Origin: a virus
Strand: one strand, 5' to 3'
UHGV virus genome: UHGV-0242872
DNA length: 45,782 nt
Shown here: piece after piece, positions 1 to 45,782 of the stretch
Layout of the letters: every line of letters begins with the position of its first letter
Numbering within the stretch: position 1 is the first letter of the stretch
Notes under the pieces: model-generated
What the model saw: only the letters and a program-made list of their open reading frames with translations
Databases searched by the model: none
What the model was told of the DNA's origin: nothing
Translations under genes and position numbers: made by a program

Positions 1-151
1 GAATGTGTACGGCAACTGAGGCTGAAAGTGTTCATGTTGCAGGATTACGTGAGGAATATTCTGGAATAGTTGCCTTGCATGTTGGAATAATTTATTCTTG
101 ACATGTAAATCCGGGAGGCCCGGATTCCAACGTCCAGGGGACATACTGACT

Positions 152-853
152 ATGAATCGTTTTTTACGTTATCCGTTCCAGGAAGAAGCTGGGGCAGAAG
201 ATAAAGCTGGTGGCGGTGACGCGCCGAAAATGTTCACCGCTGAAGAAGTTCAGGCGCTGATTGAGAAAGAAGTTGCCGGGCTTAAGGCTAATCAGGAAGC
301 ATTGCTGGCGGAGAAGAAAGAAGCCGCCCGTAAAGCAAAAGAGGCCGAAGAAGAACGGCAGCGCGCGCACCAGGAGGCGTTAAAAGCCGCTGGTAAGATG
401 GATGAGTTCGAAAAAACGATTCGTAGCCAGTATGACCCGGTGCTAGCCGAGAAAGATGGTCGCATCTCCAGAATGGCAGAGCGCATCATCGGCAGCGAAC
501 GTAGAGCGGTGTTAGGCTCTTTCGCAGGTGACTTTATCACCCCGGAAGCAGTGGACATTCTTGCTCCGTTCGTTAAGACTGAGTTTGAAGGCGATGACGT
601 GGTTACTAAGTTTGTTGGCGCAGACGGCAACGTAATCACGACTGACCCGGAACAGTTCCGCAAATACTTGCGAGAACACAAAGCGTTTTCACATTTGATT
701 AAAGCAAATGCAGCTTCCGGCGGCGGGGCTTCCGGTAGCAAAGGCGGCGGGGCCGCACCAGCGTTTAAAGACATGAGTGAAGCAGAGCGTTTAGCCCTGT
801 ATAAATCGAACCCTGCCGAATTTGAACGGCAACTTAAAGCCCTGAGGAAATAA
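152..853 (+). CDS. putative scaffolding protein
   Basis: ATG at 152 inside track ORF 98-853 (which opens on TTG); Ala/Glu/Lys-rich helical protein directly upstream of the major capsid gene. Confidence 0.45.
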   Translation: MNRFLRYPFQEEAGAEDKAGGGDAPKMFTAEEVQALIEKEVAGLKANQEALLAEKKEAARKAKEAEEERQRAHQEALKAAGKMDEFEKTIRSQYDPVLAEKDGRISRMAERIIGSERRAVLGSFAGDFITPEAVDILAPFVKTEFEGDDVVTKFVGADGNVITTDPEQFRKYLREHKAFSHLIKANAASGGGASGSKGGGAAPAFKDMSEAERLALYKSNPAEFERQLKALRK

Positions 854-855
854 TA

Positions 856-1905
856 ATGGCAATTACCACTATCGGCGATATCGTAACTGGCAACATCCCG
901 GTCCTGGCGTCTTATATGACCGAGGACCCGGTAGAAAAAACCGCGTTCTTCCAGTCTGGTATTCTCACCCCGACCCCATACGCCGCCGAGATTGCCCGCG
1001 GCCCGTCCAACGTCGCTAATATTCCTTTCTGGAAAGCGATTGATACCTCTATCGAGCCGAACTACTCGAACGACGTATACCAGGACATCGCCACCCCGCG
1101 TAACGTGCAGACCGGCGAGATGATGGCGCGCGTTGCGTACCTGAACGAAGGTTTCGGTCAGGCGGATTTGACCGTTGAACTGACCAGCCAGAACCCGCGG
1201 CAATCCGTAGCGTCACGTCTGGATAACTTCTGGCAGCGTCAGGCACAACGCCGTCTGATTGCTACCGCGCTCGGGCTGTACAATGACAACGTAGCCGCTA
1301 CCGACGCATACCACGAGCAGAAGGACATGGTAATCGACGTGTCTGCTACTCTGGGCTTCGATGCGGGTGCGTTCATCGACGCTACCCAGACTATGGGCGA
1401 TGCTCTGATGGGCAACGGCGGTGAAGTGCTGGGGGCTATCGCGATGCATAGCTTCGTTTATGCGCAGGCACGTAAGCAGCAGCTTATCGACTTCATCCGT
1501 GACGCGGACAACAACACCATGTTCGCCACCTACCAGGGCTACCGCGTGATTGTTGACGACAGCATGACCGTAGTCGGCACTGGCCCGACCCGTAAGTTCA
1601 TCTCCATCATCTTCGGCAACGGCGCTATCGGTTACGGTGAAGGTTCTCCGTCCAACCCGCTGGAATACGAGCGCGAAGCGTCCCGCGGCAACGGCGGCGG
1701 CGTTGAAACCCTGTGGACCCGTAAGACCTGGTTGCTACATCCGTTTGGTTACAGCTTCACCAGTGCAGTAATCACTGGCAACGGCACCGAGACTACCCCG
1801 CGCTCTGCTTCCTGGCAGGACCTGGCGAACGCCTCCAACTGGAACCGTGTGGTTGACCGCAAGCACGTACCGATTGCCTTCCTGGTAACTGGTGTTGGTG
1901 CTTAA
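856..1905 (+). CDS. major capsid protein
   Basis: 349 aa ORF, GAGG SD 9 nt upstream, position after scaffold and before a strong terminator; sequence character of an HK97-fold capsid protein. Confidence 0.75.
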   Translation: MAITTIGDIVTGNIPVLASYMTEDPVEKTAFFQSGILTPTPYAAEIARGPSNVANIPFWKAIDTSIEPNYSNDVYQDIATPRNVQTGEMMARVAYLNEGFGQADLTVELTSQNPRQSVASRLDNFWQRQAQRRLIATALGLYNDNVAATDAYHEQKDMVIDVSATLGFDAGAFIDATQTMGDALMGNGGEVLGAIAMHSFVYAQARKQQLIDFIRDADNNTMFATYQGYRVIVDDSMTVVGTGPTRKFISIIFGNGAIGYGEGSPSNPLEYEREASRGNGGGVETLWTRKTWLLHPFGYSFTSAVITGNGTETTPRSASWQDLANASNWNRVVDRKHVPIAFLVTGVGA

Positions 1906-1921
1906 TTTGTAGGTATAATCT

Positions 1922-1950
1922 AAGGGGACTTCGGTCCCCTTTTCTTTTAC
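1922..1950 (+). terminator. intrinsic terminator after capsid gene
   Basis: AAGGGGAC-TTCG-GTCCCCTT hairpin followed by TTCTTTT. Confidence 0.75.
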
Positions 1951-1963
1951 AAAGAGGTAAATT

Positions 1964-2263
1964 ATGGCTAAGACCGGAAAAGGCTTGCCGCGCAGCCTTC
2001 AGAACGTTGACTTTAGCGACCTGGATATCCCCGTCACGCCTGCTACTACCAGCGTAGTTGGTGGGGTTAAAAAGTCAGCTGCTGTAGCTCACCCCCCGGC
2101 CGTCACTGCTGCTGCCGGAGTTCAGGCCGTCGCAGTCCCGACTAAGGCAGAGTTTGATGCGCTTGTAGCGGAGTACAATAAACTCCTAACCGATGTTACC
2201 GCGCTGCGCACTACCGTAGCAAATCTGTTAACCGTGCTTAAAAACGCAGGAACTGTAAGCTAA
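1964..2263 (+). CDS. hypothetical virion protein (possible head decoration)
   Basis: 99 aa ORF with AGAGGT SD; Ala/Val/Thr-rich. Confidence 0.5.
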   Translation: MAKTGKGLPRSLQNVDFSDLDIPVTPATTSVVGGVKKSAAVAHPPAVTAAAGVQAVAVPTKAEFDALVAEYNKLLTDVTALRTTVANLLTVLKNAGTVS

Positions 2264-2275
2264 AGGAGCTTAAAA

Positions 2276-2620
2276 ATGGTTGATGTAATTAAACGTCGCA
2301 TTACCGGTGTGTCCGCCGATACCGTAGGCGCTAAAATCGATATGGCAAATATCGCCCCTGCGTCTTTCTCTACCCCACTAAATGCTACCACCACTGTTAG
2401 TGCGCCCTCCGCATTGACGCTTACCGTTGAGGCTACTGGCGGTCTGGCTCCGTACACTTACCAGTGGTATAAGAATAACAACGCTATCCCAGGCGCTACC
2501 GCAGCCACCTACACCAAAGCCACCACTGTCGCTTCTGCCGACTCCGGCACGTATAAAGTGGTTGTTCACGATGTGTATGGTAATATTATCTCCAGCAGCA
2601 CTGTAGCAACTGTGTCTTAA
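2276..2620 (+). CDS. Ig-like domain protein (possible capsid or tail decoration)
   Basis: AAGGAG SD; bacterial Ig-like signature APYTYQWYKNN...ADSGTYKVVVHD. Confidence 0.55.
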   Translation: MVDVIKRRITGVSADTVGAKIDMANIAPASFSTPLNATTTVSAPSALTLTVEATGGLAPYTYQWYKNNNAIPGATAATYTKATTVASADSGTYKVVVHDVYGNIISSSTVATVS

Positions 2621-2625
2621 TACAA

Positions 2626-2641
2626 CGGCCCTTCGGGGCCG
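2626..2641 (+). terminator. GC hairpin, possible attenuator
   Basis: CGGCCC-TTCG-GGGCCG stem-loop without a U-tract. Confidence 0.3.
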
Positions 2642-2656
2642 TAATAAGGAAAGGTC

Positions 2657-2836
2657 ATGGCAGATAATTATGTAATCCGCGAAAAGTACACCCACGTTGA
2701 TGTTGTTGACGGTCAGGTGATGCCTGTTCGCGGTGTTGTAGACGCGGATGAACTGGTCACTACACAACCGGACAACGAAGAAGCGCACAACAACGGCGGT
2801 GGTGCCAAGCGTCGTCGCCGTAAATCAGAGGAATAA
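2657..2836 (+). CDS. small hypothetical protein (59 aa, basic C-terminus)
   Basis: ATG 2657 with AAGGAAAGG SD, stop TAA 2834-2836; below the ORF-track size cutoff. Confidence 0.4.
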   Translation: MADNYVIREKYTHVDVVDGQVMPVRGVVDADELVTTQPDNEEAHNNGGGAKRRRRKSEE

Positions 2837-2839
2837 TTC

Positions 2840-3352
2840 ATGCCGCTAATCGTGGAAACGGGAGAAATCGTCCCTAATGCTGACAGTTACATTAGCCTGG
2901 CCGACGCCCGCGCGTTAGCGGCTAATTATGGCCTTGAGCTACCGGAAGACGATACCGCTGCGGAAGTAGCTTTGCGCAACGGTGCTACTTATGTCGGGCT
3001 TGCAGAACCGCAGATGTGCGGTCGCCGGGTGTCCGCCGAACAGTCTCTTGCATATCCTCGCACTGGCGTAACGTTAAACGGATTCCCGGTAGCGGATAAT
3101 GTTATTCCTAAACAGGTAATTCTTGCGCAGGTAATCGCGTCCGCCACGTACGGGGCGGGCACAGAAGTGCGGGCTAACTCAGACGGGCGTTCCGTGCAGA
3201 CTGAGCGTGTCGAGGGCGCGGTGACAGTGACGTACTTCAACAACGGCAGCAGTGGAGCCACAACCGCGATTACCGCCGCTGACGACGCTTTACGTCCGTT
3301 ACTGTGTGGCGGTCTTAACAATGGCTTCTCATTTAACGTGTACCGGGGTTAA
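2840..3352 (+). CDS. putative head-tail connector/adaptor protein
   Basis: 170 aa ORF in the head-completion position; weak recollection of gp6-like connector proteins. Confidence 0.4.
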   Translation: MPLIVETGEIVPNADSYISLADARALAANYGLELPEDDTAAEVALRNGATYVGLAEPQMCGRRVSAEQSLAYPRTGVTLNGFPVADNVIPKQVILAQVIASATYGAGTEVRANSDGRSVQTERVEGAVTVTYFNNGSSGATTAITAADDALRPLLCGGLNNGFSFNVYRG

Positions 3353-3354
3353 AA

Positions 3355-3969
3355 ATGGCGAAGACTAAGTCAGAGATGTTTACTCTTATCGGCGCAAACC
3401 TCCCCGATAACACTACCGGGCTTATTACCCCAGCAGCGTTGCGCGAGGTAATGACACAGATGGCTGACTCACCTATTTACGCCACTCCAGGAGTTAAAGA
3501 GGTTGAAGTTCTCCGTGCCGCGTCTACGGTAACCCAAGCGCCTACCGCGGTAGATACGGCATTGCAGTTAACTTTCGGTGCAGCTCAGGGTAGTGCATCC
3601 GACCCGGTAATGATTAATGCTGCGGGGCTGGTTACATTCAACACCGCCGGTAACTACGCCGTTCGCATCAAGTTACAGGCAGGCCGCACAGGTGCCAGCG
3701 GAACGTCTATCCTGTTATCACGCATCCTTCTGAACGGTGCTCAGTACGGCTCACCTGCCGCCACGAAACTGGTAAGCGCGGACACCACAATCCCGATTGA
3801 ATCTCGCGTTGTTATTAACCCAACAGCAGGCCAGACGTTTGCCGTTCAGATTATGCGGGATAGCGTCGGAACTAACTTCGGTGGTGTATACCCGCAAGCG
3901 GCTACCGTAACCGCATGGGGTACAGCCCCGTCCGCGTTGCTGGTTATTTCGAGACTGGAGGCCGCCTGA
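3355..3969 (+). CDS. hypothetical structural protein
   Basis: 204 aa ORF, tightly packed in the structural operon. Confidence 0.5.
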   Translation: MAKTKSEMFTLIGANLPDNTTGLITPAALREVMTQMADSPIYATPGVKEVEVLRAASTVTQAPTAVDTALQLTFGAAQGSASDPVMINAAGLVTFNTAGNYAVRIKLQAGRTGASGTSILLSRILLNGAQYGSPAATKLVSADTTIPIESRVVINPTAGQTFAVQIMRDSVGTNFGGVYPQAATVTAWGTAPSALLVISRLEAA

Positions 3970-4328
3970 TGAGCACCGCTTTCAGTAAACGTATGCAAGG
4001 CGTGGGTACACGCCTGCTAACCAAATTCGGCAGCACGGTATCTCTGGTTCGTGCTGGCTCGAAAGTGTGGGATGAAGTTCTCGGTGAGTACGTCTGGTCT
4101 GCGGATGAAGTGTTGCCGTTGAAAGCGGTTCCGGTTCCGGTTAATGCTGGACTGGTAAACGGTTCGACGATTCAGGCGGCCGACATGATTGTTAAAGCCG
4201 ATTACAGCGTCGTTCCGAAGATGGAAGACAAGGTTCAGTTTAGCGGCGCGCAATGGTCTATCGTAGCTATCGAGACGAAGATGGTTAACGATGATGTCGT
4301 GGCATATTTTATTCAGGTGAGAAAATGA
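3969..4328 (+). CDS. hypothetical head-tail joining protein
   Basis: ATG 3969 overlaps upstream stop (TGATG), GGAGG SD; track ORF opens at 3915. Confidence 0.45.
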   Translation: MSTAFSKRMQGVGTRLLTKFGSTVSLVRAGSKVWDEVLGEYVWSADEVLPLKAVPVPVNAGLVNGSTIQAADMIVKADYSVVPKMEDKVQFSGAQWSIVAIETKMVNDDVVAYFIQVRK

Positions 4329-4720
4329 GTTTCGCGCTTGATGTCTCTAAGTTCGTGGAAAAGGCGAAGAAGAACCCTGAGAAGGTGATGCGTCAGGTGT
4401 CTATCAAGCTGTTTTCCGCTATTATAAAGGCGAGTCCGGTAGATACTGGTCGGTTTCGCATGAACTGGATGGCATCTGGTGGTACTCCTGCTTCCGGGAT
4501 TACGGATGCTACGGATAAATCAGGAAACACAGCAACCGGAAACGCTACAAGTTTCGTGCTGAAAGCCACCGACTGGCATGAGTTCACGCTGACAAATAAC
4601 CTGCCGTATGCACAACGGCTGGAGTATGGCTGGTCGCAACAGGCCCCGCAAGGATTCGTCAGGACTAACGTGTCCCGCTTCCAGCAACTCATTAACGAAG
4701 AAGCTAGCAAGGTGAGATGA
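4325..4720 (+). CDS. HK97 gp10-like tail component
   Basis: motifs DTGRFRMNW and NNLPYAQRLEYGWS; ATGA overlap with upstream gene. Confidence 0.5.
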   Translation: MSFALDVSKFVEKAKKNPEKVMRQVSIKLFSAIIKASPVDTGRFRMNWMASGGTPASGITDATDKSGNTATGNATSFVLKATDWHEFTLTNNLPYAQRLEYGWSQQAPQGFVRTNVSRFQQLINEEASKVR

Positions 4721-5133
4721 TGGGCTACTTTGAGGACTTAACAAAAGCGTTTGATGTGCCGCTGGTAGCCTTCGGAACCACCAACGGCATCAAGGTAGCG
4801 CTTGAAAACATCGACGCGCCGACGTCAACAGATACGCCGTATCTGGCAAGTTACATGTTGCTGGCGGATACCGAGCAGGCTGACTTATTCTTCACGGAAC
4901 AACGCGCCGGTGTCTATCAGATAGACATTAACTACGCATCGGTGAAAGGTAGCGCGCCAATCAATAAAATGGCAGACTTACTTAACACGGCGTTTAAATC
5001 AGGTAAGTCATTTTCACGTAACGACATCTGCGCCGAGGTTCAATCGGTTAGCCTGGGGCCGCTGATTGTAGAAAACGGATGGGCCAAACGACCATTGTCA
5101 ATTAACTTTATTGCATTCACCAAGAGGCTGTGA
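4717..5133 (+). CDS. hypothetical tail completion protein
   Basis: 138 aa ORF overlapping upstream stop. Confidence 0.45.
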   Translation: MMGYFEDLTKAFDVPLVAFGTTNGIKVALENIDAPTSTDTPYLASYMLLADTEQADLFFTEQRAGVYQIDINYASVKGSAPINKMADLLNTAFKSGKSFSRNDICAEVQSVSLGPLIVENGWAKRPLSINFIAFTKRL

Positions 5134-5135
5134 AT

Positions 5136-6302
5136 ATGGCTACAACTCCTTTTAAGGGCGCGAATACCGCGCAATTCTATGTGGCGGAAACTACCCCTGG
5201 CGTAACACCGACTAACCCGGTATGGTCGCCGTTGCGTAACACGGGCGGCGTTCCTGCCATTACCCGTGACACGCTGACCTCCAACGAACTGGACGGCAGC
5301 CGCGAAACTACATCCATCCGCACCGGTAACAAGCAGGTTAGCGGAGAATACGCTATTGAGCTTAGCTCTAAAAGTCAGGACGACTGGTTAGCCGGGGCTT
5401 TAGGCTCTACGTGGCAATCCGGCGTTTCCCTGTCAGGGCTATCGATTACCGTCGCACCGGCTGGCAAGACGTTCACACGTGCCACCGGCAGCTTTATCAC
5501 TGACGGAGTTGGGGTAGGCGACCTGATTGCGTTTACCGATTTAACTGGCGATAATGCAAAACCATTTATTGTTACTGCAGTAACGGCTACGGTTGTTACT
5601 GGTGCAGGCATCCAACACACCCTGACCACCGAGACAAAAACTAGTAAGGCTAAAACTGGCGACACGCTGGAAACCGGTAATACGTGTAAGACGTTCTCTA
5701 TCCTTACCTGGTACAAAGGCCAGTGCGGCGGTACTGACGCGTACACGTTAACCAAAGGCGTGGAAGTTTCTGGTTTTACCATCGAACAGGCTGTTAACGC
5801 GATGGTAACTGGCAGCTTCCCATTCATCGGTCGCAGTCAGGAGATTCTCACTACGCCGCCGACCGGTTCCAACTTCTCATCTGTTACTTTTGGTGATGAG
5901 CCGTTCTCTTCGGTTGACGTTTCCGTGTTCGACGGCTCTACGCCGTTGCGTTGCGACAGTCTGACTATCACCAACGATAACAGCGCGTCCGCGCAGTTCG
6001 AACTTGGTAACACTAACGTAGCGTTTGTTGAGCGTAGCCGCGCGGCTAACACTTTCTCCATCTCCGGCAAGCTGTACGACATGGCGATGATTCAGAAGTT
6101 TATCAACGAACAGCAGGTAGAGATTAACTCTATTCTGGCGGGGGTAAACGGGGCTATGTCTTTCAGTTTGAAACGCGCAGAGCTTACAGCAGTAACACCA
6201 GAGATTGGCGGACCCGAGTCAATCACTCAGTCCATTGAAGGCCAGGCTACTGGCAACCAGTACCAGTCGTCTATTGTTATCCAGCGTATCACCTACGCAT
6301 AA
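5136..6302 (+). CDS. putative major tail (tube) protein
   Basis: ATG 5136 with AGAGG SD (track ORF opens on GTG 5130); large Thr/Gly-rich protein followed by a strong terminator. Confidence 0.5.
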   Translation: MATTPFKGANTAQFYVAETTPGVTPTNPVWSPLRNTGGVPAITRDTLTSNELDGSRETTSIRTGNKQVSGEYAIELSSKSQDDWLAGALGSTWQSGVSLSGLSITVAPAGKTFTRATGSFITDGVGVGDLIAFTDLTGDNAKPFIVTAVTATVVTGAGIQHTLTTETKTSKAKTGDTLETGNTCKTFSILTWYKGQCGGTDAYTLTKGVEVSGFTIEQAVNAMVTGSFPFIGRSQEILTTPPTGSNFSSVTFGDEPFSSVDVSVFDGSTPLRCDSLTITNDNSASAQFELGNTNVAFVERSRAANTFSISGKLYDMAMIQKFINEQQVEINSILAGVNGAMSFSLKRAELTAVTPEIGGPESITQSIEGQATGNQYQSSIVIQRITYA

Positions 6303-6306
6303 AACT

Positions 6307-6333
6307 AAGGCCCCTTTCGGGGCCTTTTTCTTA
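6307..6333. terminator. bidirectional intrinsic terminator
   Basis: AAGGCCCC-TTTC-GGGGCCTT hairpin with U-tract; lies between convergent genes ending at 6302 (+) and 6331 (-). Confidence 0.8.
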
Positions 6334-6885
6334 CAAACCTAATTTTAAAGCAATGTCTATAACGTTCGATTTAACGTCACCCGGTATGATGTAGGTGTCG
6401 TAATCTTTTACACCACTAACATCGTACAGATAGCCACGGCTATCGCCGATGAACGTATAGCCGTCACGATGGAGGCGGACGATTCGCACGTCATGCCCCG
6501 CGGCGACGATAGGGGCAACTTCACTGGCGAATCCACCGTCGGACACTACAAAAACTTCGTCGCCGTCAGGCAAGTTTTCAGCAAGATACTTACCGAAATA
6601 ATCATCGCCGAATACCGGTTTAATGAATTGCTCAGAAACGGCAATCATTAACTGGCGGCGGGACAACCCATTAAGAAAACCCTCGGGTTTTTCTTTCCGC
6701 GCCCGGTCGTCGTAGCCGTCGAGAAATTCGTGGTAAGCATCCTGGCCTAACGCTGCCAAAGCAATATTGAACATTGGATTCTTGAAACTGGTAGTTCCTT
6801 TCGCAAAGCCCATTTCTACCAGCGCCATAGCAAGCGTGTCTTTCCCGCAACCCGCAGGGCCATTAAGAATAATTACCTTAGCCAT
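6331..6885 (-). CDS. P-loop kinase (polynucleotide 5'-kinase or dNMP kinase-like)
   Basis: Walker A GPAGCGKDT near N-terminus; 184 aa; last gene of minus-strand moron cassette. Confidence 0.6.
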   Translation of the reverse strand: MAKVIILNGPAGCGKDTLAMALVEMGFAKGTTSFKNPMFNIALAALGQDAYHEFLDGYDDRARKEKPEGFLNGLSRRQLMIAVSEQFIKPVFGDDYFGKYLAENLPDGDEVFVVSDGGFASEVAPIVAAGHDVRIVRLHRDGYTFIGDSRGYLYDVSGVKDYDTYIIPGDVKSNVIDIALKLGL

Positions 6886-7373
6886 TATTTATCGCTCCCG
6901 TGTGGTTTTAAGTGTGTAGAGTTCCCGTTACAGTCGTATTCGGTAACTGCGTGTGCGGTTATGCCGAGGTCACGGAAATGCTTTATTACCGCGGGAGAGT
7001 CGTCGAATGCGCACAAGATTCTTTCCAGTCCGAAAGCACGCAACACCTCTTCTTTAATTACGATGTCTTTTCTGTTGTCGTGTTTGCTGCGCATGATTAG
7101 CGTGTCAAACCTAACGTTATTCTCTCGTAACCATTCGCGAGTCTCCTCCTCAGCGTCATCACTTCGCCCGGTAAGGATAATTATAGTAAGTCCGGAATGC
7201 CACAGTACGCTACACAAATGGATATTGTCGTATATCGGAGCGTCATCTTTGCAGGCCATGTTAAATGGCTTCCACGCCCACGTTTCTCCGTAGTTATCTT
7301 TTGGTAACAGGTGTAAGCGATGGGTACCGTCGGCCAATGTCCCGTCTAAATCGAAAATTACAATATCTTTCAT
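6885..7373 (-). CDS. HAD-superfamily phosphatase (Pnk 3'-phosphatase-like)
   Basis: HAD motifs FDLDGTL, ILTGR, RKDIVIKEE, AFDDS. Confidence 0.65.
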   Translation of the reverse strand: MKDIVIFDLDGTLADGTHRLHLLPKDNYGETWAWKPFNMACKDDAPIYDNIHLCSVLWHSGLTIIILTGRSDDAEEETREWLRENNVRFDTLIMRSKHDNRKDIVIKEEVLRAFGLERILCAFDDSPAVIKHFRDLGITAHAVTEYDCNGNSTHLKPHGSDK

Positions 7374-8500
7374 CCCAGCATCTCCGGTGAAATAGTTAAA
7401 CGTGCGACCTCGCCATATTCGGCGCTATAAGTAATTACATTTGCACTGCGGCCCGACATCCATCCGCCGCGAGAGGCGTAGGCGTCTTTAGCCGCTAAGG
7501 TGCGGTGTTGCTCAACAATCATGTTACGGCTTTCTACAATCTTCTGGTGGTGCAGATGGCCTACGTGGGCGTAGCTGTAAACACTCTCGCCGAACGCTTT
7601 ACGGAACTTGGCAATCATAACCGGTTCGATAGCGTCGAATCGTGCTTTATGCCCGTGATGGAAGAACAGCGTCGTTTTGCCGTGTTGCACCATCTTATAA
7701 ACATCCGGCGACGTATCGACGAATACACGAGGCTCGTTGTCGTACAGTGTGCTGAACATCTCCGCCAGCCAAATCATCCCGGATTCGTCGTGGTTCCCCT
7801 GAACTATAAGCAAGCGAACAGTTTTATGCTTAACCAGAGCCATATCAACAACACGGCGGACCATGCGAATCATGTAGCGGACAAGTTTCTGGTAACGCGT
7901 GTCGGCGTCAAGGACATGACCACTCGCCGGTGTAACGGCGTCAAGACTATCGAAGTGAGCTAAGTCGCCAAGAAGATTAATAACCCCCGTACCTGCATCC
8001 GGTGCTTTCTGAAACGCAGCATCAAACCAACGAGAGAATAAGTCCTCCGCGATTTTCATATCCCAGTCGTCGCCGCTCTCGTCAGCCCAGGCTAACATAC
8101 CGAGATGGAAATCAGACACGGTGTACAGGTTAAGCAGCTTGTCGTCACGTTTAGCCCGGGCGGCCTTAACTGGCGGAACGGGAGTAATCTCCGACTTCAT
8201 GCCTTCGACTACGGCTTTCATCAACTCAACCTGACGTTCGGCATCGGTGTCTGTCTTAACCCACTGCAACTTAGTGTTACCGAACTCGTCCACCAGAGAC
8301 GACGTGCCTTTAATCTTGTAGCCGTCTGGTACAAGGTGGCTTACGTCCCGCCCGTGGCCTACGCCTTTCTTAGCCAGCTTCGCTTTACGGATTCGGATAA
8401 CGCGGTCTGAGATTCCGTATTTACGGGCGATATCGATATTCTTCATCCCGGCGTTCAATTCTTCCTGTAATTGCTCGTCGGTTATTTTCTTCTGGGCCAT
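7370..8500 (-). CDS. HTH-domain calcineurin-like metallophosphoesterase
   Basis: ATG 8500 with GAGGAAGT SD (track ORF extends to 8605); N-terminal HTH; motifs DFHLG, GDLAHFD, GNHDE, HHGH. Confidence 0.65.
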   Translation of the reverse strand: MAQKKITDEQLQEELNAGMKNIDIARKYGISDRVIRIRKAKLAKKGVGHGRDVSHLVPDGYKIKGTSSLVDEFGNTKLQWVKTDTDAERQVELMKAVVEGMKSEITPVPPVKAARAKRDDKLLNLYTVSDFHLGMLAWADESGDDWDMKIAEDLFSRWFDAAFQKAPDAGTGVINLLGDLAHFDSLDAVTPASGHVLDADTRYQKLVRYMIRMVRRVVDMALVKHKTVRLLIVQGNHDESGMIWLAEMFSTLYDNEPRVFVDTSPDVYKMVQHGKTTLFFHHGHKARFDAIEPVMIAKFRKAFGESVYSYAHVGHLHHQKIVESRNMIVEQHRTLAAKDAYASRGGWMSGRSANVITYSAEYGEVARLTISPEMLG

Positions 8501-8538
8501 GCTTACTTCCTCGTGTTTAGGATTTGTCTTATAGTAGC

Positions 8539-8730
8539 CTACTTCTCTTTCACGTTCGAGTTGCAAGCCCAGATTAAAATGAATACCCACGGCAACAGAA
8601 TCCACCCGAGAAATAAGTTAGCCATGAATATCGCCAGCTTTGCTTTATGGTTACGCATATGTGCCACCAAAAACGGGATAAAATAAACGGCTACAAAAAT
8701 AATTAAGAAGAACATAGTGATACCGGTCAT
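8539..8730 (-). CDS. small two-TM membrane protein, Imm-like (possible superinfection exclusion)
   Basis: ATG 8730 with AGGAG SD; two hydrophobic helices; C-terminal NLFLGWILLPWVFILIWA. Confidence 0.5.
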   Translation of the reverse strand: MTGITMFFLIIFVAVYFIPFLVAHMRNHKAKLAIFMANLFLGWILLPWVFILIWACNSNVKEK

Positions 8731-8772
8731 AACATAACTCCTGATTTGAGATAACATCGTTGGTGTAAGTGA

Positions 8773-8801
8773 ATAGTACGCTATTATATTGGGGTGTGCA
8801 A
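8773..8801 (-). promoter_or_regulatory. sigma70-like promoter TTGCAC-N17-TACTAT for moron cassette
   Basis: -35 at 8801-8796, -10 at 8778-8773 on minus strand; AATAG-N4-CTATT palindrome 8772-8785 overlaps the -10. Confidence 0.55.
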
Positions 8802-8908
8802 GTAGTGTGCTAGAATAATTTTGCGCCTAGTGTCGCACACGAAAAGCGGGTGGTTCCCGTCTGGCGCATTTCCTTTAACCAGTAACCTCTTAACCAAAGG
8901 ATTAAAGA

Positions 8909-9325
8909 ATGAAACTTTCTGATTTTTATTACGAAGCGGAAGCCGAAAAGGGCGCACGTATGCCGATACCGCTAAAAGACGGTACTGATTCCGGGGAATG
9001 GCTTAATGTTGTTTCTCCTGAGGCGGACGTTGCCGTTAAGGCTATGCGCGCGTTCACCCTTGCATACCGGGCAGTATTAGGGAAATTAAAACCGCTTCGT
9101 GATAAGTGCGAAGAGATGAAAGATTTCTCTGAATACAACCTGAAGATGGAAGACGCGGCGACGGACCTTAACCGTCAGTTAGCGATTGAATTGGTTAACG
9201 GGTGGAGCCTTGACGACGAATTCAATAAAGAGAATCTGAACACACTCCTGACGCAATATAAACGACTCGCGGAACTTGTTGTTGTGTTTCATAACGAACA
9301 ACTGCACCAGCTACAGGAAAAGTAG
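8909..9325 (+). CDS. putative tail assembly chaperone (G-like)
   Basis: 138 aa ORF immediately upstream of tape measure gene; ends EK* on the slippery sequence GGAAAAG-TAG. Confidence 0.45.
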   Translation: MKLSDFYYEAEAEKGARMPIPLKDGTDSGEWLNVVSPEADVAVKAMRAFTLAYRAVLGKLKPLRDKCEEMKDFSEYNLKMEDAATDLNRQLAIELVNGWSLDDEFNKENLNTLLTQYKRLAELVVVFHNEQLHQLQEK

Positions 9326-9690
9326 ACGCGTTGCTCCAGTTCGCCCGTTGGAACTTCATAACCCGCCACAAACGGCGGGAATTTGACAGTATCGCCGATG
9401 GGCATAAAGCCGCGCTAATTGCTATGGGGGTTATGCAAGACGCGCCGGATGCAACGCAGGCCGCTGGGCCGGAATGCCCCCCTGAGCTACTAACCACATT
9501 TGAGAAGTACAGGGAAATTAAATTCACCCGCCGAGTGGACGACGACGGCATCAAGATGTACCCGCGCGAGCAATTACGATGGTCAGATTTAGTGGCGTAC
9601 AGCACCGTTTCAGGCCAGAATATAGGGATGTTCGAATCCGACATCATCATGAGCTTAGACGCTATTTTCGAGGGTAGAAACGATGGCTGA
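9322..9690 (+). CDS. putative -1 frameshift extension of tail assembly chaperone (GT-like)
   Basis: -1 frame is open only from 9295 and runs to 9690, overlapping the tape measure start; candidate slip at A-AAG (9319-9322) before stop TAG. Confidence 0.35.
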   Translation, partial: VDALLQFARWNFITRHKRREFDSIADGHKAALIAMGVMQDAPDATQAAGPECPPELLTTFEKYREIKFTRRVDDDGIKMYPREQLRWSDLVAYSTVSGQNIGMFESDIIMSLDAIFEGRNDG

Positions 9691-12022
9691 TGTAGCTAGT
9701 TTAGTAGTAAAAGTAACAGAGCAAGGCGCGAAAGCCACATCAGACCGTCTTGACAACCTTTCAAAGTCCGCAAAAGTAGCGGGGGCCGCCGTAGCAGGCC
9801 TTGCTTCTATCGTAGCGGCTACCGCGTATAAAGCTGCCCAAGAACTGGTTGACTCACAGCGGCAACTGGACAAGATGTCCGCCAGTTTGAAGACCTTAAC
9901 AGGAAGTACCCAAGGTGCTAAACAGGCGCTAAGTATCCTGCAAGATTTTGCCCGCGATACCCCATACGGACTGGAGCAGGCGGTGGAAGGCTTCCGTAAG
10001 CTGGTGGCCCTTGGCCTTACCCCATCCGAGGAGGCGTTGCGGTCCTACGGCAATACCGCATCGGCTATGGGCAAGGACCTTAATCAGATGATTGAGGCGG
10101 TAGCCGACGCCAGTACGTTTGAGTTCGAACGCCTAAAAGAATTCGGCATCAAAGCCAAGCAGAACAAAAACGACGTAGAGTTTACATTCCAGGGGACAAC
10201 AACCGTAGTTAAGAAAAGCGCTGCCGATATTGAGCAGTATTTACTTAATATTGGTAACGTAAATTTTGCCGGTGCCATGGCGGACCAGGCCAACACCCTT
10301 AATGGCGCTATCGCGAGCGCCAGTGACTCATGGTCGCAGCTAAAAATGACGCTTGCCACCAGTCTTGATGTTGGCGCACTTGCGGAACCTATCAGGTATA
10401 TCGATGACTTGATCCAGGAATTAAATGCGTCTGTTGCTTCCGGTGAATTAGCCGCTGAAATGCAGATGTGGGGCGACATAGCGTCGGAAGTAGGAAGCGC
10501 TATCGAGATGTCATTCGACGCTGCGTTTGGCTTTGTTGGTGATGCCATCAACGGGCTTAATGAACTGTGGGATTTCAGCAGCAAGAGTATTACCGATAGC
10601 GGAGAACAAACGGCCACCACCATCGCTGAATCCGCCGCCGATGCTCTTGACTTCATCGCGGAAGAGTTCACCGCGATGGAGAGATTCTTTGAAGATATGG
10701 TTAAAGGTGCTCAGGACGCTGGCCGTCTTGTACGCGCCGCTTTTACCCCCGGGGAATCAGTAGACGTAGCTAAAAATATCAACTTCCAGCTTGGCATGGC
10801 TTTGGATACCCAGCGCGATGTCGCCGACGTTACGCGTAAAAGTTTCCGCGAACAGGTAGAAGCTCAACAGGATATTGTAGCGTTAAAACGCGCGGCGTAT
10901 GACATCGATAAGGAGTCCGCAAAAGCTGAGGGGTTAAACAAATTTAAGGTAACCGGAACCGGCGGCGGTTCTGACGATGACGGGTCAGCCGCAAAAGCCG
11001 CTAAGAAAGCAGCGGACGCGTTCGAGCGCCAGAAAAAGGCGGCGGAAGACTTCTACTATCAGTCAATCCATCTTAATGATGACGTATTTCAGAAAATAGA
11101 AGCTAACCAGGAAGAGCAACTGTCTAAGTTGCAGGATTTTTATAGCAATAAGCTTCTTAGCGACCAACAGTACGAAAACGCCAAGACGCAGATTATGCTC
11201 TCTGCCGAACAGGCCCGCCAGGAAGAACTGGACAAGAAAAGGAAAGAAGCCCAGGAGAAGCAGCAGAAAGGTGATGATTTCATGGCTCAGATTATGGGCC
11301 AGAACGCCGCTGAGCTTGAGCTTCTTAACATTCAGGAACAGCAGAAACTGTCGGTAGCAGATAAGTACCGCGAGCAGGGTTTGATTAGTGAGAAGCAGTA
11401 TCAGGCCGCGCTTAACGCCATCAACGAGCAGTACGCAACCAAGCGTGCCGACGCAACGGCAACAGCTTTCGGTAACATGGCCTCAAACATCGGGTCTGCG
11501 TTGGGCGAGGCTTCTGGCGCGTATAAGGCATTCGCTATCGTACAGGCTACTATAGCCACGTACACCGCAGCTATTGAGGCATACAAGTCAACGGCCGCTA
11601 TCCCTGTAGTTGGCCCGTTCCTGGCCCCTGTAGCCGCTGCCGCTGCCGTCGGGGCAGGTATGGCGCAGATTTCCGCTATCAGGTCAGCACGTGAACAGGG
11701 TGGACAGTTATCCGCCGGGCAGGCTTCCACCATCGCTGAACGCGGTAAACCCGAAGTTATCATGCCCGCTGGCGCATCGCGTGTGCGCACCGCGCAGCAG
11801 ATGAAAGAAATTATGGGGCAAAACGGGTCTTCTTCCGGCCCATCTAATGTTACCATTGTAAATAATACATCGAGTCAGATTGGCAACGTATCCACCGAGC
11901 AGGATGATGAAGGCCGTCTGCGTATCATCATAGAAGAGCAAGTTGCTGCATCTTTGCAGAACAGCAACAGTAAGATTAGCAAGGCCCGCAAGGCCACAAG
12001 AAACGCGCCGGGGTTTAAATAA
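9683..12022 (+). CDS. tail tape measure protein
   Basis: 779 aa, long helical low-complexity protein in canonical position. Confidence 0.85.
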   Translation: MADVASLVVKVTEQGAKATSDRLDNLSKSAKVAGAAVAGLASIVAATAYKAAQELVDSQRQLDKMSASLKTLTGSTQGAKQALSILQDFARDTPYGLEQAVEGFRKLVALGLTPSEEALRSYGNTASAMGKDLNQMIEAVADASTFEFERLKEFGIKAKQNKNDVEFTFQGTTTVVKKSAADIEQYLLNIGNVNFAGAMADQANTLNGAIASASDSWSQLKMTLATSLDVGALAEPIRYIDDLIQELNASVASGELAAEMQMWGDIASEVGSAIEMSFDAAFGFVGDAINGLNELWDFSSKSITDSGEQTATTIAESAADALDFIAEEFTAMERFFEDMVKGAQDAGRLVRAAFTPGESVDVAKNINFQLGMALDTQRDVADVTRKSFREQVEAQQDIVALKRAAYDIDKESAKAEGLNKFKVTGTGGGSDDDGSAAKAAKKAADAFERQKKAAEDFYYQSIHLNDDVFQKIEANQEEQLSKLQDFYSNKLLSDQQYENAKTQIMLSAEQARQEELDKKRKEAQEKQQKGDDFMAQIMGQNAAELELLNIQEQQKLSVADKYREQGLISEKQYQAALNAINEQYATKRADATATAFGNMASNIGSALGEASGAYKAFAIVQATIATYTAAIEAYKSTAAIPVVGPFLAPVAAAAAVGAGMAQISAIRSAREQGGQLSAGQASTIAERGKPEVIMPAGASRVRTAQQMKEIMGQNGSSSGPSNVTIVNNTSSQIGNVSTEQDDEGRLRIIIEEQVAASLQNSNSKISKARKATRNAPGFK

Positions 12023-13440
12023 TGAGCGACTTATACTTTCCACGTAGCCTTAAGCCGGTGGTATCAAAAGGCTACTCAATGACCAGACGTAACAACGTCT
12101 GGAGTGTAGATTTAGCGGGCGGCGGGGTGCGTCAGGGGCGCGACACGTATTACGACGTGTTCCCGATAAGCGTAACTCTGATTACATCGGCATTGGGGCG
12201 GCAGGCGTTTCTGTCGTTCCTAGAAAAAGTAGACGGCGGTGCGTCAAGTTTCTGGATGGCGCACGACTTCGGCATGGGTATTGAGGATTATCAAGTCACC
12301 ATTACATCCACCGTCGCCGAGTCCACCGAAGACGGGATTAACTGGACAATTACTTTCACGGCAACCGCTGAGAAATCACCGTTCCAGGACCTCGAGAACC
12401 AGTGTCTGATTAACAATCTGCCAGATTTGTATGGCTGTTATGGTGATTGCCTGGGCAGTTTCCTGAAAATATACGCGAACTATGAAACGACGTTCCCGCG
12501 TATCTGGAGTGACGAAGGCCCCGCCGGTTATCCGCCGATTAACCTTCTGGCGTCGACTCTTGATAGCCGCATTGTTTACGATGGGCCACAGGTTTACTAC
12601 ATCAACCGAAATGGCAATCTTGTGCGGTCAGCCGCCAATGAATGGCCTCTTACGTTTATCGATGGGGTTGCGGTTGGGCGTGTGCCGCCAGAAGGCGGTT
12701 CTATTAACTACCAGATAGGTGGATTAGGTATTGGGTGGGTAAGTAGTTTCAACCGTATACCCCTAACATCAACAGAGGACAGTGTATACCAAGGCAACCT
12801 GGCGGGCGCAGTCACCCCAACAACAGAAAATAACAGCCATTTCTTGTATGCCAAATCGCTAGGGGATTCAGTAATAGATGTTGGGGAAACATATACTGCT
12901 ACGGTAATTCTTAAGGCGAATGGTGTCCAGTTTATTCAGGTTTATTGGAACGCAGGTAGCACAGGGATTTCATCGCGCTACTCTAATTTCGACCTTATTA
13001 ATAAAGCTGTATCAGGCACGGCGACATCGGCTTTCATAACTGAAATATCCGATGGGTGGGTTCTATGCTCAACTACCACAATCGCGACGGGGGACGGTTC
13101 TTCGCTATCCTCCATGTCGGTGGCAAGCATACCGTCTATGGCGTCTACCAGACTCCCGTCTTACGCATCGGATGGAGAATCTTCTTTTTCAGTTGCGTCC
13201 GCTCAGGTTGAAAAAAACCCATTCGCCACGTCACCGATAGTAACTGACGCATCACCATCCGCACGCCAAACGGCGTCAGCAAAGGTAGTAATGAGCGGAG
13301 CCGCAAGTATTGACATCACCTATTCCGACGGCACTGTGGTAAACGTTCCGTCTGTAGATGATTACGCGACTATCCCTCAGGCCGATTCTGCGTGGGGTAG
13401 TAAATATATCACTCGTATTGATTTTAATGTGGACGGTTAA
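12022..13440 (+). CDS. minor tail protein (distal tail, M-like)
   Basis: 472 aa, ATG overlapping tape measure stop. Confidence 0.45.
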   Translation: MSDLYFPRSLKPVVSKGYSMTRRNNVWSVDLAGGGVRQGRDTYYDVFPISVTLITSALGRQAFLSFLEKVDGGASSFWMAHDFGMGIEDYQVTITSTVAESTEDGINWTITFTATAEKSPFQDLENQCLINNLPDLYGCYGDCLGSFLKIYANYETTFPRIWSDEGPAGYPPINLLASTLDSRIVYDGPQVYYINRNGNLVRSAANEWPLTFIDGVAVGRVPPEGGSINYQIGGLGIGWVSSFNRIPLTSTEDSVYQGNLAGAVTPTTENNSHFLYAKSLGDSVIDVGETYTATVILKANGVQFIQVYWNAGSTGISSRYSNFDLINKAVSGTATSAFITEISDGWVLCSTTTIATGDGSSLSSMSVASIPSMASTRLPSYASDGESSFSVASAQVEKNPFATSPIVTDASPSARQTASAKVVMSGAASIDITYSDGTVVNVPSVDDYATIPQADSAWGSKYITRIDFNVDG

Positions 13441-13443
13441 CTT

Positions 13444-13959
13444 ATGAGTCAGGAATCAGTAGAAGCCGCCTATCGCCGTAAACTGGCATCTAACCCAGAC
13501 GGCGAACTGGATTACATTACGTTGCAAATCAGCCACCCGTTGCTGTCAAAGACGTACTATCTTGTGCGCGGGCTACAGGAACTTACGGCAACGCTGGAGA
13601 CGGGAGAAACAATCACGTTCGAACCTACTCCTATGGAAGCGTCGGGTGCGGCTAACAACAGTGATATGGACCAGACGACGACATTTACTTTACCGGATAT
13701 TCTCAATCAACTTGACGATGAGATGGATAAAATCCCGATGAGCAATACCGAGTTGCCGAAGTTCGTCTTCCGCCGTTACGTCAGCACCGACCTGTCTTAC
13801 CCGGCGGATGGCCCTGTCGTGTACGAGTTACAGGCCATCAACCAGGAGAAGGGCGAGTTCTCTGCGGATGTCGGTACACCTATGCTGAACCAACGAAGCA
13901 CTGGTATACTGATGACACCTAAAGAGATACCGTTATTACGCGGCCTGTTGACTACATGA
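13444..13959 (+). CDS. minor tail protein (L-like)
   Basis: 171 aa in the tail tip cluster. Confidence 0.4.
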   Translation: MSQESVEAAYRRKLASNPDGELDYITLQISHPLLSKTYYLVRGLQELTATLETGETITFEPTPMEASGAANNSDMDQTTTFTLPDILNQLDDEMDKIPMSNTELPKFVFRRYVSTDLSYPADGPVVYELQAINQEKGEFSADVGTPMLNQRSTGILMTPKEIPLLRGLLTT

Positions 13960-14321
13960 ATATTAACGACTACACGGGAATACCTTACGACTTTCGCAAA
14001 CGTAATTGCTGGCATCACGTGCGCATTGTCCGCGCGGATGCCGGGTTAGAAACCCCAGCGTTCGACGTTGCAAGCCCAACGGCGATTAACGAAGCGTTCG
14101 ACGAAGGACATCGCAACACGAAGGGACTTACAAAAATTGATAAGCCTGAAAACTTCTGTGCGGTGCTTATGGGGTATCGCCGCGGCGGTCGTATCGTGTG
14201 GCACGCGGGAGTTTACTTCGACGGGATGGTGAGTCATTGCGAGCTTGCGTCCCGTCAGGTACGACTTGACCGGCTGGCGGACCTCAGAGACACGTACACG
14301 GAGATTGAATTTTGGCGATAA
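13956..14321 (+). CDS. tail assembly protein, NlpC/P60-like (K-like)
   Basis: candidate Cys/His catalytic residues in NCWHH and HAGVY; ATGA overlap. Confidence 0.45.
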   Translation: MNINDYTGIPYDFRKRNCWHHVRIVRADAGLETPAFDVASPTAINEAFDEGHRNTKGLTKIDKPENFCAVLMGYRRGGRIVWHAGVYFDGMVSHCELASRQVRLDRLADLRDTYTEIEFWR

Positions 14322-16879
14322 TCCTGCACTACACGCGAAATGCCGACGGGGCTTTCGACCGTACAAAACACGTCGGGATGCCGATAGATTTTGTCGTTAA
14401 CCATATTCCTGACGGGGTGCCTGCGCGCGTCTACCTCGGCGAGATTGGCGATGATACTGATGTTACAGACGACTTCGAAGCGCTTAAAGACGAAGACGCC
14501 GTGTATCATATTATAGAGGGTGCTGGCGGCGGCATCGGCGACGCTATCGGTAGTGTATTCAGTTTCATCCTTAAGCCAATTGCCAAATTGTTCGGGCTAA
14601 ACACAGCAGCTAACGCTAATTATTCCGCTACCAACAATCAGGCTACGTCGCCTAACAACAGTCTTACTGACCGCTCAAACAAGCCACGACCTTACGAGCG
14701 TTCTTATGATATCTGCGGGACAGTGCAGACCATCCCCAATGACCTGATGCAAACATATAAGGTGTTTAATGCCTCTGGGGTACTTATTGAATATGCGTAC
14801 TATGACGCCGGTCGAGGGTATCTGCATATTGAGGAAGACGGTGTAACTGAGGCAGATACCCGAATCAGCGAGATAACTGGCTCGTCAGTGGCGGTGTATT
14901 CCCCTTACACTTCGCCGAATAACACCAACGCCCCACAATTGCATATTGGCGACCCGATAGACCAGAAATTGTACGTTACATTTAAAAACGCCGATGTCGA
15001 TGGCGCTGTTCTTCCCGCCCCTAATGATATCGCTATAGACGTGCAGGACTACACTGTCCAGCGGCAGGGAACAACCGGCGTTGTAGTAGGCGATGACGCT
15101 GGTTTCGATGAGTTTTTGGCGGTCGGGGACCTGGCATACTTCGATAACGTATATGCGGATACAACCCCAGGGTCTTTGGGTAATGAGGTTAACCTGGACG
15201 GGAGGTACACGGTTCTTTCTGTTAGTGAAACGACCCTTATTGTGGACGTCAGTACAAATCAATCAATATGGAACCAGCTAGGGTCATCGGTGTGGTTTAT
15301 AGGTGAAGAGGGTAACCATCTTATAGGCCCGGCGGACACTTACGCGGCTTCTCTCTCTGAATGGGCGTACATCACCCGCGGTACTGTCGACCGTGTTGTA
15401 GCCAATGTCGCCGCCAGCAACGGCATGTATAAATACAACGGCGACTATAACCGCGCTTCAGTGACAGTGGAACTGCAATACCAGATGGTTGATGAGCTGA
15501 AACAGCCTGTAGGTGATATATTTACTGTACAAGGAACCGTAACAGGCCGGAACACGGATTACACAGGTATTACTCTTTACGGAAGTTTACCAACTGCTTC
15601 CAGATTCCGCGCCCGTATGCGTCGTGTTTCCGACACCGATAAAGATTTTGAAGGTACTGTTAGTGATGAGGTTACTTTCACTAATCTGTACGGGCAGTCA
15701 CTGGACACAACACCGCACTACGGCAACCGCACTACCGTACACTGCGCTCGTAAACAAACGCCACGTGCCGCGGAGGTGTCAGAACCGGAACTACGCATGA
15801 TAGCAACCGAGATGTGTTACAAATACTTAGGTAACGGCATATTCGATACGGTAATGTCCCCAAATACGCAGGCAGTGCAATCACTAATCAGACTTGCTCG
15901 CGACCCGGCGGTAGGTAATCTGGAACTGACAACGGCAAACATGGACAAGTTACTTGCCGTGCAGGAAGAAATTGAGTCGTATTTTGGCAGTGAATTAGCC
16001 GGGCAGTTCTGCTACACATTCGACGACTACGACACAACCATGCAAGACATCGTTCAGACCATCGCGGAAGCCGTGTTTTGTACGGCATACCGTAAAGGTG
16101 CTGATATTATGCTGCGATTCGACCGTCCTGTTGCGGGGCCTGAGATGGTTTTCACCCACCGCAGCAAAACGACCGGTACGGAGAAATGGACGCGCACGTT
16201 CAACGATTCGACAACCTATGATAGCCTGTCGTTCTCATACATCGACCCGGATACTAACGTACAGGAAACGATTTATATCCCGGAAGAACTCGGAGCAAAC
16301 ACCGAGGAATATGAATCGAAGGGCGTACGTAACTATCAGCAGGCATATTGGCTGGCGTGGCGTCGCTACCAGCGCAACGCGTTAAGTAAAGTTGTCGTAG
16401 AGTTCGAAGCTACCGAAGAGGGTGCACTCGCTACACCGGGTGGTGTAATCAGCGTGGTTAAAGGTTCACGTATCGCGCCTCAGGATGGTTATGTTGTTGC
16501 CGTTAATGGGCTTACGCTGACACTGTCTCAGCCAGTTACGTTTACCCCCGGAGACGACCACTCCATCATTCTTAAGAAGCGCGATGGCTCTGTGCAGAGT
16601 ATCTCTGTTATCAAAGGAAGCCATGACCGCGAAGTGATTATGCTCTCTGCGCCGGAGGAGGCAATCTACACGGGGAATAGCGCACTAAAAACTGAGTTTT
16701 CATTCGGCAACGAAGCAAGGCATAATGCCCAGAAGATAGTTGTTTCTTCAATCGACCCGGGCGACGACCGCACGGTCAAGATTACTGGTTACAACTATGA
16801 CGACGGATTCTATAAATACGACGGCGTCGCGCCATACGGCAGCGGTTTCTCCGACGGATTCAGCAATGGTTTTAATTAA
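14312..16879 (+). CDS. tail tip / host-specificity protein (J-like)
   Basis: 855 aa; TTG start with GGAG SD 8 nt upstream; largest tail tip component. Confidence 0.5.
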   Translation: MAIILHYTRNADGAFDRTKHVGMPIDFVVNHIPDGVPARVYLGEIGDDTDVTDDFEALKDEDAVYHIIEGAGGGIGDAIGSVFSFILKPIAKLFGLNTAANANYSATNNQATSPNNSLTDRSNKPRPYERSYDICGTVQTIPNDLMQTYKVFNASGVLIEYAYYDAGRGYLHIEEDGVTEADTRISEITGSSVAVYSPYTSPNNTNAPQLHIGDPIDQKLYVTFKNADVDGAVLPAPNDIAIDVQDYTVQRQGTTGVVVGDDAGFDEFLAVGDLAYFDNVYADTTPGSLGNEVNLDGRYTVLSVSETTLIVDVSTNQSIWNQLGSSVWFIGEEGNHLIGPADTYAASLSEWAYITRGTVDRVVANVAASNGMYKYNGDYNRASVTVELQYQMVDELKQPVGDIFTVQGTVTGRNTDYTGITLYGSLPTASRFRARMRRVSDTDKDFEGTVSDEVTFTNLYGQSLDTTPHYGNRTTVHCARKQTPRAAEVSEPELRMIATEMCYKYLGNGIFDTVMSPNTQAVQSLIRLARDPAVGNLELTTANMDKLLAVQEEIESYFGSELAGQFCYTFDDYDTTMQDIVQTIAEAVFCTAYRKGADIMLRFDRPVAGPEMVFTHRSKTTGTEKWTRTFNDSTTYDSLSFSYIDPDTNVQETIYIPEELGANTEEYESKGVRNYQQAYWLAWRRYQRNALSKVVVEFEATEEGALATPGGVISVVKGSRIAPQDGYVVAVNGLTLTLSQPVTFTPGDDHSIILKKRDGSVQSISVIKGSHDREVIMLSAPEEAIYTGNSALKTEFSFGNEARHNAQKIVVSSIDPGDDRTVKITGYNYDDGFYKYDGVAPYGSGFSDGFSNGFN

Positions 16880-16891
16880 AGAGGACTCTAT

Positions 16892-19027
16892 ATGTCAAGC
16901 GGATGCGGTGACGTTTTAAGCCTGGCGGATTTACAAACCGCCAAGAAACACCAGATTTTCGAAGCCGAGGTTATCACCGGTAAATCCGGCGGTGTTGCAG
17001 GGGGTGCGGATATTGATTACGCAACTAACCCGGTTACGGGACAGATGCAGAAGACCATGCCTGCGATATTGAGAGATATTGGATTTGAACCCGCTTCTTT
17101 CGACTTCACCACGGGCGGTACATTAACTACGGGTGACCGCAATAAGGCGGTCCTTTGGACTTTAGCCTCTGGGGGTGACGGGGACTGGTACTATTGGGAG
17201 GGCGCGCTGCCGAAGGTTATCCCGGCCGCATCAACTCCTTCGTCTACTGGTGGTGTCGCTGAGGGGGCCTGGCGTCCTGTCGGGGATATTCAACTACGCG
17301 CCCAGCTTGCGTCTAGCGATGACGTGTTTGGCGACATGTTGGTTGCGGTTAAACAGCCGTACGATGGTTCTGTACCCCAAACGCAACACAATAAAAACTC
17401 CCGAATCCTAGACCTTTACGATTTCAACGGCCTACCATCCAATGCCGATAACACATCTGCATTGAATTCGGCCTTATCTGCCATTAACTCTATGGACGGC
17501 GGCTTGCTGCGTATTAATATTCCTGGTGTTTATCTCATATCAGGGACGATAACTGTTTACGCAAACACACATATAGTCATGGATGATGGTGTTGTTATTC
17601 GCCGAAACTACACAACAGGCGATAGTATGGTGAACCTTGCCCACAATTCTGCTAGCAATGTCACTATCTCCGGCGGAGAGTTCGATGGCAACGCGCAAAA
17701 CATGGGCGATACCGCCTTCAATATTATCTCTAGCACACTGAATACCGACCTCAAGTTTATAGGGGTTAAGTTCAGTAATGTTTGTGACTACCACTGCATC
17801 GACATCGCCGGATGGAAGCGCGTTGTCATTCGGGACTGCGTCTTTTCGGGATTCAAGTTAGTAGACCCATCACGAAACTATTCGGAAGCCATCCAGCTAG
17901 ACCCAGGTGGTATAAGCATCGGCACACCGACACAATGTAACGATTTGACAGTAGACAACTGCATCGTCATGCCAAACGCAAACTCTTCGCTCGGCAGTTT
18001 TGGCGCTTTGGTTGGAAATCACGCCAACTCATACGGCATACAGGATAACAATATAAAAATAATCAATAACACCACAGAGGGGTGTCTTTTTGCCGGTGTT
18101 AGGGTTTTCAACTGGAGAAACTACCTTATTGCGGGTAATACATTCAGGGACTCTACCGGGCGCGGTGTGCATGTAACGCCGTATCCAAACTCAACTAAAC
18201 CGCAGGGTTCGCGCCACGGTCGCATCGTAAACAATAATTTTATAAATGTACGCAACCCCGTGCTATTGGCAGCAGCTACCTGGCCCTTCACGGATGCCTC
18301 CGATGTTTGGCATGATTACATAGAGATAGTCAACAACTCCATGGAACTAAGTGAGACGCTCGCCTATGGGATAGATGCAAGATGGTGCCGTAATATCGTC
18401 GTATCGGGTAATACCGGTTCGGGTGGGTTGGGGCTTATGTCTATGAGGTTCCCTAATAAGTTCTCCGTGAAAAACAATACCTGGTCTAACGCTGCGAATA
18501 ATGGTATTTGGATTGCCGAGACAGATGCGACAACATTCATAGGAACTGGGCTGACGGCATTAGGCACTATAGAGGGGAATGTTTTCGACAATATCGCCTA
18601 CAATGGCATACATATTAACTGCAAGGCTAACGGCGTTACTATTCGCGGCAACACCATGAACGGTGTCTCTACGGTGGCAACATCCCGCTCCGGCATAACT
18701 ATAGACTCTGCCGCGAGCAACGTCATAATATCAAACAATTGCATCATGGATAATGGTGCGTCGATAAAACCGAACGTTGGTATCGTTGCGACAGCTACAT
18801 GCACAAATGTGCATATGGTGGATAACATCTCCTACGGAGGTGTTTCCCCTATAAATAACCAAGCCACAGGGAATAGCGTGCTCGTGCATACCGGACCAAA
18901 TTCACCGATAACAGCAGGCATTGGTGCCCCGGTTGGGTCACAGTACCGTAGAGTAGATGGGTCCACCTCAACTAGTTTTTACGTCAAAGAGTCAGGAACA
19001 AACTCTATTGGTTGGGTTGCTAAATAA
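16892..19027 (+). CDS. tailspike protein with right-handed beta-helix (depolymerase-like)
   Basis: 711 aa; repeated beta-helix rungs (ISGGEFDGN, IAGNTFRDS, VVSGNTGSG, IEGNVFDN, IRGNTMNG, ISNNCIMDN). Confidence 0.8.
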   Translation: MSSGCGDVLSLADLQTAKKHQIFEAEVITGKSGGVAGGADIDYATNPVTGQMQKTMPAILRDIGFEPASFDFTTGGTLTTGDRNKAVLWTLASGGDGDWYYWEGALPKVIPAASTPSSTGGVAEGAWRPVGDIQLRAQLASSDDVFGDMLVAVKQPYDGSVPQTQHNKNSRILDLYDFNGLPSNADNTSALNSALSAINSMDGGLLRINIPGVYLISGTITVYANTHIVMDDGVVIRRNYTTGDSMVNLAHNSASNVTISGGEFDGNAQNMGDTAFNIISSTLNTDLKFIGVKFSNVCDYHCIDIAGWKRVVIRDCVFSGFKLVDPSRNYSEAIQLDPGGISIGTPTQCNDLTVDNCIVMPNANSSLGSFGALVGNHANSYGIQDNNIKIINNTTEGCLFAGVRVFNWRNYLIAGNTFRDSTGRGVHVTPYPNSTKPQGSRHGRIVNNNFINVRNPVLLAAATWPFTDASDVWHDYIEIVNNSMELSETLAYGIDARWCRNIVVSGNTGSGGLGLMSMRFPNKFSVKNNTWSNAANNGIWIAETDATTFIGTGLTALGTIEGNVFDNIAYNGIHINCKANGVTIRGNTMNGVSTVATSRSGITIDSAASNVIISNNCIMDNGASIKPNVGIVATATCTNVHMVDNISYGGVSPINNQATGNSVLVHTGPNSPITAGIGAPVGSQYRRVDGSTSTSFYVKESGTNSIGWVAK

Positions 19028-19031
19028 AACT

Positions 19032-19058
19032 AAGGCCCCAAACGGGGCCTTTTCTCTA
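19032..19058. terminator. bidirectional intrinsic terminator
   Basis: AAGGCCCC-AAAC-GGGGCCTT hairpin with T-run; closes structural operon and leftward early operon. Confidence 0.75.
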
Positions 19059-19193
19059 CTCTTCTGATAACTTCTCCAGTACAAACGCCAGTTGCGCATT
19101 AGCGGCGTCTCTTTGCTGGCGTAGTCGTAGAACCTCCTCTTCGAGTTCCTTGATACGTTTTTGCAATGCCGGAATCGGGGCTATGATGTTCAT
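19056..19193 (-). CDS. small coiled-coil protein (45 aa)
   Basis: ATG 19193 overlaps helicase stop (ATGA); translation MNIIAPIPALQKRIKELEEEVLRLRQQ... Confidence 0.35.
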   Translation of the reverse strand: MNIIAPIPALQKRIKELEEEVLRLRQQRDAANAQLAFVLEKLSEE

Positions 19194-20614
19194 TTCTTAC
19201 CTCGTCTCTTCATGTAGTTAAGCAACTCTTCCTGTACCGATTTCTTCTCGTCGGTACGCGCGGCAACAACCTCGTCCAGTGTGTCTTTAGCAACGATGTG
19301 ATACAGGAACACCGGGCGTTCGTGGCCTGCCTGCTTCTGGCGTACTGGGCCTATACGCTCGACAACCTGCAAATAGTGCTCAAGATTCCAGCCTTGTGAG
19401 ATGAATGCCAGATGATGCCCGCCGTCCTGTAAATTCAAACCATGCCCGGCTGACGCGGGATGCACGCACAAAATCTCGATTTCGCCACGGTTCCACGCTT
19501 CCATCTGCTTATTACCCTTAGCACCTTTCGCGAATGCCTGCGCCTGCGGGAAACGTTTCAGGATACGCTCCAGTTCGTGCTTGAACTGATAGGCGACTAG
19601 CAACGGCGCACCCTGTAACTCCTCCACAATCGACTCAAGCGCGTCCAGTTTCGTGTCGTGCACTTTCTCCCAGTCTTTGGTTGCTTCGCCGTCAGGCCCG
19701 GACACATATACGGCACCGGATGCAATCTGCAAACACTTCGACGTCTTCGCCGCCGCGTTAGCCGCTTCAACTTCTCCGCTTTCCAGTTCCGCGAATAACT
19801 TCTCTTCCATGTCGATGTAAGCCTGACGCGCTTTCTTCGGCAGGTCGATTTCAACCGGTACGATAATCGGCGCTTCACATCCAAACCACTCAGCGGCGTC
19901 AATCGTGAGACTAATGTCCTTCATCTTCTGGTGAATTTCATTATCTGCACCTGGTCGTGCGTGATACTCACGCGCCATCGCCGATTTTCCTTTCTGTACC
20001 GAATTAAACCAGCGGTCGGTGAATGCTGTATACGACGAACCTAGGCGCTCGCCAGCGTCGATAAACCAGTTCTGGCCCCACAAATCCTTGAGGCCGTTTG
20101 GTGACGGTGTACCAGTCAGGTTAATAAAACGCTTAACCCTTCCGAAAGCCACTTTACTAAGCGCCTTTGCACGCTTGCTACCACCTGAACGGCTGCGGAA
20201 TGATTTAAGCTTCGTGCTTTCATCTGCAACGATAACCGTAAAAGGCCAGTCGTCTTTGCCGTAGTAGTCAATCAGCCACTCGATAACCTCATAGTTCGTG
20301 CAAACCACGTTAGCATCTGACTCCAGCGCCGCGATGCGGCGCTTCTCTGAACCAGTCGCATCTACAACACGCAGACATGGGAATTGCCATTTCTCTTGCT
20401 CTGCAGGCCACGTACCAGACGCAACCCGCAGCGGGGCGAGGATTAACACGCGGTCGTCATCATTAAGTTGGCCGTTTCGGAACAGTCGGTTTAATGCCCA
20501 CAGTACGCTGCCAGTCTTCCCAGCGCCCATGCTTGCCCATATGTTGCAGCGATGGTGCCGCAGCATGAACGAAGTCATGAGCTTTTGGTACTCACGCCTT
20601 TGAAACTTACTCAT
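19190..20614 (-). CDS. SNF2/DEAD-like helicase
   Basis: Walker A GAGKTG, DESTK box, LTGTP motif. Confidence 0.8.
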   Translation of the reverse strand: MSKFQRREYQKLMTSFMLRHHRCNIWASMGAGKTGSVLWALNRLFRNGQLNDDDRVLILAPLRVASGTWPAEQEKWQFPCLRVVDATGSEKRRIAALESDANVVCTNYEVIEWLIDYYGKDDWPFTVIVADESTKLKSFRSRSGGSKRAKALSKVAFGRVKRFINLTGTPSPNGLKDLWGQNWFIDAGERLGSSYTAFTDRWFNSVQKGKSAMAREYHARPGADNEIHQKMKDISLTIDAAEWFGCEAPIIVPVEIDLPKKARQAYIDMEEKLFAELESGEVEAANAAAKTSKCLQIASGAVYVSGPDGEATKDWEKVHDTKLDALESIVEELQGAPLLVAYQFKHELERILKRFPQAQAFAKGAKGNKQMEAWNRGEIEILCVHPASAGHGLNLQDGGHHLAFISQGWNLEHYLQVVERIGPVRQKQAGHERPVFLYHIVAKDTLDEVVAARTDEKKSVQEELLNYMKRRGKK

Positions 20615-21536
20615 TTACCGCCCCCATGAATGCCTTTATAAATTCAGCAGCTACTTGCGGGACGATGGCATTGCCGTAACCGCGCAATCGTCCCACTCTG
20701 GCGGGTATCCCATCAGCCAGCGGGAATGTGCCGGGTTCAACTGGCCTGAATTTTCCATCCCTGCATCCGAGCCAGTCAGCACCTGACCAGAAGCCGTAAT
20801 GCGAATAGGTTGTGTTATTTTCAGCCCCTGCTCCGTCGAGTAGTCCAGCCTGTCGAAAGTCCGGTCCTTTCCGTCCTTGCGAATCACTGTCTCTCCGCTC
20901 CCTCTGTAATCGTTCGCGGTCGGCGTCGCCCATGCCGTCATCGCGGCGGCCCACCCCAGTTTGTTCGGTTTCGTCCTGCCGTCTGTGCTGCGCATGTTCA
21001 CGTCGTTTGTTATCAGTGATACCGCTGGCGTGGGCCAATCTATGCGCGCCGAAGAAAAGTCGGTCGCGTTTGTGCGGTGCGCCGACGCTACAAGCTGGGA
21101 GTACGGCAAACCCGACGGCGTAGTTTTCTCCTTCCAGGTGAGTTTGTAAATCGCACATCCACGATTTTGCAATTGCTGGCGCAACCTGCTCCCCAAAGAG
21201 GACTGGAGGGTGGCACTCGCTGATGAGGTCGAGGAACACAGGTGCGAGGTGTCTCGGGTCGAACTGTCCGAGTTGCTTTCCCGCTGCGCTAAACGGTTGG
21301 CAAGGCGGGCTTCCCGTCCAGAGAGGCGCATCTTCCGGAACTCCCGCAAGTCTGAGCGCGAGGGGCCAGCCGCCGATACCAGCGAAAAAATGACACTGGG
21401 TGAATCCGTCGAGGTCTTCTGGCTTAACTTCAGTAATGCTTCTTTCATCTACAACTCCAAAAGGTATGTGACCCTGTTTTATTAATTCACGCAGCCACGC
21501 GGCTGCGCCTTTATCCCATTCGTTGTAATAGTTCAT
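20607..21536 (-). CDS. DNA (cytosine-5)-methyltransferase, orphan
   Basis: motif I FAGIGG, motif IV SPPCQPFS, ENV-like GEQV, RDR, motif X GNAIV; no restriction partner seen. Confidence 0.8.
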   Translation of the reverse strand: MNYYNEWDKGAAAWLRELIKQGHIPFGVVDERSITEVKPEDLDGFTQCHFFAGIGGWPLALRLAGVPEDAPLWTGSPPCQPFSAAGKQLGQFDPRHLAPVFLDLISECHPPVLFGEQVAPAIAKSWMCDLQTHLEGENYAVGFAVLPACSVGAPHKRDRLFFGAHRLAHASGITDNKRREHAQHRRQDETEQTGVGRRDDGMGDADRERLQRERRDSDSQGRKGPDFRQAGLLDGAGAENNTTYSHYGFWSGADWLGCRDGKFRPVEPGTFPLADGIPARVGRLRGYGNAIVPQVAAEFIKAFMGAVNE

Positions 21537-21724
21537 TTTGCCACCAGTACCAGTTCCTTCCTCCCGAACGCCGTAACGTTTCCAGCTACGTCTTCGATAA
21601 CCAGTTTACCGTTAGACTCGACGAACACCGTATCAACGGCAACAGGACGACGTGTCTTAACGTTGAAAATCATGTCACCCGGTACAATGTCACGTGCAGG
21701 TTTGCGGTCGTATTCGTGTTTCAT
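21533..21724 (-). CDS. hypothetical protein (63 aa)
   Basis: first gene after internal promoter; ATGA coupling to methyltransferase. Confidence 0.45.
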   Translation of the reverse strand: MKHEYDRKPARDIVPGDMIFNVKTRRPVAVDTVFVESNGKLVIEDVAGNVTAFGRKELVLVAK

Positions 21725-21754
21725 TTCTCAATTCCTTATATTGTTGGTGTAGGA

Positions 21755-22042
21755 CTAACTATAATAGTTCGCTATTAGGTCGTCAACCTGTTTAAACGAA
21801 CCGACGACAAAAACATTTGCACCTCTTTTACGCATCCGCTCGTGCTCGCGTAACTGGTGGGGGTCGGGCTTCGTGTTTTCGTCTTTCTTAACCTCAACGA
21901 ACCAGACGATGCCGCCGGGGAGAATTACCAGCAGGTCAGGAGCGCCGGAACGTCCTTCGTAGGAAAGTTTACGAACGAGGCCACCAAGGGCCTCGAATCG
22001 CTCTTTTGCGTATTTCTGTATTTTGCCCTCAGGCGTACTCAT
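21755..22042 (-). CDS. VRR-NUC domain nuclease
   Basis: PD-(D/E)XK-type motif PDLLVILPGG...FVEVKK. Confidence 0.7.
   Translation of the reverse strand: MSTPEGKIQKYAKERFEALGGLVRKLSYEGRSGAPDLLVILPGGIVWFVEVKKDENTKPDPHQLREHERMRKRGANVFVVGSFKQVDDLIANYYS
21758..21786 (-). promoter_or_regulatory. sigma70-like promoter TTGACG-N17-TATAGT
   Basis: minus strand; AATAG-N4-CTATT palindrome 21763-21776 in spacer. Confidence 0.55.
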
Positions 22043-22127
22043 CTACACACCCCTCACGTTTCGTATGCTCAACCCCACAGCGCGGACAGATTCGACAGTC
22101 TTCTTCGTAGAACCAGTAAATTTTCAT
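22029..22127 (-). CDS. small zinc-ribbon protein (32 aa)
   Basis: CRICPRCG...EGC; ATGA coupled to upstream gene; below track cutoff. Confidence 0.3.
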   Translation of the reverse strand: MKIYWFYEEDCRICPRCGVEHTKREGCVDEYA

Positions 22128-22255
22128 TCCAGCACCCACAGATAAATTGCTACTAACATACCCAATACAGCGACCATCATGCCATATTGACCCTCGTGAC
22201 AGTAGACACCGGCGGCGAATCCCGCCAGTACCGCAATAATCAGTTTACTTGGCAT
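22124..22255 (-). CDS. small membrane protein (43 aa)
   Basis: ATG 22255 two nt after HNH stop with ACGGGGG SD; hydrophobic helix; trimmed from track ORF 22124-22507. Confidence 0.35.
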   Translation of the reverse strand: MPSKLIIAVLAGFAAGVYCHEGQYGMMVAVLGMLVAIYLWVLE

Positions 22256-22256
22256 T

Positions 22257-22754
22257 CTAGCCCCCGTGATTCTCATGAAAGCCGTAGCGAACAATTGCAG
22301 ATTTCCGCGCACAAGCCGCGTCAAATATATTGTCATGGTGGCCCAAGAATATAAGTCTACCGTCAACGAATATCCCTGCTTTCCATTTAGCCGCCCGTGC
22401 GTTCCAGTGCACACCTGTGAGCCCCGACTTGTTATCTTTTCTCCGAGATGCGTTTCGGTTGTTATCAGTACGCGATACTTTCCGAAGGTTGCATGCACGA
22501 TTATCATCCAGGATGTGATTTATATGGTCTACTTCATCATCAGGACCTAAACGGTCATTGTTATACATCTCCCACGCGATACGATTAGCCCTGTAACTAA
22601 CCCCTCTGACGACGATACAGATGTAGCCCCTCTTACTCGGGCTACCGGCTTCGTCTCCGGCGTTTATACTGTGTCTCGGGGAATACTTCCATCGTATCTT
22701 CCCCGTGTCAGATTCGTAGTAGAAATGGTCATGCCAATTAATTAAATCTCTCAT
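22257..22754 (-). CDS. HNH homing endonuclease with AP2-like DNA-binding domain
   Basis: HNH motif DHINHILDDNRACNLRKVSRTDNNRN, C-terminal AP2-like GVHWNARAAKWKAGIFVDGRLIFLG; GAGGGGG SD. Confidence 0.8.
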   Translation of the reverse strand: MRDLINWHDHFYYESDTGKIRWKYSPRHSINAGDEAGSPSKRGYICIVVRGVSYRANRIAWEMYNNDRLGPDDEVDHINHILDDNRACNLRKVSRTDNNRNASRRKDNKSGLTGVHWNARAAKWKAGIFVDGRLIFLGHHDNIFDAACARKSAIVRYGFHENHGG

Positions 22755-22768
22755 AAATCACCCCCTCA

Positions 22769-24970
22769 TCATTTAGCGTATCTGTACATTTCGCTACCTT
22801 CCGCTACAAGAGGGAACCCCTCGGCCCATTCCGGCAACGCACACATTAATTTTTCCAGTTCGGCCACCGTGTACTCGGGGGTATCTGGAGTTTCGCATAC
22901 TAGTTCATCGTGTACCGAAAGCACGATAGGATATCCGCCACGCTCAACATTAATCATCGCATATGCTAGTAAATCACGGCACAGCGCCTGAACAATGTTT
23001 TCGCAGGCTTTGCCGCCGTGTGTGTACAAGGTAGTCCATTGGCGGGTTAACTGGTTTTCGCCTTGATACTTGATTCGCACATTCGTGTTCACCCGTCCAT
23101 CTTCATCTGTTTCCTTTGTCACACTAACGCCGATTCCTGGATACGAGAGGATACGACCTGACGGCAACTCCATACACAACCACCAACCCGGAACCTTCCT
23201 ACCGGATGAATCAAATTCTACAGTACGCCATATGCGGATAGCCCTTTCCCCATTCCTGCGCAAGTGTGCCCCCGCCCAAAATTCACGACCAGGATTACGC
23301 ACAGCTGCTAAAATTCCGTCTTTAAGGTCGCGCCAGAACGCTACTGTTTCCGGGTGTGACTCGCGCCACATACGCTTGATAGCATCACATGTGCGCCACA
23401 CTTTCTTATCAAGAATATATGATGGCCTATCGTCCTTTTCACCTGTATGCGGGGGGCGCTTGGCTTCCTGGATGCGCGCCCATTCATATCCTCTCGCGGT
23501 GGCTGACCAGATGTGGTCGGGGAATGTACCGTCCATTGTTTTTGCCATCTCAATAAGGTCAAGACCTAAGTTTTTAGCAAACGTAACGAACGCTCCGACG
23601 CCGCCTTCATATCCGAGTCCCAGTTCGCATGCTTTGCCTATCTGTCTGATTTCCTTGAAGTTTTTCTTAATATCGTCTTGGTCCATACCGAACATCTTAC
23701 CTGCGGTTACGCAGTAAATATCCAGCCCGGCGCGGAACGTATCGAGCGCGGTTTCTTCACCCGCCAGCCACGCAAGCCCACGACCCTCAACGTTAGAATA
23801 ATCGGCGACGACAAACTTATGTCCTGCTTCCGGAATGATGCAGCTGCGAACCGTCGATGCCGTTAGCTTGGCTACATCGAAACGGCGGTGAGCACGACCC
23901 TTAAGTAACGCTGAAATGCCTTTATCCAGTTCATCATCGTGATAGTACCCGCGCGCCAGGTTCTGCGGCTGGAAGCCTTTACCCGCCCATCGCAGAGTAC
24001 GTTTTGCCCCGCCATACTGCAAACAACCACGGCGACGGTCGTCCGATGAGCGGCCTAACAGCAGCGGGTTATATTTCGTGGACGCTGTTGACGCGGCCCC
24101 GAGGCGCATTTCGATAATCATCCGGGCGTCGTCCGGTAAATCATCATCTGCCAACAGGTCGTTAAGCGTCGACTTCTGTGCGTTGTGTATGCGGTGTGCG
24201 GGGGCCAGTTCACGTAGAATAGGCAGAAAGTCCTTACCGGTAAGCGAGCCGCCGTATTTACGTTGAGCTTCTTCCTGTAACTGTGCCTTGTGCTTCTCTA
24301 CGGCTTCAATCGCGGCTTCCGCCAGTGCGACGTCAACCTTAAATCCGCGGTCGTTGATTAACTGGTCAAGTTCCAGTACACGGTCTTCGAACTCGGAGTT
24401 ACCCCAACGCGGCAGCTTATGGAAGACTTCACGCATCGCAGTGATGTCGCTCACGGCGTACCTGATGAACATCGCCCACTCGTCAGGGTGAGTTTCTGCG
24501 GTGTAGCGGCGGATTTTGTAGTTCTTCGGCGTCGGTTTAGAGAAACGCTTAATCAGAGCCTTGCCGCGTTTATCTTTCGCGTTGTCTGCAGACACGCCCA
24601 GCACTTCGCACAGCGCATCAAGAGAACCCGGCAGCGCGTGACGGAACGCCCAAATCATAGTATCAATGGTGTTACTTACCGGAATATCAAAGCCCCAGCA
24701 GTGTTTCATGATTAGGCGATCGAAAAGTCCACCGTTGTGCCACACAATCTTGATGCGGCTGTTGGGCTTAACAAGGCGGCGCAGTGCGCGGTGTAAATCC
24801 CCCGGCATGTCGCTGCCGTCGGTGCAATCCCATACCCGCACAGGTTCGTCGTCAAAAGCATATGTACAGATAAGCACTTCGGTTGACGGGTGTTCGGCGT
24901 AAGCGTAAGAACCGACTTTCTTCAAATCGGCTTCTGAGAATGTTTCAAAGTCTAAGAACAGGTAACTCAT
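22769..24970 (-). CDS. DNA polymerase I (family A) with 3'-5' exonuclease domain
   Basis: 733 aa; Exo I FLDFETFS, motif B RQIGKACELGLGYEGG, motif C LSVHDELV. Confidence 0.9.
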   Translation of the reverse strand: MSYLFLDFETFSEADLKKVGSYAYAEHPSTEVLICTYAFDDEPVRVWDCTDGSDMPGDLHRALRRLVKPNSRIKIVWHNGGLFDRLIMKHCWGFDIPVSNTIDTMIWAFRHALPGSLDALCEVLGVSADNAKDKRGKALIKRFSKPTPKNYKIRRYTAETHPDEWAMFIRYAVSDITAMREVFHKLPRWGNSEFEDRVLELDQLINDRGFKVDVALAEAAIEAVEKHKAQLQEEAQRKYGGSLTGKDFLPILRELAPAHRIHNAQKSTLNDLLADDDLPDDARMIIEMRLGAASTASTKYNPLLLGRSSDDRRRGCLQYGGAKRTLRWAGKGFQPQNLARGYYHDDELDKGISALLKGRAHRRFDVAKLTASTVRSCIIPEAGHKFVVADYSNVEGRGLAWLAGEETALDTFRAGLDIYCVTAGKMFGMDQDDIKKNFKEIRQIGKACELGLGYEGGVGAFVTFAKNLGLDLIEMAKTMDGTFPDHIWSATARGYEWARIQEAKRPPHTGEKDDRPSYILDKKVWRTCDAIKRMWRESHPETVAFWRDLKDGILAAVRNPGREFWAGAHLRRNGERAIRIWRTVEFDSSGRKVPGWWLCMELPSGRILSYPGIGVSVTKETDEDGRVNTNVRIKYQGENQLTRQWTTLYTHGGKACENIVQALCRDLLAYAMINVERGGYPIVLSVHDELVCETPDTPEYTVAELEKLMCALPEWAEGFPLVAEGSEMYRYAK

Positions 24971-24982
24971 TATTTTTGACCC

Positions 24983-25010
24983 CTAGTAAAAAGGCCCAAT
25001 GAAGGGCCTT
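24983..25010 (-). terminator. intrinsic terminator (minus strand)
   Basis: AAGGCCC-TTCATT-GGGCCTT followed by TTTAC on minus strand. Confidence 0.55.
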
Positions 25011-25029
25011 AGTTAAATTGATTCAGATA

Positions 25030-25656
25030 TTAGCGGCGGCGACGTTCGCGGCGCGGTGCTTCATCTTCTTCGTCGTCTTCCAGGTCATTGACGCTCGCAG
25101 CGACTTTAGAACCGCCGAACGCTTTGCCTTCGCCAACGTATTTAATCGCCAGCAGGTTAACGCCGAGGACTTTGTATTTCTGGCTGAACCAGATTTCAAC
25201 GCTTACGTTAGCTAAGCATCCGCTGTAAACCTGTTCACCTTCAATCTGTTCGCCGTCTACGTTGAAGTCCTGCTCTACCTGAGTCTCACCTTTTTTAGAG
25301 GTTACAATCAGCGGCTGTTTCTGTGCCTTCGCTTTGAAGTAGAAGCCTTCCGGGAAGTCTTCAAACGGATTGTCGCGCTCGGCAATGTCTTTAATCGCGC
25401 ATTTATCCATGTGCTTACCTTCACCGTAGTTGGACTTCATCCATTTCTCGGCAGCGGCTGCGCCTAACGCTTCTTCAACTACAGCGTAAACGGTGTCATA
25501 GAGCGCATCGATTTGCGCATGGTCAGACGGCAGGATAATCGTTGCGCTGTACTGACCTTTAGTGATTGATCCATCGTCGTTTTCACGGTCTTTTTCGCGT
25601 TCGAATACGTTAACCCAGGCAGTGTTTACTTTACGCAGATTTAATTTCAGTCCCAT
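25030..25656 (-). CDS. putative ssDNA-binding protein (T7 gp2.5-like / DUF2815-like)
   Basis: 208 aa with acidic tail DLEDDEEDE then basic RRERRRR; adjacent to exonuclease and polymerase. Confidence 0.5.
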   Translation of the reverse strand: MGLKLNLRKVNTAWVNVFEREKDRENDDGSITKGQYSATIILPSDHAQIDALYDTVYAVVEEALGAAAAEKWMKSNYGEGKHMDKCAIKDIAERDNPFEDFPEGFYFKAKAQKQPLIVTSKKGETQVEQDFNVDGEQIEGEQVYSGCLANVSVEIWFSQKYKVLGVNLLAIKYVGEGKAFGGSKVAASVNDLEDDEEDEAPRRERRRR

Positions 25657-25714
25657 TTGATTTCTCGCTTTTCAGTTTCAGTTTACTCCGGGATCTGCCC
25701 GGCCAGTGATTAGA

Positions 25715-25743
25715 ACTATAATAGCTAACTATTCATGTGTCAA
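25715..25743 (-). promoter_or_regulatory. sigma70-like promoter TTGACA-N17-TATAGT
   Basis: minus strand; palindrome 25720-25733 in spacer. Confidence 0.6.
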
Positions 25744-25932
25744 ATAAAATTTTGCAATAGGGATTATGTTCTCGAAATTAAGCATATTGGCCGGTTCGAA
25801 CTCATCCTCTACAGGGTAGTATCGCATCATGGTACCGTTCAAGAACGTGAACGATTCCGAGTGTAGATACCCATCCCAGTGCCATACCATCAAAAAATCT
25901 TTATCAGTCGGCATTTCATTTACTTGAATCAT
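25729..25932 (-). CDS. hypothetical protein (67 aa)
   Basis: ATG 25932 with AGGAGG SD overlapping exonuclease stop (ATGA). Confidence 0.4.
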   Translation of the reverse strand: MIQVNEMPTDKDFLMVWHWDGYLHSESFTFLNGTMMRYYPVEDEFEPANMLNFENIIPIAKFYLTHE

Positions 25933-27218
25933 TCTAAATCCTCCTCTGTAACTTGATTCCACTCAGGACGTTTGTCATCCGCCGTTGCGACGCATGGCGC
26001 ACCGGGCTTACGGGTAATGAAGTCTTTCAGTTCTTCTTCCGGTACAATTTTAACCGCTTCGGTCGGTGTCATAAGAACTACCTTTTGCAGCATAGTACCG
26101 TACTTCTCGAATACTGCATCGGTATCTTTCCACGCACGATTACCCGGGCGTCCTTCAACCAGTTTATACCCCGGCACTTTCTTACCGGAATGTAACGCAG
26201 CAGCCATAGCTTTCTCAACCTTGTCGATGTGCTGGCGCAACAACGGCAACTTCTCATACTCAGCTACGAGTTGCTCTGGCGTAAGCTCAAGTGCAAAGTC
26301 GTCCTCCAGTTCTTCCGCCAGCCCCGCGTTAACGGTTTTTGTACGCGCTGCGCATTGTTCAGAGAACCGACACCACTGACAACCATCTACCGACGGCTTG
26401 AAGTCCGACGCTTTCAGGTTCTTTTTACCCCGGAAATAGGCATCAAGAGCCAACAGCGCCCGTTTCTGTGCAAACTTAGCGAACAGTTCCAGACCTTCAA
26501 CCGAGATGTCCCACTCCGATGCACCGCCAGCGTACGGCTGGAAGATGACCAGTCGAACGGTTGTTATGCTATAACGTCTCTTGAGTCGGCGATAAACGCC
26601 GAGAGCATAAAGCATAAGCTGCTTGTTTTCTTTCGCTTCGACACGATGCCGCCCGGTTTTCAGGTCGCAGATGATAAGCATGTGTTCGTCGGTGTTAGCC
26701 AGTTCCTGTATGGCAACAAGGTCAGCAGTTCCGAACGTCTCCACAGTTTTAAAAACCCCGGCGTTGCCATCCCCCGGCTCCCCAGCAACACGAAACATAT
26801 AGCCAGGATGCAATACCTCAGTAAGATTGACCCGCATTTCCAGCTTAGCGTAAGCCGCTACGTCGATAATCGCTTTGCAGTAGTCGGTGTACTTGCGCAC
26901 CTGCTCAATCATGTCCGCCGTAATCAGTACAGCACCTTTCATCGGGCTGATTAGCGCCTTAATCTGGCCTTTACCCTCGTCCAGCACGTAAGCGCCAACT
27001 TCACGCTCTAACGGCAGTGCAGTTCCGCGGATATAGGCGTTGAGATGGACCTCCGCTATGGTGTGGCACGCTGTACCTGTAACGGCGGCTTTACCTGACG
27101 TGTTGGGAATATCTTTCTCACAGGCCAGCGATGCGGCGCAGCTTAGCCACTTTTTAGCCCCTGACGGCGACAGCAGGGCGTGCACATCGTTATTGCCGCC
27201 GCGTTCTTTTAAAATCAT
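25929..27218 (-). CDS. Cas4/RecB-like PD-(D/E)XK exonuclease (DUF2800-like)
   Basis: ATG 27218 with GGGAGG SD; LLSPSGAKKWLSC, DLK motif, C-terminal CQWCRFSEQC cysteine cluster. Confidence 0.7.
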   Translation of the reverse strand: MILKERGGNNDVHALLSPSGAKKWLSCAASLACEKDIPNTSGKAAVTGTACHTIAEVHLNAYIRGTALPLEREVGAYVLDEGKGQIKALISPMKGAVLITADMIEQVRKYTDYCKAIIDVAAYAKLEMRVNLTEVLHPGYMFRVAGEPGDGNAGVFKTVETFGTADLVAIQELANTDEHMLIICDLKTGRHRVEAKENKQLMLYALGVYRRLKRRYSITTVRLVIFQPYAGGASEWDISVEGLELFAKFAQKRALLALDAYFRGKKNLKASDFKPSVDGCQWCRFSEQCAARTKTVNAGLAEELEDDFALELTPEQLVAEYEKLPLLRQHIDKVEKAMAAALHSGKKVPGYKLVEGRPGNRAWKDTDAVFEKYGTMLQKVVLMTPTEAVKIVPEEELKDFITRKPGAPCVATADDKRPEWNQVTEEDLE

Positions 27219-27487
27219 ACCCTGACCTCCCACTGGTCAATTAAATGTCGTGTCTTGTGGTCACAATGCATCGCCCAGCTATACATCGACTCGAAGACAT
27301 AAAAGTCACTTTTAACGAATGTCGTGCGCTTAATCTGCGACAGGTGACGGCCTATATCTTTCGGCTTCGGTACTTTGCCGAGGTAGGCCATCTCTTCCAT
27401 CTGGTGCGCGCCGGACGGCGCACGCAACAGCCACAACGCCTCTGTGTTATCCCGTCGGTCAATACCTCGGTAGAGTTGGTAAATCAT
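27215..27487 (-). CDS. hypothetical protein (90 aa)
   Basis: ATGA coupling to exonuclease gene. Confidence 0.45.
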   Translation of the reverse strand: MIYQLYRGIDRRDNTEALWLLRAPSGAHQMEEMAYLGKVPKPKDIGRHLSQIKRTTFVKSDFYVFESMYSWAMHCDHKTRHLIDQWEVRV

Positions 27488-27530
27488 ATTACGACCCTCT
27501 GTTAAAGCGGCCCGGAGGCCGCCAGATAAA

Positions 27531-28034
27531 TTATTCTTCTTCGAAATACTTGTTCTTAATCGCCGTCAGGCGTTTCAGGTATTCAGCCAGGTCTTCGTCT
27601 TTAATCGCGGCAATCTTCATTTTCTTACCGGTGAACTCCTCCAGCAGTTCATCGGAATCGTCGCACGCAGCATCGCTAGGACCTTCGTTAATTGCATCGT
27701 CGATAGCCTGAATCTGGTCACGAAGAGACTGGTAATCGACCTCTTCTTTCTCTTCTTCTGGTTCTGGAGTCGGCTCCTCTACTTTAGCTTTACGCGGCTT
27801 GCGTTTCGGCTTCTCTTCTTCTTCTGCTGGTTTAGCGTCAACGATGTCTTCACCTTCAACAGGGATTTCTTTTGTTGCTTCTTTTTCGCACTCAGCTACC
27901 GCTTCTTTGGTATACACTACCGTCTCTACTTCTAACGGCGCTGCAACTTGTGCTGACTGTTTCGCACTGTTCGCAGCAATCAGTTCATGTGCAACTACGA
28001 AACGTTCCAGTAATTTTAAGAATTGTTCTAACAT
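27531..28034 (-). CDS. highly acidic disordered protein
   Basis: 167 aa, Glu/Asp-rich with a KPKRKPRKAK patch; AGGAG SD. Confidence 0.5.
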   Translation of the reverse strand: MLEQFLKLLERFVVAHELIAANSAKQSAQVAAPLEVETVVYTKEAVAECEKEATKEIPVEGEDIVDAKPAEEEEKPKRKPRKAKVEEPTPEPEEEKEEVDYQSLRDQIQAIDDAINEGPSDAACDDSDELLEEFTGKKMKIAAIKDEDLAEYLKRLTAIKNKYFEEE

Positions 28035-28056
28035 TTGTTTCTCCTGTTTATTTAGG

Positions 28057-28284
28057 TTACTCGCCGTCGCCTTCTGTAAGGCTATCGTCTATTAATTCAA
28101 ATTTACCGTTTGAGTGTTGGATAGCTTCTTGCCCGCAATGGTCGCAAACCACCAGTTTATCGAATCCGTCAAACTCGTCCCCGACTACGCAAGAAAGTAC
28201 AAATTTATGTTTTGTACATACTTCTTGCGGTGCGCCGAAAATTGCGTGAAAACATTTAGTTATAGCTCCAGTGATTATGTTCAT
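28057..28284 (-). CDS. Cys-rich small protein (possible zinc-binding), first leftward early gene
   Basis: 75 aa, five Cys including CDHC; directly downstream of consensus promoter. Confidence 0.5.
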   Translation of the reverse strand: MNIITGAITKCFHAIFGAPQEVCTKHKFVLSCVVGDEFDGFDKLVVCDHCGQEAIQHSNGKFELIDDSLTEGDGE

Positions 28285-28312
28285 ATCTTCACCTCTCGTT
28301 TGGTATGGGTTA

Positions 28313-28341
28313 ACTATAATAGCGAACTATTCACATGTCAA
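28313..28341 (-). promoter_or_regulatory. consensus sigma70 promoter TTGACA-N17-TATAGT (leftward early)
   Basis: -35 at 28341-28336, -10 at 28318-28313; palindrome AATAG-cgaa-CTATT 28318-28331 in spacer. Confidence 0.7.
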
Positions 28342-28361
28342 TGGGCTTTTCTAAAATAATT

Positions 28362-28375
28362 AATATGGTACTATT
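28362..28375 (+). promoter_or_regulatory. imperfect operator-like palindrome overlapping a TACTAT -10 upstream of the Cro-like gene
   Basis: AATAT-ggta-CTATT with TACTAT at 28369-28374; candidate -35 is weak. Confidence 0.35.
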
Positions 28376-28405
28376 CACATATCAACTAACTAAGGAGTAG
28401 CTGAC

Positions 28406-28621
28406 ATGCAACCATCTGAACTAGGCATTCGTGTAGAACAACGCCGTAAAGAACTCGGCATCTCCCAGCGCCGTCTGGCTGTCCTGGCCGGTGTCTCCCA
28501 GGGCGCGATTAACCAGCTTGCACTTGGGGTAACTCAGGATGTCCGCCCGGCGACGCTGTTTAAACTGGCGGAAGTGCTTGAAGTAGACGCCAAGTGGTTG
28601 GCGTTAGGTGAAGGGGCTTAA
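28406..28621 (+). CDS. Cro/XRE-family HTH transcriptional regulator
   Basis: 71 aa with HTH ISQRRLAVLAGVSQGAINQL; AAGGAG SD; sits in a divergent promoter region. Confidence 0.8.
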   Translation: MQPSELGIRVEQRRKELGISQRRLAVLAGVSQGAINQLALGVTQDVRPATLFKLAEVLEVDAKWLALGEGA

Positions 28622-28639
28622 GCCCCTTTTCTTTTTATT
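28611..28639 (+). terminator. intrinsic terminator after Cro-like gene
   Basis: AAGGGGC-TTAA-GCCCCTT hairpin followed by TTCTTTTTATT. Confidence 0.75.
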
Positions 28640-28832
28640 GCACCTTTATCGGGTATCTTTTGCGAAACTTACCTAACCCGCAGTACACGCTGTAAGCCTC
28701 TGTGTAACTGAACACAACATGATACCCGCGCCCATAAGGAACTACGTTAAGAACTTCTACTACTTCGCCTCTGTGGTTGGTGTATTTATTACCTTTCAGT
28801 TCGTCGCTTACTTCTTTAAATTTACCGCTCAT
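28635..28832 (-). CDS. hypothetical protein (65 aa)
   Basis: ATGA coupling to primase-helicase. Confidence 0.45.
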   Translation of the reverse strand: MSGKFKEVSDELKGNKYTNHRGEVVEVLNVVPYGRGYHVVFSYTEAYSVYCGLGKFRKRYPIKVQ

Positions 28833-31081
28833 TCCAAATCCTCCTCTGTCACTGTCAACATTTCATTCGGTTCGTATATTGTCTTTGGAATCTTGTTATC
28901 AGTTATTCTGGTGTTCAGCCTGTAACGACCTGGGATTATCTGATTGTTTTCGTCAGTACCCGGAACAAGATACCCAGCCTCAACCATTTTCTTAATCTTC
29001 CCGCGTTCTATGGCTTCTTTGGAGTTAAACGCCTTTGCGTTGGGGTCTGACTGTGCGAGCTTATTCGCCGCGGCGACTGTGATGCCCTCGTTGCCGTTGT
29101 AGGTCCCCTCCGCCAGTTCAAACGCCGCGAGTATCGTGGCCTCGGAACTGTTGACGGCGTTCTCTATGGTTTTACGTACATTTTGTTTACCTTCGTTAGT
29201 TAACCCTTCTTCCCTCTCTTTCTCCTCGTCGGTCTTGAATGGCTCGAAGCCCCACGGCATCAATACAAGCGCCTTGTGCGGCTCAGGCAGGTCGAGGTTT
29301 ACTATTGTGCCGTATTCCTCTGTGCTACCGAGGAACTCAACCGCGCGGTACTCTTTCGGCGGCGGTGCTTCACGGAACTGTACAGACTCCAGTACCATGC
29401 CAACCGTCTTCTGTTGCGGACCGTGCTTAAATTTAGAGTGGTATACGTTTATCTGACGGTCGGTAGCGCGTTCGATTGTCAGTTCCACGTCGACACCCGC
29501 ATACAATGCTCCACTGCCGCGGGCTTTCTTTCCGCCCTTCGGAGTATGGTGAACGACACCGACAGCGGCTTTAGTTGCATCGCGCACTTCTTTCAGGATG
29601 GCGATAACTTTACCCATACCGATTGCCGTTGATGAACTGTTCTCGTCGAACTTATCAATCGTCAGGGCCAGCGTCTGGTTAAGGGTGTCGAAGGCAACCA
29701 TGCCAATAGGTTCATCCCCTGCGGTTTCGCGCATCCTGCGGATTAGAGCTGGAATTTTTTTATCACCATGCGTAGCGAGTATTTCGCCCATATCGATGAC
29801 ATGTACATAATCTTTACCTTCCTCGCCATATTTAGCCGCGAGTGCATCAATACGTGTTCGTGTAGCTGCACCACCCTCGCCGTCAATATAGAAATGGTGG
29901 CAACGTTGGGTGTCAGCCCCCGCAAACCGGTACACGGCGGCGCTCAGGTACATCATCCCCAGCGTATAGAATGATTTGTACGTGCCGGATTCCCCGACAA
30001 TATCCCAGATACAATCCGACGGCATGTACCCCTCAACGACGAAATCAGCCTTTACCGGTTCTGGTAACTCGTCCTCTTCTTCAAGGTCTTCCAGCGTGCA
30101 AGTTACAGGCTCCTCGTTCTCTGTGCGGTGCAGTTCTTCAATCTCTTCATCCGGTAAATCAGGCAGAGCCGCACGAATGCTGTTAATACTGATAGGTTGC
30201 TTGTCTACGTTAAGCTCGTCCGGAAGGCCGCACATACGCAGGGCCAAATGCTGTCGGCGGTTAAGCTCGGTGCAAGCGCCGTTGTTTGTATGCTGGCACA
30301 CAAAGCGCACTTCTTTACCATCAAGCATGATGCTTGTGGAGCCTTTGCCTGTATGCAGATGTTCGTTAGGGCATGGGACTTCGTACCCGCGCCCGGAAGA
30401 TAAAGCGTCAAGGCCAAGCTCGGCTTCGCAGAAATGCGCTATATCAGCGTTAAGCCCATACTCATCGGCGGCAAGTGTCTTAACTTCACGTTTACTCAAC
30501 TCCATCTCTTCGGCTTTCTTGATGTACCGCTCGGCACGGATAACACGCCCTTCTGTAACCGTTATCTTTGACTCTCTATGTGGCAGATAGATAAGGCGGT
30601 TGCCGTCTTCCGTGCAGTGGTCACGCAAGGCTTCATCTATTTCTAACTCTGCGCAAATAGCCCGTTGGACCATCCACGCGTCGTTAGAGTTAAACGGCGT
30701 GCGAGCCGGAACCAGAACGCGGAAGGCGTAATCACCGTTTTTACACACATGCTGATGCGATGCCGTTGTATGCAGAATATTGAAGAACGGTGCGTTCTTG
30801 AATTTGCGGGTAAGGTCGCGGTACTGAGTACGGTTGAGATGGTCAAAATCGAACTTAACCACACTGTCTTCCAGGATAGCGTTTTTACGGCGACCCCCAA
30901 CAGGCGCAATAGCTTTCTGCTTAATCTTGGCAGCGTCGTACTCTTCCTTAGACCACGACGGATCCACGGATAAACGCTTCGATGTATCGCAGACATATTC
31001 TACGAACTGCTCGAGCGGCATCTCACGCGCTACAGGGTTTTTATCGAATGTGTTGCGCAGCGTTGCAAAAACAATATTCAT
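28829..31081 (-). CDS. primase-helicase (zinc-ribbon plus RecA/DnaB-like ATPase)
   Basis: 750 aa; Cys/His cluster CPNEHLHTG...CQHTNNGAC; Walker A GESGTYKS; Walker B-like VAFDT. Confidence 0.8.
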   Translation of the reverse strand: MNIVFATLRNTFDKNPVAREMPLEQFVEYVCDTSKRLSVDPSWSKEEYDAAKIKQKAIAPVGGRRKNAILEDSVVKFDFDHLNRTQYRDLTRKFKNAPFFNILHTTASHQHVCKNGDYAFRVLVPARTPFNSNDAWMVQRAICAELEIDEALRDHCTEDGNRLIYLPHRESKITVTEGRVIRAERYIKKAEEMELSKREVKTLAADEYGLNADIAHFCEAELGLDALSSGRGYEVPCPNEHLHTGKGSTSIMLDGKEVRFVCQHTNNGACTELNRRQHLALRMCGLPDELNVDKQPISINSIRAALPDLPDEEIEELHRTENEEPVTCTLEDLEEEDELPEPVKADFVVEGYMPSDCIWDIVGESGTYKSFYTLGMMYLSAAVYRFAGADTQRCHHFYIDGEGGAATRTRIDALAAKYGEEGKDYVHVIDMGEILATHGDKKIPALIRRMRETAGDEPIGMVAFDTLNQTLALTIDKFDENSSSTAIGMGKVIAILKEVRDATKAAVGVVHHTPKGGKKARGSGALYAGVDVELTIERATDRQINVYHSKFKHGPQQKTVGMVLESVQFREAPPPKEYRAVEFLGSTEEYGTIVNLDLPEPHKALVLMPWGFEPFKTDEEKEREEGLTNEGKQNVRKTIENAVNSSEATILAAFELAEGTYNGNEGITVAAANKLAQSDPNAKAFNSKEAIERGKIKKMVEAGYLVPGTDENNQIIPGRYRLNTRITDNKIPKTIYEPNEMLTVTEEDLE

Positions 31082-31206
31082 TTCTTTTTCTCCGCACGTT
31101 CTAAGGCTTCCTGCATACGGCGCATTGCGCGGTTCATCTTTACCGGTGCGAAGAAGTCAGCGCCGTGTTTCTGGCGGCGTAGCTGTGGAACTATTAACTT
31201 TGTCAT
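31078..31206 (-). CDS. small basic protein (42 aa)
   Basis: ATG 31206 with AAGGA SD; stop overlaps helicase ATG (ATGA). Confidence 0.3.
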   Translation of the reverse strand: MTKLIVPQLRRQKHGADFFAPVKMNRAMRRMQEALERAEKKK

Positions 31207-31274
31207 TGTATAATCCTTATGCTTACTTTGATGATTTGTACTTTAGCCCCGACGTTCTGGCGTTGGGGTTTCTT

Positions 31275-31487
31275 TTACTTAACGCCCGCAATCCACGCAC
31301 GCTCCGAAGCGTAGAAACGACACTTACTTAAAGCCTCGATTGGCATCTTAATAATGCGTGTCGGTTCCAACAAATGATTAGGCTTACATATTTCCGCATA
31401 GAATCCGCTGTCAGTAATTTCCGACGCAAACTTAAACCAGTATTTAACTTTACAGTTTTCAAAGTAACAACCCATACGCCCAATCAT
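31275..31487 (-). CDS. hypothetical protein (70 aa)
   Basis: ATGA coupling to upstream HTH gene. Confidence 0.45.
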   Translation of the reverse strand: MIGRMGCYFENCKVKYWFKFASEITDSGFYAEICKPNHLLEPTRIIKMPIEALSKCRFYASERAWIAGVK

Positions 31488-31666
31488 TTCACGTTCTCCT
31501 TAATCCATGCTTCAACTTTATTACGGTCAAATGTTCCTGGTAAACGGCGACCCATAACCTTAATACAGCAATCAGGGAATTTACCGCTGCGCAACCAGTT
31601 ATTAATTGTTTGACGTGTCACCCCGATACGTTCAGCCACTTCATTCTGTGTCATGTAATGCTGCAT
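31484..31666 (-). CDS. AlpA/excisionase-like HTH DNA-binding protein
   Basis: ATG 31666 with AGGAG SD (track ORF extends to 31738); HTH TQNEVAERIGVTRQTINNWL. Confidence 0.6.
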   Translation of the reverse strand: MQHYMTQNEVAERIGVTRQTINNWLRSGKFPDCCIKVMGRRLPGTFDRNKVEAWIKENVK

Positions 31667-31697
31667 TTTTATATCTCCTGTTTGTTTGGTGAAAACG

Positions 31698-31726
31698 AGT
31701 ATAGGATAGCGTGAATGTAAAAGCAA
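31698..31726 (-). promoter_or_regulatory. sigma70-like promoter TTGCTT-N17-TATACT for primase-helicase operon
   Basis: minus-strand hexamers with 17-nt spacing upstream of the HTH gene. Confidence 0.5.
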
Positions 31727-31773
31727 CCAAAACACCACACAAAGTTACTAATATACAAAAGATGCTAATGGTA

Positions 31774-31802
31774 TTGACTTTTACTAAGAAATGTGCTAAG
31801 CT
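31774..31802 (+). promoter_or_regulatory. strong extended -10 promoter TTGACT-N17-TGcTAAGCT driving structured RNA copy 1
   Basis: -35 at 31774-31779, TG at 31794-31795, -10 at 31797-31802. Confidence 0.6.
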
Positions 31803-31808
31803 CCACCT

Positions 31809-31915
31809 GAGCTTGTGAAGTATGAACAAGCGACCGCGGTGCGGCAGGAAACGGAGCGGTGCGTCAGCACTGAGTGTAGTGTCGCTGCCTGCATTCGGAA
31901 GGGCCATAATCTATT
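31809..31915 (+). ncRNA. structured RNA element, copy 1 (function unknown; candidate antitermination or regulatory RNA)
   Basis: about 107 nt starting at predicted TSS; paralogous to 45138-45245; hairpin GCUUGU-N9-ACAAGC; compensatory base-pair changes between copies; no ORF. Confidence 0.45.
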
Positions 31916-32003
31916 GTAAATCCCGTCTAAATAACCCAAGTCACTAATAATTAAAAGTTTCTATAGTTGCCGTAAGCAAGGTAGAGAGTACTTCACTCCG
32001 CTG

Positions 32004-32023
32004 GGGTGGGCTAAAGCCCACCC
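32004..32023 (+). terminator. stable hairpin downstream of RNA copy 1 (possible attenuator)
   Basis: GGGTGGGC-TAAA-GCCCACCC, no canonical U-tract. Confidence 0.3.
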
Positions 32024-32082
32024 GCTGCGTTGCGTACTCTTTAAAGAAACAAAAGAATCACAACGGCAACGTAACTATTCTC

Positions 32083-32111
32083 TTGCACACCCCAACATAA
32101 TAGGATACTAT
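32083..32111 (+). promoter_or_regulatory. sigma70-like promoter TTGCAC-N17-TACTAT (rightward early)
   Basis: palindrome AATAG-gata-CTATT 32099-32112 overlaps the -10. Confidence 0.6.
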
Positions 32112-32145
32112 TCACTTATCGAAACGAGACAGAGGAGTGAGGGTT

Positions 32146-32331
32146 ATGTTTAAGAAGGGTCAGTTGGTTAAAACTAAACGCGGCGGACAGTACGTAATAG
32201 TTACCCAGAATGAGGATGAATATAGTACCGCTGTAGACGTATGGGGTCTTGTACGAAAGAAACATGGTTACGCTTTCAGAGATAATTTAACACTCATCGG
32301 CAACAATTTTAAATTCAAAGGGGTGAAGTGA
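32146..32331 (+). CDS. hypothetical early protein (61 aa)
   Basis: ATG 32146 with AGAGGAG SD (track ORF opens on GTG 32137). Confidence 0.45.
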   Translation: MFKKGQLVKTKRGGQYVIVTQNEDEYSTAVDVWGLVRKKHGYAFRDNLTLIGNNFKFKGVK

Positions 32332-32564
32332 TGCAAATCATAATTACAGATAACACCGTTATCTACGAAGAAGATGGTGATACTCTCGAGAAAATAGGCG
32401 TAAATGTGGGTGATGTTTTCAATGTACTGGATTCCTGTGAGGATGGCTGGTGGATTAAGACAGGAAGATACACAATCCCGGTAACTAAGGCAGAAGCGAA
32501 GGTATACACAACGGCATCTAATCATGATGCTCGTGCCGACGACTCTGAGGGAGGTTGCCGTTAA
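32331..32564 (+). CDS. hypothetical early protein (77 aa)
   Basis: ATG 32331 overlaps upstream stop; N-terminus MQIIITD, motif GVNVGDVF. Confidence 0.45.
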   Translation: MQIIITDNTVIYEEDGDTLEKIGVNVGDVFNVLDSCEDGWWIKTGRYTIPVTKAEAKVYTTASNHDARADDSEGGCR

Positions 32565-32719
32565 TGAAAATTCTAATAACTGACCGCAGGCTTATAGATT
32601 TCGGTATCTCGGTAGGTGATGTTTTTCTGGCGTTCAGCAGCAACCATTATGGTTTTATGATTGAGTACAAAGGGTCATTATTGTTCGTGTATCGGGATGA
32701 ATGCGAGGTTCTGGTATGA
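32564..32719 (+). CDS. hypothetical early protein (51 aa), paralog of 32331-32564
   Basis: GAGGGAGG SD; MKILITD...GISVGDVF shares N-terminal pattern with upstream gene. Confidence 0.35.
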   Translation: MKILITDRRLIDFGISVGDVFLAFSSNHYGFMIEYKGSLLFVYRDECEVLV

Positions 32720-32877
32720 GAGAAGCATTCGAACGGTGGGCCATCGTCGAGGGTCTGCCGGTTAATAAGGGTTCGAAGAAAGAGTACCTGAACGTTAAGA
32801 CGCGTCTCGCGTGGCGGGCGTGGAAAGCTGGTGCGAATGTAATGGCTGGCGCATTTGAGAAGAGAGGCGATTTATGA
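32716..32877 (+). CDS. hypothetical early protein (53 aa)
   Basis: ATGA overlaps on both ends; below track cutoff. Confidence 0.35.
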   Translation: MREAFERWAIVEGLPVNKGSKKEYLNVKTRLAWRAWKAGANVMAGAFEKRGDL

Positions 32878-33059
32878 GCAAGTGGATTAAGTGTAGTGAG
32901 CGGATGCCGGAGCCTTATGAATACGTTCTTGTAACTGATTGTTTTGTTGGCTGTGAGGTTATGCGTGTTAATTCAGATGGCTACTGGGGGCCTGCAAAGA
33001 GTTTATATCACGGTGATATAACGCACTGGATGCCGTTACCTGAGCCGCCGGAGGTGTGA
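32874..33059 (+). CDS. hypothetical protein (DUF551-like)
   Basis: 61 aa; WIKCSERMPEPYEYVLV pattern. Confidence 0.45.
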   Translation: MSKWIKCSERMPEPYEYVLVTDCFVGCEVMRVNSDGYWGPAKSLYHGDITHWMPLPEPPEV

Positions 33060-33206
33060 TGTTCAATAGTTTGGGATTTTACTGAGTGACTTACGCTGCT
33101 ACACAGCAGCGTATCATTTTTCTCATTTTTGTTCTATTTCACCAAACGCAACAATCGAAGCGACTATTGCAGGAGATGCAACAATACAGGCACCAATAAA
33201 ATTTAC

Positions 33207-33235
33207 TTGCACGCTAAGATAGAATAGGCTACTAT
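33207..33235 (+). promoter_or_regulatory. sigma70-like promoter TTGCAC-N17-TACTAT
   Basis: palindrome AATAG-gcta-CTATT 33223-33236 overlaps the -10. Confidence 0.6.
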
Positions 33236-33245
33236 TCATTTACAC

Positions 33246-33269
33246 AAACGAGAGGAGAGACAGAGATGG
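33246..33269 (+). repeat. 24-nt exact repeat AAACGAGAGGAGAGACAGAGATGG (shared translation-initiation region), copy 1
   Basis: identical to 33676-33699; each copy contains the SD and ATG of an early gene. Confidence 0.8.
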
Positions 33270-33415
33270 TTACTTTGATGATTATGGAATTCGAAAATAG
33301 CGCAGCAACTTATCGTGAGATGTCTATGGTGCAGGCGTACCACCTGGCATCAAACGGCAACTTCTACAAGGCTCAAATTATCAATGAGTTCGGGGTAATT
33401 GACTATGAATTTTAG
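33266..33415 (+). CDS. hypothetical early protein (49 aa)
   Basis: GAGGAGAGA SD; below track cutoff. Confidence 0.35.
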   Translation: MVTLMIMEFENSAATYREMSMVQAYHLASNGNFYKAQIINEFGVIDYEF

Positions 33416-33677
33416 CAGCTACACCGTGACCGTTGATTTTGAGGGGCTGGAGTTGGCCCTCCCTAACAACTACCGGTATATAACTCGCGACCGTTTCGGG
33501 TTTATTCAGGGGTGGAGGAACAAACCGACAGACACTGAGTTCGGGATGTCAGGCGGAGAAGAGTTACCGATCACGTTCGGGCATCAGAGCAGTAATGCAG
33601 AACTTAAAACTGTGATTCGTAAGTATCGCCGCCGTGGTAATACGGGACTTATAGCTGTAACAGGCGCTGTTGAATAA
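33405..33677 (+). CDS. hypothetical early protein (90 aa)
   Basis: ATG 33405 inside track ORF that opens on TTG 33399. Confidence 0.45.
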   Translation: MNFSSYTVTVDFEGLELALPNNYRYITRDRFGFIQGWRNKPTDTEFGMSGGEELPITFGHQSSNAELKTVIRKYRRRGNTGLIAVTGAVE

Positions 33678-33699
33678 ACGAGAGGAGAGACAGAGATGG
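33676..33699 (+). repeat. 24-nt exact repeat, copy 2
   Basis: identical to 33246-33269. Confidence 0.8.
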
Positions 33700-34286
33700 G
33701 TAACAAAAACGAAGTATTCGAGTACCTGATTGACCAACTACGGCAGCAGCTACCAGTCGCGGATGTAATGGGTGAAATCAAACGGTGGAGTATTGACCGT
33801 AGTATCGCGGGTCGCGGTAACTATACCGATGAAGAAAACGCCGTAATCGATGCTTACATTGGACTGGAGCACAACCCGTACACGCAGCAGTGCGAAGACC
33901 TGGCGCACGAGGTGCAGTCACTTAAGAATCAGTTACGTGACGCGTCGGAGCTGGTGGCTGAGTTACAGAGCGAGTTACAACATCAGATTGACCTGGCGGC
34001 AGGCGTGTATAGATGGTCTACCGCGCATTTCGACGAGAAAGGTAAAGTCTTCAAGGTCGAGAGTGGGGTTAAGACAGAGCAATCCGGTTGCCGGAAGGAA
34101 GATACCCAGGGATGCGAGCATGATTGGGTGCTAGATGAAAAAGGGGACTACTTCATTTGCGCTAAATGCGGTAAGCAAGAATCGGAATTGAGCGATTGCC
34201 AACACGCTAATACCGTCGGTTTGCGCAAAGGCTTTGCGCCGGGTTTTACTAAAAAGTGTCTTGATTGCGGGGCTAAACTGAAATGA
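33696..34286 (+). CDS. hypothetical protein with C-terminal Cys-rich zinc-finger-like region
   Basis: 196 aa; CAKCGK...CLDCGAK; same 24-nt translation-initiation region as 33266. Confidence 0.5.
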   Translation: MGNKNEVFEYLIDQLRQQLPVADVMGEIKRWSIDRSIAGRGNYTDEENAVIDAYIGLEHNPYTQQCEDLAHEVQSLKNQLRDASELVAELQSELQHQIDLAAGVYRWSTAHFDEKGKVFKVESGVKTEQSGCRKEDTQGCEHDWVLDEKGDYFICAKCGKQESELSDCQHANTVGLRKGFAPGFTKKCLDCGAKLK

Positions 34287-34486
34287 CCAGCATCTTATTT
34301 ATCTGGGTACTGTCCGCAGGCCAGATGCAACTAGCGGCATCAGAAACGTTTTACTCGATGGAGGCGTGCCAGTCAGCGGCACGCGCCGCTGAGAACGCGC
34401 ACTTTCTGTTTCAGGGTGACAAGCCCAACGATTCAGAGGTACGCGCTATCTGCTCACCTAAGCGACTTGGAAAACAGGAGAAATAA
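34283..34486 (+). CDS. small secreted/membrane protein
   Basis: 67 aa with hydrophobic N-terminus; ATGA coupling. Confidence 0.4.
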   Translation: MTSILFIWVLSAGQMQLAASETFYSMEACQSAARAAENAHFLFQGDKPNDSEVRAICSPKRLGKQEK

Positions 34487-34487
34487 C

Positions 34488-34691
34488 ATGGTACAGAGAT
34501 ATTCTAAGTATGGGTCCGACAACCATTTCATTGACCGCCACGGGAAGTGGGTTAAGTTTGAGGACTACCAGAATCTTGACCTAAAGCTGTTGGAAGTTGA
34601 AGCTGAGTTACAGAAATACAAAGACCAGTACCCTGATTACGTCGAGTGCGCGAACTGTGGGTCGGTTACACATGTGGAGGGGGTGGAGTGA
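34488..34691 (+). CDS. hypothetical protein (67 aa)
   Basis: ATG 34488 with AGGAG SD; N-terminus MVQRY. Confidence 0.45.
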   Translation: MVQRYSKYGSDNHFIDRHGKWVKFEDYQNLDLKLLEVEAELQKYKDQYPDYVECANCGSVTHVEGVE

Positions 34692-34870
34692 TGGTGCAGA
34701 GATATGAAAACGACCATGGCGATATGTTTCAGGTCGCCGGGGGTAATTGGGTTCGCTACGAAGACTACGCGGAGCTGGCGCGTAAACTGCGCGAGCTTGC
34801 TAAGCAGGTAGTAAACAGTCCGTGCGACTGGAAGACGGATGAATTAGCGCGCGAGATTCTGGACCTATGA
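34691..34870 (+). CDS. hypothetical protein (59 aa), paralog of 34488-34691
   Basis: ATG 34691 overlaps upstream stop; shares MVQRY and WV(K/R)(F/Y)EDY motifs with upstream gene. Confidence 0.45.
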   Translation: MVQRYENDHGDMFQVAGGNWVRYEDYAELARKLRELAKQVVNSPCDWKTDELAREILDL

Positions 34871-35160
34871 GCCTTGCAACTGACATCCTGAAACGGAGCG
34901 GCCTTGCGCCGCTGTCGCCGAGAGCGAACACACGAATATACAAGCGCCGCCGTAATGCGCTGTACCCTGAGATTCAGGCCAGACGCAAAGCAGTCCGCGC
35001 CTGCGGATTCCAGAACGGGAAGGCTGTGAATCTCGGTGAGTTTAAAACAAAGGAACGTGCGGCTATCACTAATCGGTTATTTAATTACTGGAAATCGCTG
35101 GGTTATGAAGATATTCCGACGAAACCACAGAGACGACAATACATCTGGCGTCATAAATAA
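34867..35160 (+). CDS. hypothetical basic protein
   Basis: 97 aa Arg/Lys-rich; ATGA coupling. Confidence 0.45.
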   Translation: MSLATDILKRSGLAPLSPRANTRIYKRRRNALYPEIQARRKAVRACGFQNGKAVNLGEFKTKERAAITNRLFNYWKSLGYEDIPTKPQRRQYIWRHK

Positions 35161-35235
35161 ACCGTTATTAAGATAATTCCTAACCGTGCTATCCTCCAGT
35201 TACTGCATACTTAATACGCACCTGGAGGATTCATC

Positions 35236-35544
35236 TTGGATAAATTTACTGAAACAGTGACAGGCTGGCTTCTCGCTGCCGCGCTAGCCGGAGGGGTAAT
35301 CGGACTACGACAACATAAGTCCGCTATTTCCGGCCCTATCGACGGATTCTGCTTTATTGCAACTGGCTTCACTTGCGCCGTATTTGGCGCGCCTCTCGCC
35401 GCTCAATGGTTCGGTATTACCGGAGAGCGCGAGATAGCTGGCCTCGGATTCATCATCGCAATTCTCTGGATGCCCATCTATTCCCGTCTCTCCGGTATCG
35501 TCGCCGGAGAATACATCGCACGTCGAGGAGGCACAGATGAATGA
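35236..35544 (+). CDS. putative holin
   Basis: TTG start with GGAGG SD; three predicted TM helices; directly upstream of endolysin. Confidence 0.5.
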   Translation: MDKFTETVTGWLLAAALAGGVIGLRQHKSAISGPIDGFCFIATGFTCAVFGAPLAAQWFGITGEREIAGLGFIIAILWMPIYSRLSGIVAGEYIARRGGTDE

Positions 35545-35809
35545 ATTATTCTGGTTCGGCGGTATGCTGGCAATCGGAGGCACATCGCTGTTTAATGTAT
35601 ATCACCCCAGCGTTGACGACGGACTATTCGGCCGGGTGCTCTATATCCTGACTGCTATTGTCTGCGCCGCCGGATGTATCCACCTGTTACAGGGCAGCAT
35701 GTCACCAACGCTGCCCGAGACATTAATCACATTAGTTGCGCTGCGTCAGATTCGTCAGGCGTGGCTGTCGTACGGAGGACATAAGCGTGTCTCGAAACAT
35801 TTCAGATAA
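35537..35809 (+). CDS. membrane protein (second holin or antiholin candidate)
   Basis: 90 aa with two hydrophobic helices; overlaps holin end and endolysin start. Confidence 0.4.
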   Translation: MNELFWFGGMLAIGGTSLFNVYHPSVDDGLFGRVLYILTAIVCAAGCIHLLQGSMSPTLPETLITLVALRQIRQAWLSYGGHKRVSKHFR

Positions 35810-36272
35810 TGGATTGCATTTTACCGCCGCGTTCGAGGGATTCCGAGGAACTGCGTATCGCGCTACACCGAATGAGAAGTACCTGACTATTGGGTATGGA
35901 AGCTATGGCCCGCATGTTAAGGCGGGGCAGACCATCACTCCAGGACAAGGCCTCCTGTTACTTAATCGCGATATGGCTAAAGCCGTAGCTGCGGTTGATG
36001 CGGCAGCGCACCATTCACTGACACAGGCACAGTTCGATGCCGTGTGTGACCTGGTCTATAACGCGGGTGCTGGTGTGATTGCAGCTACTACCGGCACGGG
36101 TAAGGCCCTGCGCTCCGGTGACATCGCGACGCTGCGGGCTAAGCTGGCGCTGTTCATCAACCAGAACGGCAAACCGTTACTGGGCCTGCGCCGCCGTACC
36201 GCGGGTCGCCTGGCGCTGTTCGACGGTAAACCGTGGCAGGAGGCGGAGGCTATCGGGAGGGCTGTTAAATGA
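35787..36272 (+). CDS. endolysin (GH24 lysozyme-like)
   Basis: GTG 35787 with GGAGG SD; motifs FEGFRGTAY and TIGYG. Confidence 0.75.
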   Translation: MSRNISDNGLHFTAAFEGFRGTAYRATPNEKYLTIGYGSYGPHVKAGQTITPGQGLLLLNRDMAKAVAAVDAAAHHSLTQAQFDAVCDLVYNAGAGVIAATTGTGKALRSGDIATLRAKLALFINQNGKPLLGLRRRTAGRLALFDGKPWQEAEAIGRAVK

Positions 36273-36335
36273 TGGAAGAAAACTGGGACGTATATAAACT
36301 TACTCCCACGCTGCTTGTGCTTGCACCACCCGAAA

Positions 36336-36363
36336 CCCGGACCGCGAATCCGGGTTTTATTTT
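36336..36363 (+). terminator. intrinsic terminator
   Basis: CCCGGA-CCGCGAA-TCCGGG hairpin followed by TTTTATTTT. Confidence 0.7.
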
Positions 36364-36437
36364 ACCAATTGACACCTAAGACTAATCCGACGATACTTAA
36401 ATCACCTCCTGTTCCATCCCTCTGCTCTCCAGTTTTA

Positions 36438-36469
36438 TCCCGGCCCTGACCCAGCCGGGATTTTTTTTT
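36438..36469 (+). terminator. intrinsic terminator
   Basis: TCCCGGC-N9-GCCGGGA hairpin followed by a T9 run. Confidence 0.75.
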
Positions 36470-36491
36470 ATCTATTTTCGGTAATGACTAG

Positions 36492-36520
36492 TTGACTATT
36501 ACCCTCGACCCTATTATATT
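36492..36520 (+). promoter_or_regulatory. sigma70 promoter TTGACT-N17-TATATT
   Basis: consensus-like hexamers upstream of gene at 36554. Confidence 0.6.
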
Positions 36521-36553
36521 TACTCCATCGACAACGAGAACGGAGTAGAGAAG

Positions 36554-36751
36554 ATGAGTAACGTACCGACAATCGCAATAACCGAGGAACTTGAAGCCAA
36601 ATGTATCGCATCAGTTATAGGGAATGGTTCGGTGGAAAAACTACAGATGAGGGCCGCTGCGGGCTACATACGCAGGGCTAATAGTGCGATGAATGATTCC
36701 TTACGTAAACGTTACCTCATGAAAGCGTTAGAAATTCTGGAGAATAAGTAA
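36554..36751 (+). CDS. hypothetical protein (65 aa)
   Basis: GGAG SD; first gene after promoter. Confidence 0.45.
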   Translation: MSNVPTIAITEELEAKCIASVIGNGSVEKLQMRAAAGYIRRANSAMNDSLRKRYLMKALEILENK

Positions 36752-36900
36752 TGAAAATCACAGATATTGAGGCATTCAAAGACGCACAACTGATGGCACG
36801 TATCGCCGTTAGTAACCTTAGCAACAGCATTCCAGCGGACGCGTTCTGGTTCGCTGCGATGCAGACACTTAAAGCAGCATATGCAGGAGAGAAGAAATGA
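36751..36900 (+). CDS. hypothetical protein (49 aa)
   Basis: TAATG overlap upstream, ATGA overlap downstream; below track cutoff. Confidence 0.35.
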   Translation: MKITDIEAFKDAQLMARIAVSNLSNSIPADAFWFAAMQTLKAAYAGEKK

Positions 36901-37094
36901 AAGTTAAAGCAGCTAAAATTCTCTGGTTACCCGCCCTTGACTATGTGACAGAGGGTAAAGTGTATGACGTATACAACCCGAAAACTACTGGTTTTGGTTA
37001 TATAGTTGCCGATGACGGCTGTGATATTTACATAGACTTTGGTAGCGATGAAGGTGATGGTTTCCACGGCGTTAAATGGGAGATTGTCGAATGA
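36897..37094 (+). CDS. hypothetical protein (65 aa)
   Basis: ATGA coupled. Confidence 0.45.
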   Translation: MKVKAAKILWLPALDYVTEGKVYDVYNPKTTGFGYIVADDGCDIYIDFGSDEGDGFHGVKWEIVE

Positions 37095-37249
37095 GCGAAC
37101 AAACACCAATCAGCCAACCGTTACGAGTAGGCCGTAAAGTCAGTCACACCCCGTTCCCGACACGTGAAGAACTGATGAAACGTAACAGTTTCCCGGGGCC
37201 GGACAAGAACAAGTATCTCAATCGCATGTGGGGAGAGCGTAAAGAATGA
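37091..37249 (+). CDS. hypothetical protein (52 aa)
   Basis: ATGA overlaps on both ends; below track cutoff. Confidence 0.35.
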   Translation: MSEQTPISQPLRVGRKVSHTPFPTREELMKRNSFPGPDKNKYLNRMWGERKE

Positions 37250-37431
37250 CTGACCGCGAATATGAAAAGATGATGGTTGAGGCCGTTAACAGCGGCGTAG
37301 ACATCGGACACGTGATGCGCGTCCTGAATACTAAAATCGCGGTAGCCGAGCAAATGGTCGAGTCGCTTTACGAGACGCGCCGTGAACTGATTAACCGCTT
37401 CAACCTGAACAAAGGTGACACCAATGCCTAA
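37246..37431 (+). CDS. hypothetical protein (61 aa)
   Basis: ATGA coupled. Confidence 0.45.
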   Translation: MTDREYEKMMVEAVNSGVDIGHVMRVLNTKIAVAEQMVESLYETRRELINRFNLNKGDTNA

Positions 37432-37711
37432 AATCACAATCGCATCTCTCGAGCGCCGTATTCTGGTGCTTGAGTCGGAGAAACAGACGTTAGGCGGGCA
37501 ACTGTCGATTAACGGTGAGTTTCAGCTGGAGGCGTTCCGTATACTCCTCGGCGTTATGAAGCAGGAACCCAGCGCATACGCAGGAGTGTTCCTTGACGAG
37601 GAAGGTTCGCAGACACTAAGTTACTACGCTACCGAAGAAGAATTAGCGTTCGACGGCCCCGCGGTATCTATCCCGCTGTTCGATAACTGGATGGTGTACG
37701 ACTATGACTAA
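37424..37711 (+). CDS. hypothetical protein (95 aa)
   Basis: ATG 37424 with AGGTGA SD (track ORF opens on GTG 37415). Confidence 0.45.
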   Translation: MPKITIASLERRILVLESEKQTLGGQLSINGEFQLEAFRILLGVMKQEPSAYAGVFLDEEGSQTLSYYATEEELAFDGPAVSIPLFDNWMVYDYD

Positions 37712-37889
37712 AGCGCCTGAACCAGTAGTTATCGATGGCGTCCTGTGGAAGCCATACTCGGTTTACCACATCGACGCCGACGGGAAGAAGTTTAGCTTCT
37801 ACATTTTTGCAATTAGCCGTGAGCACGCCGCTTGTGTGGTTGACGATATTCGAGAAACGGCGTGGCTTGGTGATGAGATAGCGGGGTGA
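37704..37889 (+). CDS. hypothetical protein (61 aa)
   Basis: overlaps upstream stop. Confidence 0.45.
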   Translation: MTKAPEPVVIDGVLWKPYSVYHIDADGKKFSFYIFAISREHAACVVDDIRETAWLGDEIAG

Positions 37890-37893
37890 GAGT

Positions 37894-37977
37894 ATGAGTC
37901 TCGAGGTGGTTATCGGTCTGGTGGGTCTTAGTTACTTCATTGGGCTGTTGGTTGGGCTGTTGGTTGGGTTTCTGTGA
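37894..37977 (+). CDS. possible hydrophobic micro-peptide (27 aa)
   Basis: GGGGTGAG SD; contains tandem 12-nt repeat GGGCTGTTGGTT x2 encoding GLLVGLLVG. Confidence 0.25.
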   Translation: MSLEVVIGLVGLSYFIGLLVGLLVGFL

Positions 37978-37988
37978 GGTAAATACTA

Positions 37989-38159
37989 ATGTTCAGTGAC
38001 ATTAACGCGGCAATCGAAGAAGCAATCTGGCGTCGCTACAACGGCGAGCAACAACGGCATTTCTGCCTGGTGCAACGCGGTAACATGATTGCCGTAGTGC
38101 AGGACCGCGATAACAAATATCCGAATGCGATGTGGACAACGAGGAATTTTTTAGGATGA
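37989..38159 (+). CDS. hypothetical protein (56 aa)
   Basis: ATGA coupling to downstream gene; below track cutoff. Confidence 0.3.
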   Translation: MFSDINAAIEEAIWRRYNGEQQRHFCLVQRGNMIAVVQDRDNKYPNAMWTTRNFLG

Positions 38160-38392
38160 TTACCAGCATTCCGAACCTGATTAAAGAATTCGGCACGATG
38201 GCCGAGACATGCCGGCAAACCGGCATCAACGAAATGACGATTGCGAAGTACAGCAAAGACGTTGATTGCGAGCGCCACGTAATTTATAACAATCGTCTGA
38301 TGACACATGTTAAGACAAGCCCGGTGTTATTCACGCGCCGAGGTATCACTAAAACTGAGCAACGCATTGCTAAAGGGGAGAGTGGGGAATGA
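38156..38392 (+). CDS. hypothetical protein (78 aa)
   Basis: ATG 38156 inside track ORF 38132-38392. Confidence 0.4.
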   Translation: MITSIPNLIKEFGTMAETCRQTGINEMTIAKYSKDVDCERHVIYNNRLMTHVKTSPVLFTRRGITKTEQRIAKGESGE

Positions 38393-38571
38393 TTGAGATT
38401 TTGAGGGCTACGAATGTTGCTGGTGACCTGGTGTTTTGGCTGGCCTTTCTCGGTGTGCTGATAAAACAACCGACTCTGTTTAACAGTCTCCCTCGTTACC
38501 TGTGGTGGCCTATGTTTTTAGGCATGGGTGTATCAGGCGTGGCAGGCATCCTTTTGTGGTTTTTCAAATGA
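38389..38571 (+). CDS. small membrane protein
   Basis: 60 aa with two hydrophobic helices. Confidence 0.4.
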   Translation: MIEILRATNVAGDLVFWLAFLGVLIKQPTLFNSLPRYLWWPMFLGMGVSGVAGILLWFFK

Positions 38572-38672
38572 GACTACTAATCATCCCTAACGCCTGGGCC
38601 ATTCCCGTAGCCAACGACCATTACGGCGGCGACGGTAAAAGAGCGCAACGACACGGCCTATACAACTGATAC

Positions 38673-38697
38673 AAGCCCTCTACGGAGGGCTTTTCTG
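38673..38697 (+). terminator. intrinsic terminator
   Basis: AAGCCCTC-TACG-GAGGGCTT hairpin followed by TTCTGT. Confidence 0.65.
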
Positions 38698-38731
38698 TAC
38701 ATCCCGCCCAATCCCCTTATATAATCTATTT

Positions 38732-38750
38732 AGACGCGTAGGGCGCGTCT
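38732..38750. promoter_or_regulatory. perfect inverted repeat upstream of terS (candidate late-regulator site)
   Basis: AGACGCG-taggg-CGCGTCT, with TATAAT at 38720-38725 just upstream and no good -35. Confidence 0.3.
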
Positions 38751-38790
38751 GGTGCGCTCTGATGGTCAGACGCATATGCAAGGGGATTCT

Positions 38791-39300
38791 ATGAAGCTGA
38801 AACTTAAGCAGCCATCGCCAGAGGTGGTGCAAGCTGCACATGAAGAAGCTGTTAGCGCAAACCGTCGCCGTAAACAACCGCGCGGTAAACAGAGCCTTTA
38901 TCAATCATCCCGTAATTCCGCTGCGCTGTGGGACCCGGACTATTGCGACGAATTGATTCGTTTCTTTGACCGCGCGTCGTGGGAGCTTGTGCCAACGTCT
39001 AAGGGTGATGAACGCCCACTGATTCAGGATAAGCCGCCGTCACTGGCCCGCTTCGCCTTACACATCGGCGTAACTATCCCGATAATTAAGCTGTGGCTGC
39101 GCGAGATTCCCGCATTTGCAGAAGCCTGGGAGACAGCACAGGCGCTGGAAGAGGCATACTTCACTGAAACGGGGGCCGCGGGCATCTCCGCTACGTTCGC
39201 TGCCGCTAAGCTGGGCCTGAATAAAACAGTTGTCGCCGAAGAAGTACGCGACGAGCCAATCAGCGAAGTAACAATTAAGGTGGTGTCCGGTGAACGTTAA
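38791..39300 (+). CDS. terminase small subunit
   Basis: ATG 38791 with AAGGGGA SD; basic N-terminus; immediately precedes and overlaps terL. Confidence 0.55.
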   Translation: MKLKLKQPSPEVVQAAHEEAVSANRRRKQPRGKQSLYQSSRNSAALWDPDYCDELIRFFDRASWELVPTSKGDERPLIQDKPPSLARFALHIGVTIPIIKLWLREIPAFAEAWETAQALEEAYFTETGAAGISATFAAAKLGLNKTVVAEEVRDEPISEVTIKVVSGER

Positions 39301-40561
39301 TATCACGGCAACGGAGCCGCAAGGCGCGTTTCTCGGTATGCATTGCAAGTTTCCGGCATTCGTAGCTGGCTTCGGTACGGGTAAATCCGAAGTTATGTGC
39401 AACTCTGCACTACTCGACAGCATGGAAGGTGGTAGCGATTCTATCATCGCCATGTATGAGCCGACCTATGACCTGGTGCGCCTCATCCTTGCACCGCGTA
39501 TGGAAGAAAAGCTCACCGACTGGGGTATCCGGTACAAATACAACAAGTCTGACAACATAATCTATACGTCTTCCGGACAATTTGGGGATTTTGTTCTGCG
39601 TACACTTGATAATCCAGCAAGAATCGTTGGCTACGAATCGTTTCGTGCGAAAATCGACGAGTTGGACACCCTTAACATGGAGCACGCCGAGCACGCGTGG
39701 AACAAAGTCATCGCCCGTAACCGCCAGTTGCCGCGGACATATAAACCTATTACACCGAAACCTGCTAATACCGTTTCCGTGTTCACTACCCCGGAAGGAT
39801 TCCGTTTCGTACATGACCGCTGGGTAGTCAAAAAGAATCCAGGCTACGAGATGATTCAGGCGTCCACCCTGTCTAACCCGTTCCTGCCAGAAGATTATGT
39901 GCAGTCGTTACGCGACACATACCCAGGTCAGTTGATTGACGCCTACATCGACGGCAAGTTCGTAAACCTCACGTCCGGAACGGTATACTATGCTTACGAC
40001 CGCAGGAAAAACAGCAGTCGCGAAACAATCAATCCCGGCGAGACTCTGTATATTGGGCAGGACTTTAACGTAGGTCACATGGCGAGCACGGTTTACGTGC
40101 AACGCGGTAAGGTCTGGCACGCTGTTGCCGAGTTGGTTGATATGTTCGATACGCCTGACGTAGTGCGGGCCATAACTGAGCGATGGAAAAGTAAGGGCCA
40201 CTATATCGTTATGTACCCGGACGCCAGCGGCAAAAACCGTAAAAGCAACAACGCCAGTACCTCAGACATCGCTCAGTTACAGCAGGCCGGTTTCGAAGTA
40301 CGCGCCAAATCAACAAACCCGCCGGTTAAAGACCGCGTATCAGCAATGAACAAGGCGCTTGAATCTGGTATGGTCATGATTAATGAGCAGGCATGCCCGG
40401 TTACGGCGCGATGCCTTGAGCAACAGGCTTACGACAAGAACGGCGAACCGGATAAATCGGGTGGTGTGGACCACCAGAACGACGGGACCACATATCCTAT
40501 CGCGTATGAAATGCCGATTCGCAAACCAGTTATTAATGTCCCGGTGACTTTCGCACTTTAA
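39290..40561 (+). CDS. terminase large subunit
   Basis: 423 aa; Walker A GFGTGKS near N-terminus; GTG start overlapping terS end. Confidence 0.85.
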   Translation: MNVNITATEPQGAFLGMHCKFPAFVAGFGTGKSEVMCNSALLDSMEGGSDSIIAMYEPTYDLVRLILAPRMEEKLTDWGIRYKYNKSDNIIYTSSGQFGDFVLRTLDNPARIVGYESFRAKIDELDTLNMEHAEHAWNKVIARNRQLPRTYKPITPKPANTVSVFTTPEGFRFVHDRWVVKKNPGYEMIQASTLSNPFLPEDYVQSLRDTYPGQLIDAYIDGKFVNLTSGTVYYAYDRRKNSSRETINPGETLYIGQDFNVGHMASTVYVQRGKVWHAVAELVDMFDTPDVVRAITERWKSKGHYIVMYPDASGKNRKSNNASTSDIAQLQQAGFEVRAKSTNPPVKDRVSAMNKALESGMVMINEQACPVTARCLEQQAYDKNGEPDKSGGVDHQNDGTTYPIAYEMPIRKPVINVPVTFAL

Positions 40562-40573
40562 GAGGATTATTCA

Positions 40574-42046
40574 ATGTTAACTATGAACGGTCAGAATCAG
40601 GGTGTTAAGACAAAACACCGGGAATGGCTGCACCACTTCGATAAATGGCAGAAGGTGCGCCACGCGCTGGAAGGCGACCTTATCCGCTATCTGCGCAACG
40701 TTGGGAAGAATGAGCCGGACCCGACCTACGCGGCACAGCGCCAGGAAGAATACGAGAACGGCGCTATCTGTTACAACTTCACCAAGAGAACGCTGGCGGG
40801 GATGGTCGGCAGTGTCATGCGCAAAGACCCCGAGCAGATTATACCGCCTGAACTGGAGTACCTGTTACGTAACGCGGACGGTTCTGGTGTCGGGCTGTGG
40901 CAGCACGCACAGGATACGCTAATGGAGATTGATTCGGTGGGTCGTGGCGGGTTGCTGGTGGACGCCCCGGAGACTGCTGCCGCAACGGCAGCTGAACAGA
41001 ACGCAGGGTTATTAAACCCGGTCATCGCATTCTACACCGCAGAGAACATCATCAACTGGCGACTGACCCGCGTCGGTTCTGTTAACCGTGTGACAATGGT
41101 CGTGTTGCGTGAAGTGTGGGAATACTCAGAACCTGGAGCAGAGTTCGAAACTAAGTTCGGTGAACAGTACCGCGTCCTTGACCTGATTGATGGTCGCTAC
41201 CGCCAGCGCATTTACCGTTTCGACGCCGAGGGCGGCGCTCAGGGCGAAGTAATCGAAATCTTCCCGGAACTCGGCGAACAGTTACGCGGCAAAATCCCGT
41301 TCACGTTCATTGGTGCAAGCAACAACGATGCAACCATTGACGATGCACCTTTGCTGCCGTTGGCTGAGCTTAATATTGGGCATTTCCGCAACAGTGCAGA
41401 CAATGAGGAGTCCAGCTTCGTCGTAGGCCAGCCTACTCTGTTCATCGCCCCCGGTGAGAACATGAGCATGGAACAATGGAAAGAAGCCAACCCGCACGGA
41501 GTGCGTATGGGGTCACGTTCTGGCCATAACATCGGTTACGGCGGCAATGCGTTTCTGGTCCAGGCCGGTGAGAACAACCTAGCCAAGCAGAACATGCTGG
41601 ATAAAGAGAATCAGGCCATCCAGATTGGTGCGCAGCTTATCACCCCTACCCAGCAAATCACCGCTGAATCAGCCCGCCTGCAACGTGGTGCCGACACGTC
41701 CGTTATGGCGACAATTGCACGTAACGTAAGCATGGCGTATACCGATGCGCTAAAGTGGGTTGCGGGTATGCTTGGGCTTAGTGACGGCACTGAAATTGAG
41801 TTCAAACTGAACATGGAGTTCTTCCTGCAACCAATGACCGCCCAGGACCGCACTCAGTGGATGGCGGATATTAACGCGGGCCTGTTACCGGCTACCGCTT
41901 ACTATGCCGCGTTGCGTAAGGCGGGGGTAACTGACTGGACAGACGAGGACATTCAGAACGCTATCGAGGATGCGCCGCTGCCGGTGGGTGCGGTCACTCC
42001 GGTAGCAGGCGAAATCCCGCAGTCGGTGCAGCAACAGCAGGAGTAA
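40574..42046 (+). CDS. portal protein
   Basis: 490 aa immediately after terL, AGAGGA SD. Confidence 0.8.
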   Translation: MLTMNGQNQGVKTKHREWLHHFDKWQKVRHALEGDLIRYLRNVGKNEPDPTYAAQRQEEYENGAICYNFTKRTLAGMVGSVMRKDPEQIIPPELEYLLRNADGSGVGLWQHAQDTLMEIDSVGRGGLLVDAPETAAATAAEQNAGLLNPVIAFYTAENIINWRLTRVGSVNRVTMVVLREVWEYSEPGAEFETKFGEQYRVLDLIDGRYRQRIYRFDAEGGAQGEVIEIFPELGEQLRGKIPFTFIGASNNDATIDDAPLLPLAELNIGHFRNSADNEESSFVVGQPTLFIAPGENMSMEQWKEANPHGVRMGSRSGHNIGYGGNAFLVQAGENNLAKQNMLDKENQAIQIGAQLITPTQQITAESARLQRGADTSVMATIARNVSMAYTDALKWVAGMLGLSDGTEIEFKLNMEFFLQPMTAQDRTQWMADINAGLLPATAYYAALRKAGVTDWTDEDIQNAIEDAPLPVGAVTPVAGEIPQSVQQQQE

Positions 42047-42072
42047 AGAAAAAGGCCCCGTTATGGGGCCTT
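42047..42072. terminator. hairpin terminator (stronger on minus strand)
   Basis: AGGCCCC-GTTAT-GGGGCCT; U-tract lies on the minus-strand side. Confidence 0.55.
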
Positions 42073-42075
42073 AGC

Positions 42076-42249
42076 TTATGCGTCTCTACTCGCCAGATAA
42101 TCACAGCGGGCTATGGCTAAGTCTAAGCTACTGTATGCGCTATCTGTTTTAGCGTGGGTGAACCCCGAAATCATTACGTGGTACACGCCTTTATCGTTTA
42201 GAACCCAGTATTTACCATTTTCGTGCATTATGTCTTTTTCTTTGAACAT
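42076..42249 (-). CDS. hypothetical protein (57 aa)
   Basis: ATG 42249 with AGGAG SD; driven by minus-strand TTGCAG-N17-TACTAT promoter. Confidence 0.4.
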   Translation of the reverse strand: MFKEKDIMHENGKYWVLNDKGVYHVMISGFTHAKTDSAYSSLDLAIARCDYLASRDA

Positions 42250-42296
42250 TTTTCATCTCCTGTTTAAGTTAACTGAATAGTACCCTATTATATTGG
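42246..42296 (+). repeat. 51-nt direct repeat, copy 1 (promoter, operator and SD of a minus-strand small gene)
   Basis: 50/51 identical to 44977-45027. Confidence 0.8.
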
Positions 42297-42305
42297 TGTC
42301 TGCAA
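42277..42305 (-). promoter_or_regulatory. sigma70-like promoter TTGCAG-N17-TACTAT
   Basis: minus strand; palindrome AATAG-tacc-CTATT 42276-42289 overlaps the -10; part of 51-nt repeat. Confidence 0.5.
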
Positions 42306-42349
42306 ATATTATTTTTATGCGTTACACTGGCGATACTACAGGAGGGCAC

Positions 42350-44287
42350 ATGAGCTTACTTACATCCCTAATTAGCCACCAGATATGGCTGCAACGCACC
42401 GCATCCGGTGAAGTGAAAGACCTCACACCATTCATTCAGGAGATGCGGGATGAAATCAAACGGCAAGTGCTGTTATTCGGTGACGACGGTCGTAGCACCG
42501 CGCGACTGAATAAACTGTTACGCGACCTTGAAGAAGCACTGACCGGGCTTACAGGTGACTGGCAAACAAAGCTGACAGAAGACCTTAAGGAACTGGCGGC
42601 ATATGAGGCTGAGTGGAACGTAAAGACACTGACCGCCAACGTAGCTGCGGAATTTGTTACACCTACCGCTGAACAGGTGTGGGCTGCTGCCGAGTTTCAA
42701 CCGTTATCGTTGAGCGACAAGCCTGTTGACTTCACTAAGCTGATGTCAGGTTGGGGTGAAACCGAAGTCGCGCGCCTGGTAACGGGTGTTAAGATGGGCT
42801 TTGTTCAGGGTAAGACAACACGGCAGATTGTTACAGAAGTAGTCGGTAAAGGCGGGCTGGCTGACGTATCAGAGAAATACGCCGCTACCGTAATCCGCAC
42901 TGCGCTGTCTCACGTGTCCAACGAAGCCCGCAATGAAACATACCGCCAGAACGACGATATCATCGAGAAGTACGAATGGGTGTCAACGCTGGACAGCCGT
43001 ACCAGTACAACGTGTTTCACGGCTGAAACAGAATTAGCGCCCATCGCGGGGATGGACGCGGTAATGCGCGGACTCTATTCAGGAAAAATCTTTACCATCG
43101 AACTTTCCAACGGCGAGAAGTTCAGTGGCACCCCGAAACACCCTGTACTCACGCAATACGGATGGACTCCGCTTGATGAACTCGATCCAACTAAGCATGT
43201 CTTGTATACCACTGTTGACAAAGTGACTGTGCTCGAAACAGTGAAGAACATAAACATGCCAGCCAGAGCGGATTATATTTTTAATACGCTCGCTGATTTC
43301 CCCATCAGGAAAATGGTAAGCACGAGTCCCGCGGCAACAGATTTCTATGGCGATGGAGTGGGACTCAATGGCAAAATCGACATTGTACGGACCGATTGCA
43401 AACTGCGGAACTACGTCCACGCCAGCGGAATTAAACAATTCAAAAGCGAGGGTTTCAGTCTTATTCATAGCGCCGCTTTGCTGTCGGACGATAGCTCTGG
43501 CGATTTTCTCCTCCGGGGTGAATGTCCTGTGAGTGTGCCCGCGCTTAGCGAGGCCAAGTGTTTTGACCATAGAATAGAAAACTGTTTTGCTTACTTGGGT
43601 CCTTCTTATGCACTCAATAGGCGGAACGCCGGACTCGAACAATTCTATAGCCCTTTTTTGATTCAAAATGGTGTCGTTAGAAACCCAACCACGGGGTCGA
43701 TCATGCATGAGTCCGAGCTTCTTGAGAAATGTTGTTACCGTGGTGGTAGTGACGCCGTAATTCTTGGCTATGATGCTGGCGGGAGTGCCATCTCGGTACA
43801 AAGAACAAATATCATCCGCATAAGCGTCGAGTTTAGAACGTGCCATGTTTATACCCTCTCTAGTAGTCAAGGATATTATACAGCAGGTAGTGCGATAGTC
43901 AAGAATTGCAGGGCCAGAGACGGGATGACGTGGGAAATTGGTAAGGGGCCGATGCCCCCAGCCCATCCGAACTGCCGGTCGTGCACGGCTCCGGTAATCA
44001 GTTCCGAGTTCGACTTCCTCGATAAAGGCGCAAAACGCGCGGCTAAAGGCGCGGAAGGTGGCACTCAGGTAAGCGCAGACACCACTTACTACGAGTTCCT
44101 TAAACAACAACCGGCGTGGTTTCAGGACCAGGCGCTCGGCCCGGTGCGAGGTAAGATTTTCCGTAACAGCGGTATATCGCCGGAAGAGTTTCGCGTAATA
44201 TCTGTAGATGGTTTCGGGAATCCGCTCACGCTTAAGCAGATGGCGGAACTCGATAAACGTGTTGCTGATTATCTGAAAGGGGAATAA
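42350..44287 (+). CDS. head morphogenesis protein (Mu F / SPP1 gp7-like) interrupted by an in-frame intein
   Basis: ATG 42350 with AGGAGGG SD; exteins join to give DSRTSTT|CRARDGMTWEIGKGPMPPAHPNCRSC; precursor 645 aa, predicted mature 347 aa. Confidence 0.75.
   Translation: MSLLTSLISHQIWLQRTASGEVKDLTPFIQEMRDEIKRQVLLFGDDGRSTARLNKLLRDLEEALTGLTGDWQTKLTEDLKELAAYEAEWNVKTLTANVAAEFVTPTAEQVWAAAEFQPLSLSDKPVDFTKLMSGWGETEVARLVTGVKMGFVQGKTTRQIVTEVVGKGGLADVSEKYAATVIRTALSHVSNEARNETYRQNDDIIEKYEWVSTLDSRTSTTCFTAETELAPIAGMDAVMRGLYSGKIFTIELSNGEKFSGTPKHPVLTQYGWTPLDELDPTKHVLYTTVDKVTVLETVKNINMPARADYIFNTLADFPIRKMVSTSPAATDFYGDGVGLNGKIDIVRTDCKLRNYVHASGIKQFKSEGFSLIHSAALLSDDSSGDFLLRGECPVSVPALSEAKCFDHRIENCFAYLGPSYALNRRNAGLEQFYSPFLIQNGVVRNPTTGSIMHESELLEKCCYRGGSDAVILGYDAGGSAISVQRTNIIRISVEFRTCHVYTLSSSQGYYTAGSAIVKNCRARDGMTWEIGKGPMPPAHPNCRSCTAPVISSEFDFLDKGAKRAAKGAEGGTQVSADTTYYEFLKQQPAWFQDQALGPVRGKIFRNSGISPEEFRVISVDGFGNPLTLKQMAELDKRVADYLKGE
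43079..43846 (-). CDS. HTH plus DUF559/Vsr-like PD-(D/E)XK endonuclease encoded antisense inside the intein
   Basis: ATG 43846 with GAGAGGG SD; two HTH-like segments; endonuclease core YNVDFAIESHSIAIEICCRG...GWHVYVLH; track ORF extends to 44110. Confidence 0.6.
   Translation of the reverse strand: MARSKLDAYADDICSLYRDGTPASIIAKNYGVTTTTVTTFLKKLGLMHDRPRGWVSNDTILNQKRAIELFESGVPPIECIRRTQVSKTVFYSMVKTLGLAKRGHTHRTFTPEEKIARAIVRQQSGAMNKTETLAFELFNSAGVDVVPQFAIGPYNVDFAIESHSIAIEICCRGTRAYHFPDGEISERIKNIIRSGWHVYVLHCFEHSHFVNSGIQDMLSWIEFIKRSPSVLREYRVFRGATELLAVGKFDGKDFS
43875..43902 (-). promoter_or_regulatory. consensus sigma70 promoter TTGACT-N16-TATAAT inside the intein 3' end
   Basis: -35 at 43902-43897, -10 at 43880-43875 on minus strand, about 30 nt upstream of the antisense ATG. 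Confidence 0.6.
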
Positions 44288-44748
44288 TGATGGGCTTTTT
44301 CAAAGTAACTGACGTACCGTCTCGTCGCGTAGTCCAGTACGCCCGCGTGTCTGGCTCTGGCGAGAACGTGGTATTTATTGAGGACGAAAGTGTACTCGGT
44401 ACACCGGTAGATGATATGCCGTTTGCAGATAAAACCGGTATTGCGTTGCCCGCCGCCGGTATGCTTTATGAAATTCCGTATCTGGCGGACGCTGGCGACG
44501 TGTATTTCTCTGCGCAACCGCAGGACGCTGAACTGGCGGGCGGCAGCGCAACCATCACTGTCGAGGTTAAGGCAGGCAAAGCGCCGTATTCTCTGACCTG
44601 GTACAAAGACGGTAAGGAAGTGGTGAATGCGCCTGAGGAGGCTCTGTCTCTGACGGTTAATGCGGTCGGCGAATACTTCGTTAAAGTTACTGATGCCGAT
44701 GGAGTAGAGGCGGTAAGCAAAGCGGCGAAGGTTACTAAGCCAGAATGA
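44287..44748 (+). CDS. Ig-like domain protein (virion decoration candidate)
   Basis: 153 aa; APYSLTWYKDGKEV...EYFVKVTDADG Ig-like signature; TAATG overlap with upstream gene. Confidence 0.55.
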   Translation: MMGFFKVTDVPSRRVVQYARVSGSGENVVFIEDESVLGTPVDDMPFADKTGIALPAAGMLYEIPYLADAGDVYFSAQPQDAELAGGSATITVEVKAGKAPYSLTWYKDGKEVVNAPEEALSLTVNAVGEYFVKVTDADGVEAVSKAAKVTKPE

Positions 44749-44752
44749 TAAA

Positions 44753-44778
44753 AGGCCCCGTAAGGGGCCTTAGTTTTC
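44753..44778 (+). terminator. intrinsic terminator
   Basis: AGGCCCC-GTAA-GGGGCCT hairpin followed by TAGTTTTC. Confidence 0.7.
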
Positions 44779-44980
44779 AACGGAATCTTGTGTTTAAATC
44801 CTGCTCATGGACAACCCTCAGAACAGTGTCATAATCCCCGTATCTTCCAGGTTCAAATATATCTAATGCCTTGTAAGCAGACATTGCGTCAGGGAAAACC
44901 TGCAGAACCTTTTTAACCCGGCACAAGTCACCGTCGAACTCTTCATCGAACTCTTGAACTACTTCGCAAATTGCATACAT
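44777..44980 (-). CDS. hypothetical acidic protein (67 aa)
   Basis: ATG 44980 with AGGAGG SD; driven by minus-strand TTGCAC-N17-TACTAT promoter. Confidence 0.45.
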   Translation of the reverse strand: MYAICEVVQEFDEEFDGDLCRVKKVLQVFPDAMSAYKALDIFEPGRYGDYDTVLRVVHEQDLNTRFR

Positions 44981-45027
44981 TTTTCACCTCCTGTTTAAGT
45001 TAACTGAATAGTACCCTATTATATTGG
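44977..45027 (+). repeat. 51-nt direct repeat, copy 2
   Basis: 50/51 identical to 42246-42296; the pair brackets the head-morphogenesis/intein/Ig-like segment. Confidence 0.8.
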
Positions 45028-45036
45028 GGTGTGCAA
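45008..45036 (-). promoter_or_regulatory. sigma70-like promoter TTGCAC-N17-TACTAT
   Basis: minus strand; palindrome AATAG-tacc-CTATT 45007-45020 overlaps the -10; part of 51-nt repeat. Confidence 0.55.
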
Positions 45037-45089
45037 ACTATTTATTTACGTATTCCAGTTATTCCACCGAATTGTAAATGTTGGAATAA

Positions 45090-45103
45090 ACTATTCGAAT
45101 AGT
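45090..45103. promoter_or_regulatory. perfect 14-bp palindrome ACTATTCGAATAGT abutting the -35 of the RNA copy 2 promoter
   Basis: same half-sites as the AATAG-N4-CTATT operator but everted. Confidence 0.35.
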
Positions 45104-45131
45104 TGACTTTTCACTAAAAATATGATAAGCT
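45103..45131 (+). promoter_or_regulatory. strong extended -10 promoter TTGACT-N17-TGaTAAGCT driving structured RNA copy 2
   Basis: -35 at 45103-45108, TG at 45123-45124, -10 at 45126-45131. Confidence 0.6.
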
Positions 45132-45137
45132 CCACCT

Positions 45138-45245
45138 GAGCTTGTGAAGTATGAACAAGCGACCGCGGCGCGGGCAGGTAACGGAGCGGGACGTAAGTCC
45201 TGAGTGTAGTTACGCTGACGCGTTCGGAAGGGCCATACTCTATTG
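45138..45245 (+). ncRNA. structured RNA element, copy 2
   Basis: first 43 nt identical to copy 1 from the -10 onward; inner stem GGAC-GUAA-GUCC replaces GUGC-GUCA-GCAC of copy 1. Confidence 0.45.
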
Positions 45246-45311
45246 CTTGTGTAAAAAGTAACTGGTTTACTGAGATTACGCCGTTTCTATGTTTAAATGA
45301 TAAGGACTAGC

Positions 45312-45339
45312 GCCCCGCTTTAAGGCGGGGCTTTACTTA
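45312..45339 (+). terminator. intrinsic terminator downstream of RNA copy 2
   Basis: GCCCCGC-TTTAAG-GCGGGGC hairpin followed by TTTACTTA. Confidence 0.65.
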
Positions 45340-45355
45340 TCGAGAAAGGAGAAAC

Positions 45356-45742
45356 ATGAATCTTAAAGCAACCGTCGTAGCAGGAGCATGTTTCATCATC
45401 CTGGCTTACACACACGGCATTTATCAGTACCGCAGCGGCTGGCACGAAGGCCGCGCTAATCTCGTTTCGCAGCAACAGCAGAAAGCGCAGGCTGAGTTAG
45501 CGAAGAAAACACAACGGCAGCAGCAGGACGAATCGAAGGCAGCCGCCGCTGACAACGAAGGCAAGACGAAATCAGAGGTGATTACCCGTGAAGTCGTTAA
45601 GTACATTAGAACGCCTGGTCGCAGCGTGTGCACTTTTGACCCTGAGCGCGTGCAGCTCAAGTCCCGCGCCGTCGCAAACGCCAATTCCATCCCCGGATAT
45701 GACAATGATGCAGCCGCCGTGCAAGCTGGCGCTGCCAAGTAG
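45356..45742 (+). CDS. i-spanin (Rz-like)
   Basis: AAAGGAG SD; N-terminal TM helix then Gln/Ala-rich periplasmic region; embedded +1 lipoprotein ORF. Confidence 0.6.
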   Translation: MNLKATVVAGACFIILAYTHGIYQYRSGWHEGRANLVSQQQQKAQAELAKKTQRQQQDESKAAAADNEGKTKSEVITREVVKYIRTPGRSVCTFDPERVQLKSRAVANANSIPGYDNDAAAVQAGAAK

Positions 45743-45782
45743 CGACGCCGATGAGGATTTGGCTATCGACGTTCAGAACGCC
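45588..45782 (+). CDS. o-spanin (Rz1-like lipoprotein), +1 frame inside Rz, partial at window end
   Basis: GTG 45588 with GAGG SD; lipobox LSAC; Pro-rich; no stop before window end. Confidence 0.5.
   Translation, partial: MKSLSTLERLVAACALLTLSACSSSPAPSQTPIPSPDMTMMQPPCKLALPSSDADEDLAIDVQNA

Follow-up and report, generated by a model that had tools for sequence, protein, structure and literature searches.

The window is a stretch of viral DNA of 45,782 nucleotides (UHGV-0242872) that represents a whole Kagunavirus genome in circular permutation: in an alignment with Bas73 its last bases join its first bases within the o-spanin gene. The region has matches of 95–97% identity in Escherichia Kagunavirus phages such as BASEL Bas70–76, 590B and NTEC3. 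The gene order in Bas73 runs from terminase, portal, head morphogenesis and a Hoc-like protein through a bidirectional terminator and a small minus-strand gene to the RNA described here, Rz/Rz1, scaffold, major capsid and tail genes. The RNA occurs twice in the window, and the copy next to the spanin genes (copy 2) has the following setting:

44752–44771, bidirectional terminator upstream of copy 2
45009–45037, minus strand, putative divergent promoter TTGCAC-N17-TACTAT for a 67-aa gene at 44980–44777 (repeat matches and sequence)
45084–45096, no strand assigned, inverted repeat GAATA-AAC-TATTC, candidate regulator-binding site 5' of the -35 (repeats and conservation)
45089–45104, no strand assigned, perfect 16-bp palindrome AACTATTCGAATAGTT, abutting or overlapping the -35 (read from the sequence)
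45103–45131, plus strand, predicted sigma-70 promoter with an extended -10 (pattern search and conserved geometry)
45136–45251, plus strand, structured RNA core, copy 2 (covariance model R1, 140.9 bits, E = 1.9e-39; covariation)
45252–45311, plus strand, AU-rich spacer from core to hairpin (comparison of the copies and Jerseyvirus)
45312–45340, plus strand, GC-rich terminator-like hairpin of uncertain efficiency, then UUUACUUAU (terminator scan)
45356–45742, plus strand, Rz (i-spanin), with the RBS AAAGGAG just 5' (open reading frame list; Rz-like spanin annotation in 97%-identical relatives)
45588–45782 and across the junction to position 69, plus strand, Rz1 (o-spanin) in the +1 frame, with the lipobox LTLSAC (junction confirmed against Bas73)
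1922–1941, strong, canonical intrinsic terminator in the operon downstream of copy 2, after the capsid gene
6307–6326, strong, canonical intrinsic terminator in the operon downstream of copy 2

Owing to the circular permutation, Rz1 runs off the end of the window and is completed at position 69. Only 17 nt separate the tail of the hairpin from the Rz start codon at 45356. This leaves no room for a promoter, and transcription of the spanin genes must therefore traverse the leader. The scaffold/capsid operon beyond apparently has its own conserved upstream element, and the leader of the scaffold gene carries a conserved GC hairpin at its start.

For 31 distinct Kagunavirus sequences RNAalifold predicts a core with two hairpins: P1 is short, and P2 is long, irregular and interrupted, with segments a–e. 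The core in BASEL Bas70–76, phages available on E. coli K-12, is identical to that of the window, where the elements of copy 2 are as follows:

45140–45145/45155–45160, plus strand, helix P1, 6 bp
45163–45165/45225–45227, plus strand, helix P2a
45169–45171/45220–45222, plus strand, helix P2b
45175–45177/45215–45217, plus strand, helix P2c
45178–45182/45209–45213, plus strand, helix P2d
GGAG/AGUGUA, internal loop of P2
45187–45192/45197–45202, plus strand, apical helix P2e with a GUAA loop
45223–45234, plus strand, conserved tail of the core, UUCGGAAGGGCC

The covariance model R1, built on the RNAalifold structure, matches the window in exactly two places, 45136–45251 (140.9 bits) and 31807–31922 (129.6 bits). 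It also finds homologs in Jerseyvirus with E-values of about 1e-9 to 1e-10, and in 659 kb of unrelated control DNA it finds nothing except one genuine phage fragment. Base pairs were counted in a model-fitted alignment of the 31 distinct sequences; such fitting favors the structure, and in this alignment standard pairs occupy 93.9% of the cells, compared to 76% in shuffles and 26–41% when the partner is slid by 1–3 columns. Both sides have changed in 17 of the 26 pairs, and several pairs occur as three or four pair types. The raw sequences likewise contain compensatory variants, both in the apical stem (GGGAC/GUCC, GGUGC/GCAC and GGGGC/GCCC) and in P2d (GUAAC/GUUAC, GAAAC/GUUUC and GGAAC/GUUCC). 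The frequent G-U pairs assign the core to the plus strand. Conservation across the two genera is highest at the base of P2 and in the sequences that flank it, 5' ACCGCGG and 3' UUCGGAAGGGCC. This base and tail are fixed, whereas the apical half of P2, including the internal loop, differs among the core types A–E and Jerseyvirus. Pairing of the P1 loop (AGUAUG) with the tail (CAUACU) in a pseudoknot was considered and rejected, as the tail position facing G is freely variable (C, G, A or U). Judged from the pattern of paired changes, the RNA fold is under selection, and the assignment of the core to a new structured RNA family specific to Kagunavirus and Jerseyvirus is well supported. The covariation evidence is sufficient for proposing such a family.

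No match to Rfam 15 was found over the core, either at the gathering threshold or at E ≤ 10, and the leaders of Jerseyvirus, Cornellvirus, Pantoea and Serratia phages discussed below also gave no Rfam 15 match. K-turn, sarcin-ricin, RfaH ops, CsrA-sponge, SRP domain IV and CRISPR-repeat (Racr) motifs were compared by eye and discarded, since each fits a few bases only. In the literature we found no description of the core RNA and no Guernseyvirinae transcriptomics. The core is often unannotated, or is entered as a 36-aa "hypothetical protein" in several GenBank records including Bas73. That the corresponding open reading frame (45151–45261) is a small protein gene is extremely improbable. The frame exists and is annotated in Bas73 and other records, but in paralogs it is broken or shifted, and the resulting products of 19, 22 or 41 aa are unrelated in sequence. 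Its ATG is missing in 12 of 66 distinct Kagunavirus sequences (8 at locus 1 and 4 at locus 2), there is no ATG in the Jerseyvirus sequences, and substitutions in the core track base pairing, not codons. We rejected the protein-coding reading, as the frame is not conserved among homologs.

The predicted promoter of copy 2 consists of a -35 hexamer TTGACT at 45103–45108 (5 of 6 consensus positions), a 17-nt spacer and a -10 hexamer TAAGCT at 45126–45131, with the TG of the extended -10 at 45123–45124. TAAGCT fits TATAAT at 3 of 6 positions only, which is why a consensus promoter scan does not report this promoter. By pattern search, the same arrangement of -35, TG and -10 is found at both RNA copies and nowhere else in the window. 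The geometry is kept in all copy variants of the relatives and in Jerseyvirus, i.e. in two genera; the Jerseyvirus form is T(A/T)GACT, a 17-nt spacer including a terminal TGt, and TACGCT. On these comparative grounds the promoter is credible, with a predicted transcription start at about 45138. Both cores start about 5 nt past the -10 hexamer.

Two overlapping DNA repeats lie at the upstream edge of this promoter. The 14-bp palindrome ACTATTCGAATAGT (45090–45103) is the inner part of the 16-mer AACTATTCGAATAGTT. The window contains two perfect 16-bp palindromes, compared to a mean of 0.62 in shuffles, and at least one occurs in 45% of shuffles; by chance alone such a palindrome is not rare and is unremarkable. 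It is near-invariant at the Kagunavirus spanin-locus copies and absent at copy 1, and the corresponding Jerseyvirus sequence is not palindromic. The inverted repeat GAATA-AAC-TATTC overlaps the palindrome and sits between the divergent minus-strand promoter and the RNA promoter. Exact matches to GAATA-N3-TATTC occur twice in the window (45084–45096 and 85–97), and with one mismatch allowed there are five, compared to 1.45 expected. The repeat at 85–97 is located directly 5' of a TTGACA, before the scaffold gene, and Jerseyvirus and Cornellvirus have the inverted repeat before their scaffold genes as well. At the spanin locus Jerseyvirus conserves the inverted repeat, as GGAATACTTTATTC, and not the palindrome, and GAATA-N3-TATTC is the better candidate for a regulator-binding site. 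The divergent promoter itself belongs to a family of five TTGCAC-N17-TACTAT members with a conserved spacer, the other repeat matches being at 42270, 8766, 32083 and 33219.

Downstream of the core, the spacer of copy 2 is unrelated to that of copy 1 and partly shared with the Jerseyvirus spanin locus (GAUUnCGCCGU...AUGUUUA). The hairpin that follows has the stem GCCCCGCT/GGCGGGGC (45312–45331) and then TTTACTTATC; its 8 pairs include 7 GC pairs, and its predicted stability is about -16 kcal/mol. With the tail UUUACUUAU the hairpin passes the threshold of the terminator scan, 5 T in 8, but the T run (TTTACTTAT) is interrupted and has only 3 contiguous U. The stem shows compensatory changes, GCCCTGC/GCAGGGC in phage L001 and GCCCGAC/GTCGGGC in the Jerseyvirus locus L239. 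Conservation does not extend to the U tract: in 268 Jerseyvirus records its position reads UUAGCGUAU, and an uninterrupted conserved U tract is found neither after the copy 2 hairpin nor in Jerseyvirus nor at copy 1. Folding gave no conserved antiterminator alternative, as the hairpin is present in the MFE and centroid folds alike, and the hairpin leaves the SD sequence uncovered. Some termination at the copy 2 hairpin may occur. In Jerseyvirus and at copy 1, where the hairpin lacks a U tract, the RNA is probably still attached to the downstream transcript and not set free as a small RNA by termination.

Copy 1 is located far from the spanin genes, divergent from a gene for a 60-aa HTH_17 protein and upstream of the early rightward operon:

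31774–31802, plus strand, putative copy 1 promoter TTGACT-N17 (including TGc)-TAAGCT (sequence)
31807–31922, plus strand, paralogous core (covariance model, 129.6 bits)
31965–32078, plus strand, structured region 3' of copy 1 with the outer stem GTTGCCGT (GUUGCCGU)/ACGGCAAC (folding and sequence)
32083–32111, plus strand, putative early promoter TTGCAC-N17-TACTAT, after the structured region
33092–33113, strong, canonical terminator in the operon downstream of copy 1

Self-BLAST shows 87.6% identity between the two copies over 31774–31916, promoter included. The similarity spans the -35 hexamer to ...CTATTG and stops at the end of the core. Beyond this point copy 1 has a non-homologous spacer of about 85 nt between core and hairpin, and its outer stem encloses a GC hairpin, GGGGTGGGC-TAAA-GCCCACCC, of about -16 kcal/mol, without a U tract and followed by GCUGCGUU. 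At the place of this spacer and stem, relatives have an alternative insert with a (CTCA)n repeat. Bas73 lacks copy 1 altogether, and its homology to the window restarts only at the early promoter. From this comparison copy 1 is an accessory module. The RNA would be dispensable for the early operon, since a separate early promoter follows it, and would not be a spanin-specific switch, since copy 1 is unlinked to lysis genes.

We collected variants of the core by pattern scans of viral and metagenome contigs and by BLAST against GenBank phages. We counted 181 GenBank phage records with the Kagunavirus-type core, at 224 places in total and with a second copy in about a quarter of the records, and 268 records with the Jerseyvirus-type core, one per record. 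In both, the core is always downstream of the conserved sigma-70 extended -10 promoter. Among the 485 records with a homolog of the Rz of the window, 449 (about 93%) have the core linked to Rz and on the same strand, and the spanin-locus copy is for this reason taken as ancestral and near-universal. The variants comprise a near-invariant spanin-locus type A, four diverged types B–E at the second locus and the Jerseyvirus form; divergent spanin-locus forms occur in L010 and L030. In phage L005 the spanin locus carries a core of the copy 1 type. This points to exchange between the loci and suggests that the two core types are functionally interchangeable, whatever gene follows. Promoter and core are duplicated without their flanks, i.e. 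as a portable module. The Rz/Rz1 genes of Cornellvirus PhiSTP1 and of Pantoea phage AH01 also follow a structured leader, long and GC-rich, with which they form an isolated plus-strand unit amid minus-strand genes, and a long structured leader likewise precedes Rz/Rz1 in Serratia phages. These leaders share short strings with the core (AUAGUCUAUU, and a GNRA-capped hairpin followed by UAGCGU). A combined Kagunavirus and Jerseyvirus model, R2, does not match any of them, and we regard them as analogous without calling them homologous. Neither the core nor anything similar was found by blastn in 5,426 complete E. coli genomes, host or prophage, and a contig scan with the 14-mer TTCGGAAGGGCCAT gave chance matches only.

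Several claims of the initial annotation hold in the light of these data. Its perfect 14-bp palindrome at 45090–45103 is present and extends to the 16-mer at 45089–45104. The conserved RNA core that it placed at 45138–45245 and called a second copy is confirmed by self-BLAST (87.6%) and by the covariance model (45136–45251), and the proposed order of promoter, RNA, GC hairpin and Rz/Rz1 is real and conserved. The promoter at 45103–45131 is retained in its position, on sequence and comparative evidence, but the notation N17-TGaTAAGCT is slightly inexact, as TGa lies inside the 17-nt spacer. The intrinsic terminator at 45312–45339 survives as a conserved GC hairpin with a compensatory stem; the attribute "strong" does not, as the T run is interrupted and relatives lack it.

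The function of the core has to be compatible with four constraints. The fold is selected, and transcripts from the strong host-type promoter are predicted to carry the RNA at their extreme 5' end. At the spanin locus, as read from the sequence, the RNA is a leader, with no promoter before Rz and, in many relatives, no credible terminator. The module of promoter and core also appears at another locus, before an operon with its own promoter. A cis-acting leader that alters the elongation complex is our preferred reading because it fits all four. The core most plausibly belongs among the phage leader RNAs that control transcription elongation. More specifically, we assign a probability of about one in three to a cis-acting leader that lets RNA polymerase resist pausing and termination, analogous but not homologous to HK022 put. 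Transcripts would start at the strong, conserved sigma-70 extended -10 promoter with the core as their 5' leader. The first ~110 nt would fold co-transcriptionally into P1 and P2, with the conserved purine-rich tail behind them, and the RNA might then act in cis on its own polymerase, alone or with a host or phage factor. Elongation would become resistant to pausing and termination, and the polymerase could pass the hairpin at 45312–45340 and the long untranslated leader. A polymerase from copy 2 would reach Rz/Rz1 and the genes beyond, and copy 1 would have the same effect on polymerase entering the early rightward operon. The logic would be that of HK022 putL/putR, reached with an unrelated RNA.

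The cis-acting leader is consistent with the selected fold (pairing in 93.9% of cells and two-sided changes in 17 of 26 pairs, with agreement from RNAalifold) and with the position of both copies at the head of plus-strand operons, each with a GC hairpin of about -16 kcal/mol and with strong terminators further along, at 1922–1941 and 6307–6326 for copy 2 and at 33092–33113 for copy 1. The lack of promoter room between hairpin and Rz, the hairpins without a U tract in Jerseyvirus and at copy 1, the portability of promoter plus core and the copy-1-type core at the spanin locus of L005 point in the same direction, and no N, Q or AlpA homolog was found in the few proteins scanned. On the other hand, the core has no similarity to put in sequence or structure, and most genomes have a single copy. 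Read-through may matter for Rz/Rz1 only, because the scaffold/capsid operon seems to have its own upstream element. The core is also dispensable for the early operon, as Bas73 lacks copy 1, and there may be little termination to overcome because the hairpins are weak or non-canonical terminators.

The main rival to the cis-acting leader is a stand-alone or processed small RNA, a tentative reading in which the transcript is terminated at the hairpin (~200 nt) or cut from the leader (~110 nt) and acts in trans, pairing with host or phage mRNA or sequestering a host protein or defence factor, and in which the adjacency to the spanin genes is synteny only. Its own strong promoter and, in the window, the hairpin with UUUACUUAU suit such an RNA, as does the fact that conservation between the copies ends at the end of the core. 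About a quarter of the Kagunavirus records carry a diverged second paralog elsewhere, the variable apical half of P2 (types A–E) above a fixed base and tail could reflect different partners, and RNase E might enter at the AU-rich stretch that follows the core. However, the RNA lacks a long U tail for Hfq binding, neither Jerseyvirus nor copy 1 has a U tract, no convincing complementarity was found elsewhere in the phage genome, and the 5,426 E. coli genomes contain nothing similar. A small RNA would fit the constraints on fold, 5' position and second locus, but it accords poorly with the missing U tracts, with the lack of an Hfq-type tail and with the strict linkage to Rz, on the same strand, in 449 of 485 records.

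The initial annotation had proposed that the element could gate late lysis-gene expression. This idea corresponds to a sensor leader, a riboswitch or protein-binding attenuator that would switch termination or translation of the spanin genes when a ligand or a phage or host protein binds. The layout of promoter, conserved structured domain, hairpin, RBS and Rz is that of such a leader, the spanin genes of Cornellvirus, Pantoea and Serratia phages have long structured leaders analogous to it, and the junction and tail nucleotides ACCGCGG and UUCGGAAGGGCC are invariant. We nevertheless consider it improbable. No mutually exclusive terminator and antiterminator pairing was found, the hairpin being present in both MFE and centroid folds, and the spacer between core and hairpin, 60–85 nt, is unrelated between the copies. 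The U tract is not conserved, the SD sequence is not covered by the hairpin, the internal loop, a possible pocket, differs among types A–E and Jerseyvirus, and no Rfam riboswitch matches even at E ≤ 10. Gating through a strong terminator is weakened by the unconserved U tract and by the lack of a conserved antiterminator fold, and gating specific to lysis is weakened by the paralogous copy 1, which heads the early rightward operon and not lysis genes. The palindrome is not conserved in Jerseyvirus, whereas GAATA-N3-TATTC is. A spanin-specific switch of translation or attenuation fits the first three constraints and not the fourth. Less probable still is a passive 5' UTR element, a non-regulatory mRNA stabiliser or processing signal (a block to RNase E or RppH, or an RNase III site). 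The structure does begin a few nucleotides from the predicted 5' end, and the scaffold leader too begins with a conserved GC hairpin. A protective hairpin, however, needs neither 110 nt nor invariant single-stranded motifs, and the duplicated promoter and core followed by another promoter would be left unexplained.

Few phages of E. coli and Salmonella are isolated as often as those of Kagunavirus and Jerseyvirus. The element is present in about 93% of the records with an Rz homolog, yet it goes without annotation or is wrongly entered as a tiny protein. If the cis-acting leader is correct and RNA polymerase is its target, enterobacterial phages would have only one other known antiterminator system made of RNA alone, and the promoter with its 110 nt would make a compact, portable element for controlling read-through in synthetic constructs. 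If the RNA acts in trans, it would be a new phage small RNA made from the onset of infection. Either way, the element bears on the organisation of transcription in phages in which no N, Q or phage RNA polymerase has been identified. The most far-reaching form of the cis-acting reading is a second, independently evolved class of RNA-only, factor-independent processive antiterminators, put-like and directed at the RNA polymerase of E. coli and Salmonella. Its portable module of promoter and RNA, fit for placement before different operons, would be used across a whole subfamily of lytic siphoviruses, with about 450 Kagunavirus and Jerseyvirus genomes sequenced, and this we regard as rather unlikely.

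The core can be compared with several known systems. Like the phage small RNAs lambda OOP, P22 Sar and P1 c4/P4 CI, it would be a short non-coding transcript with its own promoter; P4 CI and P1 c4 are processed out of leaders. The core differs from these in having no antisense target, no match to Rfam C4 and no Hfq-type U tail. Lambda nutL and nutR (boxA-boxB) are also two promoter-proximal RNA sites upstream of terminators, and an apical hairpin with a GNRA-type loop (GUAA) is shared. The nut sites are much shorter, however, the core has no boxA match, its apical loop is not conserved among copy types, and no arginine-rich N-like protein was identified among the proteins scanned.

The lambda pR'-6S RNA-tR' region with Q and the P. 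aeruginosa PalpB-tB region with AlpA also combine a constitutive promoter and a short terminated leader with lysis or late genes downstream, and tB is a weak terminator (PMC9371919). A DNA element at the promoter is a further likeness, and so is a -10-like repeat in the initially transcribed region, TAAGCT...TGAGCTT here and TACGCT...TACGCT in Jerseyvirus. A scheme of this type, with a promoter DNA site, a -10-like repeat and a weak terminator before lysis genes, is conceivable. These systems need no conserved RNA fold, however, whereas the fold is the conserved feature here and would be left unexplained, and the palindrome lies 5' of the -35 and not between -35 and -10. No homolog of N, Q or AlpA was found among the three proteins beside the copies, Rz and one early-operon open reading frame. 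AlpA-type antitermination had been suggested by the small HTH gene beside copy 1. We dropped it because the 60-aa HTH_17 protein, far smaller than AlpA, has no Phage_AlpA match and no N-terminal ring domain. The genome also contains, at 8820–8884, a marginal match to the int-alpA RNA motif (RF02996; 36.6 bits, gathering threshold 35.8). It heads the tail-chaperone operon and, like the core, is located directly 3' of an extended -10 promoter (TGcTAGAAT), but it is only 65 nt long and unrelated in sequence and fold.

The closest parallel is provided by the put RNAs of HK022. They suppress pausing and termination in a factor-independent manner via the β' zinc-binding domain, and rpoC mutations in this domain, for example Y75N, abolish their action. 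The put RNAs are paralogous two-stem-loop RNAs downstream of early promoters, and they make RNA polymerase resistant to intrinsic and Rho-dependent terminators with no protein needed (PMC9378689). Neither R1 nor R2 matches putL (L159, 630–700, minus strand) or putR (L159, ~1858–1930) with filters off and E ≤ 10. Membership of the put family was rejected, as the RNAs are unrelated by eye and by covariance models, and our claim is for this reason that the core would work like put, not that it is a put. The core is also longer (~110 nt compared to ~70 nt), most genomes that carry it have one copy, and the carriers are lytic Guernseyvirinae siphoviruses and not lambdoid phages. The likeness lies in architecture and placement. 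In both systems paralogous RNAs of two stem-loops, here the helical domains P1 and P2 supported by covariation, follow sigma-70 promoters (predicted in the present case) that head phage operons, with terminators further downstream. HK022 putL lies just 3' of its promoter, as does the core here, and both copies of the core lie 3' of a predicted sigma-70 promoter with GC hairpins and the terminators at 1922, 6307 and 33092 downstream.

The structured RNA at the spanin locus of one relative, L005 (2218-2334; IMG/VR contig 3300045988_039442), has a core of the type otherwise seen in copy 1. Its assignment to the spanin locus follows from context, with the palindrome on the 5' side and Rz on the 3' side. 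A copy-1-type core at this position is evidence that the two loci have exchanged sequence by recombination or gene conversion. Both RNA copies in the window also contain short ORFs (45151-45261 and 31822-31947) that several GenBank records list as 'hypothetical protein', e.g. Bas73_0007 in the Kagunavirus relative Bas73. These annotations are probably wrong.

The -10 hexamer of the RNA promoter has a near-repeat just downstream and is itself complementary to the RNA start (window 45126-45143; about 1217-1247 in the Jerseyvirus sequence L226). The arrangement reads TAAGCTC-cacct-GAGCTT in Kagunavirus and TACGCT-aac-TACGCT-ttc-AGCGTA in Jerseyvirus, and the A to C change in the hexamer between the two genera is matched in the complementary partner. 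The arrangement could be a sigma-dependent pause element, a start-site operator, or an alternative hairpin in read-through transcripts.

Promoters, hairpins and structured regions (window coordinates unless a relative is named; strand where assigned).
85-126; L226 1936-1985; Cornellvirus sequence L229 2436-2485: conserved block upstream of the scaffold gene
45009-45037 (-), 42270-42314, 8766-8801, 32083-32118 (+), 33219-33242 (+): five members of the TTGCAC-N17-TACTAT promoter family
44752-44771, 6307-6326, 19032-19051, 42052-42072: recurring terminator hairpin, AAGGCCCC-NNNN(N)-GGGGCCTT
31965-32078; also in relatives L178, L180, L168, L177 and L164: structured region 3' of copy 1
L229 1110-1350, L228 1040-1350, L227 1260-1420: long GC-rich structured leaders 5' of Rz/Rz1 in Cornellvirus, Pantoea and Serratia phages
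8808-8816 (+): extended -10 promoter TGcTAGAAT, directly followed by the int-alpA motif

The block upstream of the scaffold gene shares a GAATA-N3-TATTC repeat with the RNA promoter region. It consists of GGAATAATTTATTC, TTGACA (TTGTTA in Jerseyvirus) and a GC hairpin, in that order, and the hairpin stem differs among three genera by compensatory changes (UCCGGG/CCCGGA, CACCGGG/CCCGGUG and GCCGGG/CCCGGC). TGgAATAAT is a possible extended -10 promoter of the scaffold/capsid operon. Members of the TTGCAC-N17-TACTAT family have a conserved spacer, ACCCCAAyATAATAGG, which points to a common operator or to a class of promoters specific to the phage. The recurring terminator hairpins are placed where convergent gene blocks end, and 6307-6326, at least, is flagged on both strands.

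The head-morphogenesis gene (Mu F-like; 42293-44287, +) encodes 664 residues, compared to 359 in Bas73. The ~300 inserted residues weakly match an intein-splicing family (PF14890, E=4e-4), and antisense to them runs a 343-residue open frame (43079-44110, -) with a weak HTH_7 match. The insertion is possibly that of an intein or a homing endonuclease.

The structured region 3' of copy 1 has a long stem, GTTGCCGT...ACGGCAAC, with either of two alternative inserts inside it; one of them combines a (CTCA)n repeat that varies from 3 to 6 units with a GGUGCC-UUCG-GGCACC hairpin. These stretches, rich in C and poor in G, are similar to Rho-loading sites.

The leaders 5' of Rz/Rz1 in Cornellvirus, Pantoea and Serratia phages match neither the Kagunavirus covariance model of the RNA core (R1), the combined Kagunavirus and Jerseyvirus model (R2) nor Rfam. 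Their features include a GGGCC-GUAA-GGCC hairpin, a covarying stem (CAGGGAC/GUCCCUG vs CAGGGGC/GCCCCUG) and the string CACCGGUCAAACAGACAUCGG, with AUAGUCUAUU in the Cornellvirus phage PhiSTP1. Rfam gives a single match in the window, the int-alpA RNA motif (8820-8884; 36.6 bits, gathering score 35.8). TGcTAGAAT and this motif (8808-8884) stand together at the start of the tail-chaperone operon on the + strand. In this phage the int-alpA motif is, besides the RNA core, a second structured leader close to its promoter.
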